A DNA stretch of 64,000 bases from a virus. Lineage: Duplodnaviria; Caudoviricetes. The notes under the pieces are model-generated. The model was not told the DNA's origin. It saw only the letters and a program-made list of their open reading frames with translations, and searched no databases. Shown one piece after another: positions 1 through 64,000 of this stretch. The stretch is taken from positions 32,888-96,887 of IMG/VR virus record IMGVR_UViG_3300033076_000897; one strand, written 5' to 3'. Each line of letters opens with the position of its first letter. Within the stretch, counting starts at the first letter, position 1. A program made the translations under genes and the position numbers.

Positions 1-339
1 TAAATCTTCTTCGCTTGGTTTTTGACCAGTCAATATAGATTTTAGTGTGTTTTCAAATGATTTTTGATCATCTTCACTCTCAAAAGCTACTTGATCTTTA
101 AAAGAGTCGTAAGTTTTTTGAATCTTATCGGCTTTAACTTGTACAGATTTATTTGCTTTATCCTCGTCTGATGCAGCTTTTACTGTTGTTTTTTTACCAC
201 CTATTAAAATTTCAGTGTCGGGTCGCATTTTATGTTTAGATTTATAAACTAAAAACGCTTCTTTATCTGTAAATTCAACTTCGTTAAGTTGTTGCATTGC
301 AACCGCAAATCTTGTTCTAATATCTCCGTAGGTACTCAT
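1..339 (-). CDS. Hypothetical protein, runs off the window edge (MSTYGDIRTRFAVAMQQLNEVEFTDKEAF...); possible head-cargo protein
   Basis: ATG at 339 overlaps the TAA of the upstream gene (TAATG). The frame is open to position 1. It has an LNE motif near the N-terminus. Not in the ORF track. Confidence 0.7.
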   Translation of the reverse strand, partial: MSTYGDIRTRFAVAMQQLNEVEFTDKEAFLVYKSKHKMRPDTEILIGGKKTTVKAASDEDKANKSVQVKADKIQKTYDSFKDQVAFESEDDQKSFENTLKSILTGQKPSEEDL

Positions 340-2174
340 TATTTGCTAGTGATAAATTGTTCGAATGTTAAAATGCTTTCGGCGGTTGCCATAGAAAGTT
401 CGAGCTTAGATTTTAGCTCATCGTACATGCTGTGTAGTGATCTTGGTGTCAACTTCTTAAAGCTGTTATACTCATCGTTGATCATAGTGTTTCTCACTTG
501 CGTTGCAGAAATATCGTCGTCGCCTCTTTTGATCTCGTGTAAACCGAAATCTGGACGAACGTTTAATTCTTCTCTGTACTTTTGATTGTCAACCATGTAA
601 CCGTAAGCTTTCAATCTATCTGATCCAGTACCCCAAAGAACTGGCTCGTATTTAGGTCTTAGTTGATTGAACATAAGATCGATAGCTGCTGATGGTACAA
701 CGATCACCTCTTTTAAGAAAGGATATTCTTTCTGTACTCTCTTGAACATTTCAATCTGTGTGTCAACGTCGTAAGGTCTTTTTACAGCGTCTTCGGCTTT
801 AGCAGTCTTTGACTTCACTAAGAAGACAACAACCGGGTAACCGTTCTCTTTGTAAAGAGTCTCTAATACTTTAACGTGACCAAGCGTAAATGGTTGGAAT
901 CTACCAACGAAAATATTTACTGGCTGGGCACCTTGATCTTTGTAATCAATTTTTAAGGCTTCGGTAACGTGAGTCACTTCTGTGTCCTTAATCTTTTTTT
1001 GTCTGCTGAAAGAACCGAAGTCCAATACGTCTGTTTCTGTAATCTCTTCCAAAACTTTAGCTTCGATCTTTTTTACAATATCGTTCATCATCGACATCAT
1101 GTCGCTTGAAATAATATCAGTCTCTTTGTTTCTGATCTTTCTGTAAGAACCCAACATGATTTTAAACAATTCAGCTAAGACTGGATTGTCAACATATCTT
1201 AAAGTTTTCTCGTTGGTGATGAACTTAGTGTTCAATTTGAAGTCTTCCCCGTTAGCAAAATCAGCTGGATCAAAACTTGCCCCAATAAACTTGTGAGAAT
1301 TGGCTTTTACATAATCGTTAAAAACGCTAGACATTAGTTCCAAATATCTGGCATCTTGACCTTCAGAATTCAAAACAACTTCGTTAAAATTGTAGCTGCT
1401 TAAATAGGTAGTCAGGTCCAAAATGGTAATTTGGTACATATCACTTGGCTTTCTATCGGATCCACTGGTGATTCTGCGAAAATCTTCAAGCTTATATGAT
1501 TCGTAATCGTGACCATTGACAAACGTAAGAACCAGACCATCAATTTCCGAGTCCAAAGATTCGTTTAGCGTGGTATTGAATGCATCTGGTTTGAACATGT
1601 TGTACATGTATCTGGTAAAGGAATCACCCATGAACTTCTGGCTGAATTCTTTATCGTTCATCGAAAGAACTTTAATCAGATCCTCTCTTGAGTGCTCCAT
1701 CATCATCCCATCAAATAAGATAGGTGGATTTTCAACTTCTAAGATACCTGCCCATTTCTTTAAGACTACAGGGTCGATGATCACTTTTTTGATCTTCTTG
1801 CCGTTCATAACATGAATGTGAGTCAAAACCAAAAAGTTTTTCGGTAATCTGTCGTATTCTATGTCAACTGGCTTTGTGTTAGGTAGGTAATCGAAACCAA
1901 ACTTCCAATCTTCTGGCATTTCATAGAGAGCTTTCTCTGAAATAGACTGCATGTGTTTGATAGCTTTTTCATAGTATTTGATGATTGTTCTGTCAACCAA
2001 ATCCATGGGATCCGCTTGGTTTGACTTGAAATACATCAATTTGTCACCGATTTTCTGACAATGAAAAGCGCTCGCCGAGAGTTTCTCGGTCACCAACACT
2101 CTGGACTTAAGTAACTTCTGAAAATCTTCAGAGTTGCTTTCAGCGAAGTGGTCTCTTAATTTTTTTAATGCCAT
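339..2174 (-). CDS. Two-domain protein: degenerate ATP-dependent ligase-like N-terminal domain plus C-terminal HIGH-motif nucleotidyltransferase (cytidylyltransferase/NMNAT-like)
   Basis: C-terminal FVGRFQPFTLGH (T/HxGH), GTGSDR and DISATQVR motifs. N-terminal TEKLSAS and DGLVL...YKL resemble ligase motifs I/IV/V. Confidence 0.7.
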   Translation of the reverse strand: MALKKLRDHFAESNSEDFQKLLKSRVLVTEKLSASAFHCQKIGDKLMYFKSNQADPMDLVDRTIIKYYEKAIKHMQSISEKALYEMPEDWKFGFDYLPNTKPVDIEYDRLPKNFLVLTHIHVMNGKKIKKVIIDPVVLKKWAGILEVENPPILFDGMMMEHSREDLIKVLSMNDKEFSQKFMGDSFTRYMYNMFKPDAFNTTLNESLDSEIDGLVLTFVNGHDYESYKLEDFRRITSGSDRKPSDMYQITILDLTTYLSSYNFNEVVLNSEGQDARYLELMSSVFNDYVKANSHKFIGASFDPADFANGEDFKLNTKFITNEKTLRYVDNPVLAELFKIMLGSYRKIRNKETDIISSDMMSMMNDIVKKIEAKVLEEITETDVLDFGSFSRQKKIKDTEVTHVTEALKIDYKDQGAQPVNIFVGRFQPFTLGHVKVLETLYKENGYPVVVFLVKSKTAKAEDAVKRPYDVDTQIEMFKRVQKEYPFLKEVIVVPSAAIDLMFNQLRPKYEPVLWGTGSDRLKAYGYMVDNQKYREELNVRPDFGLHEIKRGDDDISATQVRNTMINDEYNSFKKLTPRSLHSMYDELKSKLELSMATAESILTFEQFITSK

Positions 2175-2184
2175 TTTAGTAGTT

Positions 2185-3459
2185 TTATCTTCCGTATTTA
2201 ATGATGCCCATCAATTGATTGATGGCAGCAAATGTACCTGTAAGCTTATATATTTTGCCCTTGTACTTAAAGACCAGACCTTCAGTTGGCATGATTGAAT
2301 CGATGCCACCGATTCTGTTTAATCTGTCAAGTTCCCTTTCAACTTTAGCAATTTGACTAAGGTCACCGTTTGTTTTGATCTTGTCGGCTTCTGTCTTGAT
2401 CTGTGTGTGTAATCTTTGGGCTTCTTGTTGTGGGTTTAGAGCCAATAGGTTTGAAACGTTCTTAAGAATGGTTGATCCCAATTCCAAGAAGATGTCTTCA
2501 AATGGTCTAATGTTTTCTTTTTGTTTACCCTTTAAATCCTCTTTGTCGAATTTATCAAAAGCAGCTTTTTCTTCAGGAGATAGAATCTTAGCCAAGTCTC
2601 TAACGTTTAGAGTCTTCTTGTCTTCGTAGGCCCATCTCAATAGCATGCCTCTTTTAATGTCAGCCGGGACATTGGGGAACATTTTTTCAATCTCCTCTTT
2701 CCACCAGTTTTCGTGATACAAAGAAACTGGATCAGCGTCTTTAAGACCGTATTTTGACTGAAGGGCCACAATTTTACTAATGAAGTAACCTTTCTTTTCG
2801 TCGAAATCTGGAATCTTGCTGATGTTTAGTTCCTGTGGTGGAATGATGGTAAAAGTCTTTTGTACGTGGTTGCTAGTGTCCTGTAAGATCTTTGCAAGAT
2901 CTTTGGCAGCTTTTGCGTTGGTAGTTCCGTCTTCGATGGTAACGATACCGTGAAACTGAATCACGTCTTTGTTGTATGCAATTACGTTTGCGTTGCCTGT
3001 GTAAATAAGCTCCATGTTCATGAAAGCTTTACCGTTTTGGAAGAAATCTTCTTGAGTCTTAGCTGGCAACTTTTGTAAAGAAGCTGCTAAATCTTCAGCG
3101 GCAAATGTAAACGTTTTTCTAACACCATCCGATGGGTGATTAGAGAACATAGAGATGATAGCAGCCAAATCGATAGGGCTTGCAAGCTGTCCTTTGTTTC
3201 TAGCAAACATCACTCTACCGTCGATCATGGTCACAAATAGGTTTTGACCATCTGTTTTTTCGGTAGGGGCCTCTTCAAAGTTAAGATCACCTTGTAGACC
3301 TCTATCGACAAACATTTTAAAGTCACCAAAAGTGAGTGAGTTATCATCGAAAGGGTGCATCATGTGACCTGCAGCACCACCTTCCATAATTAGATCAAAA
3401 GCAGAACCGATGAGATTCTGCTTTTCGATCAAGTATTCTTTAATACTAAATAGTTTCAT
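2185..3459 (-). CDS. ATP-dependent (RNA) ligase-fold nucleotidyltransferase-like protein of large phages
   Basis: EGGAAGHMMHPFD N-terminal motif, TEKTDGQN (KxDGxN motif I), EGLVF (motif IV), YKLTG (motif V). Confidence 0.55.
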   Translation of the reverse strand: MKLFSIKEYLIEKQNLIGSAFDLIMEGGAAGHMMHPFDDNSLTFGDFKMFVDRGLQGDLNFEEAPTEKTDGQNLFVTMIDGRVMFARNKGQLASPIDLAAIISMFSNHPSDGVRKTFTFAAEDLAASLQKLPAKTQEDFFQNGKAFMNMELIYTGNANVIAYNKDVIQFHGIVTIEDGTTNAKAAKDLAKILQDTSNHVQKTFTIIPPQELNISKIPDFDEKKGYFISKIVALQSKYGLKDADPVSLYHENWWKEEIEKMFPNVPADIKRGMLLRWAYEDKKTLNVRDLAKILSPEEKAAFDKFDKEDLKGKQKENIRPFEDIFLELGSTILKNVSNLLALNPQQEAQRLHTQIKTEADKIKTNGDLSQIAKVERELDRLNRIGGIDSIMPTEGLVFKYKGKIYKLTGTFAAINQLMGIIKYGR

Positions 3460-3473
3460 TGTTAGGGTTTATT

Positions 3474-5072
3474 TTATCCTAGACCTGAAGTCAACATTCC
3501 GATTGCAGCTCCAAAGTCTCCGTCAACTTTAGCTACGATACCGTCGATGGTTTCTTTAGCTTTAGCCTCGTCGTAATCTTCTCCGTGTGCTTTCTTTAAA
3601 ACTTCGATTGCATATTCTCTGAATTGCTCTTCAGTTTTAATGTCTTCTTCGTTGATCTCAGTCGCTTCATTCATCTTCTTAGCAGCTAACTTTGAATCCT
3701 TCTTAGCAACGTTGTCTGTATAAGAACCGTCACCCCAGAATGCTACGATAGCGTCTGTATCAGCTGTTGAGTGGAAACCAGGACCAGCGTTGAAAATGTC
3801 TACGAACTGTAAACTCTTATTTGTTTTGATCAAGTCTTTTGCGAAAGACATTGCTTTGTTCTTGTCGTTGAACTTCTTCATGGCTCTAACACCGTCAGAA
3901 TAGTGAACTTCGTATGCTTCGTTTACAGATTCTTTGATACCTAATTCTCTTAGGCTTTTTACTTGCTTTCCTTTTCCTTCACCTGTTTCATCAGCGAACC
4001 ATAAAAGACCAGCTTTGATCAATCTTTCGTAAACTTCAGAAGCAACTAATTCCCACTGGAAAGAACTTGAAGTGTTGTACCAAGTTTCGGCAGCGTACTC
4101 TGGATCGATCCAACCAATACCTCTTTTGATATTAGTTTCCATATCTTTGTAGTCCATTTCGAATTGCTTAACAGCACCTTCGGCAACTACTACTGATTCT
4201 ACTGCCAATTCTAAATCTTTGTCTTTTCCAGCAACAGCTGCATCCAATTCAGCTTCTAAAGCTTTCTTCTTAGCAGTCATTTCTTTTAGATCTGCAAGCA
4301 ATTTTGCTTTAGCATCACCTTCTGCAGCCTTCCATTCGGTTGCTGTTGCAGCCATTTTAGAAGTAATATCAGACCAGTCTTTTTGAATTTTGTTGATTGA
4401 TCTACCTTCGTTAAGGTCTTCGTTGCTTTCGTTAACGCTTTCAAAAACCTTTAACTCTTGATCTTCGTAAGCATCCATGTAGAACCACTTGTTGGTAGCT
4501 TCGTCCCAAATATAAATGTACTCTGCTCCAGCGCTGTTTCTAACCTTTCTAGCAAAATCTTGGATTGCGTCCATTTTACCAGAGTTAACTGAATTGCCTT
4601 TTTCGCCACGGTCTCTTCCGTAGAACATTGTCATTTCGTAATCTGGGTTAGCGAAATCGTTTTTAGGACCCAATTTTTTACCAAGGAAAGAAATACCAGC
4701 CTTACCTAATTTGACTAGCTCTTTTGCTTCTTTACCACCAAAGTGTCTGATCACATCTGCGTTATCACCCATGCTACCATAGTGCAAATAAACTGTAGTG
4801 ATGTTACCTTTTTTATCAGCTACACCGATTTGAGCTCTGGTAGATTCATTGATAGTTAGACTTACGTCAACTGACTCTGCTAATCTAGCAAAGAAAGCGT
4901 TTCTAACTTCTTCATCTAATTCGCTTGGGCTAGCTACACCATACTCTTTTAAAAGTTTGCTGTAAGATTCGATTGATTTGGCTTGACGATCAGCAACCTC
5001 TTTCATTTGCTTAACCTTGGTAGCCTCTTCTCTTAATTGAGAAAACGATTTGAATGTATGGAGTTTTTCCAT
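3474..5072 (-). CDS. Putative internal head protein or modular polyprotein with repeated NE/AE processing-like sites
   Basis: N-terminus MEKLHTFKSFSQLREE. Internal INES, FESVNESNEDLNEG, VVAEG, ESVNEA and MNEATEINEE separate modules. GATATATA motif upstream. Confidence 0.5.
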   Translation of the reverse strand: MEKLHTFKSFSQLREEATKVKQMKEVADRQAKSIESYSKLLKEYGVASPSELDEEVRNAFFARLAESVDVSLTINESTRAQIGVADKKGNITTVYLHYGSMGDNADVIRHFGGKEAKELVKLGKAGISFLGKKLGPKNDFANPDYEMTMFYGRDRGEKGNSVNSGKMDAIQDFARKVRNSAGAEYIYIWDEATNKWFYMDAYEDQELKVFESVNESNEDLNEGRSINKIQKDWSDITSKMAATATEWKAAEGDAKAKLLADLKEMTAKKKALEAELDAAVAGKDKDLELAVESVVVAEGAVKQFEMDYKDMETNIKRGIGWIDPEYAAETWYNTSSSFQWELVASEVYERLIKAGLLWFADETGEGKGKQVKSLRELGIKESVNEAYEVHYSDGVRAMKKFNDKNKAMSFAKDLIKTNKSLQFVDIFNAGPGFHSTADTDAIVAFWGDGSYTDNVAKKDSKLAAKKMNEATEINEEDIKTEEQFREYAIEVLKKAHGEDYDEAKAKETIDGIVAKVDGDFGAAIGMLTSGLG

Positions 5073-5100
5073 TGTTTAAAAATTTTATTTTTGTGTTTTT

Positions 5101-6609
5101 CTATATATCTCCGTCGAACTTCACATGCTTCACGGAGTACTCAAACTTTTGCTCTTTATAGATTGTTATCCTAGCCTTTGAGTGTTTCATAAGGTAATTG
5201 TCCCATTCGCCGTATCTTAGATCGTCAACAAAGTCGATGATGTTTACACTCTCTTTGGACTCGTGCTGTCTTAGACCACGACCAATAGACTGTCTAATGA
5301 TGACTTCGCTTTTGAACGATTCAGTAAAGAAAATGTTGTGAATCTTTTTGATGGAAATACCTGTAGAAAATGTACCGTAAGACGCAACAATAACTACGTC
5401 TTCACCTTGTTCCATTTTTCTTTTATATTCTTCCCTAACTTCGGCATCTGTACTGCCATCGACGTAGTAAACCTTCTTTTCGCTATCTCTGCGTAGCTTC
5501 TCGTATAGCTTTTTACCATGTTCAATGCGGTGAAAAAGGACCAAACTATTGCGTGGTATTCTGGAAATGACGCTACTAATAAAGTTGAGACGAGCTTGGT
5601 TGTTAATGATGTAATTTTGTTCCAGAGAGAAAACATCTTTGCTATCGTATTTATTTGAGGCTAACTCGTAGAAAGCCTTTTTTGCTGATTCAGGAGCATA
5701 GTCCATCTGAATGACCCTAACTTTACAACCAGCAATGTGACCTTCTTGCTGTAAAAAGTTTGCCGTTACTTCACTGATCACAGGACCTGTGAAACTCATT
5801 AGAGTTAATCTGTCCAATGTGCCAGGTTTTGGAATAGTACCAGAAAGACCAAATCTATATTTGGCATTGGTACATTTTTGTAAGATGGTCTTGATTGATG
5901 CTGATTTGGCCTTGTGAGTTTCATCGACCATTACGCAATCGAACTGCTCAAAATATTCTTTGGGCTTTTTAACCAGCGATTGGTAAGTTCCAACTACCAC
6001 GTTTCTATTGGCTTTGATGGCCTGCCCAGAATAGATTTGTTGTACTTTGATGGGTGTTCTGTTTCTGTAATTGTACTCGTCAAAATCCTCAGTGGCTTGA
6101 ACAACCAACGAAACGTTAGGTACAATGAAAAGAATCTTCTTGGCTTTTTCTTTCTCTAACATGTAAGAGATCACCAAGAAACTGATTAGTGTTTTACCAG
6201 CAGAGGTAGCTAATTCAGCCAAACACTTTCTGAATTTTAAGATGTTGAAAGCTGTGTCTATTTGATAGTCACGAGGCTTAATCTTTGAATCTTTATAGTA
6301 ATCGTTAACCCACGCTTCAAACTCTTCCGCTTGTATGGATCTATCAAAGATGCTAGTGATACCGTTCAACCGTAGTTCGAACTTGTACTCCTTGCACATT
6401 TGCATGACTTCTTTCCACAACCCAGCAGGAATCCACTTGTTGTCTTTTACGTAGCAAACGTAACCGTCCCAAAGCTTCTTTTTCACCAATGGGTGAAACC
6501 TCCAGCTCTCGATTCTTCTCGTAAAAGTGATGTTCAATTGTTCTAATTCAAGCTCACTAGCTTCATCGATAGAAAGAAATTGACCATCACCGGTTAATGA
6601 TAGTTCCAC
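5101..6609 (-). CDS. uvsW: T4 UvsW-like SF2 DNA/RNA-DNA helicase
   Basis: PRDYQ, ATSAGKT (Walker A), DETH, GLSGT, ASYGTFSTGISIK and QSIGRGLR motifs; ~500 aa; adjacent to uvsY. Confidence 0.93.
   Translation of the reverse strand: MELSLTGDGQFLSIDEASELELEQLNITFTRRIESWRFHPLVKKKLWDGYVCYVKDNKWIPAGLWKEVMQMCKEYKFELRLNGITSIFDRSIQAEEFEAWVNDYYKDSKIKPRDYQIDTAFNILKFRKCLAELATSAGKTLISFLVISYMLEKEKAKKILFIVPNVSLVVQATEDFDEYNYRNRTPIKVQQIYSGQAIKANRNVVVGTYQSLVKKPKEYFEQFDCVMVDETHKAKSASIKTILQKCTNAKYRFGLSGTIPKPGTLDRLTLMSFTGPVISEVTANFLQQEGHIAGCKVRVIQMDYAPESAKKAFYELASNKYDSKDVFSLEQNYIINNQARLNFISSVISRIPRNSLVLFHRIEHGKKLYEKLRRDSEKKVYYVDGSTDAEVREEYKRKMEQGEDVVIVASYGTFSTGISIKKIHNIFFTESFKSEVIIRQSIGRGLRQHESKESVNIIDFVDDLRYGEWDNYLMKHSKARITIYKEQKFEYSVKHVKFDGDI
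5102..5109 (-). promoter_or_regulatory. Late-promoter-like motif GATATATA. Also at 9441, 10537, 20658, 26837, 34148, 35528, 41371, 46927, 48233, 51825, 57203; AATATATA variants at 31969 and 55403
   Basis: The same octamer recurs a short distance upstream of minus-strand starts, mostly of virion or cargo genes; analogous to the T4 TATAAATA late promoter. Confidence 0.75.
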
Positions 6610-6634
6610 GCCATAAACGTGTGTTTTTTTATCG

Positions 6635-7057
6635 TTACAGGTCTTTTAACGCCAACCTATTTCGAAGGGCAAATCCCATGTTATCTAGGGTTTTTACCGA
6701 TTCTTTATAAAAGTCTAATTGAGTTTCCAATAAACTGATCTTTTGGTGATCCTCTGTCATGTCGGCAATCAAAAATTGCTCCTTTTGTTTATCGGTTAAT
6801 TTGTAGTCGAAGTTGTAGTACTTGATAAAAGCTTCCTTCCACATTACGTCCATTCTGGACTTTTGCTTCTTGATCATAACACTCATTTGTGCTGAGCGAT
6901 CAACTAAGATTTGGCGGTGACTCAGCATTTCTGCCATTAAGTCTTCCAAGCCATTGATGTACTTGATTCTGTCTGCTAACGCCGTGATCTTTTCAGTCCA
7001 CGTACTGCGCTCTCCAGCTAGTTTTTCATCAAGTTCTATTATTTTGCTATTTGACAT
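6635..7057 (-). CDS. uvsY: Putative UvsY-like recombination mediator
   Basis: 140-aa helical protein with C-terminal KTLDNMGFALRN; synteny with uvsW. Confidence 0.65.
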   Translation of the reverse strand: MSNSKIIELDEKLAGERSTWTEKITALADRIKYINGLEDLMAEMLSHRQILVDRSAQMSVMIKKQKSRMDVMWKEAFIKYYNFDYKLTDKQKEQFLIADMTEDHQKISLLETQLDFYKESVKTLDNMGFALRNRLALKDL

Positions 7058-7068
7058 TCAATATTGTA

Positions 7069-7284
7069 TTAAAAGAGAGAATTCTTACTTGGCTTAATGT
7101 ATTTATCAGCCATCCGTTTCTTCGGGTTTTTGGCTTTTTGCGGCACATTAAAGCTTGATCCGCTATAGTTGTACTGTGGTACGTCAAAATTGATCAGCAT
7201 CTTTAGATTCTTGCTATACCTATTTCTGTCGTTATTAAATTCTTCTAATGCGTCGAGCATCGTCTCTTCAAATGTTTTTTTCAT
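7069..7284 (-). CDS. Hypothetical protein
   Basis: 71-aa ORF with ATGA overlap to the primase gene. Confidence 0.6.
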   Translation of the reverse strand: MKKTFEETMLDALEEFNNDRNRYSKNLKMLINFDVPQYNYSGSSFNVPQKAKNPKKRMADKYIKPSKNSLF

Positions 7285-8345
7285 AGGTGATACATGTCAA
7301 AACTAGAATTCGTAAAGTATTCATTGATCCTATTAATGTGACCATTTTTAGTTTCAACACAGTGTTTCACCAGATCGTTAAGATCCTTTATGTATGTATC
7401 TATTTTAGCATCAGCTAAAAACTTGCTCCACATAAAGACATATTTGCCTTTCTTCAGCTTTTCGATCATTTTGGACCTTCCAGCCTCGTCGTTATCCATA
7501 AAGTATCTAACGCTTGGTATCTCGTCGAACTCGTCTGTGTTTCTACCGACGGTTGCGAGTCCTATTGAGTTTCTCATGAACTTGGCATCGATGGGACCCT
7601 CAAACAAAGTAAAGCTACGACCAAAGTCTATGGTCATAATACCGAAAAGGGTTGAGACTCTATTAAGCGATTCTTTTTCTTCAGAAGACATTTCTGGTAA
7701 CTCAAGCCCAAACTCTTCGTACATTTTAGTTAGTTCGTAAGTTAGGTATCGACCTTTGTACTGACCGATGGATCTAGCTTGGTAACCGAGAATTGCGTTA
7801 GTGTTTGGTACTCTATTGATGATCAATAGTTTTTTACCTTTGGGCTGATATAGGAAATCATCGCACATGTTATGCAACATTCTGCCCTTTAAATAGAACC
7901 ATGCAAAATCACCAGGTTCTATCTTCACCGAACCCGTCAAACGCTTGAAATCCTGAATTGGAATAGCCAATTCGGCAGCTTTGATCAATACGTTGTGTTG
8001 AAGAGTTTCGGTTCTAGCGACCTGCATTCTGTTTTCTTTAACGATATCGATCAGTGTTAGTGAGTCCTCACTGGAAGACATTTTAACGCCGAAGTGTTTT
8101 AAGAAAGCATAAATGTCAGTGTGTTCACCGCAGTTGTAACAGTGATATTGAAGGGTGTCCCAAAACAAGTTACCCCTCTTTTTTAAAGCATCGCTGGAAG
8201 AATCGCCGCAAAAAGGACATGCCAGAGACAAACGCCCTGGCATTTCCTTAATCATTTGCTTTTGCGATATTGTGTGTTCTTGAACAACAACCGCCTTGAC
8301 CAACTGACGAATTTTGTCTTTTAAATCGTCATTGATTTTGGTCAT
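7281..8345 (-). CDS. DNA primase (T4 gp61-like)
   Basis: Zn finger CPFCGDS...HCYNC; TOPRIM motifs FEGPIDA and MDNDEAG; KDLND. Confidence 0.92.
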   Translation of the reverse strand: MTKINDDLKDKIRQLVKAVVVQEHTISQKQMIKEMPGRLSLACPFCGDSSSDALKKRGNLFWDTLQYHCYNCGEHTDIYAFLKHFGVKMSSSEDSLTLIDIVKENRMQVARTETLQHNVLIKAAELAIPIQDFKRLTGSVKIEPGDFAWFYLKGRMLHNMCDDFLYQPKGKKLLIINRVPNTNAILGYQARSIGQYKGRYLTYELTKMYEEFGLELPEMSSEEKESLNRVSTLFGIMTIDFGRSFTLFEGPIDAKFMRNSIGLATVGRNTDEFDEIPSVRYFMDNDEAGRSKMIEKLKKGKYVFMWSKFLADAKIDTYIKDLNDLVKHCVETKNGHINRINEYFTNSSFDMYHL

Positions 8346-8346
8346 A

Positions 8347-9282
8347 TTAGATGTCTAAGTCGTTCAAAAATGAATCTAAATCGTCTGAGTCGTCAGCGTT
8401 CACAGAAGTAGCTGAGCTTGCTGATGGAGTTGAGTCCATACCCAAGTCAAAGTCTTCGCTAACTTCGGCTGCAGCTTTTGCTGGGGCAGCTTTCTTACGA
8501 GGAGCTGATGAAGTCAATTCGTCCATTGCTGCTCCGCCTGGTGTCAAATACTGACGAAGAGTTGCGTTAACGAAGTCGCGAGTTTGGTCGTCCCACACTT
8601 GGTATTCGTAAGCTGAAAGGTCTGGAGCTGAAGAGATTTCTTCTTTGATTTTGCCCATGAAATCTGCGTTGCGTTCTGCAGGTTTACCATCAACTGTGAT
8701 AGGTGAACGAGAAGAAGAGAATTTAGATTTATCGTAGTTGTTGTATTCACCTTGACGAGTGATGATCAATTCAAAGTTTTTACCTTCAAAAAGGTCAAAG
8801 ATTTGAGTAGGCTCACCGAAATCAGGTTTCAATTCAGCGTCAATCTTTTCTTTGATTTTGTAACCAAATTTGAAGATCTTGTAGGTACCTTCTAATTCAG
8901 GGTTTTGAGGATCTTTGATGATCTTAATAAGAGCGTAGTACTGCTCACGACGCTTAAGCTTTTCAGAGATCTTACGATCAACAGCTGAATCACTCTTACG
9001 AAGTTTCCAGAAAGCATCAGCAATTGGACACTTCTCGCCGATAGAGGCTGGAGAGTCTACCAATTTACCTTCGCCAGTTGCATCTGTCAACCAGTGAACG
9101 TACTTTTTAACTAATGAGTTGCGTGGATTCTTTGGGTTAGGAACGAAGCGAATAAGTGCTTTGTAGGTTCCGTCTTTACCGTCATCTGCGGTAGGTTTGT
9201 AAACTTCAGTGTTTGAAGTTGTTTGGACTGTGTGGGTATCGACTGCGTCTACGCCCAAGTTAAAAATGTCAAAATCTGCCAT
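8347..9282 (-). CDS. Single-stranded DNA-binding protein (T4 gp32-like)
   Basis: ALIRFVP, CPI, KDPQNPELEG, FKFGYKI and NYDKSKF motifs; acidic C-terminal tail DDLDSFLNDLDI. Confidence 0.92.
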   Translation of the reverse strand: MADFDIFNLGVDAVDTHTVQTTSNTEVYKPTADDGKDGTYKALIRFVPNPKNPRNSLVKKYVHWLTDATGEGKLVDSPASIGEKCPIADAFWKLRKSDSAVDRKISEKLKRREQYYALIKIIKDPQNPELEGTYKIFKFGYKIKEKIDAELKPDFGEPTQIFDLFEGKNFELIITRQGEYNNYDKSKFSSSRSPITVDGKPAERNADFMGKIKEEISSAPDLSAYEYQVWDDQTRDFVNATLRQYLTPGGAAMDELTSSAPRKKAAPAKAAAEVSEDFDLGMDSTPSASSATSVNADDSDDLDSFLNDLDI

Positions 9283-9357
9283 GTCTTTAATTCTTTAAAT
9301 TTGTTAAACTTTTAAAACGTTAATGCCTTAAAATTACTTTTAGTGCGATAACAATAC

Positions 9358-9385
9358 TTATACCGTGTACCCTTACAATGTTTCA
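9358..9385 (-). promoter_or_regulatory. AAAC-N17-TATAA promoter-like motif upstream of gp32
   Basis: TGAAAC-ATTGTAAGGGTACACGG-TATAAG; same spacing at five other sites. Confidence 0.65.
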
Positions 9386-9528
9386 AACTTTTTTAGAAGA
9401 CACTCCGGGATTGGATCCTTTCCTATAAGTTATCACTATCTATATATCTATGAAAAAAATTTACATGAAAGTTGAAACAGTATTTCGCAACTAGCATATA
9501 AGTAATGTCTTTACGCCCAGAGGTAAGA

Positions 9529-10167
9529 TTAGGGCTGGATCAAATGATTCAAGAAGTAGGCGTCAATTAAGTCATCGAGGGGCTTCGCCACTTTTTTGGA
9601 CTCTTCAAGGTTGGCGACGAACTCAAAAATTGGGTGAGACTCGAGATTTGGATCTTCGAGGCAATTTTCCTTAAACTTCACAAAAAGTTCATCTTTCTTC
9701 ATATTGCCCTTGCCAGCATGTTTCTTTATAGTTGAAGGGGCCACAGTCATAATATCCTTTGGTTTCAAAGTCTCAATGATCTGTAGTTTCAAAATGGCTG
9801 CGGCAGCTGCCAAGTCCATTACGTTATTGGTGTTTGAGGATCCATAAGAGGTTCCTTCGAATGCAAATAGGTATCCGTCTTCCCAGTGAGTGTGAGTCAG
9901 GATTAGGTTGATGATGTCAGTGGCCATTGTTCTGTAACGTAGAATCTTGGCCAACTCTCCACCTGAATATTCTTTGTTTAGTTCAAACGAAGGTTGATTG
10001 ATCAATACACAACCATTCAATACAGAGAATTCTTCTTGGATCTTGGTTTCCTTTTTGGTTCCCAATCCAGCTTTGATGTAAGAAATGAAGGTGTAATTCT
10101 TAGAGATGTCATCGAAGATGCAAATCCCAGGGGAATTAAGAGAAAAGTCTATTGCTACTATGTTCAT
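9529..10167 (-). CDS. RuvC-like (RNase H fold) Holliday junction resolvase/endonuclease
   Basis: IVAIDFSLNSPG, FEGTSYGS, PSTIKKHAGKGNMKK and DDLIDAY catalytic pattern. Confidence 0.75.
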   Translation of the reverse strand: MNIVAIDFSLNSPGICIFDDISKNYTFISYIKAGLGTKKETKIQEEFSVLNGCVLINQPSFELNKEYSGGELAKILRYRTMATDIINLILTHTHWEDGYLFAFEGTSYGSSNTNNVMDLAAAAAILKLQIIETLKPKDIMTVAPSTIKKHAGKGNMKKDELFVKFKENCLEDPNLESHPIFEFVANLEESKKVAKPLDDLIDAYFLNHLIQP

Positions 10168-10532
10168 TAAATGAGACGGTTACCAAGAGCTGAACCTAAT
10201 GCGGCTCCAACTAGTCTTGAGGTTAACAAATCGTATAAAACACCTGAATTTACACCCAATACATTGGCAACAACCTTACCGACAGATTTACCTAAAGCAA
10301 ATCCTGTTAGACCTCCAAGGATGGTTCCAAGTAGACCTTCGTTGGTGATCTCTTCATTGAATCTTTCGATGTCAATTTTTCCATCTTCGTTAGTGTATTC
10401 TTTTAACCACTCTTTGATGGCCTCATCAACTTTTGCCTCAAGTTCTGGGGTCCACTCTTCTTGTAGAGCTTCGTTCAGTAACTTAACGTCGATGTCAGTT
10501 TTTTCGTTTAAATGGTCAATGAATGTTTTCAT
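10167..10532 (-). CDS. Small putative virion protein with capsid-targeting-like N-terminus and C-terminal glycine-zipper hydrophobic helices
   Basis: MKTFIDHLNE start; GLLGTILGGLTGFALG...GAALGSALG; GATATATA just upstream. Confidence 0.55.
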   Translation of the reverse strand: MKTFIDHLNEKTDIDVKLLNEALQEEWTPELEAKVDEAIKEWLKEYTNEDGKIDIERFNEEITNEGLLGTILGGLTGFALGKSVGKVVANVLGVNSGVLYDLLTSRLVGAALGSALGNRLI

Positions 10533-10544
10533 GCTTTATATATC

Positions 10545-11096
10545 TTAGTCCAATTCTATCTTTAGATTGAATTTGTTATAGTTGAAGGTGCAATCGAAAG
10601 TATTGAATTCGGCCACGTTAGTACTCATGTTGAGTTCCAGTTCACCAATTTCCTTGAAGATGATCTTTTCAAACTTAGCACTAGCTACTACGTTACCTTC
10701 TGCGTCCAGAATGTTCAAGCCAACATCTTCGATGTAAGGTTGTTTTACGTCTTTGGAATAGTAATAAAGTAAAGTGTCTAACATGATCCAATAGTTTACA
10801 AAACCGTCCAGTAGTTGTAAAGTCACCGTAAATTCTCTTTGGATAGTATTTTGAATAGGAATAGAACCTCTGTGGTAAGTAATTGTACCGTCATTAGCTG
10901 CTGTTTCCACTGGATCAAAAGCCAAACCTGGCATATTCAATCCTTGGATGCTATAGTTAATGTAGTCTACAGGTTCGCTAAGTACTGAACCTGGAATTCT
11001 GTTTAAGTATTCCCTGTATTTTTCAGCTACTGGTTCCGGGATGAATTTTCTCGGAAACCTGAACTCAAATAGGTTATTTCTAGAATTTAAGATCAT
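10545..11096 (-). CDS. Putative tail tube-like or tail completion protein
   Basis: 183 aa; QGLNMPGL...FTVTLQL...ELEL...FDCTFNY pattern typical of T4 gp19/gp3-fold proteins; structural-gene context. Confidence 0.5.
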   Translation of the reverse strand: MILNSRNNLFEFRFPRKFIPEPVAEKYREYLNRIPGSVLSEPVDYINYSIQGLNMPGLAFDPVETAANDGTITYHRGSIPIQNTIQREFTVTLQLLDGFVNYWIMLDTLLYYYSKDVKQPYIEDVGLNILDAEGNVVASAKFEKIIFKEIGELELNMSTNVAEFNTFDCTFNYNKFNLKIELD

Positions 11097-13189
11097 TACG
11101 CGTTAGTGAAGTTTCCGCTATACAACATGGTTTCTGAAGTCCCGTTATAAGACGTGATGTAGAATTTTTTGTTCATGAATCCTCTTATCAAGTTAGCATT
11201 TCCTGCATCTATCTTAAATAAGACTTCTCCCATAGAAGAATCGATACCTTGATAACCCTTTAGATTTGCAAATTTGATGGTCTTGTTATCACCATCGTTA
11301 AACATCAAATAGAGAGTTTCAGTATTGGTTAAATTAACAGCATTAATATCTCCATTGTTGTCTTTTGCTATTTTAAATTTTACGAAAGTATCAACTGGTG
11401 AAATCGCTAATTCAGCCAAACCTTCTGCCAAGAAAAGCGAAGCACTAGTGTCTATTGCCGTACTGCCTTCGAAACTAACTCCACCGATACTCAATAGAAT
11501 GTCTAATCTCTCAGTGAAAGTTTGTACAAATTTAGTTTGAGATTCTACTGGGTTTAAGTTAACCAGTTTTTCAGAAGCTGTAGCTAAACTGATGTTAGGA
11601 AGTCTATTGTAAATTTTAGTCTCTAACATTGGGTTTTTCAAAACGATGCTCTGTAACTTTTTACCAAATTTTGATGGCGACCAACCGGAGTTTAAGCTAT
11701 TCCAACTAGCTGACTTAACGATTTGTGTGTTATCAGTCTCGTTAAAGATTCTAAGATCATAGTCAATAGTAAAAGAAACTGCAGTTGCTGCGTTCTTAAC
11801 AATAGGTCTAAACAAAATAGGCTCATCAAAGTTCTGAGTTTGTGGAATACTGATTCTATAAGTCTCAGTAAAAGAAGTACCTATTTGTTCAAAAACGTAA
11901 ATATCGTGGAAGATAGTTAAATCATCTGATGAAGAGTTGATTCTATTAGTAATATAGTTATCAAATGTAGCTGCACTTCCGTTGTAAAGTCCAACCAATT
12001 CAAAATAATCTCCGTCATTAGACTGAACTATACTCGCTGTAATATCGGTAAACTCGTCTTCAACTGCTAATGAAAAGGTAGTCTCTTCAGCAGTTTCAAT
12101 AAAATCAAAGCCTGCTGTGTTATAGAAAAGATCTATGAGTTTAAAACTAACTTCGTATTGAGCAGTTGGATCAATTTGGTTTCCACCTGAAGTACCGTAA
12201 AAAATGTCAAAGAAATCTTGGTTTGTACCCGAAGTTACCAAGTCTTTAATGGATGGAACTTTTACCTCAATGAATTTTGAGTAAAGAGTTTCTGCCAAGA
12301 TAAAAGGCTCTGGGTTTTGAATCTCGTAGTCAGAAGAATTCAAATAAACCAACTGAGTGAAACTGTTCATGGTTCCATTAACTCTTGGAGCTCTAACTTC
12401 AAACATGAAACCTTGATAGTTTCTAGCGGCGAAGTTGTAACCGGATCTTAAGTGAAGTCTAATGGTTTCGTAAACAACTGAGTTGGTATTGGCCGTAACG
12501 TTAGCCAAAGACGCCAAAATAGTTGAATAACTGTCTCCCAACCATGAAGTATTGTTTTGAATGTAGTTCCATTGACTATCTAAAAGGGCAAATTTGCTTC
12601 TCTCAGTGTTAACTGCAACTGCATGGTATCTATTAGGTTGACCTGGCCCAGTGTTTAGAGTGTTTCCAGTGTCTTCGTTTGGTACTGCATAAATTGGGTT
12701 GGCTTTCAACATCACTGATGCTTTACCAGAGTTGAAAGTTATCGTATTACTACCTACGATTTTAAAGTACGTATATTGGTAATCTCCAGTGTTTAGAGGT
12801 TGATAACTGAAAATATTCGTTACTGGGTTAAAAGTTTTAATACCAGTGTTGTCAGAAATGTCAAAGTTGACCGCATTTGCACCGAGTGCAGTTAAGTCAA
12901 ATTGATAGGTGTTACCTGGTGCTAAAACCAGGCTTCTGTTAGCTACGTTTTCAATTTTTAAGAAGTTGTAAACACCGTCTTCTTCAACTTCAAAATTAAC
13001 AACAGCTGATCCTAATTGGTGAATCAATAATCTCTCTCCTCCGACTACTCCATCTGTTCCGACAATAAACATTTCGCTACCGTTGTCGTCGGTTTCGATT
13101 GCGTATGTTGTAGGGTTAGATTGGTCATGATAGATGATCTCCATCAAAACATCATCGTCAACCTTAAAAAATCTAGAAGATTTTGCCAT
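11096..13189 (-). CDS. Putative virion structural protein
   Basis: 697-aa beta-rich acidic protein within the virion block. Confidence 0.5.
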   Translation of the reverse strand: MAKSSRFFKVDDDVLMEIIYHDQSNPTTYAIETDDNGSEMFIVGTDGVVGGERLLIHQLGSAVVNFEVEEDGVYNFLKIENVANRSLVLAPGNTYQFDLTALGANAVNFDISDNTGIKTFNPVTNIFSYQPLNTGDYQYTYFKIVGSNTITFNSGKASVMLKANPIYAVPNEDTGNTLNTGPGQPNRYHAVAVNTERSKFALLDSQWNYIQNNTSWLGDSYSTILASLANVTANTNSVVYETIRLHLRSGYNFAARNYQGFMFEVRAPRVNGTMNSFTQLVYLNSSDYEIQNPEPFILAETLYSKFIEVKVPSIKDLVTSGTNQDFFDIFYGTSGGNQIDPTAQYEVSFKLIDLFYNTAGFDFIETAEETTFSLAVEDEFTDITASIVQSNDGDYFELVGLYNGSAATFDNYITNRINSSSDDLTIFHDIYVFEQIGTSFTETYRISIPQTQNFDEPILFRPIVKNAATAVSFTIDYDLRIFNETDNTQIVKSASWNSLNSGWSPSKFGKKLQSIVLKNPMLETKIYNRLPNISLATASEKLVNLNPVESQTKFVQTFTERLDILLSIGGVSFEGSTAIDTSASLFLAEGLAELAISPVDTFVKFKIAKDNNGDINAVNLTNTETLYLMFNDGDNKTIKFANLKGYQGIDSSMGEVLFKIDAGNANLIRGFMNKKFYITSYNGTSETMLYSGNFTNA

Positions 13190-13207
13190 TTTTTGTTACT
13201 TAATATT

Positions 13208-14002
13208 TTAAAAACTTAACCACTTAGGTGTTATTGTTAGTCCTATGCCGACCATTGGTGCAAAATAAACTTGGTTACCAACTACCGTAACACCGTACAT
13301 GACGCCACCACTGATTCCCATTCTCCAAGTCTTTTCAGCAGGTACTCTATTTAACTCATCTTCGATGATACTGATATTTTCAATAGAATTGAAGTTGATA
13401 CCAGGATACTTTGTTGCTATCTTGATTCTTTTTCTACCATCGACGGTTTCCAAAGCACTGTAAAGAGTAATATTTTGAGTGTAATCGAATCTTGATCCCA
13501 ATAATAGGACTTTGTCTCCTTCTGGTTTCACTTGAATTTCGCCTGTGAATTTTCTCCAATTGTTGTCTCCAAAATCTTTATTGTCAAACAAAGAAATTTT
13601 AGCGATATCGCCTTCGTAAGTTACAGAACCCATTGCATTGATGATAGAATCTCTGTTTTGAATCTCAATCATCAATAGATTATTTACATTCTTAAGCTTT
13701 TTGTTTAGATCAAGTACACCAACGTATTTCTTGTATGTCTCTTTGTTTTCTTTTCTCAGTTCTTCGACAGTTCTTTCGAAGCTAGAAATTTGGGAAACAT
13801 AGTAGTTGTTCTTGGTTTTGTACTTAACCACAGAGTCGTTGGCTGCTTTCAAATTGTTTTCAATTCTGGTAACCTTTGACGCATTAGCATCTCTTTGCTC
13901 TTTTAATGTTGACATTCTAGAGCACTGTCCCATCATCAAAATGATCAAGATCAAAATGACTGATACAAAGTGAATGGGTTTTATTTCAAAGCTTTTAAAC
14001 AT
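13208..14002 (-). CDS. Membrane-anchored coiled-coil protein, spanin-like candidate
   Basis: N-terminal TM helix followed by GQC, then a coiled coil, then C-terminal amphipathic beta-strands ending in Phe. Confidence 0.45.
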   Translation of the reverse strand: MFKSFEIKPIHFVSVILILIILMMGQCSRMSTLKEQRDANASKVTRIENNLKAANDSVVKYKTKNNYYVSQISSFERTVEELRKENKETYKKYVGVLDLNKKLKNVNNLLMIEIQNRDSIINAMGSVTYEGDIAKISLFDNKDFGDNNWRKFTGEIQVKPEGDKVLLLGSRFDYTQNITLYSALETVDGRKRIKIATKYPGINFNSIENISIIEDELNRVPAEKTWRMGISGGVMYGVTVVGNQVYFAPMVGIGLTITPKWLSF

Positions 14003-14013
14003 GTTGTAAATTT

Positions 14014-15525
14014 TTATTGTCCTTGACCTACTCCACCACCTTGCTGAGCACTTAGATCTTTCACATCGTATACGTATGATGGTGATCCTAAATATATCGC
14101 CATTGGTAAAGCCATCAATGATAGTTTTTCTGGATATATGGTAGTGTTACTTCCTGAAGAACTATACGAAGATTCTTCGATAGCATCCATAGATAACACA
14201 TCATAATTGGATCCTGGAGAAATAGCGTCTATGGCTTTTAAAAGATCACCTGGATCTGATACAGCTTGCGCTCCTTGTGCTCCTGGAGTACCAGTATAAT
14301 CACCTCTAAGTGATGGATCAAAATCAGAACCGTATCCGGTAGGAGGTCTAAAATAATCTATACCCATTGAACTATCAAAGTCACCATTAACTAGATTAGA
14401 TGTTCCACTTGCTCCAACTAATAAACTTCCAGGTACGTTAGTAGGTACATATATTGGCGTAGAACTACTTTGAGTTCTCCATGAATTAGTTTGTCCGAAT
14501 AAAAGATACCAGCCGGACCATCTTGTGCCAGTTTTACCCCTACCATAATATTTGTAACTAATCACACCCGGAATAGAATAAGCATATTCACCAGTATTAA
14601 TTGCAAAGAAATCAGTAGTAATATCTGTGGGATTTACAAAAACTATAGATCCTATTGGATAAATTCCTCCGATTTCATAAGGATATGACCATATAGCGTT
14701 ACCATTGCTATTATTGCATTGTAAAATTTTACCAGGTGCACTAGTAGTAGATTGTGGATTCAATCTTATTGTTCCGTTCAATGTTGTAGTTTTACCGCTT
14801 GCCCCAATAGTATTATTGCCCAATAAAGATGAATTACCATTGTTTGTTAAAGTGGAAGCTGTGTTTAAAACTACATCAGATCCGATAAAATTTACGTCAC
14901 TAACAATTTCAGTATTAGCATCAGTAATCTTGATTCTAGTTACACCATTTTTATCAGTCAATCTAATCTCTTCAGACTGAATTTCTGCGATGTTTTCGGT
15001 ACCAATAGCGATCAACTTAAAGTGAACTCCACCTGCATTTGGTGAAAGTCTAAAAGCAAAGCTAGAATCACTGTAATCAACACCATCGAATAGTCTTAAT
15101 CTGATCATGTCAGAAAAATCAGCTCCACCGTTACCGTTTACAATAGAAATTAAAGCATCTTTATCGATTGCGTCGGGACTATAAGTCGTGTCGTCCATAC
15201 CAACAATAATATTAGTTGGTTTTAAACCTGCACCTGAACCTATAGGATTGATTTTTGGTAGAACAGAATTGGCAAAACCACCAGAAGCTGCATCAAGTTC
15301 CCAATAACCACTAGAACCTTGATCTCCTTTTGCACCTGTGTCACCTTTGTCTCCTTTCGGCCCAGTTGCTCCAACAGAACCGATCGATCCCGTAGAACCC
15401 TTTTCACCTTTTAAACCTTGAGGTCCACCACCGTTAGCAAGAACCTGATCAAAGTTGTAATTGATCTTATCCTGCGTAACTTGCAGGTTGTCAGATTGGA
15501 ATATTTCTTTGATGTTAATCGACAT
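14014..15525 (-). CDS. Tail fibre-like protein with short Lys-rich collagen (Gly-X-Y) segment
   Basis: KINYNF N-terminal motif; GPQGLKGEKGSTGSIGSVGATGPKGDKGDTGAKGDQGSSG; YPIGSI collar-like motif. Confidence 0.75.
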   Translation of the reverse strand: MSINIKEIFQSDNLQVTQDKINYNFDQVLANGGGPQGLKGEKGSTGSIGSVGATGPKGDKGDTGAKGDQGSSGYWELDAASGGFANSVLPKINPIGSGAGLKPTNIIVGMDDTTYSPDAIDKDALISIVNGNGGADFSDMIRLRLFDGVDYSDSSFAFRLSPNAGGVHFKLIAIGTENIAEIQSEEIRLTDKNGVTRIKITDANTEIVSDVNFIGSDVVLNTASTLTNNGNSSLLGNNTIGASGKTTTLNGTIRLNPQSTTSAPGKILQCNNSNGNAIWSYPYEIGGIYPIGSIVFVNPTDITTDFFAINTGEYAYSIPGVISYKYYGRGKTGTRWSGWYLLFGQTNSWRTQSSSTPIYVPTNVPGSLLVGASGTSNLVNGDFDSSMGIDYFRPPTGYGSDFDPSLRGDYTGTPGAQGAQAVSDPGDLLKAIDAISPGSNYDVLSMDAIEESSYSSSGSNTTIYPEKLSLMALPMAIYLGSPSYVYDVKDLSAQQGGGVGQGQ

Positions 15526-15526
15526 C

Positions 15527-18500
15527 TCAAATACTTATTTTTATAGCTGGTAATACGCTGTAAGTGTACCCAGGTCTTTTGTTATATATTAACCTCATAT
15601 TGAATGGCTTGTTAGCGTGCAACTGGAAGGTAAAATTGTTGTCTTGTAAATAATCAGAAGCTAAGACTTCTTCGATACTATTTGCTGAAGCTACATCACT
15701 AGGATTTTTAGTTTGCTTCACATATACTGATACGCTTTCAATAGCATATAGAGGTAGTAGATTAGACAGAGCATATTCTCTTGCATCGTCTTCTACTGTA
15801 GAAAGATCACCAAAACCCTGAGCGGCAATTACAAATCTTTTGATAGATTGCAATAAACCGTTTTCTAAAAGTTCATCTACGAGAACTTTCTCATTATAGA
15901 AGTCTATAAAAATCTGATCTGTAGTTTCAAACACAACGCTTTGTGTTGTGTAGGTCTGAGTGTCTCTCAATTTATTCAATTGATCCAGTGAAGTTACAAC
16001 AGAACTCGTAAATTTAGTCAAGTACAATGTAGAACTTGGTTGCATCAATGAAGAAGCCAAGAATGATTTTTTGACAACTGGAGATTTTGTACCATAAACT
16101 TCAGATACCAAAGAATTGGACAAAGATCTTACGTAATAGCCATTTTCAAACTGACTTGTAAAAACATTGATGTCTCTCTTGTCTATGGCAACCTCACCGA
16201 TTAAAGGATACACTGGTTGGAAAGCACCAGTTTGGGCCAATTTAGTCACTGAGTTTACGTTGATTTCATTGACCTTGTGATAAAAGAAGTTTTTAATTGT
16301 ACCGAAATTCTTAGTAGTAGTCATAAATTCTATGCCCTTTCTAAAATATTTCTGGTTGAACACCAAACTTCTAGCAATATCCCTATTGAAAATCATGTAG
16401 TGATATTCAGCAGTGTCTAAATCCGTTGAAGTGAAGTACGAGAAGCTACCTATTTGTGAAACGTTGTATCCTGACAAATCGGCTAATTGATCTGTAAAAA
16501 TGCCATTTACTGTGTCGTAAACTTTTGGAGCAGATTTGATGATCAATTCAGTTGTGCTGATAACCTTTTTAACTTCGAACCAAACGTCCTGTAAGATAGA
16601 ACCCACTGGCATAGTTACAACGATCTTTTCAAAAGTCTCTATGTTATATGCAATCTCATCAACGTAAAGTGTAGAAGTACCGTTAACGTACCATGTATTA
16701 TTAGAAGAATCATAAACAAACTCCCCAATGGTTCCAGTTAAAACCTCTGAGCCAAAATCTATGTCTTCATTCAAGAATGACTTATATTTGTTAGAAGGAT
16801 TGTAAAAAGTTACAACTGTAGAAAAAACCGGATTGTATCTACCGTTAAGTCTTTTCATTGCAGTGATATAAGGCTTCACTCTATTGGCTAGATTGTATCC
16901 AACTGCCGAAGTGTTACCTTTATAAGAATTAGGAATCACTTTGTCCTCTGTTGCATCAATCATTGTAGGTTTATAAACATCAGTTCCGTCATCAACGTTT
17001 AGAATGTAATCATTGTAAGAAAGCGTTCCATCTTCTTTTACAGTGATGTACTCTATACTTGATGTAGAGTTAGAATTTAATATGTTAGCTACGTTTTTAG
17101 CTGACAAAAAGTTTAAAACTTCTTCATGTGCGTTTTCCCCACCATTAATGTAAACATAAGTAGCATTTTGAATCAATGACTGTGTAAGAGAAGCAAAGTT
17201 ATAAATTGTAGGTGTACATGGTGTAGTTAAAGTAGAATCGTATACAGTTGGAATAGAATTCAAGACCAGTGTAGTATCATTAATCACATTTTTAATGGAT
17301 ACACACATGTCTGGTAAACCAGATCCAGTTGGCATGATCACTCTTATTCTATTGTAAGATCCAGCTGAATTAAGTGTAATTTGAGAAGTAAACTGTGTAC
17401 CTGTACCCGTCAAAGTCAACGTGGTTGAGTTGAAGCTCAATAGGTTTAAGTATCCAGTGATGTTCGTATTAGCTATATCACCAACAGCAGTACTATTGTA
17501 TCTACCTCTAAGTTCGTATAACACCTTTCTATTTACGTAATCTACCAAGGATTCTTGTAAAGACATTTGAAGAACCAACGTAACAGTCTTAAATTTCTCA
17601 TTGATCACTGATTTTACACTGATCAAATTTTGTGTATTGGGGTCGATGTCTGTTAATAGAATCGAACTAAACTTGTATGAATTGTATTTGTTAGAAAACT
17701 TAAATTCTGATGGTATTGTAGAAGTGGTTTCCTTTCTCTCTTTGATTGTAAATTCCAAACCTCTAAATTTGGTTTTTGAGAAAGAGTTTGCGTTACCTTC
17801 TTCGAAAATACTGTACTTTCTAGCCAAAGGAGCATCAAAGTATTTAAGATCCTGCGGAGCTGAAAGATCAATGTCGTATCCGAATCCATCGTAAACAAAA
17901 TATTTGTCGTAGATATTCTCGTTAATGCTGTAAAAGTCACTTAGTGAAATTATAGAATTAGCATCCAAATCAAAATTCAAATAGCTAAAAAATTCTTCAG
18001 GCTTAACTAGATTAAACCCGTTGTTCTTTTCGTATTTTGGAAAGTTATCTAAATAGAACCACTCGTGAGTCATGTTAAGAGCAGATCTACCTTCCACTTC
18101 AATATCCGATGCAAAGTTAGTTTTACCAAAAGCTTCGCTAACGTTTAAAGAGTACTCTGTGTCTCTAACATTAGTAGCGTCCTTTAAACCAAACTTATTG
18201 ATATGTGGTACGGTTCTAGATCTATTGAAATATTGCTTATTGTAGTTCTCCTTTAGTCTATCGTATTCTGTTTGAGGATCTACTGTTGTTGTAACATCCG
18301 AGTCTTCAGATTGTAACGAAGGCAATAGGAAAGAGAAATAGTCATAAGGTCCAACGTTGTATCCACTGTTAAAAGCTCCAGTATTTAATGGATTCGAAAG
18401 AGGATTCATATATGTGTTTTGTTCCAGAATCAGCTCATAAGGTTCTGAATACTTTGTGCTGTAAAAGTCAAAGTCAAAATCTTTGATGTCATAGATGTCA

Positions 18501-20629
18501 AACTTACCAACTGATGGATAGAAAGTTCTGTATACGTTAGCTGATTTTCTAATAGCTAATGGTTTCTTAGCGTCTACAATCACTTTGTGCCAAGTTGAAT
18601 CGTATTTAACGATGTCCAACACTTTAGCGTAATCTCTCACAGACTGTAGGCCTATAAAATCACCGATCTCAATTTTTCCAGCTTCGAAATCTTCTGACTT
18701 AATCAAAAAGGCTTTTCCTGGAGCATGACCTCCCGTTAAACCATAGACGTTTACACCCGAAACATAGATCTGTAAATAGTTTGATACGTCAATGTATCCA
18801 TCGATGATCTCCAAATCCATTGAATTGGTTGTAAATTCCAATAAGGCTAAATTAGGGTATCTGAACCTAGACACATTGCTAGTAACTGTAATCGTATCAC
18901 CGTCCCTAGAAACCTTAAAATCACGAGAATATTTTTTCAAACATGATTCTATGGCATAAGCAACATCTTCGTTCGAACCGTTGGGTGAAAATTTGTTATC
19001 ATTAAATGTTCCTTTTACCAAAGAAGAATCCGCTGAAATTATGTAACCGTTTAGATCAACATGATCAGCACCGGCAGAAATCTTAAATTTAGAAACTGTT
19101 GCTACATAAGAAACTTCATTGATATTTAATGTATTGAATCTTTCTATAGCAATTAGTGTATCACCCTCTACTGTAACTTCGTAATTGTTGAAAATCGTAG
19201 ACACCTGAGAGTTCCACTCTGTTTTAAAGGCATCTAAAGTTGTTGAAAAATCGTTAGCTGTAGTAAAAGTTAAAGTATCTGTACTGACTCCGTCAGAAAT
19301 AGTAATTGTTACCGATTCAGATGGTAAAAGACTGGTCAATCTAAATTTCCAAACTTGTTGTTCAAGTCTAGTGATTGCTAACTTATCTCCATTTACTACG
19401 TTTCCAGCTATTTTAAATCTAACTCTATCGAAATCAGAACCCTTAAATTCCTCAGCCGATAAAGTAAAGTTTTGTAGTTCAAATCCATCAAAATCTTCGA
19501 ATATAGCCTGACTTAAATTTCCAAGAGGTATTTTACCAACTTCCCATGCAATACTATTTTTGATGTTGTGGTAGTTGTTCTTTGATTTTACATATCCCAG
19601 AGCAGTCCCAGCGAAATCGCTAGGTCTAGGTAATGAGAAATTAGTTGGATCCAAGAATGCGAAACCAGTGAGATCGTATGAGCTCTCGTGTTGTTGTACG
19701 TGTAGAATGTTATTCACCAGTTTCTTGGCGATTAGTTTACCGTCTTCAATCTCATCAACAAAAAGACCAAAGTATCTGTTGATGTCGTAAGATTCTACTG
19801 AAGGATCATCAAACTGAAACTCTAGATTGATTAAATTGGCCGAAACGATTGCGTTTCTTTTAAATCCATCTGTGATATATTCGTTAACTGCAATTAAAGC
19901 ATTGTCAAAACCAACTATGTCATCGAATACGTAATCTGGTTTAGAAACAAATCCACCAGCTTTTAAGTCAATACCGTGATAAATGAAATTGTCGTTCTTG
20001 CCAAAGTTAGCTGTGATAGCATTTGTTGGAAAGTTTTGATTCTCGACATGATTTCTTAGGTACGCTCCAAGTTCCGAAGATTTAGTTAGATCAAAGACTT
20101 TAACAATCTCTGCGTTTTTGATCATGTCTTTGACTTTGTCAGAAATTGTCGTAGATTCTGTTGTGGTTCCAGAAACCCTGTAAATCACAAACTTAGAAGG
20201 AACTCTCTTTTCCAACCAAATGGGTGCAAAGATCTTAAACTTCTCATCATACAACTTAGAATAACTAATGGCCGCACCAGCTCTATATGAGTCTTCAAAC
20301 TGAAATTGGTAATCGTTGAAAACTGTTAGATCGTTTGGAACGTCTCTTTTAACTTCGTAAATAAGATCGTAAGGAGTTGCGTTATCGTTGTAGAAAGTTG
20401 CTAAGTCAAAAGAATAGTTACCATCCTTTGACAGACGGTACTTCTTGTATTTTGAGTTGGAAAGCTCAGTATTAGCATCGATCGTTTCCAAGAAAATAGC
20501 CCCATCACTGGTAACCACAATCTTGTTGTTACCCGCAAGTCTGGGATTCGTTCTCAGAAGGGCGAATGATTTGTCTTCCAAAGAGTTTGAAAGATCAAAT
20601 GTATAGTTTTTAGCTACGTTTGTTGGCAT
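15527..20629 (-). CDS. Very large putative virion structural protein (1700 aa)
   Basis: Long uninterrupted ORF, beta-rich composition, GATATATA upstream, structural context. Confidence 0.55.
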   Translation of the reverse strand: MPTNVAKNYTFDLSNSLEDKSFALLRTNPRLAGNNKIVVTSDGAIFLETIDANTELSNSKYKKYRLSKDGNYSFDLATFYNDNATPYDLIYEVKRDVPNDLTVFNDYQFQFEDSYRAGAAISYSKLYDEKFKIFAPIWLEKRVPSKFVIYRVSGTTTESTTISDKVKDMIKNAEIVKVFDLTKSSELGAYLRNHVENQNFPTNAITANFGKNDNFIYHGIDLKAGGFVSKPDYVFDDIVGFDNALIAVNEYITDGFKRNAIVSANLINLEFQFDDPSVESYDINRYFGLFVDEIEDGKLIAKKLVNNILHVQQHESSYDLTGFAFLDPTNFSLPRPSDFAGTALGYVKSKNNYHNIKNSIAWEVGKIPLGNLSQAIFEDFDGFELQNFTLSAEEFKGSDFDRVRFKIAGNVVNGDKLAITRLEQQVWKFRLTSLLPSESVTITISDGVSTDTLTFTTANDFSTTLDAFKTEWNSQVSTIFNNYEVTVEGDTLIAIERFNTLNINEVSYVATVSKFKISAGADHVDLNGYIISADSSLVKGTFNDNKFSPNGSNEDVAYAIESCLKKYSRDFKVSRDGDTITVTSNVSRFRYPNLALLEFTTNSMDLEIIDGYIDVSNYLQIYVSGVNVYGLTGGHAPGKAFLIKSEDFEAGKIEIGDFIGLQSVRDYAKVLDIVKYDSTWHKVIVDAKKPLAIRKSANVYRTFYPSVGKFDIYDIKDFDFDFYSTKYSEPYELILEQNTYMNPLSNPLNTGAFNSGYNVGPYDYFSFLLPSLQSEDSDVTTTVDPQTEYDRLKENYNKQYFNRSRTVPHINKFGLKDATNVRDTEYSLNVSEAFGKTNFASDIEVEGRSALNMTHEWFYLDNFPKYEKNNGFNLVKPEEFFSYLNFDLDANSIISLSDFYSINENIYDKYFVYDGFGYDIDLSAPQDLKYFDAPLARKYSIFEEGNANSFSKTKFRGLEFTIKERKETTSTIPSEFKFSNKYNSYKFSSILLTDIDPNTQNLISVKSVINEKFKTVTLVLQMSLQESLVDYVNRKVLYELRGRYNSTAVGDIANTNITGYLNLLSFNSTTLTLTGTGTQFTSQITLNSAGSYNRIRVIMPTGSGLPDMCVSIKNVINDTTLVLNSIPTVYDSTLTTPCTPTIYNFASLTQSLIQNATYVYINGGENAHEEVLNFLSAKNVANILNSNSTSSIEYITVKEDGTLSYNDYILNVDDGTDVYKPTMIDATEDKVIPNSYKGNTSAVGYNLANRVKPYITAMKRLNGRYNPVFSTVVTFYNPSNKYKSFLNEDIDFGSEVLTGTIGEFVYDSSNNTWYVNGTSTLYVDEIAYNIETFEKIVVTMPVGSILQDVWFEVKKVISTTELIIKSAPKVYDTVNGIFTDQLADLSGYNVSQIGSFSYFTSTDLDTAEYHYMIFNRDIARSLVFNQKYFRKGIEFMTTTKNFGTIKNFFYHKVNEINVNSVTKLAQTGAFQPVYPLIGEVAIDKRDINVFTSQFENGYYVRSLSNSLVSEVYGTKSPVVKKSFLASSLMQPSSTLYLTKFTSSVVTSLDQLNKLRDTQTYTTQSVVFETTDQIFIDFYNEKVLVDELLENGLLQSIKRFVIAAQGFGDLSTVEDDAREYALSNLLPLYAIESVSVYVKQTKNPSDVASANSIEEVLASDYLQDNNFTFQLHANKPFNMRLIYNKRPGYTYSVLPAIKISI

Positions 20630-20686
20630 TCCAAAATATTATTTTACTATCTTTGGCTATATATCTACGGCCCAAAGAAGCAAAAC

Positions 20687-23600
20687 TTATTCTGAAGCTA
20701 CGGCCGTGTTATAGCTATTATTGTTGAAGATGAAAGTAGCGTTGCTTGTTGCAGTAGACTGAATGCTCTTACCTTCCGCTTTGTACTTGGCAAATACTTC
20801 TAGATCAAACGAGAACTGCTCATCATCTGCATCAAAAATATCTATACCAATTTTCTTAGCGTAAGTCAAGTTTACTAGTGTTGAAGAAACAATACCACCG
20901 ACTCTGCCGTTTCCTGTAGAACCAGTACCGTAATAGTCACTCATTCTATATTGGAAAGTGATGTCAATAGCAACTGCATTTGTTTTATCAGTTGATGAAC
21001 CACTGATTCTCTTTCTACCAAACTTATTGTCTCCGTCAACCAATAAACTGTCTTTATTGATAGGATTCATAAATAAGTAAGATCCACATGATTTTCCACC
21101 CAATAGGAATTGATCGTTTGGTCCAAAACTAGTTTTAACAGTTCTTGATTGTGCGCTTAACCATAAGAATGGCGTTTGCTTTTTACCGTTTGCTTCGTCA
21201 GCTTTAAGAGTAGCAGTTTTGGTCATCGTAGATACATTAGCAACAGAAGAAAAAGTTAAAGCTGTGTTTCCAACCCCATCTTTTACAACTGGATGATCAA
21301 TGTGCGCATAGATTCCACCATCATATTGCGCATTAGTTACTGAAGATGAACCCTGAGTAGAAGTTTGTATGGTTCTAGGTGCAGATGCTCCTGACCATGC
21401 TCCAGCCCAAATAAAATCAGTACCGACGTTTTGTGGAGTGGCGTTAGAAAGTTGATATTCGGCTGTAGCTAATGTAGAAATAGCTGCAGTTCCACCAACT
21501 TCTGTTTCTAAGTATAGTGCATCTTCTGCTGAAATATCAAAATATCTACCGTATACATATTGTCCTCTCAATTGAGCCGATTGATACGGTGCAATTTGGA
21601 AATAACTAACTCCGTTGTTTGTAAGAGCCAACGTAGTAGCATCCAAGTTTTGATACTGCACAGGAACTCTGTCATATTTACCTTCTGTGGTATAATATGT
21701 GTCGTTAAGCACCTTTGAATCTATAGCAGTTGAACCAGGATTAGTACCAAAAGCACCTGCATTCGATGAATGCCAAACTGGTAGAGTTCTAGTTCCAGAG
21801 ATTCTTGAAACCAATTCAAGTGTAGTGGCTCTAGTGTTTTTAAGGATCAACTTAAAGTTCTTAGTTACAACAACACCCTTTTGAACCTGTAAACCTTTAA
21901 TTTCGTCTACGTAATATCCAGCGAAAATCTTGTTCACTGTGTTTCTTTGAATTCTTGTAACGTTACCTGTTTCGTCAACTAACTCAACGCTCAATTCACC
22001 CTTGATACCTGCAATGGTCTCTTGTAGAGTTTGAATGTAGTTGGACATTTCTGACAATTTGTCAAACAAAGTCACTGGTTTTTGTTCAGGTGTTAAGAAA
22101 CCTGATGCAATGCTTGTAGCGCTGTGTGCAAAGAATTTCTCGTTAGCTGTAAAGCTATCTTCAACGTGTTTGTAAACACCTTTAGCTTCTAGTTCACTTG
22201 AAATTTCAACACGCGCAATTTCTTTGTCGTTCATTTCGACAATACTGATCGCATCTAGTGTGTCTACTTGACCCTCTGGGAAAGTAACTGTGATTGTTTC
22301 AGACCAATCTGATTCTGCTGGGTTAGAAGGCCAACCAGCTTCAGATTGAGATTTAATTCTAATTTGTACAACTTCTCCAGGTTGGATAGCGATGTCAAGT
22401 GAGTTGAAGTTTACTGAATCAGCATTCTCTTCAGAATCATAAACCCAATAGTATTTTCCATCAACACCTTTGCTTCTTTTTCTAACAGGACCCAATACTT
22501 CGTTCCAGTTAGAAAACGCTGCAGTCTTTTTATTTGCACCGTCTTGAAATTCGATTTGATTCACGTTAGATGCTTTGCCACTTGTAGACAAGTATCTGTA
22601 CTGAACTATAAATCTAACAATTTCTTGAGCTTTAACACCAGGAACAGACATTGCTTCTGGAATAGACCAGAAACCTCTAACTCTGTATTTTGGTGCAATC
22701 TGTTTAATCTTAGCATCTGAAGCTGCAGTTGCAATTTGAGTAACGATAGACGAATACATTTTCGTTTCGCTGGCTCTTTGCGAAGTCAAACTTGAAATCT
22801 CATTGATGAACTTTGATTTTTCAACGTCAGATTTGAACTTGGTAGTAGCCAATGTAGCTTGTTTAGCTGCGATGTTCTCATCTAATTTTTTAAGCTTGTC
22901 AACTACGTTATTTTTGTCGGCTGAAAGTTGCTTAACCGAATTGAATGTATCGTTGTCAGTTAAATGTGTGTTAATCTGAACAACTTTAAAGTTGCTACTG
23001 ATCAAGTCTGGTGCAGAAGGGCTAAGCGCTTCAGTTGAAGCTGGAATTCTATCGCTTTGTAAAGCTTTGATAAATTGACCAAAGTCGGCAACCTCAGCCT
23101 GATAGAAATCAGCCAAAGTCATAATAGTACCGTCTTCTGCTGTCATTTTCAATTCGTTAGAATAAAAAGCAACACCAGGTGACCAGTTTTCTGCAACGAT
23201 GTTTGAATCTGGATCGATAGGCTTTAAGAACACTACCAATCTTTGATCAAACCCAACGTTAACGTCAATGTTTAATGGAGTACTAACTGCTTTGTGAATC
23301 TTTAGTTCGTTAGGACCAATTTTGATACCTTCGTAACCTTCTACTAACTGAAGCTCAACTTGTGAGGTTCCAGCATTGATAGAAACGATAGAGTATTTGG
23401 TTGAATCCTGACCACTGTTGACAATTAGTTCATCACCAATTTTTAGGGTTTCAGTTTCTTTTAAAGTCTTTGCAGAATCTGAATAAGTAAGTTTATCAAG
23501 AGAGTAAAGTTTTACTGTCTGTGTAGTGGTTGTACCGTTAACCTGAACGTTTTTTTGAACAATATCAGTTTTGATCACTGAGAAAGTTCCGTAATACGAA

Positions 23601-24214
23601 AGGTCTCTATATGGCATTTGAACGATTTCTTCGTCCAACTCGTAAGGTACGTTGCTGTTTGTTAGATCAGCTAAGAAAGTTCCGTGATCAATGTTCTCTA
23701 CGTCCTTATATTTGTTAAAGAACTCTAATCCAGGCTCACTGGATGCGATCAAATATTTTCTACTTAAGATTCTTTCAGTTTCTTCTGTAACCTGTCCAGA
23801 AACGTTAAATTTAATCTTTAATAGCGGAGAAAGAAAGCTTTCGAAAAACAAATTACTTTGAGTTTCGAACTGAGTTGGTAAGTTTAGGTTGGTCAATGGC
23901 TGCGCAGCAGTCTTGATTTTACCCTTCACCAATTTTCTAAAAGTACCATCAGCTAATCTCAGACTAGCTGTACCTTGATCCATAGAACTTAACGCCTTGA
24001 AGTTGGCATCAAGTCTCTCTAATTCTCTTTTGATGTAACCAAACGAAGGTATGGATACAGTCGTGATTGCATTGTTTTCTTTGAGCAGATCAATGTCAAC
24101 TGTCTGTTTATCGGTCGTGATAGCCTCGTTAATACGTTCGAATGTTTCGATCGCATTTTGGTTCATTTGTAAAAACTGTTGAACCAGTCCACTAAGAGAA
24201 TTTTTAACGTTCAT
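20687..24214 (-). CDS. Large putative virion structural protein (1175 aa) with coiled coil and FN3-like segment
   Basis: VQIRIKSQSEAGWP...SDWSE resembles an FN3 C-terminus; structural context. Confidence 0.5.
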   Translation of the reverse strand: MNVKNSLSGLVQQFLQMNQNAIETFERINEAITTDKQTVDIDLLKENNAITTVSIPSFGYIKRELERLDANFKALSSMDQGTASLRLADGTFRKLVKGKIKTAAQPLTNLNLPTQFETQSNLFFESFLSPLLKIKFNVSGQVTEETERILSRKYLIASSEPGLEFFNKYKDVENIDHGTFLADLTNSNVPYELDEEIVQMPYRDLSYYGTFSVIKTDIVQKNVQVNGTTTTQTVKLYSLDKLTYSDSAKTLKETETLKIGDELIVNSGQDSTKYSIVSINAGTSQVELQLVEGYEGIKIGPNELKIHKAVSTPLNIDVNVGFDQRLVVFLKPIDPDSNIVAENWSPGVAFYSNELKMTAEDGTIMTLADFYQAEVADFGQFIKALQSDRIPASTEALSPSAPDLISSNFKVVQINTHLTDNDTFNSVKQLSADKNNVVDKLKKLDENIAAKQATLATTKFKSDVEKSKFINEISSLTSQRASETKMYSSIVTQIATAASDAKIKQIAPKYRVRGFWSIPEAMSVPGVKAQEIVRFIVQYRYLSTSGKASNVNQIEFQDGANKKTAAFSNWNEVLGPVRKRSKGVDGKYYWVYDSEENADSVNFNSLDIAIQPGEVVQIRIKSQSEAGWPSNPAESDWSETITVTFPEGQVDTLDAISIVEMNDKEIARVEISSELEAKGVYKHVEDSFTANEKFFAHSATSIASGFLTPEQKPVTLFDKLSEMSNYIQTLQETIAGIKGELSVELVDETGNVTRIQRNTVNKIFAGYYVDEIKGLQVQKGVVVTKNFKLILKNTRATTLELVSRISGTRTLPVWHSSNAGAFGTNPGSTAIDSKVLNDTYYTTEGKYDRVPVQYQNLDATTLALTNNGVSYFQIAPYQSAQLRGQYVYGRYFDISAEDALYLETEVGGTAAISTLATAEYQLSNATPQNVGTDFIWAGAWSGASAPRTIQTSTQGSSSVTNAQYDGGIYAHIDHPVVKDGVGNTALTFSSVANVSTMTKTATLKADEANGKKQTPFLWLSAQSRTVKTSFGPNDQFLLGGKSCGSYLFMNPINKDSLLVDGDNKFGRKRISGSSTDKTNAVAIDITFQYRMSDYYGTGSTGNGRVGGIVSSTLVNLTYAKKIGIDIFDADDEQFSFDLEVFAKYKAEGKSIQSTATSNATFIFNNNSYNTAVASE

Positions 24215-24215
24215 T

Positions 24216-26120
24216 TTATCTTAAGATGTCGTATTTGAATTTCTGATTAATACTGTTTGATGCTGCATCTACACAAACCAATTCGATGTATGGCTTGCTT
24301 GAAAGCAATGAAGCTGCTGGAATAACTAAGTTTGCGTTCATGTTCAAATCCAAAACCAAGGAATTCGCGTTTAGGTTGATGTTGTTGTTGAACACAATCT
24401 TCATAGTTTGTCCTTTCTTCCATCTGACAGCACTATCGTCAATGTATATATAAACCTCATTCACAGCAGGGTTATTGTTAACAGAGACCCTTAACATGTT
24501 CTCGAAGTTTTCCAATTTAGCCCAAATTCCAGTGCTTGTTGCGGTGTTTGGATCGTATGGATTGGTATCCTCAATTTTGGTAGTTCTTGTACCAGTAGCT
24601 TTATCGTATCTGTATGGTTGCAAGATAGCGTAACCATCCACATTGTTGTTAACGAAAATTTTATCGTTAGCTCTTTCGATTAAAATACCTCTACCGTTCT
24701 TAACAACGTCTGTGTTGTACTGAACTTCTGTAGGAATAGTACCATCGATCATTTGGTTGATTCTCTGGTTGGTTTGAGCGATCAAATCTAATAAAGAAGA
24801 AGTGCTACTAAAATTGGCTTGAGCAGCCTCGAAACTGGTTCTTAAATCTTGAACCTCAGTTACAAGAGAAGAAGTTTGTTCAGAGCTTAATACGTAAGAC
24901 TCCAAAGCTTCGATTTTTACAAGAGCTTCGTTTAGTTTTTCGTTGGCAGACAATAAAGTCTTGGTAGCGTTGTCTAGTGAAGAAACGCTGTCCAAGAAAA
25001 TGTCCATTGAGAACGTAGTAAAGTCGTTAACTGTAACATCAGAACCAACGTTATCCAACGAAGAGTTGAATCTCATGTTGAGTTTGTAAGAATAAGCGTT
25101 ACCGTTAAGACCAGTTACTGTGTTTGGTTTGTACTTCGTTTGAGAAGGTATAGCGTTGTTTGTAAAGCTATCCAAGATGATGATACCGTAAAGGTTGGTG
25201 GCACGATTGCTTGGTGTAGATTGACTGTATAGATCGTAGTAAACTAAAATGGCATTGAAACTAAAATCTGTACCTCTCTTATTGAAGTCCGAAATGCTGT
25301 TTAATGTTGCATCGTTGACGATACTAGCATAAGATTGACTTGTCCAGTCCAGACCATAAATTGGACTAGTATTTGGATCGATGATGTAATCTCCGTTAGA
25401 ATCACACAATGTAAACATGTTGATTAATGGATCTGGGTGAGTTGAATTACCTCTACCCAAAATAATGGTTTCCGTAGAAACGTCGTAAACTGTCGCTGTA
25501 GTATTGTAGCTTAAATCACCAGCACCTTTAAAAAGAACCGTTGGTGTAGAACCGTGCGAGGTAGGAACGTTGATGTAAATCTCTTGGTAAGCGTTACCTT
25601 TGTACATTACGTCGTTAGTCGCATCGATAGAACCCATGTACTTAACCACTCTGTCGTAAGAAGATCCTGCGCTGATAGTATCAAACTCTTCGGTGAATCT
25701 AGTCAATCCAATGGCAGCTTCACTGTTGTCAGCTGGCTTAAATCTGATTGCATCGATAGAATCTAACCATTTAAAGAAGATCTTTTCTGCGTCTGTTTCA
25801 AACAACATAGGATCGAAATCATCGTCCTGTAAAATGTGTTGTTCTAAGTTAAGTGCGTAGTTTTGAAAAGTAGTAGGAAAGTCAATGTTAGGATCAGAAG
25901 TAACGTAGTTAGGTCCACTGATCTGTTCGAGTAAACCAAAATTCAGAGAGTTAAAACCATTAACCGAAACGGTTTCAGGCAGGTTTAAAAGAGCGAACTT
26001 ACTAAATTCGAACTTTAGATCTGGGTTGTTGTAACTTCTAGTTAGATCCTTTGCAGCAGATGCAAAAGCATATACCGTTGAACCTTGGGTTTGCGGTCTT
26101 CTGATTAATGGTGTTGACAT
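24216..26120 (-). CDS. Putative virion structural (baseplate-associated) protein
   Basis: 634-aa ORF with central coiled coil, tightly packed in the structural operon. Confidence 0.5.
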   Translation of the reverse strand: MSTPLIRRPQTQGSTVYAFASAAKDLTRSYNNPDLKFEFSKFALLNLPETVSVNGFNSLNFGLLEQISGPNYVTSDPNIDFPTTFQNYALNLEQHILQDDDFDPMLFETDAEKIFFKWLDSIDAIRFKPADNSEAAIGLTRFTEEFDTISAGSSYDRVVKYMGSIDATNDVMYKGNAYQEIYINVPTSHGSTPTVLFKGAGDLSYNTTATVYDVSTETIILGRGNSTHPDPLINMFTLCDSNGDYIIDPNTSPIYGLDWTSQSYASIVNDATLNSISDFNKRGTDFSFNAILVYYDLYSQSTPSNRATNLYGIIILDSFTNNAIPSQTKYKPNTVTGLNGNAYSYKLNMRFNSSLDNVGSDVTVNDFTTFSMDIFLDSVSSLDNATKTLLSANEKLNEALVKIEALESYVLSSEQTSSLVTEVQDLRTSFEAAQANFSSTSSLLDLIAQTNQRINQMIDGTIPTEVQYNTDVVKNGRGILIERANDKIFVNNNVDGYAILQPYRYDKATGTRTTKIEDTNPYDPNTATSTGIWAKLENFENMLRVSVNNNPAVNEVYIYIDDSAVRWKKGQTMKIVFNNNINLNANSLVLDLNMNANLVIPAASLLSSKPYIELVCVDAASNSINQKFKYDILR

Positions 26121-26138
26121 TTCTTACTCTATAATTTA

Positions 26139-26702
26139 TTAAGCGATAGTTGTATTGTGCGATGAAATTACGATCCACTTAGATAAACCTGAAGACCATC
26201 TAAGAGATGCTGTTGAACCGTTAGCTGCGAAGTCAACAGTTGCAGGAGCACCTAAAATTGCAGTTGCGCTGTTTGTAACTGCAGCTGCTAATGCACCGCT
26301 AGCTACTAAAGTAATTTCATGACCGTCTGCTGCACCGTTAGGTAAGTTAAACGGAGAAATAGACGCGTCCAAAATAACTGTCGAGTGTACAGAAGTTAAT
26401 GCCGCTGGAAAGTTAGTTACGCTCACGAATGCCGATCTGTAGAATGCTGCTGAAGCTTCTAAGCTTGATGTGAATTCAGTTGCTACTGAAAATGTGTTTC
26501 CACCAGCAGAAAGGTCAGCCACGTTTGGTACAGTCAATTGATCTGTTTCTACCAAAGTCATTGAACTCAAAGTCAAGTTTGTTGTGTCCAAATAGGTAGA
26601 AATGTCGATCAATTCAGCGTTGATAGCGCTAAAGTTGTCGTTGATAACCGTTCTTGAAGCAGAAATGCTATCTGTACCTAAAATTTGTTGAATGTTTGCC
26701 AT
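26139..26702 (-). CDS. Putative structural/fibre-associated protein
   Basis: SRTVINDNF N-terminal motif shared with fibre-type proteins; Ala/Ser/Thr-rich. Confidence 0.5.
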   Translation of the reverse strand: MANIQQILGTDSISASRTVINDNFSAINAELIDISTYLDTTNLTLSSMTLVETDQLTVPNVADLSAGGNTFSVATEFTSSLEASAAFYRSAFVSVTNFPAALTSVHSTVILDASISPFNLPNGAADGHEITLVASGALAAAVTNSATAILGAPATVDFAANGSTASLRWSSGLSKWIVISSHNTTIA

Positions 26703-26712
26703 TTTAGTTTTT

Positions 26713-29493
26713 TTATTTTACTGTAATTATGTTTTTGGTGATACTATTCTTGTTACCGTTACTGTCTTCTAGCTCTAAACTAAGACTATATGACCCCGCT
26801 TCTTTAAACAGGTAGGTAAACCACATATTATCATAGTATATATCAGGCGAATTTTTCGTCAGATTTTTTAAAGTCCATTTTGGCTTGGTTTTTCCAGGCA
26901 TCATTGTTTTATCCAGAGAAAAAGTTACATGTGTAAGCTTACTTACAGTAGCGTGACTTTCAAAGAAGATGGTATCGTTCCATGTTGGGTTTCTAGAAAC
27001 ATAGTGTTGTCCGTGGTGTACACTACCGTTGGTTAGTATAACTTCCTCGAAATCATAATGAGCACTGTATTCTTTACCAACTGCTAAAATATACAAGAAA
27101 GTATCGTTTACGCCATCGTTATCTGTATCTAAAAATACTGGATTGTAATTAAATTTAGAAACTAATATATCTAAAGATGTATTTAATTCATCACAAACTG
27201 CTTGCCAACCTGCAACATCATTTATTCCAGTTGGTGTAGAAGATCCTATAACATGAGATCCTGGTAGAATCAAATTTGATTCTGGAATCTTATGGTATAT
27301 TGTTAAAATACTACCATTAGCAATATCACTAATTTTAAACGAAGAAGATTGATCAGGACCTATTTCTGTAGATTCCCACCATAAGTTTTTTGTATCATTC
27401 CATACGCAATCACTCATGTTGTCCCAAAAATAAGGACCCGAAGTTTCTGACCAACTGGTTTCAGACTCATTGTCTAAATATCTGATGATAGTAGACATAT
27501 CAGGATTTGGATTGTTGTAAGAATAGTTTGATCTATCAAGAGTCAAATATGCTGTCGCCGGAACATCTTGAATTCTAGTTGTATTATTGACTGGTAAATT
27601 CCAAGAAGAACTAGCCTCTCTCCAATCGTAATCAGTGTCATTCCATGTATAGTTTTCCTCTCTAAACTTATACATACCATAGATACACACATTTTTACTT
27701 TCAACGTTTATTCTATCGTAATCTACAATCTGAGAAACATAATTATGAAGATCATAAATTCTCATTTGAACCTCGTAAGAACCTGTATACGGTAACACTA
27801 ATGGAATTTGAGAATATCTTGGTATCCATAAAGCCTGTAAACTACTAGGCGTGGAAGATGCAATTTCTGACCAATAACCCAAAGATCCTCTGATTAAAAG
27901 ATCAAAACCGTTAGGACCCTTAATTTGCCACTCTATTTCGTGAGCATTTTTGATCCAAAAGTCGTTCCATGTGTTAAAAATATCAACATTGAAATCGTTC
28001 CATGTTAGATCACCCAAAGAGTCCCATGAATCTTCAAAAGCTTCACATTTTAAAATTAGCGGTGCACCTGCAATCGGACCATCATTATCAAATGGCGTCA
28101 ATTCTTTGTCCTCTAAGTTTAAATTATAATAGTCAGTATAAAAATCAACAATGTGCGACATCACATCATTTTGGTCGTATAGTTGATTATTTACAATCAA
28201 TGAATTATCAATAAAATTAATGAAATCATTGTAAGAATTAACAAAGATAGGGCTAATTTTTTCTAAATTCTCAATATAAAGAGTTTTATCAGGATATACA
28301 GAGTATTTGGCATCCACCCCGAAGTCACCGAAGATCACCGGGTTCATGTTAGAAGTTACGTTAATGTTCTTAATGCCAAAAATATCGGCTTCACCAGTGA
28401 TGTCTATGATCTTGGCATAAAGAGGCAAGTAATCTCTTTGAAGCTTATTCTTGAGGGCGTAAAGTTTAACCAAAACTTCTTCTGGTGTAAAGTCAAAAAC
28501 TTCTTCCACTTGCGGAAGATCCCACTCGTCGTATTCTCCAGTAGGTCTATTAATTCTGTATGTTAAGGAAAACCTTGAAGTCTTTTTTGCTGTACCTGTC
28601 GGTTTGTTAATGCTATTGTCACTGTTATAAGAATGAGTAGGAGAATCAACATCGGTCACAGGAACAGCCTTTAATTTACCAAAATTCTGCGAGTTTTTAT
28701 TGATGTCCAGCCAGTATTCCTTTAGAGTCAAAGAATTGTAGCCATAGAATTTAATGGCATTCAATAAAGCTTTGTAAGTACCAATATACGGCTTAATGTT
28801 GTGACCTTCTAATAGCATCTCCTTTCTCTTGGCATTCAATAAGATCCAATCTGTTGCTTGTTCTTTTACGTCATGTTCTTTGAAAACAAACATGTCGCTT
28901 TCATCAACAGACATGCCTAGATTGTCCAATAAAATACCCAATCTGTCATCCTCTCCAACGGTTTCACCGTATAGTTTGATGTATGCTATTCTACCTGCAC
29001 TTGAAGAAATTTCAAGCCATCTCAAGTGAGACTTGTCTTCTTCGCTATGAAGTCCAAGATTAAAAACCAAGGCCTCTTCATTGATATTAATATTGTTTAA
29101 AATTGTTTTAAACGCTGGATTGGAGTGATCTGCGATAGTTGAGTTATCCAATTCCAACTCCTTTGAAGTGATTTTTGAAACTTCTAGATCGCCGTTAGAT
29201 AAAACAGTTTCAAAGAGAAATATCCCGTCGCTAGTGTATTTGTTAGTCACTAGTTTGCCAGTAAGTTTGATCCCTTCTCCAGAGTTGGCAATGGGTTTAA
29301 CGTATCTGATATTGCCATCGGTATCTTGAATTTCTTCAAGGATAGCCAAAGCCACGGTTTCAAATAGACCAGTCGAAACTTCGTTGAAGTGGATGCTTCC
29401 AGTCCAAACATGATTAATTGAATCGTATTCAAAGTTTAGAATACCATTTGTTCCATTAAAGAACCTGTAGCGTGAGTGGTCTTGTAGAATCAT
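26713..29493 (-). CDS. Putative baseplate wedge protein (gp7-like) with PKD/Ig-like C-terminus
   Basis: YIGTYKALLNAIKFYGY wedge-like motif; GSYEVQM and GSYSLSLELEDSNG PKD-like motifs; next to gp6. Confidence 0.5.
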   Translation of the reverse strand: MILQDHSRYRFFNGTNGILNFEYDSINHVWTGSIHFNEVSTGLFETVALAILEEIQDTDGNIRYVKPIANSGEGIKLTGKLVTNKYTSDGIFLFETVLSNGDLEVSKITSKELELDNSTIADHSNPAFKTILNNININEEALVFNLGLHSEEDKSHLRWLEISSSAGRIAYIKLYGETVGEDDRLGILLDNLGMSVDESDMFVFKEHDVKEQATDWILLNAKRKEMLLEGHNIKPYIGTYKALLNAIKFYGYNSLTLKEYWLDINKNSQNFGKLKAVPVTDVDSPTHSYNSDNSINKPTGTAKKTSRFSLTYRINRPTGEYDEWDLPQVEEVFDFTPEEVLVKLYALKNKLQRDYLPLYAKIIDITGEADIFGIKNINVTSNMNPVIFGDFGVDAKYSVYPDKTLYIENLEKISPIFVNSYNDFINFIDNSLIVNNQLYDQNDVMSHIVDFYTDYYNLNLEDKELTPFDNDGPIAGAPLILKCEAFEDSWDSLGDLTWNDFNVDIFNTWNDFWIKNAHEIEWQIKGPNGFDLLIRGSLGYWSEIASSTPSSLQALWIPRYSQIPLVLPYTGSYEVQMRIYDLHNYVSQIVDYDRINVESKNVCIYGMYKFREENYTWNDTDYDWREASSSWNLPVNNTTRIQDVPATAYLTLDRSNYSYNNPNPDMSTIIRYLDNESETSWSETSGPYFWDNMSDCVWNDTKNLWWESTEIGPDQSSSFKISDIANGSILTIYHKIPESNLILPGSHVIGSSTPTGINDVAGWQAVCDELNTSLDILVSKFNYNPVFLDTDNDGVNDTFLYILAVGKEYSAHYDFEEVILTNGSVHHGQHYVSRNPTWNDTIFFESHATVSKLTHVTFSLDKTMMPGKTKPKWTLKNLTKNSPDIYYDNMWFTYLFKEAGSYSLSLELEDSNGNKNSITKNIITVK

Positions 29494-29762
29494 TATTCTA
29501 TATCGTAATCTTTATCAACTGTGAAGTTCTTAAAAAGCTTAAGTTTTCTCACAGATTGAATTTTGTTATAAACGTAATCGTTGATGAAGTCTAAAAAGTC
29601 TCTCATCACCGGGTTTCTATATAAGTGTGGAGAAACTGTTTTTCTCATCACTTGATTGCTATAATCGTATCCCAAATTCTTACGTTTGTCTTTAGATCTT
29701 TTAGCAATCGTATACAATTTTTTAAGCTTGTAACCGTATAAACCGTCGTACAAAGATGCCAT
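29493..29762 (-). CDS. Hypothetical basic protein in baseplate cluster
   Basis: 89-aa ORF translationally coupled to the downstream wedge gene. Confidence 0.55.
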   Translation of the reverse strand: MASLYDGLYGYKLKKLYTIAKRSKDKRKNLGYDYSNQVMRKTVSPHLYRNPVMRDFLDFINDYVYNKIQSVRKLKLFKNFTVDKDYDIE

Positions 29763-29764
29763 AA

Positions 29765-31594
29765 TTACATTGATTTTCTATTTGTAGACTGTAACTTAGT
29801 GTATACAGTGCGTTGTACTGGTGGTTCATCAAAGTAAACAGAGAGACTTGCCATTTCATTGATGGCTGGTTGAGCTTTTACTTCAACCGAATCTCTGTCT
29901 AACCAACCACCTCTAAATAGAGGCATGTCTTGTTTGTTCATGATGATGTCACCGTACTTGTCTAAGCCGACGTATTTGTCAAAGCCAATTGGATTAGGTT
30001 GACCAGGAACAAGGTTCACCTTTTGTACAGTTTCGTTTTTCTCAAAGAAGAAGAATCTTTGTTTTCCATCTCCAACATCTTGAAGAGTTGGTGTAGTTGG
30101 AGTTACAGTCACTGTCTTGACATAATAGTAACCCAATCTTCTAGCTTCTTCTTCAAGCGCAGAAACGAATTGAACGTTTACAGCGTCGATGCCTTCGATA
30201 CCCTCTAACAAAGCGATGATGTCAGATTTAGGTAGTTTGTCTCTTCTAACTACGTTAAGTAAATATTCGCTGATCTTTGATCTAATGTCTTTAAAGATCT
30301 GGTTTTTGTCAAATCCTTCGAAGTATCTAACAAAAATGTCCATGCGATAAAATTTCACAGTAGGTTTTACGAATTCAATATCAGTAACAACCATTTGTTG
30401 TCCAGAATCTTCGATAACCTTTTTAATAGCATTCAGTTCAGTATCTTTAAAGTTAAATTCTTCAACTGGCAGTGAGAAATAATCTTGACCAGCCATTAAT
30501 TTTCTCTTTGCATCGGGTAGTAAGAACAGATAGATGACGTTATCGTCGTCTAAATATCCATCATCGGTTGATGTATAAGCGTCTATATAAGAAAATGAAT
30601 TGTATCTTGATAGAAAGTGTTCGTAATTTTGTGGAGTTGCTAATACAAAAGATTTAGATGCCAAAGGTGCAATTAATTTTGTAAACTCAGTACTTTCTGG
30701 ATCAGCTCCCATTTTAGGCGCTGCTACAACTTCACAATCTAATATTTCGTTAAGGTTGTATGTAGTTCCAGTAGAATCAGAACCTTCTGTGATCCATTTG
30801 AAAGAAATGTCTTTGGAATCTCCGACGTTTCCTTTAGAACCATCATGTTTGATGTATTCTACGCTGATAGTTGAACCAACTGGCGGTACCATACCGAAAT
30901 TACCATTACCAAAATAAACATCTAAACCTCCAACAATACCTGCTTTTACGAGATAACCTTTAGAATTGGCTCCCATCTCGTATAGAGAATTGTACTTTGT
31001 CCAAAGTTCACCGTTAACTGAAACTCTAACAGTATCGTGCCCAGTTGCACCTGAAACTTTAATATTGAAAGATTGCATTTTTTCACCAGTACCAGTAACC
31101 GTTTGCGATTCTATTTGTCCCTGTAAAATAGGTGCATTAATGTAACCGTTAAAGTTTTTATCTAATCTAAATTGATCGCTATTTGTCCTAACCATGTAGA
31201 TTAGACCGTTTGAAGGAAAACTAATTTCAGCGTTTGCTGGAATGATTAAAGCGTCACCTGCAATATCGCTAGTAACTCCAGGTTTCCATCTAAATTTAAT
31301 TTGTCCAGTTGCACTAAAGCCTCTTGTTGGATCGTGACCAGCTAATCTAGCTAAACCATAAATAGATTCAGGTTGTTGAGCTGTATAAATATTTTGTTCA
31401 GTTACCGAATCCTCAATGTAGAAAAAGATTAATTCTCCGAGTTCAGAAAGTACTCTTAGAATTTGCGCATACGGTGAAGCTGCGGTGAAAAATTCACCTG
31501 TTCTTTTGTAGGTTCTAGAAATGTAAGTTCTAGCATCCTCAAATATTTGAGTAGCTCTGATCCTAGACTTATTAAGAAATTTAAGTTCTGCCAT
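29765..31594 (-). CDS. Baseplate wedge protein (T4 gp6-like)
   Basis: TAQQPESIYGLARLAGH, VYFGNGNFGMVPPVGSTISVEY and GADPES motifs typical of gp6/baseplate J. Confidence 0.85.
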   Translation of the reverse strand: MAELKFLNKSRIRATQIFEDARTYISRTYKRTGEFFTAASPYAQILRVLSELGELIFFYIEDSVTEQNIYTAQQPESIYGLARLAGHDPTRGFSATGQIKFRWKPGVTSDIAGDALIIPANAEISFPSNGLIYMVRTNSDQFRLDKNFNGYINAPILQGQIESQTVTGTGEKMQSFNIKVSGATGHDTVRVSVNGELWTKYNSLYEMGANSKGYLVKAGIVGGLDVYFGNGNFGMVPPVGSTISVEYIKHDGSKGNVGDSKDISFKWITEGSDSTGTTYNLNEILDCEVVAAPKMGADPESTEFTKLIAPLASKSFVLATPQNYEHFLSRYNSFSYIDAYTSTDDGYLDDDNVIYLFLLPDAKRKLMAGQDYFSLPVEEFNFKDTELNAIKKVIEDSGQQMVVTDIEFVKPTVKFYRMDIFVRYFEGFDKNQIFKDIRSKISEYLLNVVRRDKLPKSDIIALLEGIEGIDAVNVQFVSALEEEARRLGYYYVKTVTVTPTTPTLQDVGDGKQRFFFFEKNETVQKVNLVPGQPNPIGFDKYVGLDKYGDIIMNKQDMPLFRGGWLDRDSVEVKAQPAINEMASLSVYFDEPPVQRTVYTKLQSTNRKSM

Positions 31595-31601
31595 TTTATC
31601 T

Positions 31602-31958
31602 TTAATTTATTACAGCCCTAACAGCGTATTTGTTGTCAATAACTACATCGACAGTTGCCAAAACAATGTCGCCTTCTTTCCAGAATTTAACAACAGCTTC
31701 GGTGTTATATTTTTGTGCAAGAGGACAGTAGTGTGATAATTGTCTCTCTATTGCCGCTTGTATTGTTTCTTCGTTTAGATTAAATTCAAAAAGAAGATCC
31801 TCTAAATTAGCACCAAACGCGGGATCACCTAAAACGTCTCCTCTTTTGGTAAAAAGGATGGTTTCGATCTGTGTTAAAAGCTGGGCGATCTCTGTTTGAG
31901 ACTGCAACTTCATTGGATCGAAATTGGGATCGTCGACTGTTCTGATGTATAATTCCAT
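31602..31958 (-). CDS. Baseplate wedge protein (gp25-like)
   Basis: ILFTKRGDVLGDPAFGANLEDLLFE motif. Confidence 0.85.
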   Translation of the reverse strand: MELYIRTVDDPNFDPMKLQSQTEIAQLLTQIETILFTKRGDVLGDPAFGANLEDLLFEFNLNEETIQAAIERQLSHYCPLAQKYNTEAVVKFWKEGDIVLATVDVVIDNKYAVRAVIN

Positions 31959-31979
31959 ACTATGTTAGTATATATTTCG

Positions 31980-32813
31980 TTAAGAGTGCATCATCCAATC
32001 CACACCTTCGTCGCCTTTGATCTCTTCGATAACTTTATCAAGTTCGTCTTGGCCCATGCTTTGAATAGCGTCTGCGTTGATTTGAATCTCTCCTGGTAAA
32101 TTGTAATTAAAGATACCCAATTTAGACCCTAATGCAATCTTAATTTTAGCAGAACAATATCTAAAGAAGATCTCGTCTTCAAAAAGGGCACAGTCTGGGA
32201 TAGTTTGGTAAAGTTCCAGAATCAAGTGACTCTTAGGTGTTTCACCCATGATCTTCAAGTTTCTAGTCAATTGGTTGTAGTTATAGGATATAGGATTGTT
32301 GATGATCTGTCTAGCCATATCGTAGTAACTCTGTTGAATCACATAGTACTGTAAGTTTTCGGCAGATCTAATATCGTAAGTACCCTGACCCAACATACCT
32401 CCAAAAAGTAAACGGTCGATGTTAAAGTCACCTTTGGTAAATCTGATGTCTGTACCTGCTCCGTAGAATGCACCCACTTGGTAAACACCGTAAACCGAAA
32501 AGACTGCACCGCCTCCAGTTGCATCAGCACCCGGTAGAGTGATAGATCTAGTAGCTTTAAAAATATCAGTCTTAAAGTATTGATCTGGGATCACAAAAAA
32601 GTTTTCTTGTACAGAATACTCGTAGTTTTTATAGAACCACTTCTTGGCTCTCTGGATGATGTTATAGACTTCTTTTTTAGGTAAGTTCATAGGAATCATA
32701 CAAGCTCCAGTGATCTCGTCAGCCAAATCATTCATAAAGTTGTTTAGACAATTTGGATCATAGTCTCTTGGTAGTCCTAGGTCTCCCAAATCTCCTGCGT
32801 CAATGTTAGTCAT
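31980..32813 (-). CDS. Neck protein (T4 gp13-like)
   Basis: C-terminal RYCSAKIK...LPGEIQINADAIQSMGQDELDKV matches the gp13 pattern. Confidence 0.75.
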   Translation of the reverse strand: MTNIDAGDLGDLGLPRDYDPNCLNNFMNDLADEITGACMIPMNLPKKEVYNIIQRAKKWFYKNYEYSVQENFFVIPDQYFKTDIFKATRSITLPGADATGGGAVFSVYGVYQVGAFYGAGTDIRFTKGDFNIDRLLFGGMLGQGTYDIRSAENLQYYVIQQSYYDMARQIINNPISYNYNQLTRNLKIMGETPKSHLILELYQTIPDCALFEDEIFFRYCSAKIKIALGSKLGIFNYNLPGEIQINADAIQSMGQDELDKVIEEIKGDEGVDWMMHS

Positions 32814-32814
32814 T

Positions 32815-34116
32815 TTAGTGTTGTTCTATTTTTTTACTTTGTACGATTTCTGTTTCTACAAAGCTGGCTTTGTGTGTGAATCTACCCTCTCTAAAGATTC
32901 CGCCCTGCATTTGACCCTCGAAATAGGTATCTATTCCAAAAACGTAACAGTTTTCCAAGTGAGTGGATTCAGAAACATAGCAAGATTGTACTTTACTTTC
33001 TTTAATGTCTGTTCCCTGAAAAAGAGCGCACATTCTAATATCAGAACCTTCGATGTCGCAACCGTAAAAGTCACTGCTAAATACAGATCCTCTAATTTTA
33101 CAATCTACGAATTCGTAAACTTCTAATTCAAAACACATTTTCATGAAGGCGTCTTTAATTTGGACCCTTCCAGCATCAGTATCGTAATTGATTCTACCGC
33201 CTTCGATGCCACCGTGTGTAAAGAGTTTGATCACTCTTTCTCTAATTTGAGGCCAATACATATCGATTTTGACTGGGCTATCGCTCATATCGATTGTAAG
33301 TCTAATATCACCGTCAACTGGGAAAAGAACTCTCCAGTCTTTTCTACCATCGATGACTTTTTTATTGGCTTCAAGAATTCTCTTAAGCTCTAGTTTATTA
33401 TTGGCTGTGAAAGATGGATTTTCTGTTGCGTTCCACATTTGCAGCAAGAACACATCGGTCAAGTGCAAAATATCAGTTGTTCTATCCTCGTAATCTTTAC
33501 CTCCCAAATATCTAAATTCCAAATAACCTTTTTCAGCTTTCGAGAAGTTGATGCCGTAGTATTTCGACATCGGATACTCAAAATTCATTGAAGAGATGGT
33601 GTTGCCATCAAAGAAATAGTTTTCTGATCTTGGTAAGATCCATTTGATAGACTTAGCGTAAACTGAGTTTTCTCTGTGTGGGAAGAATTTATAAACCTGA
33701 TTTTCGTTGAAGTCAAGAATAAACTTCAAAACGTTCATCTTTTTGATACGGTATGGATCACCAGTTTTCTTGGTGTCAAACGAACAGTTAACGTGAATAG
33801 CTGATCTTTCTGTCGTGTAGCCGTGCTCTTTGATATAGGCCAAAACTTTGATCAAAACCATTCTAGCATCTTGGTACGGCAAGGCACCAGTAACCAGCTC
33901 CAACATGTTCTTACCACCTGACATGTCAGGTTCAACCTTAAACTTTTTATCGGTTGGTTGAAAATCACTGTGGGCTTTGGTACCCACATAAATATCACGA
34001 CCTAGAAGAGATTTCAGTTGACTAACTGCCTCTTCTAGGTCGTAATTAGAAAAGAACTCAAATTCAAACCCGATTAGAGCGTTGAAAAGAATGTCCTTGT
34101 TGTGTACGTTTAACAT
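32815..34116 (-). CDS. Putative amidoligase (COOH-NH2 ligase superfamily) with C-terminal beta-helix-like repeats
   Basis: IGFEFEF, EPDMSG, ELVT, TTERSAIHVNCS, KYYGINF and YLEFR motifs. Confidence 0.75.
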   Translation of the reverse strand: MLNVHNKDILFNALIGFEFEFFSNYDLEEAVSQLKSLLGRDIYVGTKAHSDFQPTDKKFKVEPDMSGGKNMLELVTGALPYQDARMVLIKVLAYIKEHGYTTERSAIHVNCSFDTKKTGDPYRIKKMNVLKFILDFNENQVYKFFPHRENSVYAKSIKWILPRSENYFFDGNTISSMNFEYPMSKYYGINFSKAEKGYLEFRYLGGKDYEDRTTDILHLTDVFLLQMWNATENPSFTANNKLELKRILEANKKVIDGRKDWRVLFPVDGDIRLTIDMSDSPVKIDMYWPQIRERVIKLFTHGGIEGGRINYDTDAGRVQIKDAFMKMCFELEVYEFVDCKIRGSVFSSDFYGCDIEGSDIRMCALFQGTDIKESKVQSCYVSESTHLENCYVFGIDTYFEGQMQGGIFREGRFTHKASFVETEIVQSKKIEQH

Positions 34117-34174
34117 TTTTAGAGCTAATATTATACTATAGTTTTAGTATATATCGCCCCAATAAAATGTTAGT

Positions 34175-35500
34175 TTAGGAAATCAATTTCAAGAATACCT
34201 TTTTGGTGATTTCTTCGATTCTTGAGATCTCGACAGTAACTTCTTGACCTTTAGAATAGTTCTTGATTGCACCTTCAGGTAGTTCACTTACGTGTAAGAG
34301 TCCAACTACACCTTCTTCGATAGCTACGAACATACCATAGTCTTTGATAGACTTCACTGTTCCTGTAACTCGAGCAGGCAATTTATATCTTTCACTGATG
34401 CCGTTCCAAGGATCTTGGTGAACCAGCTGAGTCAATGTGATCTTAGTATCAGAGATGATCTCTTTAACTTTGAATTCGATCGCATCACCGGGATTGATCT
34501 CATGCTTCTTAAGTTTAAGAGCGTGTGCTTCGTCCAAGTCATTGATGTGAATCATACCAGTCAAACATCCGTTGAATTCACAGAACACACCGAATTTGGC
34601 AGTACCAGTTACAAAACCAGTGATCATTTGATCTCCTGAAGTTCTTAGATCTTCAATTGCGTTAGGTACTAAAGCTTTCAAGTAAGCTCTGTGAGAAACT
34701 ACTACTGTGCCTCTTTCAGCTGAGAAGCTGATAGGAACTACGTAAAGATCTTGACCAACAATAGACGAGAAGTCGTGCAATTTGTTCATACCGGCCAAAG
34801 AACCTGGCATAAAACAATCGATACCGTTAACGTTGACAATGTAACCACCTTCTTGGATCATGTGTTTCACGTGACCAGTGTAAGCTACGTTACCGTCGAT
34901 GTTGTTCATTAATTCTTCAAAGATAGCTTGTTGCATACCTTCTTCGATAGAACCAGTGATGAAATCTTTTTGCTTTCCTTTAGTGACCTTTACAGCAACA
35001 TGGTCGCCTTCTTTGTAAGCTTTTGTGTCCTCTTTAGAAGAGTTTACATAGATCAATTCTCTGTAACCAATGTCGATGCTCATCCATTGTGGAGTGATAC
35101 CGTAAACAGTACCCTCGTAAACTTTACCGATTTCAACATCGAATTTGTTAGGGAAATTGGTAGAAGCTTTGTTGAACATTAGATCGTAAAGCTCTTGAGC
35201 GTAGCTACCTGTACAATAAACTTTGTCGCTTTTGTCAACGGTTTTTACGTGCGGATTGGTGTTTCTACCAACTCTAACGCGATTGGCATTTTCGTAGCCA
35301 TCCCAATCGAATTCACCGTTAGGTAGGTACCACTCGTCGCCGTCGAATCTAACGTCTTCGTCGACCTTTGAAAAGTCTCTTTGTTTGATTTCGACCAAGT
35401 CTTTTAATTCTACTGAATTTTCTTTGACTTTGTCAGCCAATCTTGGCTTTTTTGTACTAACCTTAGATGCGGTTGTAGCGTTTGATTTTTTTGATGTCAT
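34175..35500 (-). CDS. rpsA: Ribosomal protein S1 homologue (four S1/OB domains)
   Basis: Repeats GKVYEGTV, GGYIVNVNGIDCFMPGS, FGVFCEF...GMIHINDL and YGMFVAIEEGVVGLLHVSEL; N-terminal FDWDGYE as in Bacteroidota S1. Confidence 0.88.
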   Translation of the reverse strand: MTSKKSNATTASKVSTKKPRLADKVKENSVELKDLVEIKQRDFSKVDEDVRFDGDEWYLPNGEFDWDGYENANRVRVGRNTNPHVKTVDKSDKVYCTGSYAQELYDLMFNKASTNFPNKFDVEIGKVYEGTVYGITPQWMSIDIGYRELIYVNSSKEDTKAYKEGDHVAVKVTKGKQKDFITGSIEEGMQQAIFEELMNNIDGNVAYTGHVKHMIQEGGYIVNVNGIDCFMPGSLAGMNKLHDFSSIVGQDLYVVPISFSAERGTVVVSHRAYLKALVPNAIEDLRTSGDQMITGFVTGTAKFGVFCEFNGCLTGMIHINDLDEAHALKLKKHEINPGDAIEFKVKEIISDTKITLTQLVHQDPWNGISERYKLPARVTGTVKSIKDYGMFVAIEEGVVGLLHVSELPEGAIKNYSKGQEVTVEISRIEEITKKVFLKLIS

Positions 35501-35537
35501 TTATTTTTAAATTTAGAAGTGATGAGTTATATATCTA

Positions 35538-36221
35538 CTACTTTTCGTGTTTAATTTTAACCAATTTTGTTAATTCAGTCTGAACGGCTATAACTTCAGT
35601 AGGAAGAGGAGGACTACTAGGTCCTGCAGGAGTTGGGTGAGTGTGTTTATTAAAAGTCTCCATAAATTTCTTTAGAGTTTGATACAAAGTTTCACCATTA
35701 ACTGCAGGTTCTTTTTTATCAGTATCTGAAGTTGCCATATAGATGTTTTCAGCATTGATCAAAATATCTCCCTGATCATCGAATTTGATCATGGGTGCAG
35801 AAGTTTTAGAATCTCCTGTGGTAATTACTAAACCGTCTTCTTTAGACCAATAAACTCTAATATTTCTCGTAGCATCATATACCAAAGATATAACATTATG
35901 AGGTTCTGCAGAAGCATCTAATACGTCTTCTTTAAGCTGTTTATTTTGATCTATTTGATAGTGATATTCTGGCATGTAAATGTTACCGTTATCGAATCTA
36001 ACTGCAACGATATCGCCTACATTTGGAACAGCATGTGATCCTGGTAACATTCTATTAGAAGGAAAAGCCCATGGAATATCAGCGGTTGCCAGTAAGTCAA
36101 ACTTACCAAAAACCTTTATCTTACACCTACCTAAATTTTCAGGATCCTGGTTTTCCACCACTTCTCCTATCCAACTTGTAGCCCTAAGATTATCGGCACT
36201 TAATTCCTTTATGCTTTCCAT
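35538..36221 (-). CDS. Baseplate hub/spike protein (gp5 N-terminal OB domain, no lysozyme domain)
   Basis: WIGEVVENQDPENLGRCKIKVFG...IPWA; C-terminal HTHPTPAGPSSPP spike-tip motif. Confidence 0.85.
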   Translation of the reverse strand: MESIKELSADNLRATSWIGEVVENQDPENLGRCKIKVFGKFDLLATADIPWAFPSNRMLPGSHAVPNVGDIVAVRFDNGNIYMPEYHYQIDQNKQLKEDVLDASAEPHNVISLVYDATRNIRVYWSKEDGLVITTGDSKTSAPMIKFDDQGDILINAENIYMATSDTDKKEPAVNGETLYQTLKKFMETFNKHTHPTPAGPSSPPLPTEVIAVQTELTKLVKIKHEK

Positions 36222-36246
36222 ATATTATGTATCTTTATGACAGTGT

Positions 36247-37335
36247 TTAAAAAACGTTGCCAAGATCTTTCGCAATAGCGTTAATCGAACCCTGTCTAAG
36301 AGCATCTCTAAACGTAAATCTTACATCATGGACATTGCCCAAAAATACATTACCCAACATTCCACTAACCATATTTTCCATTTCTCTTTGTGCATTCTTA
36401 GCCAATTTTTTAGGAAATTGGGTGACAACATTACTTATCTCTTCGCTTAAATCAGTAACCTGTCTAACTTGATCAGCAAATGGACCTGTATAACCAGAAG
36501 CAAAAGGAGCAGTTGGATTGATACCATTATCACTTAATGATCCATTAGACGCTCTATCAGATAAATCTAATCTAACTCCCATAATGCCATTAAGATACCT
36601 AGCATCGTAAGTATGAATTCTCTCGTATTTAATATCTATGGTAGAAGTTGCCTGCTTGGGTTCGATGGCACTTAAATCAGCAAATAAATTACCTGAATTT
36701 AATTCAAATTCACACTTAGAAGCTTTGAATGCAAAAAATGGTAGGTTTTCCCCAGTAACACTATTAGCATCAAATGGAGTTTGAATCGCTGAAGTTTGAT
36801 TTCCAGTATTTGGTCCCAATTGAATCTTTCTCATTTCAGAAACATAGACTATTAGTGAAAACTTTCTAAGATTGTCAGGTACTACCCAAACCCATCTATC
36901 TTCATCCCACATAGCTGCTCTGTATAAATCCATCATACCGGCGACCATTAGGTTTAAACTCTCTAAACATGTGATAGTAATCTTGGCATCGTCTCCACCG
37001 CGATACGGTTCCATTACATTATAGTTGATGAATGTTTCTACGCCTGCCAAAGATTGCCAAAACCATGGCATTTCTTTGTTTATTAGTCTAAGTGTTTTTA
37101 CGAATTCAGCCAAATAAAAAGCTCTGTCATCATCTTTGATATACTCTTTTAAATAATATGCGGCGGTACCGATTCTAGGATTGTCTGAACCTGCATCTGC
37201 CAAGAGCGGAGAATTTTCAGCGTCATCGAACATAAACTGCAACATAAAAGTCAGGTACGTTGGATCCTGATAGTATTTAGAAGTCTTCTGACCCTTTCTA
37301 AATGAATTGATATTTTTATATTCGTAAACCGCCAT
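36247..37335 (-). CDS. Putative baseplate/tail-tube initiator protein
   Basis: Located in the baseplate hub cluster; 362 aa. Confidence 0.45.
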   Translation of the reverse strand: MAVYEYKNINSFRKGQKTSKYYQDPTYLTFMLQFMFDDAENSPLLADAGSDNPRIGTAAYYLKEYIKDDDRAFYLAEFVKTLRLINKEMPWFWQSLAGVETFINYNVMEPYRGGDDAKITITCLESLNLMVAGMMDLYRAAMWDEDRWVWVVPDNLRKFSLIVYVSEMRKIQLGPNTGNQTSAIQTPFDANSVTGENLPFFAFKASKCEFELNSGNLFADLSAIEPKQATSTIDIKYERIHTYDARYLNGIMGVRLDLSDRASNGSLSDNGINPTAPFASGYTGPFADQVRQVTDLSEEISNVVTQFPKKLAKNAQREMENMVSGMLGNVFLGNVHDVRFTFRDALRQGSINAIAKDLGNVF

Positions 37336-37355
37336 AAGATATGTATCGTATTTTG

Positions 37356-38864
37356 TTATGCGTCAGGTAACTGCTTAAGAGGTACTGGCCATTCTCTTCT
37401 GTAAAGATGTAAGCGTTGTTTCATGCCTTCATCCAAATTATAGATGTATGTTATTTTACCGATAAGGTACGTACCGCTTAAAAAATTATTGATCTTTGCT
37501 GTAGCTCTGGCTTCGTTTTCTCTATCATCGGGTTTAGCACCATCAAAATGACCTTCATTCATACCTGTTTTTTCAAGCTTGATGTCCTTTTCAGAAGTTG
37601 CCATTTTTCTAGTGATGTCGTGTTCGTATATGATCACCGGTATTTTTTGGTACCTATAAAGAGCCATGTTTGATCCACCTAAATCTACCACTAACTGTAA
37701 TTTTTCTAGTTCAGCTCTGTTGTGAAAATTGTGTAAAACGGAGTAATTGAAGTTGAGATGTGTATTTCTAGAAGCGGCATCGTCGCTGTAAAATTGACGA
37801 CCAGTATATTTGTGTTTTCTTTCCAATTCAACTCTTATGTCACCTTCTCCACCGTATCTGCCTCTCAATGGAGATTCAATGGGTTTTAGATCTTCGCTAG
37901 TCAATGATTCGAGCGTAAATTGTTTTAGTTTTTCTTCTTCTCCGTGATCATAATATTGTACGTCTCTTTTGTAGCCAAACACTTCAACTACGTTGAACGC
38001 TTTGTTCTCAAGAGTGTAAGACACGATATGATTAGAAGTCCCCTGTAAGTTTGTATTGTTGGTTAATAGTAATTTACCAGACATGTTGTACAAATCAGTA
38101 TCCTTGACGTCGACTGAAAGATCCTGTAAGAACGTAAAGAATGTGTCTTCAAAATCAGCCTTAACATTGATCTGATGATTGATGTCAATAAAGTTTAAAT
38201 AGTAATATTGATCAATGTGAAAATCTTGAAATGAATTTTCACCAATGTATGAACTATTAACAGTGTCCTTTATAAAATCTAAGCGACTTCCGTATGGACA
38301 CAATCTAATCATAGAATCACTAGTACCAGTAACGTTTGTCGCTAATCCCAACTTAAGATCGGTTGCAATAGCTTCTAAATGATCTAGACTTGTTCCTTCA
38401 CCAAAACTTTTGCAATCTTCTGCAAAAAGACCGGGAATACTACACTGACCAAACATCGTAAACGTTGGTGTGCCAGCCTCGGGTTGTGTAGGGTTTCCAT
38501 ATACTCTAATTATGTCAAAATCTAATCTGATTGACTTATAGATTTCTGGATTCTTAGAAGCTAATCTAACGTTAATGATACCACCGTCTCGTGGGTAGTT
38601 ATCAATCGTAAACATGTTTCTGGAATCAGAAAATTTGATGTAAAGTTTAGGCATCTCTTCGGTTAAACTTAACTCAAATTGTAGGAGATCCGTATCACTT
38701 AGTGTATAACCGTTAATGATCACCATTGGCACCAAATCACCAGCTCTTTTACTTGGAATTTGATTAGGACCTCTACCCTCATCTTCGGCCATGTTAGGTA
38801 ATTGTACTTCGTCCAGAACAATAGTCGGTTCTAGGACTGTTAAAATATTGCTAGATACTGACAT
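37356..38864 (-). CDS. Putative baseplate hub protein (gp27-like)
   Basis: C-terminal LSGTYLIGKITY...LYRREWP; position between the LysM/gp53-like and gp5 genes. Confidence 0.6.
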   Translation of the reverse strand: MSVSSNILTVLEPTIVLDEVQLPNMAEDEGRGPNQIPSKRAGDLVPMVIINGYTLSDTDLLQFELSLTEEMPKLYIKFSDSRNMFTIDNYPRDGGIINVRLASKNPEIYKSIRLDFDIIRVYGNPTQPEAGTPTFTMFGQCSIPGLFAEDCKSFGEGTSLDHLEAIATDLKLGLATNVTGTSDSMIRLCPYGSRLDFIKDTVNSSYIGENSFQDFHIDQYYYLNFIDINHQINVKADFEDTFFTFLQDLSVDVKDTDLYNMSGKLLLTNNTNLQGTSNHIVSYTLENKAFNVVEVFGYKRDVQYYDHGEEEKLKQFTLESLTSEDLKPIESPLRGRYGGEGDIRVELERKHKYTGRQFYSDDAASRNTHLNFNYSVLHNFHNRAELEKLQLVVDLGGSNMALYRYQKIPVIIYEHDITRKMATSEKDIKLEKTGMNEGHFDGAKPDDRENEARATAKINNFLSGTYLIGKITYIYNLDEGMKQRLHLYRREWPVPLKQLPDA

Positions 38865-38866
38865 AA

Positions 38867-39496
38867 TTAATTTGACGTAGGTTTACCGGTGTTAACGTTT
38901 TTAGTATTACTCTTAGGCAGAGATTCAGTTGCTATTTTTTTAATCTGTTGAGCAAATTTAGGACTCAATATAGCTTTGGAACCCAGCATCGGTGTATTTG
39001 TTTTCATTGAAGAATTTTGTAAAGAAATAACTCTTCCCTTGATCACTACGTCCTTCTCACCAGTTTTCAACATGTTTGGTGGCAAATTTTGTTTGCTGCC
39101 ATTTGGTTTATTAGAGGATCTGTTCTTTAAAAACTCCACTCTTTTAAGATCAGGTTTGCTCATTCTCTTGGCATCTAAAAACTGCTGTCTTACTGGGTTT
39201 TCTATTTCTTTTGGTTTTTCCCATTTGAAAGTTTGACCATTCGGATCTGGAATTTCCAAAATCATTCCTGGCGCTATAGAAAACGGGTTGGAAATTCCAT
39301 TCCATTTTAAGATTCTATCAAAAGAACCATCAACACCGTAATATTTTTTAGCTATTTTATCTACTCTCATGGCCTCATCTTCATTCACAGTATGATACGC
39401 TATGATTTTGATATTCTTAACAAATACCATAGTAGGCTCTGACAAAATAACTTTGCCATTGCTAATGCGTTTTCTATTTATAACTTCAGTATTCAT
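38867..39496 (-). CDS. Baseplate wedge LysM-like protein (gp53-like)
   Basis: RVDKIAKKYYG...ILKWNGISNPFSIAPGMILEIP. Confidence 0.75.
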   Translation of the reverse strand: MNTEVINRKRISNGKVILSEPTMVFVKNIKIIAYHTVNEDEAMRVDKIAKKYYGVDGSFDRILKWNGISNPFSIAPGMILEIPDPNGQTFKWEKPKEIENPVRQQFLDAKRMSKPDLKRVEFLKNRSSNKPNGSKQNLPPNMLKTGEKDVVIKGRVISLQNSSMKTNTPMLGSKAILSPKFAQQIKKIATESLPKSNTKNVNTGKPTSN

Positions 39497-41343
39497 TATC
39501 CGTTAGCAAAATCTTTCATAGTTTGTACAAAACCATTGTCCTTCCATCCTTCGTCTTCGACAATGATTTCTTGAAGTTGAGCACCTCCGGTTAGAGATCC
39601 GCCTCTTGCTCCAGCGGCTCCTCGACTACTCTTACCATCTCCCTTTTGTGGTATCTTTGTTCCGTAAGCGTCTACGATAGTTTCTTGGTTTGGATCTTTA
39701 GCACCAGTAGGTGTCAAATAAATTCTACCTCTACCTGAATTGAACATTGATTCAATATCACCTTTATCTCTGTATCTACCAGGAACAAGAGTGACAGTCA
39801 CTTTCAATTTACTTGGAAAATCTTCATAACCCAAAGGTCCTTCAAAGGCAAAATCAGCATTACTACAAGTTAAGTTACCTATTACTGCAATGGGATTCAA
39901 TGGGTTACCTATAGTAACGTGCCAGGCTCCAGTAGGATCACCCGTTAAAAAAGCTTTGGCAGCTTCAGTACCGTTCGGTTTACCAAATAAATTCATTAAG
40001 GATCCACCTAATAAGTTACCACCTATCTTTTTTAATGCATCTAGAGGATTTCCTCCAGAGAAAAGACTAGTAGCTGATTTTTGAAAGCCATCCACGATGC
40101 TACTAAAATAGCCTGCAATATTTCCGCTGGCTAATTTACTCATATCACCAAACGGAGGCTTAACACTGCCACTTGAAGTATATCTGGTAGCACCACCCCA
40201 AAACGGAGCGTTGTTATACGTCAATACAAGCATGTTTGCCATAATATCAAGCATTGCCATTTTAGGATCAACCTTTCCGATAGATCTTAAATCGTATTCA
40301 AATACTAGTTTTATCTCCTGTTCAAAGGTTAAACCTTCCTTTCTAACCCTAACGTTTTTAATCACGTTGTAAGGTCCTAAAGCATGATTAGGTTTGGTTT
40401 CTTTTAAAGGATCCCAACCCGCACCGTGAGCTTCAACATTGGCCGCTTGGTACGGTGAAACACCGTTCGCTGTGTTTTCGATGTTAGACAAGAACGGTGA
40501 GCTATTAATAAAGTTACCTACGCTACCTCGGTCGGGTGCATTTGGGGTAATGGTTTGAACTTCAGATTCCAAGTCTTCCCATTGATAACCTACCGTAAAT
40601 TTAAGTAAATCTTCTAATTTATTTCCAGCAGCTTCGCTCATCCATGTAATTGCTCGAGCAATATCTGGTTGAGCAAGTTTAACAGCTTCACCCTTTTCGT
40701 TCAGTGAAGTACCGTTGATGATGTCGTCTGGGCATGGAGTTGGAAATCTACGCAGAGTAACCATGTAATTGTTTGGAATCTTACCATAATAGTGACAATA
40801 TGCGAAATCTCCAGAAGTGTATTGGTAGCTAACCGATTTGTTTTCTCTACATTTTCTGATGATAGTACCAGCGGTTGGATTCAATTCATCGGAGTCCGCA
40901 GAGTATAAAGGCTTGCGATAAAGCTCTTTACCAACACCCCATAGAGGTGATGGTTCGTTTGCTGTTGTTGTAGGAGCAGCATCAAGCATTTTACCTTTGT
41001 AAGAAAAAAGAGACCACTTATTAACAATGGAATAAGGGGCTAGTTTGTCAACCTTCTTTTCTACATTGTCAATTTTATAGGTTCTTGGTTCCACCATTTG
41101 TTCATAAGCGTTACTAGTCCACTTGTGCATACCTGTGTAAGTATCTGGTGCTGAAACAGTAGGATTGATGGCAGCTTCTTCACCGCCCAATCCAGCTACT
41201 AATGCTTGTGGTTGAGCATCGGGGTTTAATGTATTTCTAACATCTGTTGAAACTTCAGAAACTTTGGCAAAATCACCGGATTCTGGGTTGAATACTTCAA
41301 CTTCATTACCGGTTATGCCTGTTACAAATTCTGATCCTGCCAT
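39496..41343 (-). CDS. Putative baseplate/tail-tube junction protein
   Basis: 615 aa, first gene of the baseplate operon, GATATATA upstream. Confidence 0.45.
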   Translation of the reverse strand: MAGSEFVTGITGNEVEVFNPESGDFAKVSEVSTDVRNTLNPDAQPQALVAGLGGEEAAINPTVSAPDTYTGMHKWTSNAYEQMVEPRTYKIDNVEKKVDKLAPYSIVNKWSLFSYKGKMLDAAPTTTANEPSPLWGVGKELYRKPLYSADSDELNPTAGTIIRKCRENKSVSYQYTSGDFAYCHYYGKIPNNYMVTLRRFPTPCPDDIINGTSLNEKGEAVKLAQPDIARAITWMSEAAGNKLEDLLKFTVGYQWEDLESEVQTITPNAPDRGSVGNFINSSPFLSNIENTANGVSPYQAANVEAHGAGWDPLKETKPNHALGPYNVIKNVRVRKEGLTFEQEIKLVFEYDLRSIGKVDPKMAMLDIMANMLVLTYNNAPFWGGATRYTSSGSVKPPFGDMSKLASGNIAGYFSSIVDGFQKSATSLFSGGNPLDALKKIGGNLLGGSLMNLFGKPNGTEAAKAFLTGDPTGAWHVTIGNPLNPIAVIGNLTCSNADFAFEGPLGYEDFPSKLKVTVTLVPGRYRDKGDIESMFNSGRGRIYLTPTGAKDPNQETIVDAYGTKIPQKGDGKSSRGAAGARGGSLTGGAQLQEIIVEDEGWKDNGFVQTMKDFANG

Positions 41344-41395
41344 ACAGTCTATCTATGATTTTTTATAGACTATATATCTCGGAGATATTATGTTA

Positions 41396-41986
41396 TCATA
41401 TCTTGTCGAGTTCGTCGCTCTTTGGTCTATAGAGTAACTTGTCCATGTACGTCGGATCTTCGGGTAATTTGTCTCCCAAGAATTTTTTTAGGGCTATCTC
41501 ATAAAGACCCCTAGATTTGAAGTGATACTGTCCTTTGTTGTAAGAGAGACGACTGGACAGTTCAAATATTTCCTTTAAGCGTTTCTCTATCATGAAGTCC
41601 TGAAGCTTTTTAAACAGCTCCATTAGCTCACCTTCGTATTTCGTACAGTAGATAGAGTCAACTACGACCAAGTATGACTTCCAGTTGTCTCCGTTGACAG
41701 CATTGGTCAAGTCTTCCCTAGTTTTGTAGAGTCCTCGCTTAAGGTTTATGCGTGTGTACTTTGTTGCGTTCAGTTCCTTCTTAAAAGAAGCTTGAAAGAA
41801 GTATCTCTTTAGGAATTCGATGTCGTCCAAAAACTCTACGATTCTGAGCTGATAGAGAGGACTAATGTCATCGTATTTGGTATCGTACACTATTGCCTTG
41901 ATCGGAAACATGAACTCTGGATTCTGTGCGTCCGACAAGAGAGCGTATACATATTCTCCTCGTGTAAATAATTGGTGTTTGATCAT
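41396..41986 (-). CDS. Hypothetical protein
   Basis: 196-aa ORF in a coupled operon. Confidence 0.6.
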   Translation of the reverse strand: MIKHQLFTRGEYVYALLSDAQNPEFMFPIKAIVYDTKYDDISPLYQLRIVEFLDDIEFLKRYFFQASFKKELNATKYTRINLKRGLYKTREDLTNAVNGDNWKSYLVVVDSIYCTKYEGELMELFKKLQDFMIEKRLKEIFELSSRLSYNKGQYHFKSRGLYEIALKKFLGDKLPEDPTYMDKLLYRPKSDELDKI

Positions 41987-42390
41987 TTGTTGACAAATTT
42001 AACAGTATCAAATTTGGCTAAAATGGTTTGATCAGGCAAAATAGATTGATTGACTACGATTAGATTGCTGACGTAATCAACGTTTTCGTAGGATGCCAGT
42101 TCGTTTATAAGAGAGAAGACACCTTCGATGGTGTCTTCTTCTAGATCTTTAATTAAGTAAGCCATTTCGGAACACGTCCCGTTTCTGGCATCCTCCATCA
42201 CTTTAGCCAATTTCTTTCTGATGTAAAGATTGACAACAGCCAAAGGAGGCTCAGCGTTCATGATGTCGGATTTGATTAAGTTAACTATGATGTCGTTGTA
42301 ATTTATAGTCACAGAACAGCCATTGGTCTTAGTATACCATGTGAAATCGCTTTTGGTTCCGCACCATAAATAGTTTATTTTTAACAACAT
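41983..42390 (-). CDS. Hypothetical protein
   Basis: 135-aa ORF overlapping its neighbours. Confidence 0.55.
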   Translation of the reverse strand: MLLKINYLWCGTKSDFTWYTKTNGCSVTINYNDIIVNLIKSDIMNAEPPLAVVNLYIRKKLAKVMEDARNGTCSEMAYLIKDLEEDTIEGVFSLINELASYENVDYVSNLIVVNQSILPDQTILAKFDTVKFVNK

Positions 42391-42710
42391 TACTTAGATA
42401 ACCCAGCTCTGAGTTTTTCCAATTCCTTTTCCAATTCAGAAATTCTAGCTTTTAGTTCTTCCTGCTTTGGTTTGTAATTGGTACCCCAAACTAATTTTAT
42501 TTCCAACTTCTTGGCATCCTCTTCTGATCCTGTTTCTAGACCTAAATCCAGAACAACATCTTGAAGAAGCTGGGTGGTCCTTTCAAGACCACCCGCATCC
42601 AAGTCGTATACAATTTTTGATTCGTACTTTTCTCCGGCTGCATTGATGTTATCGTCTTCGATAATCTTGACCACGCCATTGTCAACCGGCTCCAACGTTA
42701 GGTACATCAT
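42390..42710 (-). CDS. Hypothetical protein with C-terminal coiled coil
   Basis: 106-aa ORF. Confidence 0.55.
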   Translation of the reverse strand: MMYLTLEPVDNGVVKIIEDDNINAAGEKYESKIVYDLDAGGLERTTQLLQDVVLDLGLETGSEEDAKKLEIKLVWGTNYKPKQEELKARISELEKELEKLRAGLSK

Positions 42711-42714
42711 ATCT

Positions 42715-43086
42715 TTAAGCGTTTGTTCTAGCCAAAAACGCAGCTTGAGCTTCTCTAGTCAAGCGACGTGCTTCTTTTTTGTCTTCTCTACGAGAATCTG
42801 AATTCTTGATGGTAGTCAATCTCCATGCTTCTAACACCATTTCTAGTTCAGCATCGTTGTAACCCAACTCAGTGTAGAGTTCTCTTTGCTTTTGCTCTCT
42901 TGTCAATAAAGACTCGTATTGAGCTTTTTCGACAGCTTCGGTGTTAGCATTGTGAATTTGACGTCCCTCTTGTTGTCTAGTTGCATACCACTGTAGTGCA
43001 ATTGGACTGAAACGATTGTACATGTTTTTGATCTTCAAAAACCCTCTCTGTTTTAAGGCCCAGCGGCGCTCTCTTCTATTTGCCAT
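42715..43086 (-). CDS. Hypothetical basic protein (NRRERR N-terminus)
   Basis: 123-aa ORF. Confidence 0.6.
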   Translation of the reverse strand: MANRRERRWALKQRGFLKIKNMYNRFSPIALQWYATRQQEGRQIHNANTEAVEKAQYESLLTREQKQRELYTELGYNDAELEMVLEAWRLTTIKNSDSRREDKKEARRLTREAQAAFLARTNA

Positions 43087-43597
43087 AGTAGTTATTAATA
43101 AATGTGTGAGTGTTAGATTTAATCTGTTGAGTTATACTATCTATATCGATTTGTTCGATGATCATTTTAGAAATAGCCTCCTTCAAATCAGCTTCATCAA
43201 GTTCAGCGCTCATCACACTGTACATTGCTGGGGAAGGAATTTTTACATTCAAGTTGATAGGAAACTCAACCGAATTTTTTTTGCTAAGAGTCTTTAGCAT
43301 GTTAACGATTGGATCAGTTGGCTCTTTTACTGGAGCAGCTTTGGCAGCGAAGGTATCTTCGATGTTTTTGGCAATCGCAGCATTTTTATTTGGTTTAACA
43401 GAAACACCAGGTGTTGTGTTAGCCATGTATTCTGGAGCTAATTCTACGGAGATGCGAGTTCCGTTCGTAAAAGAAATCCATTGTTCATCGATCTCTTTAA
43501 TTTCAACTGAATGTCCGATTTTTTCACCTTTGATCCACATTAACCATGATCCAGGTTCTAAGTTTAGTGTATTTTCCATTTCTAATTGAGTAGACAT
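43076..43597 (-). CDS. Hypothetical protein
   Basis: Start reassigned to MSTQLE (43597), just downstream of an AAAC-N17-TATAA motif. Confidence 0.6.
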   Translation of the reverse strand: MSTQLEMENTLNLEPGSWLMWIKGEKIGHSVEIKEIDEQWISFTNGTRISVELAPEYMANTTPGVSVKPNKNAAIAKNIEDTFAAKAAPVKEPTDPIVNMLKTLSKKNSVEFPINLNVKIPSPAMYSVMSAELDEADLKEAISKMIIEQIDIDSITQQIKSNTHTFINNYYGK

Positions 43598-43625
43598 ACC
43601 TTTTCTTTTAAGGATTTTTAATATT

Positions 43626-43652
43626 TTATACAACAGTGATTGTAAAAGTTTA
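43626..43652 (-). promoter_or_regulatory. AAAC-N17-TATAA promoter-like motif
   Basis: TAAAC-TTTTACAATCACTGTTG-TATAA. Confidence 0.6.
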
Positions 43653-43835
43653 TTTTCTGGGAATAAAGCCTTCGTTTTCATTCAAAACCTGTTTAACAAA
43701 TTCAAAGGATTTTTGACTGCCAAAGATTGCATCAGGGTTGAAATAGTAAATTTTTAAGAACTGCTCACGCCCCATTTCCTTTAATCTCTCTTGTAAAACC
43801 GGCACTTCCGGTAAATGTCTCTTATTGAATCCCAT
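43650..43835 (-). CDS. Hypothetical protein
   Basis: 61-aa ORF (MGFNKRHL) coupled to the helicase gene. Confidence 0.55.
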   Translation of the reverse strand: MGFNKRHLPEVPVLQERLKEMGREQFLKIYYFNPDAIFGSQKSFEFVKQVLNENEGFIPRK

Positions 43836-45565
43836 TATTTTATGACTTTAATACGTTGTTTGATATCGGGTGGCAAGTAGTCCTTCTTATTTATTAAACT
43901 TTGGAAGCACGCATCCAGGACGTAAGTAACTGCCCAATCGTTTTCGTTTCTGACCGATCTACCAACTCCTTGCAAGAACGAAACCGCAGTTTTCCAATCG
44001 TACCATTCTGGTATGTGATTCATTTTGGCTTTGATCAATGGATCGCCAAGCGAAGGGTAAGGAACCTTAAAGAATATCTGGAAACGACTAGTCTCGTCTT
44101 TTAGGTCCAGTCCTTCTAAGATCGAAGGTCCTATCAGAATCTTGTCCTTTGACTTTTTAAATTCTTCAAGCGCTACTGCTTTTTGTTTACTGTCAGCGTA
44201 GTTGATCAACCTCATCGATTGACCACTCTGTTCAATGATCTTTTTACTGAACTCGTAAGAACCAGAATGAATGATGCCTCGTTGGCCCTTGTGTTTCTCT
44301 AAGATCTTGTCTAACATTTCTAGAACTGGTGGAAAGGATCTGTCCTTTTCCTTCATAGAAAGTCTGTACTTGTTAACAAAAACCACTGGGGATTTTTCGT
44401 AATTGAAAGCGTTACCAAGCCTAATGAATTTGGCGTTAGTGATGCCCATAATTTTCATGTAAGTTGAAGGATCACCGATAGTGGCACTCATAAAGACCTT
44501 GAAATCGGCCTTTGCGTGCAAGTATTTTTTGATCATGGCTTGCTCTTCGACGCACATGAAACTGGCTTCTTCCATTCTTTGGTTGACCACCATGGTCTTA
44601 AGACCCAATTCGTCTATCAGATCGATATAGTCCTCAAATTTACAGTGCATGTCCTTGATACGATCGTATGTGGAGAACATGTTTTGCCAATCGCGGGGAA
44701 CTATGCTGTTGCCAAAGCGAGCTTTAGCTTTTTTATTGACAGCGTCTCTGGTCTTCTTGTAAGATCTAAGAACCTTCTCAAAATCCTTCATCGATTCGAA
44801 AAGAAGCTCCCTGTCAGTTTCGTGCATCAAATCATGTACTAATACGTCTATTTGGTTCTTTGTGTATTTGGGCGCATTGATGCTGTTTCTTGACAGGAAC
44901 AAGTTTAGGTTGTGAATCTTTGAGACTATGCTAGGATCAACCCTTGGGCTAAAGTGATTTTGAACCACCTCGTCGACCTTGTGGGCCTCATCAAAAAAGA
45001 CAAAGTCTCTTTGTTCAAACGGAACTTGACGATCCTCTTGTGACATTTTAGCCTCAACGTAATTGCGTTGGATCAACCAAAAACTGTAATTTAAGAGAGC
45101 TATTGAGTGATTCATGGCTCTGTTTCGACGCTGTAAGTATTCACAGTTTGAATAGCAAGGAAGTTTGCTGGCTTGTTCGTAGCCCATACCCTTGATCTTG
45201 CAGTCACCGATGCTAAATGGCAATCCATTCACGTCACAGTTGTAGTTGTCAACTCCTTTCAAAGAAGGCCAACCCAATCCTAAACGATAAAAGTCTGATT
45301 CGTACTGATCTTGTAGGGACAAATCACTGGCAATGATGTAGCCAGTTTTACCAAGTTTTGAAAGGACCATGCTAGAAACCATGGCAATAATAGACTTACC
45401 CGTTCCAGTTGGAGCATCAATAACGATGGTACTTTCTGGATCTTCAAAGTAAGAAGAGCAAATTGCTTCTATTGTTTCTCGTTGTCCTTTTCTAAATTGG
45501 AATCCTTGACCCAGTAAATTGTGTTCTAATATTTGGTCTATTGTGTTTTTTATCTCAGTCAGCAT
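43835..45565 (-). CDS. DinG/Rad3 (XPD-like) SF2 helicase with probable Fe-S cluster
   Basis: FRKGQ, APTGTGKS, KGVDNYNC plus Cys cluster, DEAH, MSATI, EGLDL, KVPYP and QGVGRSVR. Confidence 0.9.
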   Translation of the reverse strand: MLTEIKNTIDQILEHNLLGQGFQFRKGQRETIEAICSSYFEDPESTIVIDAPTGTGKSIIAMVSSMVLSKLGKTGYIIASDLSLQDQYESDFYRLGLGWPSLKGVDNYNCDVNGLPFSIGDCKIKGMGYEQASKLPCYSNCEYLQRRNRAMNHSIALLNYSFWLIQRNYVEAKMSQEDRQVPFEQRDFVFFDEAHKVDEVVQNHFSPRVDPSIVSKIHNLNLFLSRNSINAPKYTKNQIDVLVHDLMHETDRELLFESMKDFEKVLRSYKKTRDAVNKKAKARFGNSIVPRDWQNMFSTYDRIKDMHCKFEDYIDLIDELGLKTMVVNQRMEEASFMCVEEQAMIKKYLHAKADFKVFMSATIGDPSTYMKIMGITNAKFIRLGNAFNYEKSPVVFVNKYRLSMKEKDRSFPPVLEMLDKILEKHKGQRGIIHSGSYEFSKKIIEQSGQSMRLINYADSKQKAVALEEFKKSKDKILIGPSILEGLDLKDETSRFQIFFKVPYPSLGDPLIKAKMNHIPEWYDWKTAVSFLQGVGRSVRNENDWAVTYVLDACFQSLINKKDYLPPDIKQRIKVIK

Positions 45566-46070
45566 TCCAGCAAATTACTTGTTCTGTGTGAATATTAGCT
45601 TTTTTAAGTAGTTCGACCCCGCTCATGTCTCGATAGTCTTCTGTAAAGTAAACGTTTTTGATCCCAGCCTGAATGATCAATTTGGCGCAGTCAAAACATG
45701 GACACGTAGTAGTGTAAAGATCCGCACCCTCGCAGCTCATGGTAGACTTTGCTACTTTCATGATAGCGTTTGATTCAGCATGTAGAACTTCTCGTTTTGT
45801 CACATATCGATGACAGCTACAAGATCCATCCGTTGATAGTGTCCAACCGTTGTCTTCTAAAAGTTCTGCACCAGCTGGGTTTTCCCAGTATCGAGTTTCC
45901 ATAACTTCGCATTGATTGTCAAATCCATGAGGCATCCCATTGTATCCAAATGAGATGATTTGTTTATCTTTTACAATAATACAACCAACCTTTCTACGCT
46001 CCGCGTAGCTCAATTTAGCAAATTGGTAAGCAACTTGCATATACGTTTTTTCAATAGGTATTCTTGGCAT
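45555..46070 (-). CDS. dCMP deaminase
   Basis: KVGCIIVKD, GYNG, HAESNAI and PCFDC zinc-binding motifs. Confidence 0.93.
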   Translation of the reverse strand: MPRIPIEKTYMQVAYQFAKLSYAERRKVGCIIVKDKQIISFGYNGMPHGFDNQCEVMETRYWENPAGAELLEDNGWTLSTDGSCSCHRYVTKREVLHAESNAIMKVAKSTMSCEGADLYTTTCPCFDCAKLIIQAGIKNVYFTEDYRDMSGVELLKKANIHTEQVICWNAD

Positions 46071-46096
46071 ATAAAAATAAAAATGGTCGCTGTAAC

Positions 46097-46123
46097 TTAT
46101 ACAACGACCATCTCAAAAGTTTA
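46097..46123 (-). promoter_or_regulatory. AAAC-N17-TATAA promoter-like motif upstream of dCMP deaminase/DinG
   Basis: TAAAC-TTTTGAGATGGTCGTTG-TATAAG. Confidence 0.65.
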
Positions 46124-46134
46124 TTCTTAATGAA

Positions 46135-46893
46135 TTACATGGTAGGACCTTCAGCCCCGTATGCTTCTTTCATTTCGTCAATTTTCTTAGCGAAAGCCTC
46201 TTTCATCGAGTTACAAGCAGCTTCGTACATTTCAACTGTGTAGTCTTCTTTAACACCCTTAAGTTCTTTAAGAGCTTCGGCCATCATACCAGCTTGCATT
46301 GAACAGTTTTCTTTAAGATATGCTTCGATAGTGTGTTCGTCGTGCATATCTTCTTCCCATGTCATAGCCTCTTTCTTTAAAGACTCGTACATTTTCTTAG
46401 AGATAGATTCAACTGTTTCTTCTTCAGTGTCAGCCACTGTAACTGGTTCTTCTTCAGATTCTTCCTCTTCTGGTTCCTCAGCAGGCTCTTCTTCAGATTC
46501 TTCCTCTTCTGGTTCCTCAGCAGGCTCTTCTTCGGTCTCTTCTTCAGATTCTTCATCTTCAGATTCTTCCTCTTCTGGTTCCTCAGCAGGCTCTTCTTCA
46601 GATTCTTCCTCTTCTGGTTCTTCAGCAGGTTCTTCTTCGGTTTCTTCTTCAGTTTCTTCTTCAGATTCTTCTGAATCTTCTTCAGACTCTTCATCTGAAC
46701 CTTCTTCGTCTTCTAATTCTTTTTCCAAATCAGCTAAAGCTGCATCGGTATCCTCGTCATCAGACTCTTCTTCAGAACCTTCTTCTTTTTCTTCGTCCTC
46801 ATCCTCCTCTTCTGCAATGTGAGCGGATGTCTTTTTAAGTTCTTCTTGCTCTAAAGCTTCAACGAACTCTTCGTAAGATTGAATTTTTGCCAT
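46135..46893 (-). CDS. Extremely acidic Glu-rich protein with tandem repeats; putative head core/scaffold or cargo protein
   Basis: MAKIQSYEEFVE start; EEEPAEEPEEEES repeats; GATATATA upstream. Confidence 0.6.
   Translation of the reverse strand: MAKIQSYEEFVEALEQEELKKTSAHIAEEEDEDEEKEEGSEEESDDEDTDAALADLEKELEDEEGSDEESEEDSEESEEETEEETEEEPAEEPEEEESEEEPAEEPEEEESEDEESEEETEEEPAEEPEEEESEEEPAEEPEEEESEEEPVTVADTEEETVESISKKMYESLKKEAMTWEEDMHDEHTIEAYLKENCSMQAGMMAEALKELKGVKEDYTVEMYEAACNSMKEAFAKKIDEMKEAYGAEGPTM
46441..46660 (-). repeat. Coding tandem repeat (~39-bp unit encoding EEEPAEEPEEEES, about four copies)
   Basis: Repeated cttcagattcttcctcttctggttc(c/t)tcagcagg on the + strand. Confidence 0.85.
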
Positions 46894-46939
46894 TTCTATG
46901 TGGTTTTATTTTAGCATTTTAGATTTTATATATCCTAGC

Positions 46940-47632
46940 CTATTTATGATACCTAACCATTGTGTCCCTGTAAGCATAGTCGTCGTTCTTGACGAAGCCA
47001 AATCTCTTATAGAAATCCTTTAATCTGCCAACTGATGTGGCTCCAAAAGATTTCGACGGGGTTAGTCTGATGTCCTTTTTGGTTTGATCAGCGTAGTCGA
47101 TGATCTTGTTCATTAATTCAGTACCGATACCTTCTCCTCTGAGTCTTTTTGGTACTTCAATTTTGCTGAGTTCCAGGTGTTTACCGTTATCGTATAGATC
47201 CAACTCAACTCCGTATTCGTCTTCTAGATCCCTAAGAACAAACCCTTCGGCCAATTTACCAGTTTTCTTTCTGATTTCTTCGGCTTTTTCGAGCGCCCAA
47301 TCAACACCTTCGTCTCCTCCCCAAATCAACCAAGCCACGTAACCTTTGTCTTTCCATGGAGTGTCTTTAAATTCTGGATCGATTTTACTGTTCTTGCGGT
47401 GTCTATTAAACGAAGCCATACGCATAACTGTGTCTGCTGAAATGGCTTCTTTGTTGGCTAATTGATGAGCTCTGGCCCAACCAACTGCAGTTCCAGCTTC
47501 AACTTCTTCTCTACCATACTTTTCTTTCCACTCAATGGCAAGTTTGGCATTTTCTGAAGCTTTAGCGGGATAGTCTGTGTAAGTATCTTCGGCTTCACTA
47601 ACAAACTCTTCAAATAGCTTGATGTATTTCAT
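46940..47632 (-). CDS. Two-domain protein: phage head-associated domain plus GNAT acetyltransferase
   Basis: MKYIKLFEEFVSE start; C-terminal RLRGEGIGTELM (acetyl-CoA motif) and LKDFYKRFGF. Confidence 0.75.
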   Translation of the reverse strand: MKYIKLFEEFVSEAEDTYTDYPAKASENAKLAIEWKEKYGREEVEAGTAVGWARAHQLANKEAISADTVMRMASFNRHRKNSKIDPEFKDTPWKDKGYVAWLIWGGDEGVDWALEKAEEIRKKTGKLAEGFVLRDLEDEYGVELDLYDNGKHLELSKIEVPKRLRGEGIGTELMNKIIDYADQTKKDIRLTPSKSFGATSVGRLKDFYKRFGFVKNDDYAYRDTMVRYHK

Positions 47633-47901
47633 TACAGATTTTTAAGTTTTTGATTGAGATCCTCTATTCTTTTGTTGAAATTAAGTCTCTGTCTCTCTAA
47701 TTCCACCATTTGTAATTGAATTCTGGTGATTTCAGCCTTGATGGCTTCTTTTTGTGTGTCTGCACCAGCAAGACCTCTAAGCTTATTGTTTAGATCAGTT
47801 TTCTTTTGAGAGATGGCGTTTATTTTTTCACCAAACTCTTTGATTTTTTCGGCATAGGTCTTTTCGACCAAGAACGATTCTAAAAGCTTAATCTTTTTCA
47901 T
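47632..47901 (-). CDS. Small coiled-coil protein with capsid-targeting-like N-terminus
   Basis: Likely start MKKIKLLESFLVE at 47901. Confidence 0.55.
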   Translation of the reverse strand: MKKIKLLESFLVEKTYAEKIKEFGEKINAISQKKTDLNNKLRGLAGADTQKEAIKAEITRIQLQMVELERQRLNFNKRIEDLNQKLKNL

Positions 47902-47903
47902 AT

Positions 47904-48179
47904 CTAAAAGTGAGGATGCCAATTATCGTAATCGTCTCCCTTTGTTATATTTATTTCCTTCTTATTTTGACTCTTTTTATTACGATTGCGTAGCCAAAAA
48001 TATAAGCCAAAAAAGCAGGCCGAACCAAGGTAAAACATGCCAGTTGTAACCCAATAGGAACCTGTCACTTTCATAACCGAATAAAATGCTATATCGAACC
48101 CTAGTGGGTTCAGGAACGTCGCTACTACTAGGCAGATCGACGCTAGATGATCCTTGATTGCTCCTTTGACCCTTTTCAT
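47904..48179 (-). CDS. Small membrane protein
   Basis: Hydrophobic segments LASICLVVATFLNPLGFD and YWVTTGMFYLGSACFFGLYFW; GATATATA upstream. Confidence 0.55.
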   Translation of the reverse strand: MKRVKGAIKDHLASICLVVATFLNPLGFDIAFYSVMKVTGSYWVTTGMFYLGSACFFGLYFWLRNRNKKSQNKKEINITKGDDYDNWHPHF

Positions 48180-48240
48180 TTTTTCTACTGTCGCTTTCCA
48201 TACTTTTTAAAACTTTTTCAAGCCCTTTCCACTATATATC

Positions 48241-48270
48241 AAAAAAATAGGGGACTAGTGTCCCCTATTT
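48241..48270 (-). terminator. Intrinsic terminator
   Basis: AAATAGGGGAC-ACTA-GTCCCCTATTT hairpin followed by a T-tract on the minus strand. Confidence 0.8.
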
Positions 48271-48289
48271 AAAACAGCGCAAATAAGTT

Positions 48290-48535
48290 TTAGTTTTGAT
48301 CTTGATTCTGATCTTGTGTTTGAGTTGGTACTGTCTCAATGTATTTGTTCAATACGTCAAGACAATCTTCTGCTTCAGCCAATAATTTGACTTGTGCATC
48401 CATCTCATCGATGACCTGCGGGTGTTCACCGATTCCAGCAGCATTGTTCAAATAAACTTCCAATGTTGCTAGTGCTGAATCGCGCTGAGCGATGTAGCGT
48501 GATTTTAAGGCTTTGATTTTTAAGTTTGTTGCCAT
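48290..48535 (-). CDS. Small phage protein with GIGEHP motif
   Basis: YLNNAAGIGEHPQVIDE motif, recalled from small proteins of T4-like phages. Confidence 0.6.
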   Translation of the reverse strand: MATNLKIKALKSRYIAQRDSALATLEVYLNNAAGIGEHPQVIDEMDAQVKLLAEAEDCLDVLNKYIETVPTQTQDQNQDQN

Positions 48536-48538
48536 TGA

Positions 48539-48775
48539 TTAAGAATTTAACTGTTCGGTGTTTTCTTCTTCGATTTCTTCCATGATCTCGTACAATGCTT
48601 CATTACGATTGTTCATTGAACCTACGATTGTGATCACTTGACTTAGACCCAAAATGACCCAAAACTCGAACAAAGAAAATGTACCTTCGTACAGACCCAA
48701 TCCTGCTGCTAAAAGCATCAACAGAGAAATCAAATGTGGCGTTAGCCGACCTAGGTGTTTAAAAAAGTTTTTCAT
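48539..48775 (-). CDS. Small membrane protein
   Basis: Two hydrophobic helices. Confidence 0.55.
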   Translation of the reverse strand: MKNFFKHLGRLTPHLISLLMLLAAGLGLYEGTFSLFEFWVILGLSQVITIVGSMNNRNEALYEIMEEIEEENTEQLNS

Positions 48776-48793
48776 GAATAACGGTTTTGTTTT

Positions 48794-49723
48794 TTATACG
48801 ACGCTTGTAGACATAGTTTCATTGATGTAACGAAACAGTGCTAATTCTTTTGCTTTGGCTTCGATTTCTACGTCAAGGTCCAAACCGTAATCGTCGATGT
48901 GATCGTACAAGTAATCGGCATGTGCTCGCTTGTTGGTTTGCGAAGCGTCCTCATGAATGGTCTTACAAGATGAGAAGTGAACAAGTTGACGAACACCCTT
49001 TGGCCAACTCTTAGAAGCCAATCGCAAAGCTTGCTGTTGTGATAAAACACCCGGATGACACCAGTGGTGATGATAGTCAAACGTGATTGGAACCTTGATA
49101 ACAGAATAGACATGTTCGTACAAATCTTCGACAGTATACTGAGATTCCTTGTCGTCGTTTTCTACAACCAATCTAGACTGAACAGATTTATTGAGCAGCA
49201 TAAAGTTAGCACAGAATCTCTTCATGGCATCTTCTTTGTTGGGTGCAGTAGTATTAACGTGGATATTGATAGCAGCATACGGTGTACGTGGTAGCTCCAA
49301 AAGATCCATGATTTCGCCATGTTGATTAAGATCCTTGATGGTTTTTTTGACTACGTCCATGTTAGCAGAAGCCAAAACAGAGAAAGGACCAGGATGGAAA
49401 GTCAAACGCTGACCGTATTGACGAGCCAATGTGCCTGCACCTTTAAGAACGTTTTTGATCTTTTCGTAATCAGGTAAATCTTTAAGCTCGTATTCGCTGC
49501 ACCATGGAAACATGTCGGAACTCATACGATAAAGCTTGATACCATTAGCATGATTCCATTTGATGATTTCCACCATGTCCTTGACATTAGCCAAAGCCAA
49601 TTCGCTAGCGTAAGCAATACCCTTTTCGCCAAAGGTTTTCTTGATCATGCCTCGGCCGATCGTGACCTTGCGTTCCTTTTGCAAAGTCATATTGATACAA
49701 CAGTACCCTAAATTTATCGCCAT
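48794..49723 (-). CDS. uvsE: UV damage endonuclease (UVDE/UvsE)
   Basis: LGYCCIN, YRMSSDMFP, RLTFHPGPF, RLVVENDD, FDYHHH, HADY and EAKAKE. Confidence 0.93.
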   Translation of the reverse strand: MAINLGYCCINMTLQKERKVTIGRGMIKKTFGEKGIAYASELALANVKDMVEIIKWNHANGIKLYRMSSDMFPWCSEYELKDLPDYEKIKNVLKGAGTLARQYGQRLTFHPGPFSVLASANMDVVKKTIKDLNQHGEIMDLLELPRTPYAAINIHVNTTAPNKEDAMKRFCANFMLLNKSVQSRLVVENDDKESQYTVEDLYEHVYSVIKVPITFDYHHHWCHPGVLSQQQALRLASKSWPKGVRQLVHFSSCKTIHEDASQTNKRAHADYLYDHIDDYGLDLDVEIEAKAKELALFRYINETMSTSVV

Positions 49724-49739
49724 AATAGTTATATGTTAA

Positions 49740-50159
49740 TTAGTCCCACTGTTTTTCGAACTGATACCAGTGATCAGCTTCGGCACAGTCGCGCATTCCT
49801 TCCAAAATCAAGGCATCCATTTCTTTGCCACCGATATTGTTTACTGTATTTTCTATCAATTTTACGATCTCAACGAACTGTTCTGGAGAAGCATTATGAG
49901 CAGGCCAACTAGTGTTAGTCACTTGCTGAATAGCAGCTTCGTAAAGTCCAGAGCATATACGATCAGCGATTCGTTCGTCGTCTTTAAACCTTGGACCAGG
50001 ATAGTAATTGCCAGGAGGCATCATTTCAAAAATATCGTCATGTCGCATTCGAAAGACAGAGATTGCTGTTTGAATGATTCCGCGAACACTAAGGGTTGCA
50101 TTTCCGTAGCCTCCAGTGAGACCGTTACACTTGACGTTTTCGATTTTAATTGTATTCAT
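49740..50159 (-). CDS. Hypothetical early protein
   Basis: 139-aa ORF behind a TATATTTA promoter module. Confidence 0.6.
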   Translation of the reverse strand: MNTIKIENVKCNGLTGGYGNATLSVRGIIQTAISVFRMRHDDIFEMMPPGNYYPGPRFKDDERIADRICSGLYEAAIQQVTNTSWPAHNASPEQFVEIVKLIENTVNNIGGKEMDALILEGMRDCAEADHWYQFEKQWD

Positions 50160-50228
50160 GTTTTCTAATTGATTAACTATGTAAATATACTAAATTCTTT
50201 TGATCTGGAAAAATAAAGTTACGAACAA

Positions 50229-50591
50229 TTAGATGTACATAGACTCTTCGTAATTGTGCTTAGCGATCTTTACCGCATCGAAATCGTAGTTTCTCCAGCA
50301 GAATTTGTAAAGATCCAAAGAGTGACGTTGACCGTGATCCTTACCGTACATTTTATAAGGTTCCTCAATCACTACTCGTTTGTCGCTGATAGAAATGATG
50401 CGACCAACATACTTAAGATTGTAAGAGTCATACTCTGCACTGTCACCTATATTGAATGTGTTGGTCAATTGACCGTGCTTGTAAACAGAGATTGATTTGT
50501 TTTTAACGACTTCAACAGCAAACTCAGTTGCTTTAGCAGGATAAACTACTCCGAATCGTTGACGAGCTTTGGTAAAAATTTGTTGTTTCAT
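50229..50591 (-). CDS. Hypothetical early protein
   Basis: 120-aa ORF (GDSAEYDSYNLKYVGRI) behind a TATATTTA promoter module. Confidence 0.65.
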   Translation of the reverse strand: MKQQIFTKARQRFGVVYPAKATEFAVEVVKNKSISVYKHGQLTNTFNIGDSAEYDSYNLKYVGRIISISDKRVVIEEPYKMYGKDHGQRHSLDLYKFCWRNYDFDAVKIAKHNYEESMYI

Positions 50592-50664
50592 TGATCTGAT
50601 TTTTAATTACAATGTAAATATACAACAAATTTTTGAACTGGAACATAGGCCCCCTAAAAATTTT

Positions 50665-50865
50665 TCAATTTTTTTTCGATTTCAGCAACGAGATGGTAAC
50701 CAATAAGACAAAAATAGGCCATAACGTAATGATACCCAATCGATCAAGCGTGGTTAGTTCTTGTGTTCCCTCTGGATCAATTTTCTTAGACAGATGCGAC
50801 AGATAGTCTGTAGCCATAGAGAATAGCATGCCTATAAGCATGTAAGACGAAATTAATTGTAGCAT
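50665..50865 (-). CDS. Small membrane protein
   Basis: Two hydrophobic helices. Confidence 0.5.
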   Translation of the reverse strand: MLQLISSYMLIGMLFSMATDYLSHLSKKIDPEGTQELTTLDRLGIITLWPIFVLLVTISLLKSKKN

Positions 50866-50866
50866 G

Positions 50867-51820
50867 TTACTTTTTTACTTCAAACCTTTCAGGATCTAAC
50901 TCCAAGGTCTTTTTGATCATGTAATCAGAATAGTTCTTCAACTTGTCTGAAGTAGCTTGATCAACTCCTCGACCGTAGAAATCCTTAAAGATTTGTTGGT
51001 ACAACTGAACAGTACTGTCGAATGGCACACCAGGTTGAGCGTTAGATTCGATAACATAGAGCTTCCCGTTCTTGTCCTCCATCACATCGAAAGTGATGTA
51101 AGGTAAATCCTTGAACATGTCACAGTACTTCTTAATAAGCTCATTGTATTTGGGAGCTAATTTAGCTGGATCCCTTAAAATGTATTTGAACATCATTTGT
51201 TCGTCACCCTTGCCATCACCAGATTTGGCTTTTCCGTTCATCGGAATTCTTTCCATCCAGTACATTGGTTGACCGTTAAAATTGATGATCCTGTGTTCGG
51301 ACTTTTTGTCCACGTATTGGCTATATAAATCCAAAGCCTCATGATCGGCTTTATCAAAATCTTTCTGATTTTTGAAGATCTGAATACCCAAACCGCTATG
51401 GCCACCCTTAGGCTTAGCGATCATAGGGAATCCGATCTTTTTCACAGCCTCATCCTTCGAGTAAACTGTCAGGGGAATGTTTTCGTCCCCGTCTACGATC
51501 TTGTGAAATTCGACTTTGGATCCTGATTGTTTGATAAACTCAGGCTTGTTGTAAACGTTTTCCAGTTTAATTAAGCCCTTGTCCAAAAGAACCTTTGTTA
51601 CTTTGCTGTTGTAATTCAACACTGGGTAATTAGGGTTGATGTCCATCTTCTTGTAGTTATCAAGTGTGATTTGTACAAAGAAGTTGTCGCCAGCAAAGTC
51701 CTTATAAGACCACCATCTGTGACCGCTCTTTGGATCGATCGCCAAATAGACTTTATACAAATCCTTTGGATCGTTCTCCTTTTTTTCGTTCAGAAATTCT
51801 TGTAGTCTTAAAAGCTTCAT
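50867..51820 (-). CDS. ATP-grasp (RimK/D-Ala-ligase-like) peptide ligase
   Basis: GFPMIAKPKGGHSGLGI, SEHRI, FDVM and YVIESNAQPG motifs. True start is probably MKLLRLQEFLNE (51820), directly after GATATATA. Confidence 0.8.
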   Translation of the reverse strand: MKLLRLQEFLNEKKENDPKDLYKVYLAIDPKSGHRWWSYKDFAGDNFFVQITLDNYKKMDINPNYPVLNYNSKVTKVLLDKGLIKLENVYNKPEFIKQSGSKVEFHKIVDGDENIPLTVYSKDEAVKKIGFPMIAKPKGGHSGLGIQIFKNQKDFDKADHEALDLYSQYVDKKSEHRIINFNGQPMYWMERIPMNGKAKSGDGKGDEQMMFKYILRDPAKLAPKYNELIKKYCDMFKDLPYITFDVMEDKNGKLYVIESNAQPGVPFDSTVQLYQQIFKDFYGRGVDQATSDKLKNYSDYMIKKTLELDPERFEVKK

Positions 51821-51830
51821 ACGGTATATA

Positions 51831-52280
51831 TCAGGCTTGTAAAAAGGCCAATACTTTTTCCCAGTTTTCGAAACCAGGTTGTCCAAAGTGGATATGAGTT
51901 CCTTTGAATTCTCCTGCACCGTTTTTAGTACGGTCATCGATCAAGAAGTCTCCCATCAGTAAGTCTTTACGGTGACTTAAGATCAATCGTTTGTGAGCCA
52001 ACTTACCCAAGTGCTTTTGAACCCAACGACGCTTAGAAGACCAAGAGGTCGGGTTGCTCCATGGAGCAGTACTTAAGAAGAAGATCTCGTACTTTTCGTT
52101 TAATCTCTTAACAGCTTCAATAGAGCCTTCGATCGGATCAGGATCCTCAAACAACTCTTTGTCGACTGAAGTCAACATACCCAATTTTTCGATAGCTTTT
52201 GGACCGTGACGACGGACCGCATGAGCTTCAAGATCTACCATAACTCCGTCAAGGTCGATGTATACAATTTGTTTTTCCAT
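51831..52280 (-). CDS. 5'(3')-deoxyribonucleotidase (HAD, NT5C family)
   Basis: YIDLDGV, LSTAPW, KDLLMGDFLIDD. Confidence 0.88.
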   Translation of the reverse strand: MEKQIVYIDLDGVMVDLEAHAVRRHGPKAIEKLGMLTSVDKELFEDPDPIEGSIEAVKRLNEKYEIFFLSTAPWSNPTSWSSKRRWVQKHLGKLAHKRLILSHRKDLLMGDFLIDDRTKNGAGEFKGTHIHFGQPGFENWEKVLAFLQA

Positions 52281-52300
52281 GTCTTTCTTTAATTACTTTA

Positions 52301-52308
52301 CAAATATA
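52301..52308 (-). promoter_or_regulatory. Bacteroidota-type -7 promoter element TATATTTG (early promoter). Also at 57977; TATATTTA variants at 50182, 50615, 53336, 57595
   Basis: Matches the TAnnTTTG consensus of the Bacteroidota primary sigma factor; each lies about 20-26 nt upstream of a small-gene ATG. Confidence 0.7.
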
Positions 52309-52367
52309 CAAAAAAAGCCCGAATTAAAAAAATCCGGGCTCACTTTTTTTTCGCTAGTTGCGAACAA

Positions 52368-52778
52368 TTACACTGTGTGTTCCCATTGAACTCTAACACA
52401 ATTTTGAGGTAAGCGATTGATGTGTCTGTAATTGTTGATGTAACCCATCATGTTTGCGCTACCCACTGCGTTAGCAGAGTGAACTACTACTTCAACAATA
52501 GGTTTGCCATCCATCCACTGATTGACCAACCATTTGGTGCAGTCCATTCCGGTCTTTTCAGTGATGTTGTCATAATTTATCTCGTAATTTTTGACTACAC
52601 CATGTAACCACTCTTTCATTGCGCTATCACCTAAATCGTGATCCAATGAAATTAGTTCAATGTTCTCTAGACCAACTTCGTTGATCTTCTGAACAAACTC
52701 ATCGTAAGATCTTACAACTGTCCAAGTTGGATCCACCGGAGTTCTTACGTCGTCCAAATAGATTTTAAACTTAGTCAT
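52368..52778 (-). CDS. Cyclic-phosphate-processing receiver-like domain protein
   Basis: IYLDDVR, ISLDHDLG, TGMDC and HSANAVG motifs; start MTKFK at 52778. Confidence 0.75.
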   Translation of the reverse strand: MTKFKIYLDDVRTPVDPTWTVVRSYDEFVQKINEVGLENIELISLDHDLGDSAMKEWLHGVVKNYEINYDNITEKTGMDCTKWLVNQWMDGKPIVEVVVHSANAVGSANMMGYINNYRHINRLPQNCVRVQWEHTV

Positions 52779-52989
52779 TTTTCTTAACGTTAGAGTTTTT
52801 GAACAAAGTACCAAACAAGAAGATCAAACCTAAAGCCTGAAAAAAGCCAATCTCGTTTACGCCGTTGACTGCAGGAACCAAACATCCGTTCCATAAAAGT
52901 TGTACTGGCCATGCTAATATAACTGCTGCCAATGCTAAAGCCATCAATGCGGCTAAAAAGGTTCCCATGATTTTTGCTACGTTTTCCAT
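52771..52989 (-). CDS. Small membrane protein
   Basis: LLWN...IGFFQALGL pattern; two TM segments. Confidence 0.6.
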   Translation of the reverse strand: MENVAKIMGTFLAALMALALAAVILAWPVQLLWNGCLVPAVNGVNEIGFFQALGLIFLFGTLFKNSNVKKND

Positions 52990-52995
52990 TTGTTT

Positions 52996-53316
52996 TTATT
53001 TTAAATTATTAATGAATTTTAAGGCTGATTCCATGCGGTCCATTTTTTCTTGAGCCACATGAACTTGTAGAGGGTGAAAATCCTCTGGGTTATCAAGAAC
53101 ACAATCATCGTGTGAACTAGTGTACCATGCGATCAAACATTCAGCTTCTTCTGGAGTGTAGATTTGTGTACGTCTATTGATTAATTCAGCAGCCTGAGTC
53201 AATCCTCGTTCATCTGCTTCTTCACTACCACCGATCATATCCAAATATTCAGTGATTTCTTTCTTGATAGCATGTTTTCTAATCTTCAAATCGTTGTAAA
53301 GGTGTACTTTTGTCAT
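52996..53316 (-). CDS. Hypothetical early protein
   Basis: 106-aa ORF behind a TATATTTA promoter. Confidence 0.6.
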   Translation of the reverse strand: MTKVHLYNDLKIRKHAIKKEITEYLDMIGGSEEADERGLTQAAELINRRTQIYTPEEAECLIAWYTSSHDDCVLDNPEDFHPLQVHVAQEKMDRMESALKFINNLK

Positions 53317-53390
53317 GTTCTTTTTAATTATACTGTAAATATACTAAATTCCAGTGACAAAAAAAAATCTGGAGTGAAATATTTTCAAAA

Positions 53391-53735
53391 TTATTTCCAA
53401 AAAAGCTGTACACAGAGAAGAATTGTAGCCAACCCTAAAGAAACCAATGTCTTGGTATTCATGCCTTCGTTCATGATGAAATAAGTCAGAACCGAGAAGG
53501 CCAACATACCAGTAGCGAAGCCAATGAATCTTCCTGGCCAGAGTTGGCCATCGTAATAAGTTACTAACATTCTAGTTGCTACAATAAAGGTGTAACTGAT
53601 GATCACTCCGCCCACTAGCGAAACAATCAGCGGATTCTTTTTGATCCAAGGCCAAACAAATTGCCCGTTAGTCTGAAACCAAACAAGCGATTGCCCAAAG
53701 AAAAAAAGTAATATGCCTAAGATTAGATTTCTCAA
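53391..53735 (-). CDS. Four-TM small membrane protein (SMR/DMT-like)
   Basis: Four hydrophobic helices in 114 aa. Confidence 0.55.
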   Translation of the reverse strand: MRNLILGILLFFFGQSLVWFQTNGQFVWPWIKKNPLIVSLVGGVIISYTFIVATRMLVTYYDGQLWPGRFIGFATGMLAFSVLTYFIMNEGMNTKTLVSLGLATILLCVQLFWK

Positions 53736-54352
53736 AACAGGGAAGAGGTTTTGGTTAGCATGTGACTAATGAAACTTGGACGGTGGTGTTCTGATGGACC
53801 CAATTGCTCGATAGCATCTCGGTGTTGTTTGGTTCCATAACCTTTGTTTGATCCCCATCCGTAAGCTTCGTTGTTCACTGCATGCTCCTTCATCCAATCG
53901 TCTCTGTAAGTTTTGGCCAAAATAGAAGCTGCAGCAATAGAAGTGTATTTGTTGTCACCTCCCACAACTGTAGCAAACGGTATGCCATTGAATCCGTGGA
54001 ACTGATCGCCGTCAACTAAGATAAAATCAAAGCTAACTTTTTTGTGAACCTCCTCAAGAGACTGGTGCATACCCAACATGGTAGCCTTTAAGATGTTTAA
54101 TTCTTCGATCTTTTCTACTGGAATGTGAACAACGTGCCAAGCGATAGCATTGTCTAAAACAATCTTTCTTGCCTTTGCTCGATCCCCTTCCGATAAGAGT
54201 TTAGAATCTTTTATAAGTGGATGCTGAAAACCATGGGGCATGATGCATGCAGCCACAGTTACAGGTCCTGCCAGTGCTCCTCGACCAGCCTCATCAACGC
54301 CGACTTCGACGCCAGTTTCGTTGTAGTATCCTTTTAAAAGTATTTGTGCCAT
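53732..54352 (-). CDS. rnhB: Ribonuclease HII
   Basis: GVDEAGRGALAGPV, DSKLL, DG, SIAAASILAK, NKGYGT and HRPSF; start MAQIL at 54352. Confidence 0.95.
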   Translation of the reverse strand: MAQILLKGYYNETGVEVGVDEAGRGALAGPVTVAACIMPHGFQHPLIKDSKLLSEGDRAKARKIVLDNAIAWHVVHIPVEKIEELNILKATMLGMHQSLEEVHKKVSFDFILVDGDQFHGFNGIPFATVVGGDNKYTSIAAASILAKTYRDDWMKEHAVNNEAYGWGSNKGYGTKQHRDAIEQLGPSEHHRPSFISHMLTKTSSLF

Positions 54353-54357
54353 GATAG

Positions 54358-54385
54358 TTATACACCATGGCACAAATCAGTTTCA
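54358..54385 (-). promoter_or_regulatory. AAAC-N17-TATAA promoter-like motif upstream of rnhB
   Basis: TGAAAC-TGATTTGTGCCATGGTG-TATAAC. Confidence 0.65.
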
Positions 54386-55084
54386 TTTTTCGTTGTCAGA
54401 CTTCCACTTTTCGTAGCGATGAACGATGTCCTGTAAGATTTTGGCTCTTACGATGTCGCTTTCGCCGAAGATGTGAGTACCTATTCCCTTGATTCCAGTC
54501 ATCAACTTCATGAATTCTGGTAGAGCAACTTTGCTCTTAGCGATATCGTACTGACTCACGTCACCTGCAACGATGACTTTAGAGTTTTGACCCATACGAG
54601 TTACAAAAAGCATCAACTGTTTGAAGTCTGCGTTTTGTGCTTCGTCTAGGATCATTAAAGCATCATCAAAGGTGTCACCTCTCATGTACGCTAATGGTTG
54701 AAATTCGATCAGACCTTTACCGAACATATCGTGTGTTGCGCTCCAACCGATTATTTTTTCAATGTTAGATTTGTAAGATTTTAAGTAGGGTTCTACCTTT
54801 TCGTCTACTGTGCCTGGTAAGAATCCAAGCTTTTCGCCAGCCTCTTGAATGGGTTTACAAAGGATGACTTTTTTGATTTCTTTCTTTTGTAGCAGTTCCA
54901 AAGCCGCTAAGCAGGCCGTGAAAGTTTTAGAGCTACCTGCTGGCCCATAACAAAACGTGATGTCGTTGTTTAAGATTGTGTCCAGATATTTTTTTTGATT
55001 TTGTCTAAGAGTTATATTCTTTAGTGAATCTCTTTGATCTTGTGCTTTCGATGAACGTGCACTTTTTCTCTGGTTTCCTGTCAT
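54383..55084 (-). CDS. phoH: PhoH family ATPase
   Basis: GPAGSSKT, GEKLGFLPG, LAYMRG, ILDEAQN, TRMG and GDVSQ. Confidence 0.95.
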   Translation of the reverse strand: MTGNQRKSARSSKAQDQRDSLKNITLRQNQKKYLDTILNNDITFCYGPAGSSKTFTACLAALELLQKKEIKKVILCKPIQEAGEKLGFLPGTVDEKVEPYLKSYKSNIEKIIGWSATHDMFGKGLIEFQPLAYMRGDTFDDALMILDEAQNADFKQLMLFVTRMGQNSKVIVAGDVSQYDIAKSKVALPEFMKLMTGIKGIGTHIFGESDIVRAKILQDIVHRYEKWKSDNEK

Positions 55085-55103
55085 ATATTGGTTTTGTTTA
55101 TTG

Positions 55104-55391
55104 TTAATCTCCGAACTCTATTACTTCAGCTCGAAGCTTTGCTAATTTAGCACATTTTTCGTACTCTTCTATTTCTTCAAAATACCTGATGAGAATGTCG
55201 AGATAGAGACTTCTTTGACCTATACCGTGTGGAATTTGCACGATTTGTTTACCTTCTTGGAAAACAACAAAGCGATTGATAGTCTTAGTAAAATTCTTGG
55301 TGAGAATGTAGTAGGATGCTCTCATCATAGCATCTCTGTCGTCTCTTGAAATGAAGCCTTCCACTTTTTGCGTTTCTGTTTTTGCGTTCAT
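55104..55391 (-). CDS. Small protein with C-terminal UVR-like YEKC motif
   Basis: YFEEIEEYEKCAKL; start MNAK (55391) after AATATATA. Confidence 0.6.
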   Translation of the reverse strand: MNAKTETQKVEGFISRDDRDAMMRASYYILTKNFTKTINRFVVFQEGKQIVQIPHGIGQRSLYLDILIRYFEEIEEYEKCAKLAKLRAEVIEFGD

Positions 55392-55447
55392 ACGCCTTGA
55401 TGTATATATTGCAAAGCAGCGGACCTGTATAGTAAAAATGATAAAAT

Positions 55448-55472
55448 AAAAAAACCGCTTTTTGCGGTTTTT
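55448..55472 (-). terminator. Intrinsic terminator after rpsU
   Basis: AAAACCGC-AAAAA-GCGGTTTTTTT on the minus strand. Confidence 0.7.
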
Positions 55473-55479
55473 CAATTTT

Positions 55480-55668
55480 TTAGTCTTCTTTTTGGCTTCT
55501 AACTTGTTGCTTGTAAATAGCTTTCTTCATCACGTCTCTCTTTTCAACCGATGGTTTTTTAAACTCTTTTCGGTCTCTGAGCTGCTGAAGTTGTTTAGTT
55601 TTAGAAACTTTTCGCTTGAGATCTTTAAGGGCTTTCTCAATATTCCCGTTCACATTAATTAACAACAT
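55480..55668 (-). CDS. rpsU: Ribosomal protein bS21
   Basis: NIEKALKDLKRK...LRDRKEFKKPSVEKR...KAIYKQ; 62 aa; basic. Confidence 0.92.
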   Translation of the reverse strand: MLLINVNGNIEKALKDLKRKVSKTKQLQQLRDRKEFKKPSVEKRDVMKKAIYKQQVRSQKED

Positions 55669-55916
55669 AGCTCTTGGTATTTTTGTTTAACTTTCATAAG
55701 TTCTTTGCATTTTTCGTAGGCTTCTTGTTGCTCGTACCTTGCCAACAACATGTCTACCATGTGAATGACTTCTTCGGGTTTTGCATCGGCCCTAATCTCT
55801 CCGTTGATCAGACCTTTATAAACCATTTCAGCCATTTTTGCCGCGATCATCTCCTCTACTTCTTTAGGTAGAGAAAAACCAAATCCAGATCCATTTTCTT
55901 CCAAATCAAATAGCAT
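55659..55916 (-). CDS. Small protein with C-terminal UVR-like YEKC motif
   Basis: [13 protein letters not shown]. Confidence 0.6.
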
Positions 55917-56706
55917 TTTTTATCTCCTTTATAAGTTTAATTTGTTGCTCGTTCAAAATAGGATAGTTTGCATTGATCTTACACATTAGGGCTCCTCTCA
56001 TTCCGTTTCTCGATGGCATGCCTTTGTCCTTGATTCTTAAAACTTTTCCTGGTCTTGACCCTTCAGGAATCTTAATATTTAACTTTCCGTCTGGATGATC
56101 TATCATACAATCACAACCCATCATAACGTCCCACCAATCTGCAAATATGTCGACCCAAATATCCAATCCATTCACAACAAAATGAGAATCAGGTAAGACC
56201 TGAATATTGATGATCACATCACCTCTTGGTGCAGAATGGTTGTATGGATTGCTTTGACCTTGACCAGCTACTCGTAAAGAAGCTCCATTAGAAACACCAG
56301 CTGGAATGCTAACTATAAATTCTCCAGCACCAAGATCTATATTTTTTCGACAACCTCTGTAACTCTCTTCGAAAGTTAGTGTCATTTGAACTCTAACATC
56401 TGGACCCTTAGCATTTGGATTTCTTCGGTTACCAAACATTTGTTCAAATATGTCAGAAAAGTTACCACTATCGTTCCATGTTCTAAAAAAGTTTGGATCA
56501 GAGAATGGATCCCTTCGTTTAGCATCGTAAGCTTGTCTCGAGTTTTCGTTGCCCAGGGTTTCATAAGCCAATGCAACCTCTTTAAACTTGTCGTCTTGAC
56601 CAGAATTTCGATCAGGGTGGTATTGAAGAGCTAATTTACGGTAAGCTTTCTTGATCTCTTCTTGAGTGGCATGCTCAGGAACACCTAAAACGTCGTAATA
56701 ACTCAT
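55906..56706 (-). CDS. dnaJ: DnaJ-class (CbpA-like) co-chaperone
   Basis: YYDVLGV...[16 protein letters not shown]-domain plus C-terminal DnaJ domain; no Zn finger. Confidence 0.92.
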
Positions 56707-56708
56707 GC

Positions 56709-56909
56709 TTAAATAGTTGGATCAGTGTTATGTGAACGCTCTGTCATCAATTTCGATATCTGTAGCATCTTCAACTTTTCTTCCAACTCTTGCATGCGTT
56801 GTTCTTGCTGAGCTTTCTTTTTGTCAACGATAGGTTTGTTGCTGGCTTCTATAGCATCAGCAATTCGGTTTAAAGCCTTGATTAGTTCTGTAGCCTTGTT
56901 GTTATCCAT
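56709..56909 (-). CDS. Hypothetical protein
   Basis: 66-aa helical ORF. Confidence 0.55.
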
Positions 56910-57198
56910 TGTGTCTGTTCTTTACAAGGTCCGATTCGCCGTTTTGAAAATCTTGGTACGGTAAAGATTTGTCAAGTTGACCTTTCTGTGGACCGTTTAC
57001 CATTTGTACGTTCTTGTATGGATTTGTTTCAGGATCCATACCCTGCTCTTTCAATTTCTTAGACATCCATGTGTGCATGTCCTCTACTGAACCTCCGAAC
57101 AATCTAATTCTTTCTAGTTCGGGGTTATCGGTGGCCCAATCCTTAGTTGTGCCAGCCTCCTCGTTCATAAACGATGCTAGGGATTTTACGTACTTCAT
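56902..57198 (-). CDS. Small protein with capsid-targeting-like N-terminus
   Basis: MKYVKSLASFMNEE; GATATATA directly upstream. Confidence 0.6.
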   Translation of the reverse strand: MKYVKSLASFMNEEAGTTKDWATDNPELERIRLFGGSVEDMHTWMSKKLKEQGMDPETNPYKNVQMVNGPQKGQLDKSLPYQDFQNGESDLVKNRHNG

Positions 57199-57213
57199 AA
57201 ACTATATATCAAT

Positions 57214-57236
57214 AAAAAACCCTCTTACGAGGGTTT
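57214..57236 (-). terminator. Intrinsic terminator
   Basis: AAACCCTC-GTAA-GAGGGTTTTTT (GNRA loop) on the minus strand. Confidence 0.75.
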
Positions 57237-57283
57237 AGTGAGGGCTTACACACAAGCAATGTGGTAATTGATGATACGCAGGT

Positions 57284-57574
57284 TTATTTATCTGCGTTCA
57301 AGATATTTTGTAGGACCGCGCACTTTTCGTACTGTTCATCGTTGGCAATAAACCAATCGATCATGATTTCCAAAGTCTTCTTGATCTTGGCTTTTTCTTC
57401 GTTAGGTACCTGTGACCAATTTACTCCGTTCTTAGAGAGCAGAACGTAGTTTTCTTCAACCTGTTGAGCTCTAACTTTTGCCGCTTGTTCCTGCATCTGT
57501 GCTTGTTTTTTCAGTTGGACCATTTCGTCTTCTTGATCTTCGAAAAAGTCATTGTCAAAATCTTCGTAATTCAT
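57284..57574 (-). CDS. Small protein with C-terminal UVR-like YEKC motif
   Basis: FIANDEQYEKCAVL; early-type promoter upstream. Confidence 0.6.
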   Translation of the reverse strand: MNYEDFDNDFFEDQEDEMVQLKKQAQMQEQAAKVRAQQVEENYVLLSKNGVNWSQVPNEEKAKIKKTLEIMIDWFIANDEQYEKCAVLQNILNADK

Positions 57575-57750
57575 ATTCTGTTTGTTTTACTCTGTAAATA
57601 TACTAAAAGTTTCTCAAATAAAAAAATTTCTGTATTAAATAATCACATTTATTTTTATAATTATCATAGAGCTCTTCCAGTGTGTTTCTTTCAATAAGTT
57701 ATTGGTAACATATATTAAAGACTTTTATCATCATGGTGAGCTTCTAATGA

Positions 57751-57951
57751 TTAGTCTTCAATTCCAAATCGATCTTCATACCAGTTCTCATAAACTGACT
57801 TAGCGTCAATACTTACATTAGTGTCAGGATAGGTATGAACCAAAAACTTGACAAAGTCAATTCTTATTGCAGCCAATTCCCGGTTAAAGGACATTTCAAG
57901 AGATGCATCACTTAGATGGCTTTGAATGATCATGCTTACTTTAGCTTCCAT
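57751..57951 (-). CDS. Hypothetical early protein
   Basis: Start MEAKV (57951) downstream of TATATTTG. Confidence 0.55.
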   Translation of the reverse strand: MEAKVSMIIQSHLSDASLEMSFNRELAAIRIDFVKFLVHTYPDTNVSIDAKSVYENWYEDRFGIED

Positions 57952-58044
57952 GTTTTTATCTGATTGATTAACTATACAAATATACATAAAAAAGCCCAAA
58001 CTAAAAAATTTGGGCTGAACTTTTTTCAGAAAGTTACGAACATT

Positions 58045-58398
58045 TTACGAGATCTTGATCTTCTTAAATCCCTCTTTGGCTTCCTGAAACTCGATTCTAA
58101 GGATTCCATTCTCCATCGAGGCCTTCACGTTATTTGTGTCTAATGATTCTGGTAAGCTAAAGCTTTTTTCAAAGCTTCGTTTCAATAGACCACCATTTTC
58201 TGTAGAACCAGAAATGTTTAACTGTAGGCCTTTAATCTCGATAGAGACTTCGTCCTTTGAATAACCAGGTAAAGAAACTTCTAATACTCCGTTTTCATAG
58301 ACATAATCTTTGTCTCTTCGTTTAATTGTAGTTGAAGTCCATTTCAAATCGTCCAACTCTTTCAAAAGGTCTGTGTAATCTCTTGTTGTAAAAAACAT
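58045..58398 (-). CDS. Small heat-shock protein (Hsp20)
   Basis: LPGYSKDEV...SFEKSFSLP...ASMENGILRI alpha-crystallin motif. Confidence 0.92.
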   Translation of the reverse strand: MFFTTRDYTDLLKELDDLKWTSTTIKRRDKDYVYENGVLEVSLPGYSKDEVSIEIKGLQLNISGSTENGGLLKRSFEKSFSLPESLDTNNVKASMENGILRIEFQEAKEGFKKIKIS

Positions 58399-58491
58399 AG
58401 CTTTAATTTTTATTTGTTTAACTTTATGAGCTCTCGCTCAATAGTATACCTTCAAATTTGATGCAAGTTTAAAAAAGGTGCCAAAATGGCA

Positions 58492-59235
58492 TTAAAATGG
58501 TGGTTCATCGATAATATTCATGCCACTTAGTCTTAAAAGTAAGTTTGCTGTGGCTTCAATGTCCTTTTCACAGTATGTTTTGATCTCTTCGATTCGACCC
58601 TGCCAAAAGTAACGATTCACTTCTGGGCCTGCCATCAAATCTTTAGGAGTAGGCACATCGAACAATTCAGCCAAAAGACCAAGCTTCGCTGAGTTCCAGC
58701 CACCAAACTTCCAAACCTCGTACGTGTCGATCAAACAAGTTTCCCATGGTTTTTGTTTGTGCAACCAGAATTGATGAGGTACTTTTAAGCCATGGATCAA
58801 TGCTCTTTTAACAATGAATGGCAAATCAAAGCCTTTGACATTGTGACCAACCCATTGCATCTTAGGATAGTTGTTGAATATTCTGGCAGCCATAGTCAAA
58901 AACTCTTCAATGACAGCTTTTTCACTCTCACCATAAAAGCTTTTCTTACCAAAAGCCACAGCTTCACCAGATTCGTTGAACTTAATTTGTCCAATAGAGA
59001 TACACACGATTCGACCCCATTCTGGATAAAGACCGGCCATACGAGGATACATCTCGTGATCGTCTTTAATGTCTTTAAGTTCGGTTGGATTCTGTTCTCT
59101 ACACTGCATTGACTTGTATTGCCAATACTCTAATAGGTTAGGGTTTTCCATGATCACTTCGTCGAGTGTCTCCCTTTGGGTTGTGGTTTCTATGTCGATA
59201 AAAACCATTTGCTTTAATTCTTCTAGTCCGTACAT
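58492..59235 (-). CDS. DnaQ/PolB-like 3'-5' exonuclease
   Basis: FIDIET (ExoI), GHNVKGFDLPF (ExoII), YCEKD (ExoIII); start MYGLE at 59235. Confidence 0.88.
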   Translation of the reverse strand: MYGLEELKQMVFIDIETTTQRETLDEVIMENPNLLEYWQYKSMQCREQNPTELKDIKDDHEMYPRMAGLYPEWGRIVCISIGQIKFNESGEAVAFGKKSFYGESEKAVIEEFLTMAARIFNNYPKMQWVGHNVKGFDLPFIVKRALIHGLKVPHQFWLHKQKPWETCLIDTYEVWKFGGWNSAKLGLLAELFDVPTPKDLMAGPEVNRYFWQGRIEEIKTYCEKDIEATANLLLRLSGMNIIDEPPF

Positions 59236-59253
59236 ACCTTTAAATTTTACACT

Positions 59254-59281
59254 AAAAAAGCCAGTGAAGGTCACTGGCTTT
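59254..59281 (-). terminator. Intrinsic terminator
   Basis: AAAGCCAGTGA-CCT-TCACTGGCTTTTTT on the minus strand. Confidence 0.75.
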
Positions 59282-59305
59282 AGAGTTGAGTTTCCTTCGT
59301 GTTAG

Positions 59306-59332
59306 TTATACGAAGGACTTACAATTTGTTTA
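59306..59332 (-). promoter_or_regulatory. AAAC-N17-TATAA promoter-like motif upstream of the exonuclease
   Basis: TAAAC-AAATTGTAAGTCCTTCG-TATAAC. Confidence 0.6.
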
Positions 59333-59333
59333 C

Positions 59334-59441
59334 TCAAGCGTGTTTTTTTCGTAGGACTTTGAAAATCAATTCCAAAACGCTGTTAGCCCTGTACTTCTTA
59401 CCCTCAATGTTAAGAAGGTACTTGCATCTCTCTTTTTCCAT
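59334..59441 (-). CDS. Small basic ORF (MEKERCKYLLNIEGKKYRANSVLELIFKVLRKKHA), 35 aa
   Basis: Translated by hand; fills the gap between genes with an A-rich upstream sequence; below the ORF-track cutoff. Confidence 0.45.
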   Translation of the reverse strand: MEKERCKYLLNIEGKKYRANSVLELIFKVLRKKHA

Positions 59442-59451
59442 TTTGTTAATT

Positions 59452-59688
59452 TTAGTGGTTGAATTCATCGAAATCCCATTCTCTGTGATTTCTAAGTAGA
59501 TCGTATTGATCGTAAGTTAATGTTACCAAAACATAACCCCCGGTAACTGAAGGGGGACAGGCGGCCTCACTAAACCAATAAGGAGGTGCTTCTGTAATTC
59601 TTTCGTGTAGAAAGTCAAACAGTTGATCAATGTTCATGTGGTGGATCCAGACACTGATCGCGAAACACTTCATATTAGCTTCACCCAT
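59452..59688 (-). CDS. Hypothetical protein
   Basis: Start MGEAN after GATAGATA. Confidence 0.5.
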   Translation of the reverse strand: MGEANMKCFAISVWIHHMNIDQLFDFLHERITEAPPYWFSEAACPPSVTGGYVLVTLTYDQYDLLRNHREWDFDEFNH

Positions 59689-59698
59689 AGTATATCTA

Positions 59699-60142
59699 TC
59701 AATGAAATTTATACTCGTATGGCTCGATGTGGGCTTGATCAACTTCCTGCTTCACTTGATTCCAATTTCCTTGGTAGTGGCTAGCCACAAACATGTGATT
59801 GTCAATAACCACATAGTTGCCACCTCGAGGTTTGTTCATAAGCAATCCGTGATACTTAAAACCGTGTTGCTTGAGCCAGTTCTCGGTCACTGTTCTGTGT
59901 TCTTCGGTTCTGGCAGTAAAGAAGGTGATGATGTGACCTTGATCGTACCATTCGTTGATGGTCTCAGAAGCCCCTTCTAATTTATCGGCGATGCTCATTC
60001 TCCAAGCTTCCTCGTTTGGAATGTCTTCTGAGATGGTACCGTCAATGTCGATCAAAAAGTTCTTGATACCGTTGTTTAAAACTGGACTAACTCTGTTTCC
60101 GTTGGAATCGCCAGCAAATTCCATATCTGCTAATTCTGTCAT
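59699..60142 (-). CDS. Small HAD-superfamily phosphatase
   Basis: LIDIDGT (DxDxT), FFTAR, KPRGG and IDN; ATGA-coupled to the upstream GT25-PLOD gene. Confidence 0.8.
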   Translation of the reverse strand: MTELADMEFAGDSNGNRVSPVLNNGIKNFLIDIDGTISEDIPNEEAWRMSIADKLEGASETINEWYDQGHIITFFTARTEEHRTVTENWLKQHGFKYHGLLMNKPRGGNYVVIDNHMFVASHYQGNWNQVKQEVDQAHIEPYEYKFH

Positions 60143-61446
60143 TTTTGTGGTCTAATAAAAGAAACTATAATGTATCTAACTCCGTTGTGGATTGGACGTG
60201 CACCGTGTTTGTGTGAAATGGCTCCAGGATGTAAGAAAGCGTTACCGTTTCTTTTTGGAGTTACACAAACACCGTATCTTGGGAAATATGTTCCACCACC
60301 CTCAAACTCGTCATTCAATTTTACACCGCACGTAAAGTAGCTGTGGTCGTGGTGCAGAGACAAGTGTCCTTGTTTGTCCATACTGTATCTGATCATGAAA
60401 TCTTCAGAATAAGGATTGCTTAACCATGCACCTTCAAGTTGCCAAATGTGTTTTGCTAATGGTGTAACTATTTCTCTGATCACTCTATTGTAAATGTCAC
60501 CTAGTCCCAATTCGTTCAATAAAACATCGTTCGTTGGATAGAACTCGTGACGGCCCTCTGTCCACATGTTCTTGGTTTCTGCCAATGCTATCACATCGTC
60601 ACAGAACTTTTGAGTGAACAATGGAAACTCAAAGATGTTACTGAATCTAGGCCCAATCTCGTCTACTAATAGATCGTATTCTCCTCGGGCAATGATCTTG
60701 TCAATGTACTTGGCTTTCCATGCATTCCAATCAGAAGCATCTAAGACTTCGAAGTAAGTTTGCGTGTTCATATTTTCGGTTGTTGTAGATGGACGTACGT
60801 CCACTGGAATTTGACGAACGTATTGTTCTTTTGTTGCAAAGGCATTCATTGTTGGTTGAAATCTCTGCAACACGTCAAAACGAGGGTGAGCTACGTAAGT
60901 TGCTGATAAAAACTCGTCAGCCGGAATCACTGCTTCGTTAAGACCGTATCTAACGATCTTTTTAATGCCACTAAAACTAAGCATGTAAGCGTGTGTATTG
61001 TAGCTGTAACTTGGTTTATAGAATGCTCCATCAACCGATTCATTTACGTTAGGATCAACTTTGTTTCTACCTAAGTAAACCAAGTCCCATTCGGCATTAG
61101 GGAATTTGAAATCCTTTAAAGAAATGGTTGGTTGAAAATCTTCTTCTAAGACTAAAATGGTTTCGTAACCCTTTACGTAAGCATCATGCCACACTTTAAT
61201 GTGAGAAAGTGTACAACCTATTTCTCCGGGTGTGAGGTCTCTGTTCCACCAATTGTTTAAACTTTCTGATTTCCAATCAAAGAGCTTATAAGAACCAAAG
61301 GATCTCAAAGACTCTGGGTTTTTACCATCAACAGCATCCATAATCAGATACGGTGTGTTGTCAGGCAAACCTAATTGATTGATGCGATTAACGATGTCCT
61401 GTGTATCGGACTTTAAGTTGATTACGTATACTTGATCTATTTTCAT
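60139..61446 (-). CDS. Fusion of GT25 (procollagen galactosyltransferase/COLGALT-like) and PLOD-like lysyl hydroxylase (2OG-Fe(II) dioxygenase)
   Basis: N-terminal: VYVINL, DAVDG, RDLTPGEIGCTLSH, LVLEED, WDLVYLGR, YSYNTHAYMLS, IPADEFL. C-terminal: FPLFT..FCD, YPTND, FMIRY, LHHDHS (HxD), FEGGGT, HPGAISH.HG..., RYIIVSF. Start MKID (61446) overlaps the GT4 stop. Confidence 0.88.
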   Translation of the reverse strand: MKIDQVYVINLKSDTQDIVNRINQLGLPDNTPYLIMDAVDGKNPESLRSFGSYKLFDWKSESLNNWWNRDLTPGEIGCTLSHIKVWHDAYVKGYETILVLEEDFQPTISLKDFKFPNAEWDLVYLGRNKVDPNVNESVDGAFYKPSYSYNTHAYMLSFSGIKKIVRYGLNEAVIPADEFLSATYVAHPRFDVLQRFQPTMNAFATKEQYVRQIPVDVRPSTTTENMNTQTYFEVLDASDWNAWKAKYIDKIIARGEYDLLVDEIGPRFSNIFEFPLFTQKFCDDVIALAETKNMWTEGRHEFYPTNDVLLNELGLGDIYNRVIREIVTPLAKHIWQLEGAWLSNPYSEDFMIRYSMDKQGHLSLHHDHSYFTCGVKLNDEFEGGGTYFPRYGVCVTPKRNGNAFLHPGAISHKHGARPIHNGVRYIIVSFIRPQK

Positions 61447-62450
61447 GACATGATTAGATTGTTCCATTCTGCAGCTCTCATTCTCCAGGTTTGACATTTG
61501 GCCCAGTTTCTGGCTCGCTCTGAATAGTTGGAAACCATTTCAGGCATGTGTCTGAGGTTGGCTACTATATTTATATAAGCTTGTAAGTGATTTGTTTCGT
61601 GGTTAACTGTAAACCCTCTACTACCTACAGTTTCCTTTAATGCTGCTAAATCAGAACATATAGGGATCACGCCCGACATCTGCATCTCTAAAGCTGTGAT
61701 GCAATAAGTTTCTTTATATTCAGTTGGATAAAGCCAAAACTGGCTCTCTGCCATGTGTCTGTGTAAGGTTAATTGATCAACCGATCCGTAATAGTATACG
61801 CCTTCCATTTTGATCCTCTTTTCAGAAGCGTAGGATGGTGAAAAGACTTTTAATTTGGCGTTAGGCCAAAACGATCTGATTTTCGGCCACATTTCCAGAA
61901 CTCTACTAAGACCTCGTTCATGAGCTGAAGAGTAGATGAAAGAGTTTTTGTCTTTAGTTCTTTTAGTAAACGTAGAAGGATCTATGCCGTTGCCTATAAC
62001 ATGAATTGGTTTGGTGACCTTAAATCTCGTTTGAAAATCCTGTTTGTGCCACTCAGTTAGACAGATTATGCCAGTGAGTTTATCGCGGTTTAACAGATCT
62101 TGGTGGTTTTCTATAGCTTCACCTTTCCACCAAACAAAGTAGTCTTCGTTGTGAACCCAAAAGTAAGATCTAGTGAAAGTGATCCTTCGTTCTTCTAGTT
62201 CTAATAAGTAGTGAATGTAACTTGAAGCTATGACTACGTCGAAATGTTGATCCGAAATTGAAGCATTCCATTCCACGCCTTCGTGTACTTCGTCCAGGAC
62301 TTGGCCACTTACTTGGACATCGTGTCCAAGTTTAGCTAGTTGTTTAGCTAAATTGGCACAAGCCTGTTCAGTTCCACCCAGACCTAATTCAGAAACGGTA
62401 GAACCGTTATATGGTTTGCTTTGGTATCCGACGTAGATCAGAATCTTCAT
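61443..62450 (-). CDS. GT-B (GT4-like) glycosyltransferase
   Basis: LGGTEQA, IGNGID, YSSAHERGL, YPTEYKETYCITALEMQ and AALKET; start MKILIY (62450) by TAATG overlap. Confidence 0.88.
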   Translation of the reverse strand: MKILIYVGYQSKPYNGSTVSELGLGGTEQACANLAKQLAKLGHDVQVSGQVLDEVHEGVEWNASISDQHFDVVIASSYIHYLLELEERRITFTRSYFWVHNEDYFVWWKGEAIENHQDLLNRDKLTGIICLTEWHKQDFQTRFKVTKPIHVIGNGIDPSTFTKRTKDKNSFIYSSAHERGLSRVLEMWPKIRSFWPNAKLKVFSPSYASEKRIKMEGVYYYGSVDQLTLHRHMAESQFWLYPTEYKETYCITALEMQMSGVIPICSDLAALKETVGSRGFTVNHETNHLQAYINIVANLRHMPEMVSNYSERARNWAKCQTWRMRAAEWNNLIMS

Positions 62451-63037
62451 TAACGATAGTGTTGACCTCCAACCCAAAGTACGAAAGAACGACGAGTTCC
62501 TTTAGTTACCTTAGTAACTCTGTGCATCATGTAGCTTGGGAAAATAAAGGTAACGCCAGCACCTCGAGGAGAAACTTGTACCGATTGACCTCCTTGCCAC
62601 ATTTCTAAATCTCCGCCTTCATATTCGTCGGACTCAGACAATTGAACCGTAATTGATACCTTACGTTTAGATGCGTTACCGTGCCCAATATCCTGATGCC
62701 AATCATAATGACCTTCTGTTGTATCGTAATATTCTGTATATTGAATGGACTCGTCAGCTGAGATCAAATCAAATTTCCATAGAGCGTCATTGGCTTCTTT
62801 GGCCATTTGCATCATCTTTTCGTATAGCCATGTCCATTGAGGAGTCTTTGGAATCCATTTGATAGATGAACTTCTAACCTGTTTAATAGCTTCAGGATCA
62901 GCGTTACCAATGACTGTTGCTTCTTGAAATGGAATAGTTTGAACGTCTTTGTAGATCTTGGTCAATTCTTCGGCTGAAAAACCGTTTTTGAACCAGTAGT
63001 AATTTTGGGGATCGTTTGTTTCTGCTTGAAATAACAT
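62450..63037 (-). CDS. 2OG-Fe(II) dioxygenase, prolyl-4-hydroxylase/PKHD-like
   Basis: QYTEY, YDWHQD (HxD), RKVSITVQLS, YEGGDL, FPSYMMHRV and RRSFVLW; start MLFQ at 63037. Confidence 0.88.
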   Translation of the reverse strand: MLFQAETNDPQNYYWFKNGFSAEELTKIYKDVQTIPFQEATVIGNADPEAIKQVRSSSIKWIPKTPQWTWLYEKMMQMAKEANDALWKFDLISADESIQYTEYYDTTEGHYDWHQDIGHGNASKRKVSITVQLSESDEYEGGDLEMWQGGQSVQVSPRGAGVTFIFPSYMMHRVTKVTKGTRRSFVLWVGGQHYR

Positions 63038-63054
63038 GGAATAGTCTTTAAGTG

Positions 63055-63081
63055 TTATATGTATCAACCCTATTTTGTTTA
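63055..63081 (-). promoter_or_regulatory. AAAC-N17-TATAA promoter-like motif heading the hydroxylase/glycosyltransferase cassette
   Basis: TAAAC-AAAATAGGGTTGATACA-TATAAC; also contains a GATACATA late-like variant. Confidence 0.6.
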
Positions 63082-63084
63082 ACG

Positions 63085-63110
63085 AAAAAAGCCCGATTGC
63101 TCGGGCTTTC
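63085..63110 (-). terminator. Intrinsic terminator between the fibre genes and the modification cassette
   Basis: AAAGCCCGA-GCAA-TCGGGCTTTTTT (GNRA loop) on the minus strand. Confidence 0.8.
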
Positions 63111-63130
63111 GTATCTTAAATTAATAACTC

Positions 63131-63451
63131 TTAATTTGTAAATGGAGGATCTAGAATAACTGTGCTTAATTTATCATTAAGTCTGGTTACAAGTCTTGAT
63201 TCTACTTCGTTAACGAAGGTTGTGCCAAGTGTAGATTTTACCCAATTAACAACTTCAACCTTTGTTAAATTACTGAACTGTATGAAGTTATTTGGATCTG
63301 GTTGTGCAAGTGTACAAACACCAGTTTCATCAACTGAGTTATTAGTCGCATCTGATCTTTTACATTCCCATTTAACTTTGTAAACCACGTTAGACAAGTT
63401 ACCGTCCGACGTTTTACATATAAGTTTTATGATATTCCAAGTAGTTGTCAT
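63131..63451 (-). CDS. Small tail-fibre-associated protein
   Basis: MTTTWNI...FIQFSNLTKVEVVNWVK pattern typical of small genes that follow fibre genes. Confidence 0.6.
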   Translation of the reverse strand: MTTTWNIIKLICKTSDGNLSNVVYKVKWECKRSDATNNSVDETGVCTLAQPDPNNFIQFSNLTKVEVVNWVKSTLGTTFVNEVESRLVTRLNDKLSTVILDPPFTN

Positions 63452-63466
63452 ATTCTTAATTATTTT

Positions 63467-64000
63467 TTATCCAAGAAAATCTACACTCATTAAAACTCCA
63501 TCATTAAAGTTTAAATTCCACATAGCTCTTCCGTCACTGACGGTCACACCTCCCCAATATCCACCGAACGTTCCGATGCCGCCACCGCCGCCGTCTTTTC
63601 CTGGAGGGCCCGGAGGGCCTGCGGGACCTTGAGGTCCAGGTCCACCGTTTGAACCAGCAGCACCTTGTGCACCTTGAGGTCCAGGTCCACCGTTTGAACC
63701 AGCAGCACCTTGTGCACCTTGAGGTCCAGGTCCACCGTTTGTTCCGTTAGCACCTTGAGCACCCCTAGGGCCTTGAGCACCGGCAGCACCTTGAGCACCT
63801 GTTGGTCCAGGTCCACCGTTAGAACCATTTGCACCGGCAGCTCCTTGAGCACCAGCAGCTCCTTGAGCACCTTGAGGTCCAGGTCCACCATTAGAACCAT
63901 TTGCACCAGCAGCTCCTTGAGCTCCATTTGTTCCAGCAGCTCCTTGAGCACCTTGAGGTCCAGGTCCACCATTAGAACCATTTGCACCAGCAGCTCCTTG
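63467..64000 (-). CDS. Collagen-like (Gly-X-Y repeat) fibre protein, C-terminal part; 5' end outside the window
   Basis: Hand translation: QGAAGANGSNGGPGPQGAQGAA...GPQGPAGPPGPPGKDGGGGGIGTFGGYWGGVTVSDGRAMWNLNFNDGVLMSVDFLG*; stop at 63467. Confidence 0.92.
   Translation of the reverse strand, partial: QGAAGANGSNGGPGPQGAQGAAGTNGAQGAAGANGSNGGPGPQGAQGAAGAQGAAGANGSNGGPGPTGAQGAAGAQGPRGAQGANGTNGGPGPQGAQGAAGSNGGPGPQGAQGAAGSNGGPGPQGPAGPPGPPGKDGGGGGIGTFGGYWGGVTVSDGRAMWNLNFNDGVLMSVDFLG
63593..64000 (-). repeat. Collagen-coding tandem repeats (GAQGAA / GSNGGPGPQ units)
   Basis: Repeated ccttgagcacc and gaggtccaggtccacc on the + strand. Confidence 0.9.

Follow-up and report, generated by a model that had tools for sequence, protein, structure and literature searches.

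A putative collagen-modification cassette beside a collagen-like fibre gene of an uncultured marine T4-like jumbo phage

The window analysed here is a stretch of 64,000 nucleotides (positions 32,888 to 96,887 of the IMG/VR virus record IMGVR_UViG_3300033076_000897), and its source is an uncultured marine T4-like jumbo phage. A collagen-like fibre gene, a small gene and four enzyme genes chained by overlapping stop and start codons (TAATG, ATGA, ATGA) lie at its end, all on the minus strand, an arrangement proposed in a first-pass annotation that proves exact in positions and overlaps alike. The fibre gene (63467..64000; PF01391 56.4 bits, for a cut-off of 27.2 bits) is present with its 3' part, its reading frame being open at the 5' side because the window stops at the end of the 96,887-bp contig. 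The visible part encodes 49 Gly-X-Y triplets without interruption and a C-terminal non-collagen tail of ~40 amino acids; X is Ala, Pro or Gly, and Y is Gln, Asn, Ala or Pro. Lysine at Y, the position on which lysyl hydroxylase (LH) acts, occurs in none of the 49 visible triplets. We propose this fibre as substrate of the cassette. A second collagen-repeat protein of 503 amino acids is encoded in the virion module (14014..15525, minus strand; PF01391 29.2 bits, Pfam E 2.8e-5); it has G-X-K in 5 of 14 counted triplets and is a candidate substrate within the window. Directly after the collagen gene comes that of a DUF7936 protein of 106 amino acids (63131..63451; PF25590 74.8 bits; phrog_7802), and locus L005 has a 76% identical protein in the equivalent position.

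Between the DUF7936 and oxygenase genes sits a hairpin with a U-run (63082..63112, minus strand), absent from the first-pass annotation, that resembles an intrinsic terminator; it folds as RNA with -16.2 kcal/mol (z = -4.39), a stability that 0 of 200 shuffles equalled, and would close the collagen/DUF7936 unit. The element GATACATA (63058..63065, minus strand) follows, placed 21 nt ahead of the start codon (ATG) of the oxygenase gene and differing by one mismatch from GATATATA, of which the window holds 12 exact copies (1.9 expected), 12/12 of them on the coding strand; GATACATA is a possible late promoter. The succession of hairpin and GATATATA-like motif suggests that the enzyme genes are probably transcribed apart from the collagen gene, as a unit of their own.

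The gene at 60139-61446 encodes a fusion protein of 435 amino acids whose halves correspond to enzymes that act one after the other in the animal pathway, and sequence comparison bears out its initial reading as a GT25 domain joined to a PLOD-type lysyl hydroxylase. Residues 1 to ~210 (60817..61446; PF01755 64 bits) form a COLGALT1-like GT25 domain, modelled by AF2 with a pLDDT of ~90. When compared with the PDB by phmmer, the domain matches COLGALT1 at E 1.4e-17 and bacterial GT25 at 0.5; Foldseek likewise places COLGALT1 first (1.3e-16), with mimivirus R655 at 1e-7 and bacterial GT25 at 6.6e-7. The invariant residues D177 and E178 align with the catalytic base D522 of COLGALT1 and with E523, proposed there as the anchor of the hydroxylysine amine, and Asn takes the place of the Trp in the 'YW' clamp with which COLGALT1 grips its hydroxylysine acceptor (W495A mutant inactive). 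A function as hydroxylysine glycosyltransferase is proposed for the domain. Residues ~240-435 (60142..60729) constitute the PLOD-like LH domain, for which phmmer against the PDB returns human LH3 residues 516-715 (E 6.5e-26) and mimivirus L230 (8.3e-24). Among 26 homologues neither the iron triad H365/D367/H414 nor R424, the 2OG arginine, varies; this half has a pLDDT <50 in the AF2 model of the fusion, and its assignment rests on sequence.

Immediately upstream of the fusion is the gene of a GT4 glycosyltransferase of GT-B type (61443..62450; 335 amino acids; E-x7-E motif; PF13439 42.2 bits, PF13692 32.6 bits), which shares 34% identity (E 2e-55, 2e-58) with the N-terminal region of the GT4-GT25-LH triple fusions P0125 and P0131. 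Metagenomic proteins of GT4-GT25-LH as well as GT25-GT_PLOD-LH architecture exist, and a GT4-LH fusion is present in Rhodobacteraceae. Since GT4 homologues are joined to GT25-LH in metagenomic proteins, the enzymes probably act together, and GT4 is proposed as the probable second sugar transferase. The characterization of the cassette as 'animal-style' is apt for GT25-LH, which is homologous to the animal enzymes, but not for GT4, which as a GT-B enzyme is not homologous to the LH3 glucosyltransferase, so that its step is better called analogous. The last gene encodes a HAD-family phosphatase of 147 amino acids (59699..60142; PF24694 36.4 bits; phrog_1238) with a DIDGT motif I visible in the translation. 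Its start overlaps the fusion stop (ATGA). HAD occurs without the fusion (L138, L141, L146) and the fusion without an adjoining HAD (L013, L024); whether the phosphatase belongs to the pathway is doubtful, the link being weak and the protein probably not obligatory.

Both glycosyltransferases and the HAD protein could alternatively remodel glycans of the host envelope (LPS, capsule, S-layer glycan), for example in a superinfection block, and their place beside fibre genes would then mirror the way in which marine T4-like phages usually group glycan genes in their host-recognition region. Consistent with such a role, sources annotate GT25 as an LPS-biosynthesis family, the HAD protein matches a 'capsule biosynthesis protein' structure (E 0.0025) along with phrog_1238, the fusion of a second phage lineage is surrounded by GT2, sulfotransferase, methyltransferase and GDP-mannose dehydratase genes, and glycosyltransferases of the pelagimyophage host-recognition cluster have been read as O-chain modifiers (PMC7029224). 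However, the GT25 domain matches COLGALT1 better than it does bacterial GT25, with a margin of ~17 orders of magnitude in sequence and 9 in fold, it keeps the residues equivalent to D522 and E523 invariant, and it is covalently joined to a lysyl-hydroxylase-type domain that has its catalytic residues intact and no role in glycan synthesis. Envelope remodelling is considered quite unlikely.

The oxygenase (62450..63037; 195 amino acids; PF13640 54.2 bits, 2OG-FeII_Oxy_3) starts at ATG 63037, because alignment with 12 orthologues supports this codon over TTG 63067. H114-x-D116...H172 and R182 are invariant across 13 orthologues, and the AF2 model has a pLDDT of 80.7. Foldseek places PiuC/PKHD at the top, then PHD, PPHD, PHD2 and algal P4H. 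The P4Hc-type DSBH fold is common to the phage enzyme, PKHD/PiuC (3DKQ, 9QN4), P. putida PPHD (4IW3), PHD2 and algal/Bacillus P4H (2JIG, 3ITQ), and the HxD...H and Arg ligands are shared with these prolyl-hydroxylase-like 2OG oxygenases, whose TM-scores to the query are 0.6-0.75. The first-pass label of prolyl-4-hydroxylase-like enzyme was too specific: PKHD/PiuC and HIF-type prolyl hydroxylases match as well as collagen/algal P4H, and the protein is best described as generic PKHD/prolyl-hydroxylase-like, showing no specific affinity to collagen P4H. Unlike the latter, it is a single domain without peptide-substrate-binding domain and PDI partner.

Association of the cassette with collagen genes, as anticipated, is strong for the oxygenase (co-occurrence 15/0/4/14 in 33 distinct syntenic loci, Fisher p = 6e-6, kinship ignored), for which no case without collagen genes was found among these loci, but it is not significant for LH with collagen within 10 kb (8/3/11/11, p = 0.28). 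The fraction of Pro at X in collagens of relatives is 0.18 with the oxygenase and 0.07 without it. The first-pass annotation pointed to Pro at Y, which is found in this phage and in a small number of its relatives; counted over all relatives, however, Pro is at X in 692 instances vs 77 at Y. Most candidate prolines of the relatives therefore occupy X, whereas animal collagen P4H acts at Y. The oxygenase probably hydroxylates fibre prolines.

The placement of the cassette next to collagen genes recurs outside this phage, for ~25 related viral contigs, whose fusions are 39-71% identical, likewise have one or more collagen genes followed by oxygenase, GT4 and fusion. Their collagens comprise 100-350 triplets, several with a terminal Peptidase_S74 fibre chaperone domain, and have Lys at Y 681 times vs 25 times at X. 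Lys at Y with Asp/Glu at the next X is a general triple-helix-stabilising pattern. The closest orthologues of this phage's collagen have only 5-9% Lys at Y, collagens of relatives without LH in the 20-kb loci examined have 12-26%, and the medians with LH and with no LH seen differ weakly, at 0.151 vs 0.115 (p = 0.025, kinship ignored); the share of Lys at Y does not clearly follow the presence of the lysyl hydroxylase. In the second phage lineage, which shares no other gene within the ~20 kb examined, 2 kb separate the fusion from a collagen-repeat protein whose Y positions include Lys. The Rhodobacteraceae chromosome with the GT4-LH fusion encodes a collagen with Lys in 64/158 Y positions, and wherever a bacterial genome or MAG with an LH homologue was checked, it also contained a collagen-like ORF bearing Lys at Y. 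Near the stand-alone LH homologues of Thiotrichales and Rhodobacteraceae genomes no collagen gene was found, the neighbours being housekeeping genes. Collagen-like ORFs are present on the viral contigs checked that have the full GT25-LH fusion, and none was found in two LH-only phage contigs (13% and 52% complete).

These distributions bear on the possibility that the hydroxylases target non-collagen proteins (other virion proteins, host translation factors, ribosomal proteins), with the glycosyltransferases following, after the models of Pseudomonas PPHD on EF-Tu and of OGFOD1 and Tpa1 on uS12. The oxygenase's nearest structures, PiuC/PKHD and the EF-Tu prolyl hydroxylase instead of collagen P4H, would fit this, as would the bacterial LH homologues remote from collagen genes, the loose relation of Lys at Y to LH and the visible collagen devoid of Lys at Y. 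The constant company of collagen genes for the oxygenase in the 33 loci, the best matches of the LH domain to bona fide collagen enzymes, and the collagen-like ORFs of the checked bacterial genomes and full-fusion viral contigs all speak against it, and we judge non-collagen targets unlikely. Hypermodification of phage DNA, in which base hydroxylation would precede glycosylation (cf. T-even hmC glucosylation and base J), is suggested by the meeting of 2OG oxygenases and two glycosyltransferases in a T4-like phage and by weak matches of the oxygenases to phrog_2297 ('DNA endonuclease'). Neither oxygenase is TET/JBP- or AlkB-like, however, protein hydroxylases being the best matches, while the GT25 domain matches a protein O-glycosyltransferase and the genes adjoin fibre genes, not nucleotide-metabolism genes, all of which makes a DNA substrate highly improbable.

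Among known systems, the lysine pathway of metazoan collagen, involving LH/PLOD1-3 with GLT25D1/COLGALT1 (PDB 6FXK, 9EVJ, 8ZGC; PMC11897130, PMC12987934), has an LH DSBH domain homologous to that of the phage, with identical Fe and 2OG ligands, and a homologous GT25 catalytic domain with catalytic Asp and neighbouring Glu; X-Lys-Gly in Gly-X-Y repeats is the substrate common to this pathway and our proposal. Human LH and COLGALT1 are a complex of two enzymes, whereas the phage has one polypeptide, without the PLOD GT/accessory domain and the non-catalytic N-lobe of COLGALT1, and its second transferase is the non-homologous GT4. The phage enzymes would act in the cytoplasm of a bacterial host on a putative phage fibre, the metazoan ones in the ER. 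Acanthamoeba polyphaga mimivirus encodes L230 (LH and Hyl glucosyltransferase; PDB 6AX6), R699 (GGT), a separate GLT25D1-like R655 and 8 collagen-like proteins (PMC9546862). Each virus thus combines collagen-like structural proteins with LH/GT enzymes of its own; the L230 LH domain matches the phage LH (E 8e-24) and R655 matches the GT25 half by structure. The architectures differ, however, GT25-LH in the phage as compared to hydroxylysyl glucosyltransferase plus LH in L230 with R655 separate (PMC9546862), as do the hosts, an amoeba for mimivirus and a bacterium for the tailed phage, and the phage cassette, unlike the mimivirus system, directly adjoins fibre genes. Iyer et al. 2010 predicted that prokaryotic 2OG dioxygenases encoded beside collagen-like/tail-collar proteins hydroxylate these proteins (PMC2938197). 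The idea of hydroxylation followed by transferases acting on the hydroxyl is common to both proposals, but their enzymes are of the Asp/Asn beta-hydroxylase and PhyH families with sulfotransferases, and PLOD/GT25 enzymes of phage are not described there (PMC2938197).

The presence, just behind a fibre gene, of enzymes closely related to those that modify collagen lysines in animals suggests that the phage probably decorates its own fibres. We therefore favour, with fair though not full confidence, a fibre-maturation module that hydroxylates and glycosylates them, every catalytic step of which we infer from the gene order, domain identities, conserved catalytic residues, synteny and gene fusions described above. 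Counting against it are the visible collagen devoid of Lys at Y, the weak tie of LH to Lys-rich Y positions and to nearby collagen genes, the LH homologues among bacterial housekeeping genes, the Asn in the acceptor clamp and the hairpin that parts the collagen gene from the enzymes. Long collagen-like (Gly-X-Y) virion fibres would be produced in the host cytoplasm, and the PLOD-like Fe(II)/2-oxoglutarate domain would hydroxylate their Y-position Lys (X-Lys-Gly) before zipping of the triple helix. The COLGALT1-like GT25 domain would then put a hexose on the new hydroxyl, galactose being a guess by analogy, and GT4 would probably add a further sugar, in a role comparable to that of the non-homologous glucosyltransferase LH3 in animals or R699 in mimivirus. 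The PKHD-type oxygenase would probably act on fibre prolines, at X in most relatives. We found no paper in the literature that describes such a collagen lysine-modifying cassette in phages. If the proposal is true, the phage uses a chemistry demonstrated until now in animals and giant viruses alone.

The protein at the centre of the cassette that lies behind the collagen-like fibre gene is a GT25 + 2OG-oxygenase fusion of 435 aa (60139-61446, minus strand), and both of its halves are related to enzymes of the collagen lysine pathway, as the first-pass annotation had claimed in calling it a joined GT25 and PLOD-type lysyl hydroxylase (LH). Against PDB sequences, fusion residues 242-433 match residues 516-715 of human LH3/PLOD3 with an E value of 6.5e-26 and mimivirus L230 with 8.3e-24, the homology spanning the whole catalytic DSBH domain of the characterised LH enzymes. 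The Fe(II) triad H365, D367 and H414 and the 2OG arginine R424 align with the HHD...H...R pattern of LH3, and none of the four varies in 26 homologues. With the Pfam OGFOD2-like model the fusion reaches 23.6 bits, under the cut-off of 31, and the AF2 model of the LH half has pLDDT below 50 (residues 338-435). For the GT25 half, PF01755 scores 64 bits (cut-off 24), and phmmer aligns residues 2-204 with the catalytic C-lobe of human COLGALT1 at an E value of 1.4e-17, compared to only 0.5 for bacterial GT25 structures. This half is modelled well by AF2 (pLDDT ∼90), and Foldseek places COLGALT1 at the top (E 1.3e-16, 27% identity), followed by mimivirus R655 (1e-7) and bacterial GT25 (6.6e-7), so that its COLGALT-like character is upheld by sequence and by structure comparison alike. 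The functional residues of GLT25D1 were mapped onto the alignment of fusion and COLGALT1, and there D177 of the fusion takes the position of the catalytic base D522, E178 that of E523, the proposed amine anchor, and E102/D103 those of the metal/UDP acidic pair D436/D437 (PMC12987934); D177, E178 and D103 are invariant. Of the 'YW' acceptor clamp (Y494/W495), in which the W495A exchange abolishes activity (PMC12987934), the tyrosine is retained as the conserved Y149, but the tryptophan is N150 in the fusion, within a family consensus of SYNTHAY. Given the replacement of an essential Trp by Asn, specificity for the acceptor or the sugar may differ from that of COLGALT1, to judge from the alignment. 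That the cassette would serve in modification of DNA is scarcely credible and is rejected on the homology evidence.

Our preferred reading, which we consider probable, is that the phage modifies its own collagen-like fibres: the fusion would hydroxylate and then glycosylate fibre lysines, the GT4 enzyme would add a further sugar, and a PKHD-type oxygenase would hydroxylate fibre prolines. The arrangement of the genes, all of them on the minus strand, was described correctly by the first-pass annotation, as ORF calling together with Pfam/PHROG scans confirmed. A collagen-like ORF (63467-64000; PF01391, 56.4 bits), truncated by the contig end, and a DUF7936 gene (63131-63451) precede a 2OG-FeII_Oxy_3 oxygenase, whose start ATG at 63037 was set by alignment with 12 orthologues, the GT4 gene (61443-62450), the fusion and a small HAD protein (59699-60142), and the chaining of the enzyme genes by overlapping codons (TAATG, ATGA, ATGA) is found at all three junctions. 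Between DUF7936 and the oxygenase we find a stable hairpin with a U-run (63082-63112; −16.2 kcal/mol, z = −4.4), which the earlier reading had missed, followed by GATACATA, a one-mismatch copy of the GATATATA motif that occurs in 12 copies on the window's coding strand against 1.9 expected. The hairpin and the motif copy behind it suggest that the enzyme genes probably form their own transcription unit, apart from the collagen gene.

The window represents the final 64 kb of a 96,887-bp IMG/VR viral contig, for which CheckV estimates a completeness of 36%. The contig belongs to a tailed, loosely T4-like phage, which has a gp6-type baseplate wedge (phrog_219), a Rad3-type helicase and a UvsW-like helicase. 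The closest helicases are those of an uncultured 462-kb megaphage, the Lak phages and Tenacibaculum phage PTm1, and with identities of only 31-44% they leave no cultured relative near. No Shine-Dalgarno-like sequence can be seen ahead of the start codons of DUF7936 and the oxygenase (63020-63500), which, with a relative that falls in the bin of a Flavobacteriaceae MAG, hints weakly at a Bacteroidota host. A short way downstream from the cassette are genes for DnaJ (J domain + DnaJ_C; 55906-56706, minus strand) and Hsp20/alpha-crystallin (58045-58398, minus strand), which could be chaperones for virion or fibre folding, and PhoH, RNase HII and UvdE genes lie beyond them. An ATP-grasp-like protein (50867-51937, minus strand; phrog_2599), with weak Pfam matches that include 'sugar-transfer associated ATP-grasp', is encoded 8 kb from the cassette in this phage; at four related loci its homologues lie between HAD and the small X96 gene, hence within the cassette (L008:11754-12716, L010:11713-12645, L018:11822-12748, L032:11029-12030).

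Among the accompanying enzymes, the oxygenase (PF13640, 54.2 bits) has the ligands of a P4Hc-type DSBH, with H114, D116, H172 and R182 invariant. Its best sequence matches are of the PKHD/PiuC type (4e-5 and 1.3e-7), a P4H (6IUQ) reaching only 0.11 and 0.0056, and for its model (pLDDT 80.7) Foldseek ranks PiuC/PKHD first, then Dictyostelium PHD, Pseudomonas PPHD, PHD2 and algal P4H. The original designation as prolyl-4-hydroxylase-like is therefore right for the superfamily and the HxD...H/Arg ligands but not for a specific kinship to collagen, algal or viral P4H, and profiles and model comparison together assign the enzyme to the prolyl-hydroxylase-like class at the superfamily level only. 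Pseudomonas PPHD acts on EF-Tu, and a reading of the cassette in which another protein is the target, in place of the collagen-like fibres, was considered; we hold it to be rather unlikely. The GT4 assignment was substantiated by PF13439 (42.2 bits) and PF13692 (32.6 bits), each over its cut-off, and by an E-x7-E motif, E-T-Y-C-I-T-A-L-E in the translation, that is aligned in the homologous protein P0125; PDB structures offered no informative relative. The HAD protein possesses the HAD fold and its motif I (DIDGT); LNS2, PNKP-type and capsule-biosynthesis HAD proteins match it weakly. Its place in the cassette, claimed initially, is weakened by an independent distribution, for HAD occurs without the fusion at three loci (L138, L141, L146) and the fusion without HAD at two (L013, L024). 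The small conserved protein X96 (59452-59688, minus strand), which has no family match, was tried as a further part of the cassette and rejected: it is always beside the PolB-exonuclease-like gene (58492-59274) and travels with it across a wider clade, even in loci and phages devoid of collagens.

The best evidence for GT4 working with the fusion protein comes from gene fusions. GT4-GT25-LH triple fusions share 34% identity with the GT4 of the window over their N-terminal part (E 2e-55 and 2e-58); there are also GT25-GT_PLOD-LH proteins, having all three animal-type lysine-pathway modules in one chain, and a GT4-LH fusion in Rhodobacteraceae. Comparison of these domain orders suggests that GT4 takes the place held elsewhere by the PLOD GT domain. 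A Peptidase_C39-GT25-LH protein (P0128; WP_309939162.1) is encoded by Aureibacter tunicatorum, a cultured member of the Bacteroidota, and provides a cellular representative of the family amenable to laboratory study. In a separate phage lineage (L016:4725-16802; IMGVR_UViG_3300028131_000823), the fusion is found among a GT2, two Sulfotransfer_2 proteins, a methyltransferase and a GDP-mannose 4,6-dehydratase, and a collagen-repeat protein that has Lys at Y, the third position of the Gly-X-Y triplet, is encoded 2 kb away; within the ∼20-kb loci compared, this lineage and the window have no other gene in common. The neighbourhood is a hint that the collagen-like protein carries glycans that are sulfated or more complex. 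A role of the cassette in remodelling host glycans, as opposed to the phage's own fibres, appears distinctly unlikely to us. In Thiotrichales and Rhodobacteraceae genomes, LH homologues that stand alone or are fused to GT4 are set among housekeeping genes, and collagen-like proteins are encoded elsewhere in the same genomes. In Aliishimia sp. OY782680.1, for instance, GT4-LH lies among housekeeping genes (L088:8957-10627, L124), 1.3 Mb from a collagen-like ORF (open frame of 785 aa) that has GDK/GAT/GEK-type repeats and Lys in 64 of 158 Y positions. The collagens of LH-bearing bacterial genomes are only suggestive, since collagen matches were also obtained in 4 of 14 reference genomes used as control.

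In metagenomes, clustering at 90% identity divides the fusion family into at least 351 groups, and an exhaustive search with the fusion returned 3,472 representatives at E ≤ 1e-3, 144 of them at E ≤ 1e-30; one relative (P0001) is 97% identical. About 27 full-length fusion loci were identified in a scan of IMG/VR, and most of them exhibit the order collagen gene(s), oxygenase, GT4, fusion, HAD, X96 and exonuclease. The collagens at these loci reach 1,414 aa and 360 triplets, a very large size, and several of those neighbouring the cassette end in Peptidase_S74, the intramolecular chaperone domain that phage fibres typically have. In 185,579 species genomes of bacteria and archaea, a short-pattern, non-exhaustive scan, which misses members such as the Aureibacter tunicatorum protein, revealed the full-length fusion once, on a 24-kb contig that shares this phage gene order and is assigned to a Flavobacteriaceae MAG; the contig is probably of phage origin. 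The 4.5-kb cassette region gave no megablast match to GenBank phages, and tblastn with the fusion retrieved no full-length match, only ∼30%-identical LH-like domains in cyanophages and one roseophage.

Association of the enzymes with collagen genes was assessed for 33 distinct loci, 10 kb to each side and uncorrected for shared ancestry. The co-occurrence expected under the first-pass annotation is seen for the oxygenase, which is always accompanied by collagen genes (15/0/4/14; Fisher p = 6e-6, phylogeny uncorrected), but is not significant for LH within 10 kb (8/3/11/11). Fusion contigs lacking collagen in the first 10 kb have it further upstream, according to whole-contig checks. In the wider survey of relatives, anchored on the neighbouring exonuclease, many of the more distant ones have collagen genes with the oxygenase only or without any enzyme. 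Y is the collagen position that LH hydroxylates, and GLT25D1 recognises Hyl-Gly. The visible part of the window collagen forms a long run of 49 uninterrupted Gly-X-Y triplets, with no Lys at Y, Pro at X in 10 of 49 and Pro at Y in 8 of 49; a second protein of the virion module (14014-15525) contains five G-X-K triplets. In the collagens beside the cassette in relatives, Lys is placed at Y 681 times as compared to 25 at X, a bias not specific to LH-bearing loci, and Pro 692 times at X as compared to 77 at Y. Pro at Y, the P4H substrate position named at first, is thus seen in the window collagen and a few relatives, Pro across the relatives being mostly at X. Pro at X is more frequent with the oxygenase than without (0.18 vs 0.07, p = 0.002). 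Lys at Y was tried as a discriminator and given up: its median is weakly higher with LH (0.151 vs 0.115, p = 0.025), yet it is common where no LH is seen in the 20-kb loci and is not taken as strong evidence. A second class of Gly-X-Y protein is encoded upstream of the cassette at five loci (L009:1-1452, L022:3-1442, L028:3-1709, L030:2-1627, L033:2-2260), with Thr/Ser at X and Ser/Asn/Asp at Y, Lys and Pro being nearly absent. These proteins are accordingly no LH substrates; they might be O-glycosylation targets.

Hydroxylysine glycosylation is a defining feature of animal collagen maturation. To our knowledge, its hydroxylysine-linked form on collagen is regarded as a trait of animals and giant viruses, phage and prokaryotic collagen-like proteins being generally considered to lack it. 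Mimivirus is the sole non-animal system having biochemical proof of the reaction (PMC9546862), and hydroxylation of bacterial collagen-like proteins was predicted by Iyer et al. in 2010, by other dioxygenase families (PMC2938197). Full-text literature searches retrieved no description of a collagen system with LH and GT25 in phages. Homology links the phage's lysine hydroxylase and GT25 modules to those of animals and mimivirus (PMC9546862, PMC12987934), whereas the phage protein is a direct GT25-LH fusion with neither a PLOD GT or accessory domain nor the COLGALT1 N-lobe, its second transferase is a GT4, and its setting is the bacterial cytoplasm. Here both lysine-pathway enzymes have homologues in a tailed phage, joined in a single polypeptide and adjoining fibre genes. 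We regard it as an even call whether hydroxylysine-linked collagen glycosylation is widespread in marine tailed phages and some bacteria, performed in the cytoplasm by compact modular fusions (GT25-LH, GT4-GT25-LH, GT25-GT_PLOD-LH) that maybe stand near the evolutionary source of metazoan PLOD/COLGALT and offer ready-made tools by which bacteria could make modified recombinant collagen. Should the chemistry prove real, small enzymes, probably expressible in bacteria, would be at hand for producing such collagen; the finding would bear on where the collagen machinery of metazoans came from, and the view of how phage fibres are stabilised and shielded would change.
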